Assembly: GCF_004010195.1 (NCBI RefSeq)
Contig: NC_057757.1
Location: forward strand, 2,102,733 to 2,122,732
Direction: 5' to 3'
DNA: 20,000 nt
Origin: Chiloscyllium plagiosum
Taxonomy: Eukaryota
This document shows positions 1 through 20,000 of the stretch, piece after piece (position 1 is the stretch's first letter; each line of letters begins with the position of its first letter). The notes beneath the pieces were generated by a model. That model was given only the letters and a program-made list of their open reading frames with translations. It made no database searches and had not been told where the DNA came from. The translations under genes were made by a program, and so were the position numbers.

Positions 1-22
1 ACCTCGGTCACCTGGGAGCGAT

Positions 23-28
23 TTTATT
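23..28 (-). terminator. Polyadenylation signal AATAAA of WRAP53
   Basis: TTTATT on + strand at 23-28, 90 nt downstream of the TGA stop at 119-121; implies a 3' UTR of only about 110 nt. Confidence 0.7.
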
Positions 29-118
29 TTGTCGCAATGCACAGATGCTCCATCCTAACCTCAATGCACGTAAGGCAGTATTGAGAGTGTCAGTTAGTCC
101 AGCTCTTACACGGAGTCG

Positions 119-320
119 TCACTTTGAACTACCTCCCAGTGTGCTGGCCTGCGTCGCTGGGCCAGGCTGCTGGGAACAAAGCCACAACTTCATGGAGTTC
201 TCAGCCTTGATGTTGCGGTGGGTCATCAGGATCCCATTGCCCTCGTCCTCGCTCTCGGCAGGCTCCGGGAACTTGCGCTGCCCCGAGGTGGTGGCCAGCA
301 GGTTCATACGTGGGTGTAGG
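119..320 (-). CDS. WRAP53: WRAP53/TCAB1 last coding exon (coding exon 10)
   Basis: (S)LHPRMNLLATTSGQRKFPEPAESEDEG...ENSMKLWLC...* matches the conserved SLHP..LLAT.SGQR.FPEP motif; acceptor ccttctgcag| at 322-321, phase 2; TGA at 121-119. Confidence 0.95.
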
Positions 321-399
321 CTGCAGAAGGGGGAGCAAGCCACAGGGTCAAAGGTTCAACATGTGAGGCAAACAGTAGAATCTTGCTGAGACTGCCAAC

Positions 400-1060
400 T
401 CTTACAATAACACTGTGTGTGTAGAGTGCTTTTCAAACTGTCCTGATTAACGTACTTCACTGGGCGTGTTAAACAAACCGAAACTGAGCCACTTGAGACA
501 ACATCAGGACAGGTGACCAACAGCTTTGTCCAAAAGGTAGGTTTTAAGATGCACCTTAAAGGAGGAAGGAGGTGGAGGGATTTAGGAACAGAAGTCCAGA
601 GCTTACAGCCCAGGTAAATGAAGGATGGCCATCAACGGTGGAGCCACAGAAACAATAGATGTGCAAAATATCAAAAAGAGGAGGGTCAGGGACGTTGGAA
701 GACCTCGAGACTGGAAGAGGTTGTAGAGCTAGGGAGAGTGAGGCCACTAAGGGATTTTAGAACAGCATCAGAACTTTTATAATGGGCTGCCAGGCCGGGA
801 GCAAATGTCGCTCTATGAGATTGTTGGGGAATACGATGGGATGCAAATGAAGAGGTGAACAGTCTCAGGTAAGCTCACAATACATTGGAACAAGTCAAGC
901 CTTAAAGGTATGGATAGGGATTTCAGCTACAGATGAGCTGAGACAGGGAAGAAAATTTGCAGTGTTACTGATGGTGGAAGCTGGCAATTTTGGTTCAGAG
1001 AAAGGGAAGGCATGAGTTTAACTCGGTCAAAAATAAAACACAAGCTTTGGTGGCTCCCTG
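400..1060 (-). mobile_element. Old, degenerate LINE (L2-like) 3' fragment
   Basis: Purine-rich decayed sequence (acaggtgaccaacagctt...gtaggttttaag...ttaaaggagg) resembling the reverse complement of vertebrate L2 3' regions; recognised by eye, boundaries approximate. Confidence 0.4.
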
Positions 1061-1214
1061 GACAGTCTAAATAAATTGCAACCCATCGACCTTGCTCAGG
1101 ATCTTAGCTTCAGATCTTTCTTTTACCCCTGGGCAGGATTGCTGCACACCTCTCTCTGCATCATCACCACACCCCAAAAAAAAATGTTTCTGCTGAGTAA
1201 CCAGTGCAGCTTAC

Positions 1215-1358
1215 CTGATCCCGTTAACACAGTCCTGCTGAGTGTGAAACTGAAGAATGGGATCGAGGATGCAGTCCTTCCCCTCAGTCGGCGTTAGTGT
1301 GGTGTCCCACACAGAAACTGTTCCCTCAGTGTTCCCACTGACTACATAGCGCCCATAA
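1215..1358 (-). CDS. WRAP53: WRAP53 coding exon 9
   Basis: YGRYVVSGNTEGTVSVWDTT...DPILQFHTQQDCVNGI(S), WD40 repeat; ttcctgcacag| acceptor, |gtaagc donor; 144 nt, phase 2/2. Confidence 0.95.
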
Positions 1359-1439
1359 CTGTGCAGGAAGGAAACACCAACATCAATTCTTTGCTCAGCA
1401 AGCTCACCCAAACATTCACACGATATTAGTCAGATTGGC

Positions 1440-1555
1440 CTTGGAGGGTTAGTTAAAGGATAAATATTGGCCAAGACAAAATGGGGACAACTCCCCTGTC
1501 TTGTCTGGAAAGAGCCATGAGAGATTTTGTTTGCATGTCCACATTTAAGAGCATG
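1440..1555 (-). mobile_element. Deu-domain SINE fragment (SacSINE1/AmnSINE-like)
   Basis: ggataaatattggccaagaca..ggggacaactcccctgtctt..aagagccatg is the reverse complement of the Deu core (catggc..gaagagcaggggagtt..tggccaatatttatcc). Confidence 0.5.
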
Positions 1556-2176
1556 GCTAATCAAACTGTACACTGATTTCCACCTTCCTATTTGCCCCCA
1601 GTTACCCCTGAACACACAAGTCAAGAAGCCTCCACCACTCACTAAGGAAAAGAATTTCAAAGAGGGGAAAAGAAACTCATTAGTCTTAAGTGAAAGACTC
1701 CTAATTTTAACATTGTGCCTCCTAGTTTCCCCTAAACGGAGCAAATATCTACCCCATCATCCCTACCCCACCTTCCTCCAAGAATCTTACATGCATCAAG
1801 AAACTACATCTCGTCCTTCTAAATGTCAACACATTTCGACCCAACCTGTTCAAACGTCTACCGTGCAGTGCCCCGGGTTATTTGGAAATGTCAGCACAGA
1901 TCGTGTGTTCACGAATCTGGAATGGAACGCTAGCCAGTTTTATCTGCCAACATTCACCACTGAAAATTGCCATGTTCACATTCAGTGTCGCTGTCAATAG
2001 TCACAATGGACACTAGGAGTCAATCGGGAGCATATCTGTTGGTCCAAATCCCATCCACCCCATCGGTTGACCAGTGGGGCCACAGCACTGGCCATAAACA
2101 CAGTGTTGAAAACTAAACTCCTAATCACTAAACGACCACTAGCAACTCTCCAAGAAAGACTGAAAGGATTACTCAC

Positions 2177-2280
2177 ACATCCAGATCAAAATACATCCTC
2201 TGATTGGTGATCGCTGAGCGGAGCATGGAGAACAGCACTTTGCCAGGCTGGCGTAGATCCCAGCACAGGATTTCGGGATC
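2177..2280 (-). CDS. WRAP53: WRAP53 coding exon 8
   Basis: [34 protein letters not shown](V); not in the ORF track frames shown; tttccctcag| acceptor, |gtgagt donor; 104 nt, phase 0/2. Confidence 0.95.
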
Positions 2281-2699
2281 CTGAGGGAAAGGAGAAAAAA
2301 AAGAGTAGTTTGAAAACAGGCTTTTGGAAATGGAACCGAGTAAACTTCAGGGAGGTGAACCATGAATAAGTAACAGTATTCAGGGAGTCTGGCAGGTCGT
2401 CTGAAAGGATAGAAGTTGGTACCAGAGCACGATATAAAACAGATGGCTCCCCATTCACACCCAGGAACAAAGCACAGTATAGCAAAGGAGATCATTCAGT
2501 CCATAATGCCTATGCTGGCCCTGTGACGCTGCTATCCAATTAACCTCACTCTTTTTTCCCCCAGAGCTTTGCAAAAGCATGGCCTTTTGACATCTCAATC
2601 CAAATTCCTCTTGAAAATTTTGAAAAGTTCGGCTTTCAGATTACAACAATTCGCAGGGTTAATAAAAATTCTCCTTTCTTCCTCTGTTTCAGTAACTCA

Positions 2700-2844
2700 C
2701 GTTGACTGGACAGCTGGCTTGTGGTGTAGTGATGTCAACAGCATGGGTTCAATTTCCAAACTGGTCGAGGTTCGCGTGAAGGACTCTCCTTCTCAACCTC
2801 TCCCCTGAGGTGTGGAGACCCTCAGTTAAACCACCACTAGCCAG
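2700..2844 (+). mobile_element. tRNA-derived SINE 5' part
   Basis: A-box-like tggtgtagtg and B-box-like gggttcaatttcc followed by a SINE-like body; truncated by the CR1 insertion at about 2845. Confidence 0.4.
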
Positions 2845-3457
2845 AATTGAACAGCACAGAAACAGACCCTTTGGCCCAACTTGTACATGCTAACCAGTTT
2901 TCCTAAAGTCATTTAATCCCACTTGCCAGCATTTGGCCTATATCCCTCTATGGAGAATCTGGGGTATAGGGAGAGGTTGAATGGGCTCGGACTGTTTTCC
3001 CTGGAGGGTCGGAGGCTGAGGGGTGACCTCAGAGTTTTATAAAATCAGGAGGGACATGGAGAGGATAAATAGACAAAGTCTTTTCCCTGGGGTGGGGGAG
3101 TCCAGAACTAGAGGGCATAGGTTTAAGGTGAGAGGGGAAAGATATAAAAGAGACCCGAGGGTCAACTTTTTCACGCAGAGGGTGGTCCGTGTATGGAATG
3201 AACTGCCAGAGGAAGTGGTGGAGGCTGTTACAATTGCAACATTTAAAAGCATCTGGATGGGTATATGAATAGGAAGGGTTTGGAGGGATATGGGCCCAGG
3301 TGCTGGCAGGTGGGACTAGATTGGGTTGGGATATCTGGTCAGCATGGACGGGTTGGACCGAAGGGTCTGTTTCCATTCTGTACATCTCTGTGACTCTAAA
3401 CCCTTCCTATTCATGTACTCATCCCGATGCCTTTTAAGTGTTCTAATTGTACTGACC
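2845..3457 (-). mobile_element. CR1-like LINE 3' end, split by a nested insertion (host parts 2845-2950 and 3399-3457)
   Basis: ...tatccctcta (to 2950) rejoins aacccttcctattcatg (from 3399), as in the uninterrupted copy at 7530-7560 (atatccctctaaacctcgcctattcatg). Confidence 0.75.
2951..3398 (+). mobile_element. CR1-like LINE 3' fragment (ORF2 C-terminus and 3' UTR)
   Basis: Encodes ..SRTRGHRFKV..FFTQRVVRVWNELPEEVV..TFK, the typical CR1 ORF2 C-terminus; ends ctctgtgactcta; near-identical to 16478-16904. Confidence 0.9.
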
Positions 3458-4090
3458 TCAAGAGAGAGAGCGAGCTAAAGGGGAGTGAGAGAGTGATGTG
3501 CAGTGACAGTCCTCCCACCATGCTGCATGTAAAGGGTTCACTCACTCTGAGTGACAGAAGGCAATGAGCTAGTCTGAAGGAAACAGGTACAAACAGAGAA
3601 CTGTCTTACTGAGTGCTGTCAATTAACCACCGTCTAAAGCAAACAAGACAAAAGGATTTCAACTCACCTGCAAAGCCAAGAATCCCAAAATTAACTGCCC
3701 AACGATCAATGCTCCACTGTTTACTCTCTATCACTGACCCAGAGACTGTTCCATATAGCTTTTATCTTATCTTGGACTCGCTTTTCATTTCATGTTACTT
3801 TGTATCTTACATTCATATTTATTTTGCAGCTAATAAGCTCAATTTTCTATTAACTCAAGAAAGCGAAATGAGATTGGCTGCTTTTGAAACATTAATTCAT
3901 TTGGTCAGCGAGAAAGACATTCACAAGGGAGCGATCTTTCTAAATTATCCTTGCTCCGACCAACCCGAGGAAGCAGATTAATGAAGGAGGGAGCCAGTTT
4001 ATCCTCCTCCCCTGGAAAGCTACTGCGACATCTGGTCATAACGCTCATACTCAGAGTACCTCCTGGTCCTCTCAAAGACTCCCAGCTTAC

Positions 4091-4299
4091 CTTCCGCCCC
4101 CCAGTGTAAAGCAGGTTTCCATCGGGTGAAAATGTCACGTGTGTCACTCCTCCCTGATGGCCCTGTAAAATGGTGAGCACAGTCCCCCTGTCCCTGGAGT
4201 ACAGTCCCACTGTCTTAGAGTAGGAGGCACAGGCGTACAGGTCATGCTCTGGGCTGAAGGCAATGCACGAGATGATCCCAGTCTGCCCCCGTTTCTTCA
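4091..4299 (-). CDS. WRAP53: WRAP53 coding exon 7
   Basis: (V)[33 protein letters not shown]...[27 protein letters not shown]40 repeats; tctctttccag| acceptor after a (CT)n tract, |gtaagc donor; 209 nt, phase 1/0. Confidence 0.97.
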
Positions 4300-4639
4300 C
4301 TGGAAAGAGAAAAAGAGAGAGAGAGAGAAAGGCCAGTCAGTGGAATTCTGTAGTTTTTCATTGCTGGCTGTTCACTGGAAATTGGGGGAGGGGGGGTGCT
4401 GTTCTGACAACCTTCCCACCAATGCTGACTGCATTCCCTGCACACTGGCGTACCAATCAGCTCTCCCCCCCTCTAGGATCTTGCATCATACCAAGGCTTG
4501 GTGAACCAACTTTATAGAAGGTGCTATGGACCACATGCAAAACAATCGTACAGAACTGAATATAGCCCTTTGGTTGGTCAGTCCTGTGCCAGCTGTTTGA
4601 AAAAAAACTATCCAATTAACTCTGTTCTCTTGCCCCAGG

Positions 4640-5027
4640 AGCAACAGAGGCTGAGGGGTGACCTTAGAGATTTATTAGGTCATGAGGGGCATGGATAGGG
4701 TAAATAGTCAACATCTTTTCCTTGGGGTGGGGGAGTACAGCACTAGTAGGCATAGGTTCAGGGTGAGAGAGGAAAGATATAAAAGGGATCTAAGGGGCAA
4801 CTTTTTCACATAGAGGGTGCTGTGTGTATGGAATGAGCTGCCAAAGGAAGTGGTGGAGGCTGGTACATTTAAGCATTTAAAAGGCATCTAGATGGGTATA
4901 TGAATAGGAAGGGTTTAGAAGGATATGGGCCAAGCACTGGCAAACGGGACTAGATCAGGTTAAGATATCTGGTTGGCATGGACGAATTGGAGTGAAGGGT
5001 CTGTTTCCATGCTGTACATCTGACTCT
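4640..5027 (+). mobile_element. CR1-like LINE 3' fragment
   Basis: Same family as 2951-3398 (gaggctgaggggtgacctt...ggaatgagctgcca...gaagggtctgtttcc). Confidence 0.85.
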
Positions 5028-5049
5028 TCAAATAACCATTTGCTCCTGC

Positions 5050-5225
5050 TTAAGAAGCCAAGGATTCTGAGATCCCCATGATTTCTCGAAGGTCATTACA
5101 ACTCCAACCAGACAGTATCTATGAAGGTACAATGCTCCGTCAGTAATGGACTGGAAGTGTCACCCTGGATTTTGTGCCTACGGAGCGGAACATTAATCTA
5201 CAACTTGCAGACTTGGAGAACTGAA
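5050..5225 (-). mobile_element. Degenerate SacSINE1-like SINE 5' part
   Basis: ctccgtcagtaatggactggaagtgtcaccctggattttgtgc resembles the reverse complement of the gcacaaaaatccagg.tgaca..cagt.ctgagg segment at 13748-13789. Confidence 0.4.
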
Positions 5226-5294
5226 TTCAAGATGTACTGGTATTGGAAGCAGTCCAAAGACGGTTCACTAAATGATACCTGCTCTGGAGGGACT

Positions 5295-5690
5295 GTCTTG
5301 TGAAGAGAGGTTGAGTAGATTGGGTCTGTACTCCTTGGAATAATGAGGAATGAGAAGAAACCTTATTGAAACATTCAAGATTCTTAGGAGACTTGACAAA
5401 ATAGATGTGGTGAGGCTGTTTCCCCTTGCGGGAGAATCGAGGACCAGAACAGAAAATCTCAGAATAAAGGGTGCTTACACATTTAAAACAGAAATCAGGA
5501 GGAATTTATTTAATTTTAAAACTAACATTCTTTATCTGTTAAGGATGGGTCACTAAGTATAATCAAGGCTGAGGAAATCAAGGGATATCAGGAAAAGGCA
5601 AGAAAACAGAGTCGATGGTTAGATCATGATCTCACTGAATGGCAGAGCGGACATATATGGGCTAAATGGCCTGCTTCTATGCTTATGGAT
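5295..5690 (+). mobile_element. Older CR1-like LINE 3' fragment
   Basis: MRRNLIETFKILRRLDKIDVVRLFPLAGESRTR, CR1 ORF2 C-terminus, decayed. Confidence 0.75.
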
Positions 5691-5891
5691 GTGATGGTCA
5701 AACAAAAAGGAACTCAAAGTCAATTGTGGGCAAGACCAGAGGGAGCAGTAAGTTTCAGCCCCACGGAATTAAATAGAACGATGGATCAAAGTAATTCCAA
5801 ACTGACTCAACAACAAACTGATAAATGATCCTTCTAATCAATAAACCCTAATTCCCTCAGACCAGTTCTGAAAGAAAGCAGTCAGGCATAC

Positions 5892-6024
5892 CCAGGGTTG
5901 GTCTCTTCTCACACTCTCGGCCTGGACGAGATACGTCGAACACCCTCACCATCTTGTCAAAGCCACAGAACAGCTGATTCCCATCGGGTGTGAAACAGAG
6001 CGAGTGAGCAGACGTCAGCTCATC
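5892..6024 (-). CDS. WRAP53: WRAP53 coding exon 6
   Basis: [44 protein letters not shown]; ttgcag| acceptor, |gtatgc donor; 133 nt, phase 0/1. Confidence 0.97.
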
Positions 6025-6546
6025 CTGCAAGCAGAACATTCAAACAAACTCTACAGCCCAATTGGCAATGGCAGTTACCTCTACTGGTTGACATGCTATA
6101 CATCCTCTGAGTATCAGATATATTCCACTGTCCCTTGATTACCTCCCACCTTCCATCACTTCAAATTCATCCAAAACCCTTACTCCTAATGCATTCGGTT
6201 CCATTCATTCATCACCGCAGTTCTCGACCCCTCTGATATCTTCACACTCCTACAACTCTGGGCTCTTGCACATCGTGATATCTTTTCCTTCAGCTAATCT
6301 AAATTCTGGAAATTGACTCGCTAAACTGCTCTGCTTCTCTCTTTCACAAGAACCCTTCCCTTAAAATGTAGGTTTTAAATTAAGCTTTTGCCCCAATTCT
6401 CCTCAATATCATGTTGCCATATTTTGTTATGATATCAATCAAGTGCATCATGTAACCATAACAGAAAGTGATACCTTTTGAGTGTACGCCACCTCTCATG
6501 TGTACCTGGGGGCCACTCTCTCGTAATCAACCAACTGTAAATATTA

Positions 6547-6828
6547 ACACAAAATCAGAAATTGCTGGAAAAGCTCAGCAGGTCTGGCAGCATCTGCAGA
6601 GAGAAATCAGTTAGCACTTTAGGTCAAGTGACCCTTCTTCAGAATCTGTTTTTATTTAGTATTTAACTCACTGCCGCATCTCTTCCAGGCATGCTAGGTC
6701 TGAGGAAGGATCCAAAACGTTAACTCAGATTTCTCTTCACAGATGCTGCCAGACCTGCTGAGGTTTTCCAGCAATTTCTGTTTTCGCTTCTGATTCACAG
6801 CATCTGCAATTCTTTCGGTTTTTTATCT
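6547..6828. mobile_element. Non-autonomous Penelope-type mini-element: inverted repeat with degenerate hammerhead motifs and 11-bp TSD
   Basis: TGTAAATATTA direct repeat at 6536-6546 and 6829-6839; arms about 6556-6642 (-) and 6700-6780 (+) are reverse complements; each begins with CTGA(A/G)GA. Confidence 0.75.
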
Positions 6829-7083
6829 TGTAAATATTAGCTATCCCATTACATGAGGAATCACACAGGAATGTGACCCGCAGAGCACACTGAGTCAGCA
6901 GCTGGTCACTGGTTATAATCGGGGCTGCTTGTGCCCTCAAACTTCAACTTCAACCCTTGCACAGAATTAGAACAGCAACTCAGCAACATCACACACAACT
7001 CCATGTCCTAGGATTCCACCTGTTAAAGCTGCTGGATGTACTTGGTGGAGAAAGTTAGAAGGTTAAAGCCACCTGGGACTTAC

Positions 7084-7174
7084 CAGGTGATTGTACGGCC
7101 GGAACGTGGCCCGTAGGTCCCCGTAGAAAGCGTCCCAGATGTGAATCGGGTTGTCGCGGCTGCTGCTGGCCAGA
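7084..7174 (-). CDS. WRAP53: WRAP53 coding exon 5
   Basis: [30 protein letters not shown]; ttgcag| acceptor, |gtaagt donor; 91 nt, phase 2/0. Confidence 0.97.
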
Positions 7175-7434
7175 CTGCAAAAGGAATGGCAACAGTACAG
7201 AGTTCAGAAGCCATGCTCTGACCCACTGTCTCACCTCACATTTTAGTAGTTAGAGTGGATTCACAAGGACAAAGAAACTGGCTAACAAACTAAACACGGC
7301 TGAGGTGCCGCGTGGGTATGTAAAAAGCAATGCTTTCGTATAAAGCCAACTAATAAGAAACCCACAAGTACTGGAATTGTGTACAGCACACAATGCCAAC
7401 ATGGCCCAGGAGGCCACCATTCAGCCCACCAAAG

Positions 7435-7697
7435 AGTCATATATCATGCAAACAGGCCCCTAGTTCAATTTGTCCATACCAACCAAATTTTCCAAACTAA
7501 ACTAGTCCCATCTGCCCGCACTTGGCCCATATCCCTCTAAACCTCGCCTATTCATGAACTTACCTAAATGCCTTTTAAATTTTGTAACTGTACCTGCATC
7601 CACCATTTCCTCTGCTAGTTCATTCCACACACTAACCACTCTGTAAAATAAAGTTGTCCCCATGTCTGTTTTTAATGTCTCTTCTCTCACCTTAATC
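7435..7697 (-). mobile_element. CR1-like LINE 3' fragment
   Basis: Minus-strand ORF ..FYRVVSVWNELAEEMVDAGTVTKFKRHLGKFMNRRGLEGYG. Confidence 0.85.
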
Positions 7698-8400
7698 CTC
7701 CAACTATTTGCCCAATTTCCTTCTGAAGGCAAATTTTGACAGCATATTACAAATTGTTCAATTTTTCTCCCCTGGCCCAAATCTGTCACCTTTGGTTTTC
7801 GACCAAACTGCTATATAAACGAAAAAGAACTCTGGGCTCTGGCCTCCTGAGCAGGGTTACATATTGGGATTGAGCCCCCAATCAGTGACTGCTATCATGG
7901 AGCTTGGACTAATTTCCGATAGCAAACGAGATATTTTGGTTATGCGATGTGTTTTGTTTTGAACAGACAAAAGATAATTCATTAGGAAATAGAACTGGAC
8001 AGCTACCTGCAATGTAAAAATCTCCAGGGCTGTGAAGAATGGAGGAATTGGACTGCTCTTTCAAAGGGCCAGCACAGGCACAATGGGCCGAGTGGTCTCC
8101 TTCTGTGCCATAAGTTCGCAGATTAAATAACTTTTCTCATTGCAGGAGAAACCAGTCACTTGTTTCAGTCATTCATGGTCCTTTTGCGACTGCGACATTT
8201 TATCACTCAAGGAGAACATGAATCTTTTGCCCACCTAACTATGGACCAATGAAATTGCTTGTATCAAAAGTTGCACGCTCCTGCGATGTTGATAGTGGAT
8301 TAAGCACAGCAGGTAGTATGTGAGGGACCCTTAAATCCAAACATCAAAATACAATAACATTCCTGTTGTGGTTCTGTTCGCCGAGCTGGGAATTTGTGTT

Positions 8401-8440
8401 GCAGACATTTCGTCCCCTGTCTAGGTGACATCCTCAGTGC
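8401..8440 (-). ncRNA. Minimal type I hammerhead ribozyme motif (Penelope pLTR), WRAP53 sense strand
   Basis: Minus strand: gca-CTGAGGA-t-GTCaCCT-agac-AGGgGAC-GAAA-tGTC-tgc; both core boxes, helix II, GUC triplet and 3-bp helix I (gca/tgc). Confidence 0.7.
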
Positions 8441-9646
8441 TTGGGAGCCTCCTGTGAAGCGCTTCTGTGATATTTCCTCCGGTGTTTATAGTGGTCTGTC
8501 CCTGCCGCTTCCGGTTGTCAGTTCCAGCTGTCTGTTGCAGTGGTCGGTATATTGGGCCCAGGTCGATGTGCTTATTGATTGAATCTGTGGATGAGAGCCA
8601 TGCATCTAGGAATTCCCTGTCTGTTCTCTGTTTGGCTTGTCCTATAATAGTAGTGTTGTCCCAGTCGAATTCATGTTGCTTGTTGTCTGCGTGTGTGACT
8701 ACTAAGGATAGCTGGTGGTGTTCATGGATGCGGATCGTTAGCTGTCTTCCTGTTTGTTCTATGTAGTGTTTTGTGCAGTCCTTGCATGGGATTTTGTACA
8801 CTACATTGGTTTTGCTCATGCTGGATATCGGGTCCATCGTTCTGGTGAGTTGTTGTCTGAGAGTGGCTGTTGGTTTGTGTGCTGTTATGAGTCCTAGTGG
8901 TCGCAGTAGTCTGGCTGTCAGTTCGGAAATGCTCTTGATGTATGGTAGTGTGGCTAGTCCTTTGGGTTGCGGCATGTCCTCGTTCCGTTGTCTTTCCCTT
9001 AGGCATCTGTTCATGAAATTGTATTTGCCAAAAACGGATACCCGCGCAATTTCATCAACAGATGCAAAGGGAAAGACAACGGAACGAGGACATGCCGCAA
9101 CCCAAAGGACTAGCCACACTACCATACATCAACAGCATTTCCGAACTGACAGCCAGACTACTGCGACCACTAGGACTCATAACAGCACATAAACCAACAG
9201 CCACTCTCAGACAACAACTCACCAGAACGATGGACCCGATATCCAGCATGAGGAAAACCAATGTAGTGTACAAAATCCCATGCAAGGACTGCACAAAACA
9301 CTATATAGAACAAACAGGAAGACAGCTAACGATCCGCATCCATGAACGCCAACTAGCTACGAAACGACACGACCAGATAGCCTTAGTAGCCACACACTCA
9401 GATGACAAGCAACATGAATTCGACTGGGACAACACTACTATTATAGACAAGCCAAACAGAGAACAGCCAGGGAATTCCTAGATGCATGGCACTCATCCAC
9501 AGATTCAATCAATAAGCACATCGACCTGGACCCAATATACCGACCACTGCAACAGACAGCTGGAACTGATAACAGGAAGCGGCAGATTCAAGCCACTATA
9601 AATGCCAGAGGAAACATCACAGAAGTGCTTCACAGGAGGCTCCCAA

Positions 9647-9686
9647 ACACTGAGGATGTCACCTAGACAGGGGACGAAACGTCTAC
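9647..9686 (+). ncRNA. Minimal type I hammerhead ribozyme motif (second copy)
   Basis: aca-CTGAGGA(9650-9656)-t-GTCaCCTagacAGGgGAC-GAAA(9676-9679)-CGTC-tac; core intact with palindromic ACGT, helix I mismatched. Confidence 0.65.
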
Positions 9687-9782
9687 AACACAAATTCCCA
9701 GCTCGGCGAACAGAACCACAACAACGAGCACCCGAGCTACAAATCTTCTCACAAACTTTGAACAATAACATTCTGCACTTAC

Positions 9783-9871
9783 AAACAGGTCTCAGGAGCC
9801 ATCGATGACATGATTGGGTACCAGCAATAATCGTATATGGTATCTCCCTCAGACATACGCAAGACAGCACT
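9783..9871 (-). CDS. WRAP53: WRAP53 coding exon 4
   Basis: [29 protein letters not shown](F); aatttgcag| acceptor, |gtaagt donor; 89 nt, phase 0/2. Confidence 0.96.
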
Positions 9872-10299
9872 CTGCAAATTTATCCACAAGAGGTAAGATC
9901 AATAGCAAAGGAACCAAAGGGGAGATGAGAACTTAGCTTATTTTTTAGAAAATTGTTTTGATTTGTTGAGGTGTGGAATGCACAGAGGAAGGTTTAACAT
10001 AGCTTTAAAAAAATGGAATTGGATCAATACTTTAAAGGAAAAATGTTGCAAGGGCAGTGAACAGGGAGAGAGTGGAACTAATCAGAATACTCTTTCAGGT
10101 ACAATGGATCAAAAGACAAGTTACTTTTCATAGCTCCTTTGATATTCTAAACTGCCCCACAAGTATATTATCAAGCCAGATTTGACATCCATGTATGGAG
10201 ATATTACAAAAGGTTGGTTAAAAAGATAGGTTTTAAGGAATACTTTAGTAAAGGAGAAAGTCATTGAAAAGATTACCACTGAGCAAGTATGCAACCCGA

Positions 10300-10885
10300 C
10301 TAGCTGTATAGATATTGTGGCTATAAAAGGTCACAAGATGGGAATTCTGCAATGACTAATTGACCTCCTAACTCCAAAAAGCCTATCCACTATCTAAAGG
10401 AGTGTGAAGGAATACTCCCTGCTAGCTTGGAAAGGTGCAGCTCCAACAACATAAGAAGCTTGACACCAATCAACCGAGTTGATTAGCACCACATCTAACT
10501 ACCTCAATCTTCACATCCTCCACTAGCGACGCTCAGTAGCAGCAACGTGTGCCATTGACAAGACGCATTGCTGCAACTTGTCAACCCTTCTTCGAGCACC
10601 TCTTCCAAAACCATGACACCAACCATCTCAAAGGACAAGGGCAGCAGATGAACTGGAATGACAATCACCAGCAGCCAGTCTCCCTCCAACCCACACATCA
10701 ATCTGACTTTGAACCTCCTTCACTGCTTTTGAGCCAAATTCCTGAAATCCCCTGTTTGACTGTACTGTGCACATACCTACAGCTTAAGGACTCCTGCAGT
10801 TCAAGGCAGCTCTCCACAACCTTCTCAAAGAGTAATCGGGGTGGGCAATAAATGCTGGACTAACCAGAAATGCCTACATCATGAA
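10300..10885 (+). mobile_element. Degenerate LINE 3' region (CR1/L2-type, HER1-like tail)
   Basis: Decayed ORF2-like sequence (tccactatcta..gtgtgaaggaatactcc..gcagctccaacaaca..aagcttgacacc) ending in gggcaataaatgctggactaaccagaaatgcctacatc. Confidence 0.55.
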
Positions 10886-11773
10886 GAAAATAGTTTTCAG
10901 GAAAAACTGCCATGTATTTTTATTCACATAAAAGATGAGCAGGAATCTGGTCACTTGAATCTACTCTGCTATTCAATGTGACCATGGTCGATTAACTCCC
11001 TCCACACCACTTTCTCCTCAGCTCAGTCTGAAATTACAGCTTCTTGTGCCCTCCTCTTTTGGAGTGCTAGCCTCTCAGCGCTCCCAGCCAAGCCTTCTGG
11101 AAATATTTTAAATGCATCAAATGAGAAACCCCACTACATAAACTTTCTACAGTTAAAACAGGGGAGTGCCTCATAGCATCCAAAAAAAACACTTGCCTCA
11201 CTGGCAGAAACAACTCTACTTATTCAAGAGCTTGAGTACATTGGTTGCAGGAATGAGAGATGACGATTAAAATTCAGAAGCATTGCAGGCAGCCTGGTTT
11301 GGCATCTTCAATTCCTAAATGTACCATGGAGCACCTAGCACCACATAAATCTAGCAATTTTCATATGTCTTGAATGGGAATAGTCATCTCCCAAAGCTCC
11401 TGTATTAGGGGCTGTGCTGGGAATCCCACCAAAATGCATCTATAACGCACAATGACAATCCCTTATTTAAGGTGACAGGACCTTTCTACAGTAATCCAAG
11501 ATAATACCTACAGTTTAGAGCTGGCACAAATGCACACGTTATAAACAAGTTGGAAAAAGGACATCGGAATTTGTCGGGCTCATGACATTCAACCGTGATC
11601 AAATAACTCAGAGATAAAGACGCACTGAGGGCTGGAATTAAACCCCACTCTGACAGGAAGTGGTTATGCTTCAGAAGGGCAAGACATTTGGGATTGGTGT
11701 GAGATCTCGTTTTTGCAAATCCCTCTCACTGTAAACACCGAGAGCAGTGCAAGCGGGTCAAAGAAATAGATAC

Positions 11774-11882
11774 CATTTCTGAGAGGTCAGCCAACTCCCC
11801 GCTATACAGCTCAGAAGGGAGGTTAAAGATCCGCAGTGTATTGTCAGCACTGTTGGTCAGAATGCAAGAACCATCCGGTGCC
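11774..11882 (-). CDS. WRAP53: WRAP53 coding exon 3
   Basis: (W)[36 protein letters not shown]; tatctcag| acceptor, |gtatct donor; 109 nt, phase 2/0. Confidence 0.96.
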
Positions 11883-12099
11883 CTGAGATAAAACACATGA
11901 CAAGTCAGTAAAAGAAAAGGTGCTTCTACTCACCGCGATTCACAGCAAAACAAACTTGGGAAATGAGCCACTTAGACAAGCTCATTCAAGTGAAAGAACA
12001 TAAAAATCAATCTGCTTTATGAGCTACAGTAACCATTGCTGTGTGATGCCATCAACTGTTCTGAACTGTACCAATGGAGTATCTTAACTTTCGACAATC

Positions 12100-12380
12100 A
12101 AGAGTTGATTTGATCTCTGTACTGTTATAAGGCAGACAGGGTGAAACTATTTCTGCTGGTTGGGGAGTCTGGGGTTAGAGGGCAAAGTTAAAAAACTAGT
12201 GCCAGCCCTTTCAGGAGTGAACTTCAACACAAAGAGCTATTGATGTCTGGAACTCCCATCTACAAGCAGCAACTGGTGCTGGATCAATTGTTAATTTTAA
12301 CTCTGAGATTGACAGATTTTTGTTAACCAGAGGCGCTGATATAAAGATACGGGGGCAAAGGGGGGTAACATGGAGTTTGA
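12100..12380 (+). mobile_element. Old CR1-like LINE 3' fragment
   Basis: ctatttctgctggttggggagtct...tctggaactccc...ttttaactctgagattgacagatttttg. Confidence 0.55.
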
Positions 12381-12827
12381 ACACAGGGCAGCATGATCTC
12401 ACCAGATCGCAGAATACGCCAAGGAATTCACTGGCCTCTTACTGTACCCGGGTGTCTCAGGGTTCCAGAGGAGATCAGCCTAGCCTGCTGGCATACAGCA
12501 AGCACAGAATTCTCACTGCTAAATTCCAAACCAACCCACTGGGGAGGATGTGCAAAAGACCACTGGAGTGGAGGACTACAGAGCCCAAGAGTTGTATAGG
12601 GCTTGTGAAACTTACAGGGAGAGGCACCTGACACCAATAGACACAGCTCTCCACTCAAGCCACAAACAAGGTGCGAGCCACAGGGAATCTGGGATAATAT
12701 CATTTGGCCAATGACTGTTGCTGGACTGACAGCCCCCAAATTAGCTGATCACTGTTAACAACAGGCAAGTCCAGGGAGGAGAACAAAATCTGTACAGATT
12801 CTGGATATGAACAGAAAAGCAAACAAT

Positions 12828-13190
12828 CAGAGTCATAGTGCCCAGAAACAGACCCTTCGATCCAACTAGCCCATGCTGACCATGTTCCCAAATTAAACTA
12901 GTCTCACTTGCCAGTGTTTGTCTCATATCCCTCCAAACCTTGCCTATTCATGAACTTATCCAAATGTCTTTTAAACATTTTAACTGTACCTGCATCCACC
13001 ATCTCCTCCGGTAGTTCATTGCACATAAGAACAACCCTCTGTATAAAAACATTGTCCCTCATGTTCTTTTTAAAACTTTCTCCTCTCACCATAAAAATAT
13101 ATCCCTTAGTTCTGAACTCTCCCATGCCAGGGAAAAGACCCCTGACATTCACCTTATCTAAGCCCCTCATGATTTTATAAACCTCAATAG
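12828..13190 (-). mobile_element. CR1-like LINE 3' fragment
   Basis: Minus-strand ORF MRGLDKVNVRGLFP..FIQRVVLMCNELPEEMVDAGTVKMFKRHLDKFMN; tail (ctatgactct) at about 12829-12838. Confidence 0.88.
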
Positions 13191-13340
13191 GTTATGGGTC
13201 AGGAAAAGATCAAAACTCCCCCTAAAATCAGATAAGTCTCACCCCGTCTTTACACAAGACTGTGATTTCTTAACTTTTTTATGCCTTTTATTTGAGAAAC
13301 TTCCAAGACTTTTCCAGGTTTTCCTGCACCCTGCACTCAC

Positions 13341-13439
13341 CATTTACAGCCCTTCAGGAAGTTTTCCACTGTTCTTGAGTACTCCTTCCACGCACCTGAG
13401 AGAAGGTGAGGTGCTTGGGTGAAATCATATCCGATCTGA
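13341..13439 (-). CDS. WRAP53: WRAP53 coding exon 2
   Basis: (Y)[32 protein letters not shown](W), conserved NFLKGCKW motif; gcttttcag| acceptor, |gtgagt donor; 99 nt, phase 2/2. Confidence 0.95.
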
Positions 13440-13694
13440 CTGAAAAGCAGCAGAAAGTGCAGACACATCAGAACTATAGGGTAATTAGCAGCGTATGGGT
13501 AAAGCACTGCGGACAATGTAACCCCTGCCAGTCAGTGTAAGCACGTGAAGTGCAGTGAAGTCTGGTGGCAGGGTTGAGAGTGCGCCTGTGAAAAACAGAA
13601 ACACCAACCAGTACCATTCTGGATTGTACTGAGTGACTATGTTCTCTGGAAAGAGCATTACGATACTAGGGGAGTACTGAGTATTGTCATCAGC

Positions 13695-14075
13695 TGTGGC
13701 TTTACCTTCTGAGTCAGACAGTCACAGGTTTCCATCGGGGGGCATGAGCACAAAAATCCAGGTGACAGTGTCTGTGCCAGTGCTGAGGAAGGTGCTGCAA
13801 CTGCTGTATTCCAGAGGAGACATCAAACCAAAGCCCTGTCTGCCCTTTCAGGTGGGCCTAGACAGTCCCAATGAAAGGCCACAATTTGAGAGCTCTCCCC
13901 AGTGTCCCTGGGCCGACAATAAAGCAGATCAACTGGCCTTTATCAAATTGCTGTTTGTAGGAACTTATGCACAAGTTGTAGTTTGTGCTTACAGCACTTC
14001 TTACGTTGCAAGAAGGGTCTACACTTCAGAAGACTACCTGTAAAGCTAGGGCATGAGAGGGGCTACAAAAATATA
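13695..14075 (+). mobile_element. SacSINE1-like Deu-domain SINE, degenerate
   Basis: tctgagtcaga..gagcacaaaaatccagg..aaaccaaagccctgtctgccctttcaggtgg..tctccccagtgtccctgggcc..ttgctgtttgtagga..ctacacttcagaag. Confidence 0.65.
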
Positions 14076-14329
14076 GTTCAAGGCTGCAGTTCACCATCAC
14101 CTGAAGGGTACATACAGACAGGCAGTCAGGCAGTCAATGTTAGCTTTGCCAGCAACACACACATTCTTTGAACGAAAGTGAAGTCCTTCAATAGAAAGGA
14201 AAAAAAGTCAAAATTTATAACTCCAGACAATATCCAGTCTCTTCCACTGGAATCGAAACAACAATTGGTGCCATGGGCTACAGGGGCTGTTTTATGACGA
14301 GCAGCCTACATTTCTGCGGTGTGGTAAAA

Positions 14330-14685
14330 CAAGAGGTGATCTCATTGAGATCTACAAGGTTTTAAATGGATTTGACAGAATATGCGCGAGGAGATCATTT
14401 CTGCTGGTTGGGGAACCTAAAAGATGAAGGACACAACGTCTGGTTAAGGGAATGATCATTTAGGACTGAGATGAGAGGAAACATCTTCACTCAGAGTAGG
14501 ATGAACTTTTGGAATTCTCTTCTCAAGAGGGTTGTGGCTGTTTCATCATTGGATATATTGAAGGCTGGGATTGATGGATTTTTGGTGTCTCAGGGAATCA
14601 GGCAGGAAAGCCAAAGGTAGATCACTGGCGATAATTTTACTGAAAGCATAGGCAGGACTACTCCTGAACTTTTTTGTGTTCTTAA
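14330..14685 (+). mobile_element. Old CR1-like LINE 3' fragment
   Basis: agaggtgatctcattgag..ttcttcactcagag-like..tttggaattctct..aaggctgggattgatggatt. Confidence 0.65.
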
Positions 14686-14780
14686 ATTTCATGGACAAAC
14701 CATTTCACACATGAAATGGTCTATCATGGAGAGGTTTGCCAATGCATTCAGAATTGTACAACTGATGTGGAGTTACTTAC

Positions 14781-15241
14781 TAATAAACGCCTTCGCTGCA
14801 CTGCTCTGCCCAGCTCTCACTTGCTTGCTCGGTCTCCGTTTCACTCTTGCCATTTGCATCTGGCTCCAGTGGATCAGGAAGACATTCAGATTCATGCCCT
14901 CCACTCATCTTCTCTGCCAGTTTGAGCAACTCAGAGCCTGAGTCGCCTGAAGGGCTGTCCAGGTTAGAGACCATAGAAGGGTCAGAGGCCTTTGGAGGGT
15001 CAGAGGTTGGCAGGACATCACTCCCTTCCAAACTTTCAGCTGAGTTCGCAGCTAGAGGCAGTGGTAAATCACCGATTCCGACCCGGGCAACCTTGGCCAG
15101 GGGCTCACTGTCTCCTCCACCTCGCCTCTCAGAGTCACTGGCCTGTTCCGCCAGCCCAGGCTGATCGGTCAGGGGATCCACTGCACTGTCGCCCTCTTGG
15201 GCTGATTCCACGCCAGGCTCCGCCATCCAGTCCGTCGCCAT
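14781..15241 (-). CDS. WRAP53: WRAP53 first coding exon (acidic, Ser-rich disordered N-terminus)
   Basis: aaagccATGG strong Kozak at 15241 with an in-frame TAG upstream; 461 nt open; ends TA|gtaagt, and phase 2 matches the next exon. Assigned by position and phase rather than homology. Confidence 0.8.
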
Positions 15242-15519
15242 GGCTTTCACAACAGTCAGATACCTTCGGTGCTACACGGGTAGCGCTTTTTAAAGTTTCT
15301 CGTACGGTGCCTGGCAGCTGGGCGCTGGCACACTGTGGAGGCCTTGTGACGGAGCGCTGTATTCATCACAACAGCCAATGGTGCTGTGGGAATGAGATCC
15401 GAATGTCACAAACGCTGCTGAAAACAATGTAAAGTTCGGAATTAGAGAACACATTTGCATATACAAACAGCTAAAAGGTCAAAACTGCTCCCAACCTAGC
15501 GACTAAATATGAAGTCAGA

Positions 15520-15850
15520 TAAAATCATCTGAGGTATTGATAAGGTGAACATCTTTACCCTAGGGTGGGGGAGTTCAAAACTAGAGGGCATTGGTTTAAG
15601 GCGAGAGGGAAAAGATTTAAAAGCAATCAGAGGGGAAACATTTTCCGCACAGAAGGTGGTGCATATACGGAATGAACTGCCAGTGGAAATGGTAGATGCA
15701 GATACAGTTACAACGTTTCAAAGACAGTTAAACAGGTAGATGAATGGGAAAGGGATGTGGGCCAAATGTTTAGAGGGATGTGGGCCAAACAAGAGCAAAT
15801 GGGATTGTTTAGTTTGGGAAAACTGGTCAACTTGGGTGATTTGGGCCAGA
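15520..15850 (+). mobile_element. CR1-like LINE 3' fragment
   Basis: ..FSAQKVVHIRNELPVEMVDADTVTTFQRQLNR. Confidence 0.8.
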
Positions 15851-15980
15851 CTGAGGTGTACACCACCTTCAGGATGAAAGTTTCCTGGCCATCAGAAGCT
15901 GGGATCCGTCATAATTTCACCCTTGTCTCAGAATGGTGTTTCTTTGCAACATCCACCTGCCTTGGCTTCTTCCTTGTTGA

Positions 15981-16904
15981 GTAAGTAAGTTTGCAGATGA
16001 CATCAAAATTGGAGGTGTAGTGGACAATGAAAAAGGCTACCTCAGATTACAATGGGATCATGATCAGATGGGCCCACGAGCTGAGAAGTGTTGGATGGAG
16101 TTTAAATTAGATAAATGCAAGGTGCTGCATTTGGGGAAGCAAATCTTAGCAGGACTTATACACTTAATGGTAAGGTCCTAGGGAGTGTTGCTGAACAGAA
16201 ACCTTGGAGTGCATGTTCATAGCTCCTTGAAAGTAGAGCTGCAGGTAGATAGGATAGTGAAGGTGGTGTTTGGTATATTTTTCTTTATTGGTCAGAATAT
16301 TGCATACAGGAGTGGGGAGGTCATGTTGCAACTGTACAGGACATTGGTTAGGTCACTTTTGGAATATTATGTGCAATTCTGGTCTCCTTCCTATCGGAAG
16401 GATGTTGTGAAGCTTAAAAGGGCTCAGAAAAGATTTACAAGGATGTTGCCAGAGTTGGAGGATTTGAGCTATGGGGGAGGTTGAATAGGCTAGGGCTGTT
16501 TTCCCTGGAGCGTCGGAGGCTGAGGGGTGACCTTATAGAGGTTTATAAAATCATGAGGGCATGGATAGGATAAATAGACACGTTCTTTTCCCTGGGGTGG
16601 GGGGAGATCAGAACTACAGGGCATAGGTTTAGGGTGAGAGGGGCAAGATATAAAAGAGACCCAAGGGGCAACGTTTTCACACAGAGGGTGGTGTATGTGT
16701 GCAATGAGCTTCCAGAGGAAGTGGTAGAGGAAGGTACAATTGCAACATTTAAAAGGCATCTGGATGGGTATATGAATAGAAAGGGTTTGGAGGGATGTGG
16801 GCTGGGTGCCGACAGGTGGGACTAGATTGGGTTGGGATATCTAGTCAGCGCGGACAAGTTGGACCGAAGGGTCTGTTTCCGTGCTGTATATCTCTATGAC
16901 TCTA
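15981..16904 (+). mobile_element. 5'-truncated CR1-like LINE (RT C-terminal half to 3' end), frameshifted
   Basis: Starts at the RT motif aagtttgcagatgac (KFADD); LYRTLVRSLLEYYVQFWSP..RAQKRFTRM; FTQRVV..NELPEEVV; ends tctctatgactcta. Confidence 0.92.
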
Positions 16905-17084
16905 AGTCCACTTGCTCAACAAATAAACCAATCCGAGGGGACAGTTCCTCCAATTTACCCTACAAAATCCTCTGATCAACCTAATTAGATAGCCCCTAAT
17001 CTTTAAATCGAATCACTACAACCCCTCCTCACTGGCGTGGCCTCTGGTTTGAGAGTTAAGTTGATGACAGAATAAATGCATTTG

Positions 17085-17665
17085 GCCTTTGTTCTCTGGA
17101 GTTTGGAAGAATGGGAGATGATCACATTGAAGCATCCAAGGTTCTGAAGGGTTTTGACAGGGTAAACATAGAGGCTGTTTCTGCTGGTCAGGGAATCCAC
17201 AACACAGGGTGGAGAGGTAGTGGTGGGGCACTGTCTCAGGATAATGATTTGATCCTTTATATGAACTGAAACAGCCAATTCAGCCCCTCCAGTCTGTTCT
17301 GCCATTCAATGAGATTATGGCTGATTTTTAGTCAAATTGCATTGGCTCATATCCCTTAATATCTTTTGCTTAACAAAAAAAAAATCTATATCAGATTTAA
17401 AATTAACAACTGATGTAACATCAACTACCAGTTCTGGAAGAATGTTCCAAATCTCTACAACTGAGATGAGGAGAAATTTCTTCATTTAGAAGGAGTCTTT
17501 GGAATGCTGTCCCCCAGAAGATTATGAATGCTCCTTCACTGAATGTATTTAAGACTGAGATAGCCAGTTTTTAGTCTCTCAGGAAGTTTAGAGATATGGG
17601 GAGTGGGCCAATAAGTGGATTTTGGAATAGATCATCAGACACGGTCACATTGAACTGTGCAGCAA
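17085..17665 (+). mobile_element. Old CR1-like fragment interrupted by an opposite-strand CR1-like fragment (about 17270-17460)
   Basis: ctggagtttggaagaatgggagatgatcacattgaa... resumes at actgagatgaggagaaatttcttc (about 17460); the inner part is reverse-complement similar to 12240-12345. Confidence 0.55.
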
Positions 17666-18279
17666 GAATCCATTTGCACCTTGATCTTTTATTAGAAGAT
17701 TTAACAAAACTGAAGGAAAAGTTCCAACACATGGAGAATCTCAGATTGTTCTCCTTGGAGTACAGGAGTGAAGTTGTAATGCAAATGATGACGGAGTTTT
17801 CACTGGGAGGGATTAGGAAAAAATTATTCTGCGAGCAGGACAGCTGGTAACCAGAACTCAAACTCAAGGAAACAGGCAAAAGAGCAAGAGGGAGGATTCA
17901 GGAAAGGTGGGAGGTGGTTATTTTGGGACATGAATACCCAGTACGAACCAAACTGCCCATTTAAATCTTATGAAAGATCTATATGAAAAGCTACAGAATG
18001 AAGATAGTGTCACCTACCCTTTGTACGCAGAGGCCTTCTAGCAGGACCCACAATGTCACAACGGGGGCGAATCAGCCAGAGATTTGTTCCAACAGCAAGA
18101 CAAATGCCTGTAGGACAACAATGAATTGTGTCAGGCACTTAGCGTAAAAGGGTAAGGGACTTCTAATGAAAGATTGAAAGAGCTCTCCTGACAGCCCTGA
18201 TACCTTCAAGAAGATGATTTACCTCAAGACTTTTTTAAAAAAATTGAACTTAAACGCAGATCATGAAAATATTTTTTGC

Positions 18280-18830
18280 ACCCGGCCAAGCAATCAGAAA
18301 GGCTAATGTAATTTTAGCCTTTATAAGAGGAGGAATAGCATATAAACAAGAGACTTGTTAAAACCATACACTCCTGGTTGGTCTCCATCTGGAATGTGGA
18401 CAGCAGTTCTGGAACTTAGAATGGATAAGGCACACACATTCACCAGAATGCTACCAGGGCTCCAACATTAGACTGTGCAAAGAAAACACAAACTGATTGT
18501 GTTTCCTGGAATATACATGGCTGAGGGTGAGCTGATTGCACTTTTAGGATTTTTGAAAGGAATCAGAGTAGAAAGATGCAAAGTTTCCTACTTGCTTGAG
18601 AGTCTACGACAATCAGACTTAGCCTCAAAATTACAGCCAAAGTTTTAGCTTCCAAAATCAGTACAATCCAAAACAAGTCAAAAATCCGTTTTCAGAAGTT
18701 AGGAAATACTTCTTCATTCACTGGGTGGTAGAAGCATTGAATTTTCTCCCGCCAAAATCAGGAGATGCTAAGTGGAATTTGTCATTTTAAATTCTGAAAT
18801 TGATTACTTTATGCAAGACAAGGGCGATAA
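18280..18830 (+). mobile_element. Highly decayed CR1-like LINE fragment
   Basis: aaggctaat..gcctttataagaggaggaatagcatataa..ttcaccagaatgctaccaggg..ggctgagggtga. Confidence 0.5.
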
Positions 18831-19030
18831 AACAACACGGAGGCAACACGGTTGGTTCAAGACCTGATGCCGATTAGCCATTCTCCTGATGAATAGCCAA
18901 CAGCTATTTGTAAAAATGCACCAAATTCCAGACTGGGTGAGGGCCGGGGGCAGGTTTGGAAGGGTTTCTGGATACCCAAATTTTGAGTGTTGGCTCAAAA
19001 CCCTAAACAATCATGGGGACTGGAAGGAGA

Positions 19031-19279
19031 TTCTTAAAACCCCTGAAGCTCACGATTGGGTGGGTTCCTTGAAACCCCAGATAGTGAGGGAGGGTTTGCC
19101 CTGAAGCCCAAGATTAAGGGAGGGGCCTCTTGGAACCCTATATAATGGGGGGCTGCCTTGAAACCCCAGATATGTCGTGGGAGTGGGGGTGTCCTGAAGC
19201 CGAAGATTGGGGGTCCTTGAAACACCAGATAGTGAGGGGGCTACCCTGAAGCCCAAGGAGAGAGGGGATTCCTTGAAAC
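19031..19279. repeat. Degenerate minisatellite with about 26-33-bp subunits of two alternating types
   Basis: Alternating ccttgaaaccccagatagtgaggg.. and ccctgaagcccaagatt..gggg units. Confidence 0.75.
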
Positions 19280-19388
19280 GGCAGGTGCGGGTTGAGGTAC
19301 ACAGTCTCCGGAGCCCTGGGAGGCGCTGAGTGACCTGCCTGTGCAGGTGAGTGGTGGGAGGGGTGGGGGGAACGGGTCGATCAGTCAC

Positions 19389-19500
19389 TCCGCGGAGGAA
19401 GCGGGAGCCGGAGCCAGAGCCAAGGCCATCTCCTCCACCTTCTCCCTGAGCTGCAGCTTCACACAATCACCGCCGGGGCCGCCGCCATGTTGGTGAGGTC
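19389..19500 (-). other. WRAP53: Putative non-coding first exon of WRAP53
   Basis: GC/CpG-rich, immediately downstream of the promoter motifs; candidate donor GGA|GTGACT at 19388; boundaries uncertain. Confidence 0.4.
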
Positions 19501-19540
19501 AAAGACGCCGCTATCGCGAGAGCGAACATTCCCCGCCCCC
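19478..19540. promoter_or_regulatory. CpG-island-type promoter with YY1 motif, BANP (CGCG) element and GC box
   Basis: GCCGCCATGTTG at 19481-19492 (CAACATGGCGGC on -), TATCGCGAGA at 19512-19521 (TMTCGCGAGA), CCCCGCCCCC at 19531-19540. Confidence 0.75.
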
Positions 19541-19741
19541 TGAAACTCCAGCAACCTTAAATTTCCTTCATTTTCCCTTTAAAAAAAAACAAAACCCTCC
19601 ACTTGGGGTTGCTCCTTTTACATCGTGACACCATTTGTGTGTGGTGGGTGAAGGGGAGTCTCATCCTATTAAAACCACTTCAGGAAACTGCACTTACATA
19701 GCGCCTTCGACGCCATAAACTATTTTCTACTTCCTTCCTCC

Positions 19742-19860
19742 ATAACAACAAATGCTGGAGATCACAGCGAGTCAGGCGGCATCCATAGAGAGAGAGAACA
19801 AACCAACGTTTCGAATCTACATGACTCCTCATCAGACCATCTGCAGTAATTTGCTCCTAC
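19742..19860 (-). mobile_element. Short Penelope-type mini-element with hammerhead core (19801-19838)
   Basis: Minus strand: CTGATGA-g-GAGTC-atgta-GATTC-GAAA-CGTT, then ..ggatgccgcctgactcgctgtgatctccagcatttg, similar to the arms at 6547-6828. Confidence 0.6.
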
Positions 19861-19954
19861 CCGAAATACCTCCCTCATTTCCCTTAACAAAAACTAAAAA
19901 CCTCGCTGGGTTCCGAGGGGGTTACTGCTTTCAGACGCTAGCGACCTGACATCG

Positions 19955-20000
19955 AGGTAAAAACAATGACTGCAGATGCTGGAAACCAGATTCTGGATCA
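19955..20000. mobile_element. Start of another related interspersed repeat, cut by the window edge
   Basis: aaaaacaatgactgcagatgctggaaaccaga is reverse-complement similar to the 3' tail tctgattcacagcatctgcaattctttcggttttt at 6790-6824. Confidence 0.5.

Follow-up and report, generated by a model that had tools for sequence, protein, structure and literature searches.

How did two head-to-head copies of one short unit, each beginning with the remains of a hammerhead ribozyme and together enclosed by an 11-bp target-site duplication (TSD), come to lie in an intron of a shark gene, and was the hairpin that they form carried there ready-made or put together on site? We consider it likely, at a probability of roughly 0.75, that this locus results from a single insertion, old and now dead, in which a very abundant Penelope-type family left its hammerhead-bearing end module (a pseudo-LTR with a tail), and that the hairpin was formed at insertion rather than being imported as a fixed 282-nt RNA. 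Positions given below are those of the window, the whole 20,000-nt stretch of DNA that was analysed.

Anatomy, setting and age of the insertion

The TSD, TGTAAATATTA (91% A+T), lies at 6536-6546 and 6829-6839 (+) and has no further occurrence on either strand of the window, confirming the perfect duplication and the two outward-facing copies that the initial annotation had reported. When exact 11-mer repeats at 270-319 nt spacing were sought over 19,600 start positions, 6 starts were returned, and the TGTAAATATTA pair alone accounts for these 6 (one such pair contributes 6 starts per position). The interior between the TSD copies is 282 nt long (6547-6828) and holds two head-to-head copies of one 95-135-nt unit: an inverted end-module copy without a tail at 6547-6644 (-), which is placed by arm alignment and by the family contigs that accumulate there and may extend to about 6648; and a direct copy, whose portion common to the left arm is at 6694-6789 (+). 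Between them, approximately 50 nt of filler (6645-6693, unstranded) belong to neither arm.

The two arms pair closely: 6552-6608 and 6728-6784 are 91% complementary over 57 nt, and a 23-mer common to both arms occurs twice with 0 mismatches, two matches being reached in 0 of 200 shuffles. Followed as far as the front edge of the hammerhead, the alignment of the arms shows differences at 18 of 94 sites, 4 of them at the filler edge; in addition, the right arm has an 8-nt deletion and the left arm one of 2 nt. The tail follows the right copy only, at 6790-6828 (+); it was placed by arm alignment, and tails of 30-40 bp are described in the available text of PMC3846280, PMC8557442 and PMC11167929. 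Its one-sidedness was correctly read from the outset, and is shared with a neighbouring 1.4-kb element whose tail is 38 nt; the length of about 45 nt that was first proposed becomes 39 nt if counting starts at the TSD-proximal end of the left arm, or 44 nt if it starts at the last perfect pair.

Might the arms instead be two independent short insertions in opposite orientations, separated by about 50 bp of original intron that now looks like filler, and the TSD a coincidence? The abundance of the family (below) means that near neighbours must occur, and the arms do differ at the 18/94 sites just described. However, the perfect, window-unique 11-mer abuts both outer ends; neither arm has a TSD of its own at its filler edge, bar a loose 21-nt resemblance; and the tail is exactly what the left arm is without, as in the 1.4-kb element. 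We regard two separate events as very improbable.

RNA of either strand is predicted to fold into one long hairpin (-124.8 and -125.4 kcal/mol; equally stable shuffles in 0 of 200 and 0 of 100; z -12 at -124.8). An effect of such a hairpin on editing or splicing in a TCAB1 intron is conceivable in principle, and nothing here shows either. Being short, non-coding, hairpin-shaped and TSD-flanked, the element has the look of a MITE, or of another DNA-transposon derivative with long terminal inverted repeats; yet its inverted repeats are not terminal, the right one ending 39 nt before the TSD on the tail side, its arms start with a hammerhead, many contigs of the family cover a single arm and its tail alone, and the centre is variable. 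A DNA-transposon origin is thus largely refuted, the MITE reading failing on the non-terminal repeats. The initial annotation's remark that the element is easily mistaken for a MITE or SINE is upheld as an annotation warning for sharks, in which this abundant family has that look but a Penelope-type end.

The host gene is TCAB1 (WRAP53). Aligning the TCAB1 protein to the window placed coding exons at 7084-7179 and 5893-6024, so that the element sits within a 1.06-kb intron (6025-7083, -; ends approximate), the exons being about 245 and 510 nt away. At 4138-4300 (-) there is a WD40 exon with 98% identity to Chiloscyllium plagiosum TCAB1 and 96% to the whale and zebra shark proteins; it also has a PDB match. 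Elsewhere in the window a short degenerate tandem of 28-61-nt units (19062-19265) lies beside a GC-rich stretch, with an open frame at 19050-19466 (-) that is possibly the first exon of the next gene. Another dispersed repeat, its copies 65-86% alike and in both orientations, recurs at 2842-3459, 4627-5021, 7463-7642, 12829-13139, 15552-15822 and 16497-16895; we take it to resemble the 3' ends of an elasmobranch LINE or of its SINE.

Four of 24 runs were compared, at 80% likeness, with 6150-7349. Three were DNA-type runs, two from organism A and one from organism B (a related species), and the fourth was a poly(A) single-cell run from A. The insertion is present in organism B, whose contigs span the right junction by 41 letters and the left by 30, and the right junction is also spanned by 46 letters in a second sample of organism A; no empty orthologous site was seen in A and B. 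Around the element, A and B differ at 27 of 945 letters, against 14-18 of 94 between the arms, from which it follows that the insertion is old, common to both organisms and older than their split.

The 1.4-kb neighbour (8363-9761, unstranded) is a younger inverted insertion of another Penelope family with a GIY-YIG-type C-terminus, recognised by its arms, its protein matches and its 12-bp TSD (8351-8362 and 9762-9773). It encodes the C-terminal part of a Penelope-type protein, for which there were 9 matches among 423 candidates; the best six, from bamboo and epaulette sharks, are 86-93% identical, and several matches have an RT domain and one a weak GIY-YIG match. Its arms differ at 29 of 636 sites (95% alike), and an intact right hammerhead motif stands at 9650. 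The small element had been read as a copy of this Penelope inverted layout, and the layout does hold; that reading omitted that the small element and the 1.4-kb element have different units (the best local scores between them being 29 and 18), and that filler occupies the centre. As a separate observation, a predicted bamboo-shark MAP3K7 isoform contains an 86%-identical piece of Penelope endonuclease region, which is either an exonised insertion or an annotation artefact. We also observed ATT one base before the right end in both TSDs (6536-6546; 8351-8362), two cases only; ATT is given as the cleavage motif of anole Penelope in the available text of PMC11167929.

Hammerhead remnants and the family that carries them

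Both arms begin with a dead minimal hammerhead. On the left (6609-6642, -), the core CTGAAGA (6642-6636) is present and helix II (6634-6630 with 6625-6621) is still paired and folds; the GAAA box (6620-6617) is altered at G12 and A15.1, and U16.1 (6614) is altered too, as seen from the window sequence, from the family-majority letters at 6614, 6617, 6621 and 6626 and from the loose ends behind 6610. On the right (6700-6725, +), sequence comparison and the loose ends before 6708 and 6715 reveal the core CTGAGGA (6700-6706), then the 8-nt deletion, which takes the 5' strand and loop of helix II, an altered G12 (6714) and a retained cleavage triplet GTT (6719-6721). In hammerhead numbering, G12, A15.1 and U16.1 are needed positions, and CpG sites are prone to decay; G12 has been lost on both arms, each time at a CpG. 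A complete catalytic motif is found in neither local copy; the two remnants stand in the sequence as they were originally quoted, and the decay of both GAAA boxes is confirmed. Read in the direction of the host gene, a donor-like GTGAGT (6671) and an acceptor-like CTGCAG before an ATG (about 6595) flank the left hammerhead, about 76 nt apart (window 6671-6595, -), and acceptor-like sites occur on the + strand at 6688 and 6742; neither set has read support.

In each of the three DNA runs the majority letters of the family spell out an intact minimal hammerhead, as read from the loose ends (behind 6610 and ahead of 6708 and 6715) and from positions 6614, 6617 and 6626. The motif comprises a 4-bp helix I, CTGA-G/A-GA, one extra A, helix II GGGTC/GACCC, GAAA, then CG and the triplet GTT, and the GAAA box, which had been put forward with the initial annotation as the check to make on the family, is therefore there. 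These features match the minimal-hammerhead list in the available part of PMC4209133, including the extra nucleotide after A9. The comparison supports descent of the decayed local motifs from an intact minimal hammerhead. Helix II covariation is anecdotal, the second pair being G-C in the small-element family and A-U in a third unit at 19,835, with too few sequences to count. That third hammerhead-headed unit, of a related family, lies at 19,740-19,842 (-); it has an intact GAAA and helix II GAGTC/GATTC, and it ends at the front edge of the core. An apparent short inverted tail piece precedes it, there is a tail-like stretch at 19955-19995 (-), and no clear TSD was seen.

An Rfam search of the window at E up to 5 did not return the hammerhead match that had been suggested as a check: it gave 5 matches, all under the gathering score and none a hammerhead, and it missed the motif of the 1.4-kb element as well. 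Five hammerhead-like stretches folded singly gave z of -0.2 to -1.6, a measure that is not informative for minimal motifs. On the question of a tRNA-like SINE head, ARAGORN found 0 tRNA genes and Rfam no tRNA in the window, both being methods that miss decayed heads; the unit itself starts with a hammerhead.

The family is very abundant. Matching contigs number 55,465, 56,963 and 54,459 in the three DNA runs, nearly all of them on the arms, and summed core depth in these runs is about 80,000-160,000 times that of the flank, a depth that is not a copy number. In front of the hammerhead, the majority letters of the loose ends become A/T-rich within about 6 nt (with an agreement of 0.57-0.59 for the string as a whole), and most family copies therefore seem to end at the hammerhead front edge.

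The poly(A) single-cell RNA run of organism A contains 986 family reads among the 12,955,460 read, on both strands; only 1 of the 986 is at least 99% alike, which makes this run uninformative on the local copy. The initial annotation had called the element 'retrozyme-like'; a retrozyme would be a copy of a hammerhead-excised monomeric or circular RNA, subsequently reverse-transcribed. The type I minimal hammerhead of the family majority would suit such an origin, as would the T-rich stretches at the filler start and tail end (loosely like terminal redundancy) and the tandem retrozymes described, in the available text of 10.64898/2026.07.22.740005, in the one cartilaginous fish examined. The ribozymes, however, are on opposite strands, so that no transcript contains two; the catalytic core, upstream of the cut site (6721/6722), is kept in both arms, so that neither arm begins at a cleavage end; and whole-element RNA is one long hairpin. 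No clustered RNA ends were found among the 986 reads, which is a weak test, coming from one poly(A) single-cell run that cannot show circles. The label has to be given up, and to a retrozyme origin we attach very little credence.

A search for a coding partner, using the unit read through one stop as protein, gave 0 matches among 5 candidates; with no coding element found to carry the unit, Penelope membership rests on motif and layout. In public viral contigs there were 0 loci for the core motif and 0 for the hammerhead pattern. In public metagenome and genome contigs the core motif gave 1 locus each, which we rejected as bacterial chance matches confined to the 22-mer. The shark family was absent from the literature searched, Repbase and Dfam lying outside that search.

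The filler and the source of the inverted layout

If the hairpin were a fixed RNA, its centre would travel with its arms. Among the 15 fold-back joints shown (688 different ones in total), 14 link the inverted to the direct arm, at many points, and bypass the filler; among the 12 between-strings shown (501 in total), 0 equal the local filler. Other fold-back copies thus have different centres, and for the 282-bp form the best reading is a one-off event, in which a Penelope-type end module was inserted together with about 50 nt of filler. The bin 6670-6709, which takes in the right half of the filler, reaches 0.15-0.16% of the core depth; this is still 119-248 times the flank depth, an excess which the hammerhead edge at 6694-6709 may explain, tens of filler copies being also possible.

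The same data can be turned towards a fixed, non-autonomous palindromic family, in which Penelope proteins would act in trans on transcripts of a master locus that contain the whole 282-nt hairpin with its centre. This is the initial annotation's view less the retrozyme cycle. Among joints over window 6576-6767, some junction contigs are deep (1,730.7, 454.5 and 392.5, against 9-31 in the flanks), and this tens to hundredfold excess over single-copy flanks means that some hairpin centres recur in the genome; they could nevertheless be copies within larger repeats, or junctions that formed repeatedly. The filler bin leaves room for up to about 120-250 flank-equivalents, but the local centre was in 0 of the 15 joints and 0 of the 12 between-strings shown, and centres vary widely. 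The filler has no clear local source, none of significance being found within the 20-kb window (its second part was matched by 47 of 100 shuffles), and the available text of PMC8557442 and PMC3846280 records both Penelope-type elements that are non-autonomous and cases of sequence caught between solo pLTRs. Against this, a fully paired hairpin RNA of the stability given above should mask the protein-bound module, and a sequence-index search returned no look-alike of the centre (a weak point, the index having also missed the abundant arms). We find a fixed family improbable, and nothing here shows the 282-bp form as a mobile family of its own. One candidate for the second filler part, a loose likeness to the unit core (21/29, score 14), was set aside as not significant.

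The filler's first 21 nt (6645-6666) resemble the reverse complement of the element's left junction (6538-6559), where the end of the arm meets TSD letters. In a comparison with the two junction boxes of the element, the score is reached by 75 of 5,000 shuffles and by 2 of 654 other window boxes (one place); window-wide, the resemblance, which was spotted post hoc, is not significant, 152 of 200 shuffles equalling it. It is a possible snap-back or templated filler made on site and, as a hint only, weakly favours local assembly.

Returning to a single insertion as the preferred reading, mobilisation by Penelope-type machinery, as originally proposed, is supported by the layout, the TSD and the AT-rich target, judged by analogy with the neighbouring 1.4-kb element and the literature. 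The inverted layout suggests that either: one RNA was primed twice, to which we would give about an even chance; or that one arm arose by fold-back or self-priming, which is a real possibility, if short of evens. Anatomy alone does not tell the two apart. The arms of the 1.4-kb element end about 25 nt apart after 640-700 nt, and thus either both came from one template or one came from the other, which fits double priming of one RNA and fold-back equally.

Under double priming, a Penelope RT/GIY-YIG protein would cut AT-rich DNA in two places, nicking the top strand after 6546 and the bottom strand at 6829, so that two 3'-OH ends were left 11 nt apart. From each of these, reverse transcription could be primed on the same RNA, in one case at the tail end (6828) and in the other 39 nt inward (6547 matches 6789). 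Both cDNAs would run off just upstream of the hammerhead, the probable RNA start, and end joining would close the two, adding the filler. The ribozyme would be a passenger during insertion and would then decay neutrally, both G12 losses being at CpG. Double priming with run-off would produce head-to-head arms, a one-sided tail and a TSD without an extra step.

A bolder reading, which we consider rather unlikely, is that such stubs are direct fossils of double priming by one Penelope protein dimer at two fixed starts, the filler's junction copy dating the joining to the insertion, and that some hairpins may in addition be amplified again in their entirety, forming a MITE-like class that a retroelement mobilises. 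If true, both the double-priming and the re-amplification claims would be countable across tens of thousands of shark copies. The layout of inverted copy, tail and TSD is already in print (PMC3846280, PMC8557442 and PMC4209133, in their available portions); a search by title and abstract found no literature on Penelope twin priming with inversion, which is a thin basis for calling the double-priming idea unpublished. This single dead copy is of little importance in itself; copies of its kind are material for the open question of Penelope inverted ends and tails.

Comparison with known Penelope-like elements and retrozymes

Three of five features of Penelope (EN+) elements were found: the inverted copy with a one-sided tail, the short AT-rich TSD and, in the family majority, the minimal hammerhead. 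In the available text of PMC3846280, PMC8557442 and PMC8969392, EN+ Penelope-like elements typically occur as inverted, 5'-truncated copies with one-sided tails of 30-40 bp and TSDs of 8-10 bp, and in Adineta unrelated DNA is found between solo pLTRs flanked by TSDs; PMC3846280, to the same extent, favours self-priming on an antisense template. The shark element has in common with these insertions the head-to-head, 5'-truncated copy, a tail of 30-40 bp on one side, a TSD in the range of about 8-12 bp, an AT-rich target and the unrelated sequence that sometimes lies between solo pLTRs. It is unlike them in being cut down to the end module (135 nt and about 98 nt), and in being known here without a coding partner.

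Minimal hammerhead pairs 100-700 bp apart on opposite strands, with many solo motifs from truncated elements, are described in PMC4209133, the available part of which names no shark family. With these metazoan Penelope type I minimal hammerheads the family shares a short helix I, the extra nucleotide after A9, the G10.1-C11.1 pair, a palindromic 15.2-16.2 and the lack of helix III. It differs in that helix II is 5 bp, as against 7-8 bp in the Schistosoma families, and in that the local copies are dead.

A biochemical parallel is PAc (Poseidon, green anole, in vitro; PMC11167929, here from its available text). The purified anole Penelope protein, which is a predicted dimer, cleaves and extends both strands and prefers AT-rich DNA; two adjacent internal starts bound the tail, and RNA with a dead hammerhead was still inserted, so that cleavage is not required. 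Two RT starts bounding the tail, both strands cut and extended and AT-rich targets are thus common ground, although that text does not apply its two-start result to inverted insertions. The PAc starts lie about 110-120 nt past helix II, whereas the shark element ends about 90 and 129 nt past it (deletion added back).

Retrozymes, in the available text of 10.64898/2026.07.22.740005 and PMC7761336, consist of units repeated head to tail, carry two or more ribozymes on one strand and give rise to circular RNAs. The shark element resembles the metazoan non-LTR retrozymes of these sources in being non-coding, in its type I hammerhead, in its kinship with Penelope pLTRs and in its presumed mobilisation by Penelope proteins; unlike theirs, its two motifs, at 6642 (-) and 6700 (+), are dead and stand head to head.

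Follow-up and report, generated by a model that had tools for sequence, protein, structure and literature searches.

The insertion of a Penelope-like element (PLE) at positions 8351..9773 of the 20,000-nucleotide (nt) stretch of Chiloscyllium plagiosum DNA analysed here (the window) raises the question of how a palindromic unit, with the same 3' region of an element present twice in opposite orientations, is formed. The origin of tandem and inverted Penelope structures is treated as unresolved in the passages of PMC8557442 that concern them, which describe an inverted 5'-truncated copy adjoining the 5' end and a tail that is often present at one end only. The corresponding passages of PMC3846280 report inverted repeats with a 31-bp tail and 8–10-bp duplications, and those of PMC2377424 report large inverted repeats of varying size for the Penelope element of D. 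virilis. An earlier note on this DNA had described the palindrome and proposed that it arose by fold-back or template switching during integration. Here we compare its two arms with each other, with related proteins and with family copies in public sequencing runs.

Structure of the Insertion

We hold it as very nearly certain that the locus 8351..9773 is one old, dead insertion consisting of two 5'-truncated 3' ends of the Penelope/Poseidon type, which lie head to head in an intron of the gene WRAP53. Local alignment of the reverse complement of the left part against the right part gives arms of 8364–9021 (minus strand) and 9047–9723 (plus strand), exactly the limits in the earlier note, and a repeat finder returns the same three segments. 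The estimate of about 31 substitutions was likewise accurate, there being exactly 31 in 656 aligned columns (18 transitions and 13 transversions; a divergence in the range of 4.0–4.7%), and the 21-bp deletion and two 1-bp indels that had been counted are located in the left arm and in the right arm, respectively, where the two 1-bp deletions break the reading frame. The left arm is tail-less and ends at the inner of two end points that are shared by family copies (see below).

The separator between the arms has the 25 nt ascribed to it but is not a foreign spacer, since this segment (9022..9046, plus strand) is element sequence and forms an extra 5' part of the right copy. Positions 9021–9065 match residues 249–263 of the family protein P0008 at 93%, and the loop continues the frame of the right copy upstream. 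A 2-nt microhomology (TG, 9020..9021) at the head-to-head joint is common to both copies, with the right copy in frame from 9021, and the unit thus comprises a 658-nt copy and a copy of about 740 nt which are joined 5' to 5' with 2 bases in common. A 38-nt tail (9724..9761, plus strand) is found on the right arm only, as had been reported, and has no counterpart on the left, where a single extra C (8363, plus strand) lies between the duplication and the arm.

The repeat ACAATAACATTC, which was described as a 12-bp target-site duplication, does flank the whole unit, and its only occurrences in the window are at 8351–8362 and 9762–9773 on the plus strand (chance of 1.1e-7 per position from base composition). 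Its exact length is 11–12 bp, because family copies end at 9762 and the first A of the right repeat may therefore belong to the element. One duplication surrounds the whole unit and neither arm is flanked separately, which bears out the claim of a single insertion event. The empty site, reconstructed in silico, is A+T-rich (69% versus 55% across the window), and no further copies of the element were found elsewhere in the window.

Coding Remnant and 3' Module

The assignment of the unit to Penelope is upheld by the match of both arms to proteins with a reverse transcriptase (RT) and a GIY-YIG endonuclease over the whole endonuclease region. A GIY-YIG profile match is a different matter, in that Pfam has no match on the arms themselves, although they align to proteins bearing this domain; 6 of the 7 open reading frames (ORFs) of the window, both arms included, gave 0 Pfam families, and a PDB sequence search with the left arm gave a single chance match (E 1.7). 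The left arm retains an open ORF-end remnant (8421..9020, minus strand) that covers the end of the RT thumb, the linker, the GIY-YIG region, the C-terminus and the stop. It has 199 open codons, 7 codons are missing, and a start of its own is absent within the element. Its closest relatives are predicted shark proteins (62–95%) and 4939 proteins in a 50%-clustered library, and among 10 relatives scanned with Pfam (E up to 0.01, several under the curated cut-off) RVT_1 was present in 8 and GIY-YIG in 6. The arms span residues 249/256–463 of the 463-aa P0008, up to its C-terminus, at 83–88% identity. The RT core is absent from the truncated unit, and P0008 bears RVT_1 upstream (E 3e-6, under the Pfam cut-off). 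Residues 17–158 of the left arm align with 590–743 of P0103 (E 7e-20), in which Pfam places GIY-YIG at 648–687, and residues C79, C82, H101 and H110 are conserved in a 20-row alignment. The earlier note had seen special meaning in an inverted part that includes the whole endonuclease; the region is indeed present, but published inverted repeats vary in size.

Both arms have Glu in place of the glycine of the YIG motif. Gly occupies this position in 93 of the 97 relatives that match the motif (157 examined), and the G19A mutant of the Anolis protein, which shows no cleavage in the relevant passages of PMC11167929, would by analogy correspond to the residue changed here. In the arms and in P0008 alike, the segment from the thumb-end Cys to the CxxC of the endonuclease contains no additional Cys. 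The linkers of Neptune and Nematis are described as having an extra Cys motif (PMC8557442, in its passages on linkers), and we therefore place the element with Penelope/Poseidon; with domain order and the linker as its sole basis, this clade label is a putative one.

A hammerhead-like motif follows the stop codon in both arms. A descriptor scan locates minimal-hammerhead-like motifs at 8404..8437 (minus strand, in the sense orientation in the host pre-mRNA and inside the predicted hairpin) and at 9650..9683 (plus strand, core intact, with two changes in helix I), and it gives 3 matches in the window against a mean of 0.1 in 30 shuffles. The motifs share with the minimal hammerheads of metazoan PLEs, as far as these are characterized in the passages seen of PMC4209133, the CUGANGA and GAAA boxes, a long helix II, a short helix I and no stable helix III. 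The pairs on opposite strands mentioned there lie 100–700 bp apart, whereas the pair here is 1.2 kb apart, decayed and without an Rfam match. Rfam returned no hammerhead on the unit and nothing at gathering score; at E up to 10 it gave only microRNA-precursor models, all under the cut-off and explained by the hairpin, and the minimum-energy fold of the motif region differs from the hammerhead fold. On these sequence data the boxes are a motif rather than a demonstrated ribozyme.

The first 35 codons of the element ORF (9656..9761, plus strand), a permuted end typical of a pseudo-LTR, begin with an ATG located where hammerhead stem II starts; positions 9656–9760 match residues 2–41 of the 832-aa full-length homolog P0035 (17/40 identical, E 4e-4). 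Counted from this ATG, the tail-less end lies at +68 and the tail end at +106, and the inferred cut is 28 nt away from its A. A predicted stem with an A/C-rich loop (9700..9738, plus strand; z −2.4, with 2 of 200 shuffles folding equally well) contains the tail-less end point 9723/9724. A module with the following features in common is described for PAc, the Poseidon element of Anolis carolinensis, in the available text of PMC11167929: an ATG where hammerhead stem II starts, a tail delimited by two end points, an A/C-rich stem-loop, an A+T-rich target with ATT and a cut 26 nt from the A of the ATG. The main start in PAc is at 111–118, as against +68 and +106 here, the two being compared by description.

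Family Copies and Their Variants

Four public runs from two species (X1, X5, X13 and X21) were aligned to 8975–10300, which corresponds to the right copy and its right flank. Depth is 1e5 to 4e6 over the element and 5–200 on the flank in three contig sets; these values do not count copies, yet they plainly point to a very high abundance of the family in both species. Loose ends accumulate at 9723–9725 and at 9760–9762 and are followed by mixed A+T-rich flanks (24 of 1847 records listed). The records at these two places number 122 and 163 in X1, 85+82 and 135 in X13, and 24+44 and 27+53 in X21, and among the records listed for X5 only the outer pile is seen. Since family copies end at the same two places, both ends of the unit are intrinsic element ends. 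Metagenome and viral contigs contained no match to a 26-letter pattern taken from the end of the element.

Contigs that join the tail to the right flank are present in X1 (9749–10300) and X13 (9738–10025), and none of the contigs listed spans the centre joint or the whole unit. The joint 9021/9022, whose recurrence in many copies would mark a non-autonomous (MITE-like) palindromic family that moves as a unit, is likewise absent from the 15 joints listed of 127, which lie elsewhere; 3 of these 15, listed without orientation, change strand at other loci, their offsets being 93, 146 and 272 nt with not a letter in common, and a joint from 9015 to 9255 is head to head about 200 nt apart in element coordinates. 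Inversion offsets thus vary widely within the family. The contig 9738–10025 is from the second species and carries 24 element letters ahead of the duplication, where the rule of the tool is 31, and the palindrome is likely present in that species. Its flank has 7 listed differing letters in 446; set against an arm divergence of 4.0–4.7%, this makes the insertion look two to three times older than the species split.

Two features emerge when the arms are compared with the family variants. The first is that 9231T, 9242T and 9309A are found in both arms, although another letter occupies these positions in 90–99.7% of the family depth in each of the 4 runs. The third of these rare letters is the one that changes the YIG glycine to glutamate. 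Because all three are shared, the inner parts of the arms should derive from one template, from one rare lineage or from later conversion. The second feature is a block (9586..9592, plus strand) in which 5 arm differences fall within 7 nt, a clustering reached by 2 of 3000 permutations, and for which both states exist in the family. The left state is the loose-end consensus in X5 (16 contigs) and X21 (16 reads). The right state encodes Ile, as do P0009 and P0011 (2 of the 6 shark proteins that reach it); Arg is found in P0007, P0008, P0010, P0280 and P0281, and Met in P0002. The upstream Gly of both arms is also seen in both Ile proteins and in the Met protein, and the QQT of the arms occurs in a single protein, which is of the Ile type. 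These comparisons, made with eight proteins of one related species, weakly suggest that the left arm is the mosaic one. The right-arm block state (9583–9591) repeats a 9-mer of 9501–9509, 82 nt upstream, and a slip of the template over this short distance may be the origin of the variant.

The differences number 16 in 493 inner columns and 15 in 163 outer columns, the boundary having been picked after the data were seen; the best inner/outer split has a p of 0.16 when the block is counted once. The innermost 299 columns contain 6 differences against 25 in the other 357 (best-split permutation p 0.03). Among right-arm letters with data, 6 of 9 outer ones stand at about 8–75% of family depth and 5 of 7 inner ones mostly under 5–15%, where contig depth is a rough proxy for allele share and 40 of 182 difference rows are listed. 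The arms also differ at the inner position 9304, for which both letters are common in three of the four runs. Private differences outside family-variant sites amount to about 3% inside and outside alike (small numbers), and a later arm-to-arm homogenising of the inner part is not established (p 0.16 with the block as one event).

Genomic Setting

The surrounding exons on the minus strand match shark telomerase Cajal body protein 1 (P0216), and the unit lies in a GT-AG intron of WRAP53/TCAB1 of 2608 nt (7175..9782, minus strand), the upstream exon of which ends at 9783. The donor GTAAGT (9782–9777) is intact and splicing of 9783 to 7174 reproduces the protein. Within the intron, the right copy of the duplication lies at +10 to +21, the stem begins at +60, and the unit makes up 54% of the intron and is predicted to form a single pre-mRNA hairpin of −1269 kcal/mol. 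In X21, an RNA run of which 2% was read, neither the unique flank nor the exon received any reads. The whole WRAP53/TCAB1 coding region is contained in the window (122–15241, minus strand, about ten exons), and its first coding exon is 100% identical to P0216 over 153 aa. Upstream of this exon is a loose array (19061–19284) of 20–29-nt G+C-rich repeats at a spacing of 28–61 nt.

Shark gene predictions include isoforms of NT5DC1, of MAP3K7 and of a gene without a name (P0009, P0011, P0002, P0005 and P0007) that end in the endonuclease region of the element, and these predictions suggest that the family offers splice acceptors. The same endonuclease-region sequence is present in the left arm, in the sense orientation, in the WRAP53 intron.

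A second palindromic unit of the same anatomy and of another family, 304 bp in length (6536–6839), is found in the next WRAP53 intron. It has an 11-bp flanking repeat (6536–6546 and 6829–6839), arms at about 6552–6643 and 6699–6784 with some 55 nt between them, a tail of about 44 nt on the right only, and decayed hammerhead-like boxes at its inner ends; Rfam gave two weak unrelated matches on it. A third hammerhead-like motif (19835–19760, minus strand), with a short downstream segment resembling the arm of this small palindrome, is probably a solo Penelope end stub. Another repeat is present in at least six copies that are 65–85% identical and in both orientations (2842–3459, 4627–5028, 7430–7699, 12829–13189, 15519–15844 and 16182–16898); the copies presumably represent 3' ends of CR1-type LINEs, which they resemble, and Pfam had no match on the two that were searched.

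Formation of the Palindrome

The account that we favour, to which we would give slightly less than an even chance, is that RNA priming occurred at both ends of the target and was combined in one event with fold-back copying of the inner part. The duplication, the pair of family end points and the variant block are accounted for by priming at both ends, and the 25-nt loop, the microhomology and the rare letters common to the arms by fold-back. The proposal of fold-back or template switching is sustained by these last three features; it accounts for the joint, but fold-back by itself leaves out the family-wide left end point and the variant block.

Four steps would be involved. The endonuclease would nick both strands of an A+T-rich site 11–12 nt apart, as the observed duplication indicates; on either strand of the duplication, ATT precedes the inferred nick by 1–2 nt, which resembles the ATT cleavage preference described for Anolis Poseidon in the relevant part of PMC11167929. 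Each free 3' end would then prime RT on element RNA, starting on the right at the outer point (+106, with the tail) and on the left at the inner point (+68, tail-less). According to the same part of PMC11167929, the Anolis Poseidon protein cuts and extends both target strands, and RT begins at two neighbouring sites on the RNA, which delimit the tail. The right cDNA, of about 740 nt, would stop, fold back through 2 paired bases with a loop of 25 nt and be extended, such that the inner ~500 nt of the left arm were copied from the right, consistent with the geometry and the rare letters observed. This fold-back strand would finally meet a shorter left cDNA, made from a second RNA of another family variant, which would supply the outer ~140–160 nt of the left arm and with it the left state of the block. 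If the shared letters predate the insertion, the YIG motif was already changed in the template, which would probably have been mobilized in trans. A pairing of only two bases would prime fold-back weakly, and it is absent from the DNA fold predicted for that end; furthermore, a small subfamily, and not one molecule, could be what the three rare letters mark. The analysis covers one locus and treats the family variants site by site, and one locus cannot separate our combined account from either of the following two.

One of these, which we regard as rather unlikely, is that one cDNA simply copied itself by fold-back, that the endonuclease cut or halted the copy at the edge of the tail, and that the block was acquired by later short gene conversion from another genomic copy. 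One RNA would then account for the loop, the microhomology and the shared rare letters, and so abundant a family can provide conversion donors; moreover, an origin of the tail from endonuclease resolution is proposed in the pertinent passages of PMC8557442, and self-priming at head-to-head joints is favoured in those of PMC3846280. This account, however, requires a second, later event for the block, and the tail-less end, at which family copies stop whatever the flank, is an in vitro RT start in the text seen of PMC11167929.

The other is that two arm-length cDNAs, one per target strand, were joined by microhomology, the likeness of the inner parts being due to one rare RNA lineage or to later conversion. 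Both end points and the variant block are directly explained in this manner, and the low divergence of the innermost 299 columns (p 0.03) and the offsets of other joints, near 100–270 nt, also favour it. Independent stops at most 25 nt apart are nevertheless seldom expected, and private differences of about 3% in inner and outer parts show no sign of later homogenising; we consider it unlikely that the palindrome was formed in this way.

A further suggestion concerns the fate of the unit and not its origin, viz. that the hairpin was retained for a function (intron shortening, editing or WRAP53 transcript retention). The position 10 nt into the intron, the stem at +60, the large share of the intron, the predicted stability and the apparent presence in two species speak for it. 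Against it, the 31 mismatches include equal numbers that are tolerated as G-U pairs, 9 for the transcribed and 9 for the opposite strand, and hence give no sign of selection for RNA pairing; the decay includes a 21-bp deletion; and the small palindrome in the next intron indicates that units of such type are common. Nothing tested supports a function, which we consider very improbable, and the 660-bp pre-mRNA hairpin is most probably a passenger that has been tolerated.

If copies of different subfamilies had inserted independently, a later one at the 5' end of an earlier one, the arms would likewise differ in a block with both family states, but a single duplication surrounds the unit with none per arm and three rare letters are shared, so that this highly improbable reading is already largely refuted. 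The chance of an assembly or library fold-back artefact is close to negligible: no contig listed spans the centre joint or the whole unit, but 31 substitutions and 3 indels separate the arms, many of them matching family variants, a target duplication surrounds the unit, and the X1 and X13 contigs link the tail to the right flank.

Relation to Known Systems and Implications

The palindrome layout, the one-sided tail and the target duplication are already published features of PLEs. The passages of PMC8557442, PMC3846280 and PMC2377424 on endonuclease-positive PLEs show the same 5' truncation, the same inverted 5'-truncated copy at the 5' end with a head-to-head joint, a 30–40-bp tail at one end, a short target duplication, and a terminal repeat with the first ORF codons. 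The present unit differs from those in that both arms are cut near the same point, so that the unit is palindromic throughout and has neither a complete ORF nor a direct repeat. Those passages contain no comparison of two arm sequences, and the available text of PMC11167929 gives no account of inverted copies. Our search of the literature, made on listings of mainly openly accessible papers, found nothing on arm mosaics, on the templates of two arms or on this shark family. What is new here is the combination of shared inner rare letters with an outer variant block that differs between the arms.

In the twin priming of LINE-1, both target strands prime on the RNA, the products are joined by microhomology and an inversion results within one target duplication. 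There, an upstream part of one RNA is inverted but stays single, whereas the palindrome described here contains the same 3' region twice.

The palindrome is structurally ordinary for PLEs, and its value is that of a worked example for the formation of tandem and inverted Penelope structures. A near-perfect inverted repeat of 660 bp with a 25-nt loop has persisted 60 nt from the donor of a telomerase/Cajal-body gene, apparently through a species split. The variants of the family allow each arm of a palindrome to be traced to its template, and fold-back and double priming can therefore be tested computationally on a single shark assembly. It is conceivable, although we think it somewhat less probable than its opposite, that palindromic Penelope insertions are hybrids of two RNAs, in which a dimeric enzyme primes both target strands at the two start sites of the RNA, a long cDNA folds back and so produces the inner part of the mirror arm, and a short cDNA from a second RNA supplies its outer part. 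If this were true, the arm mosaics of sharks, whose genomes contain a great many copies of such type, would constitute a fossil record that settles the origin of both the inverted structures and the one-sided tail.
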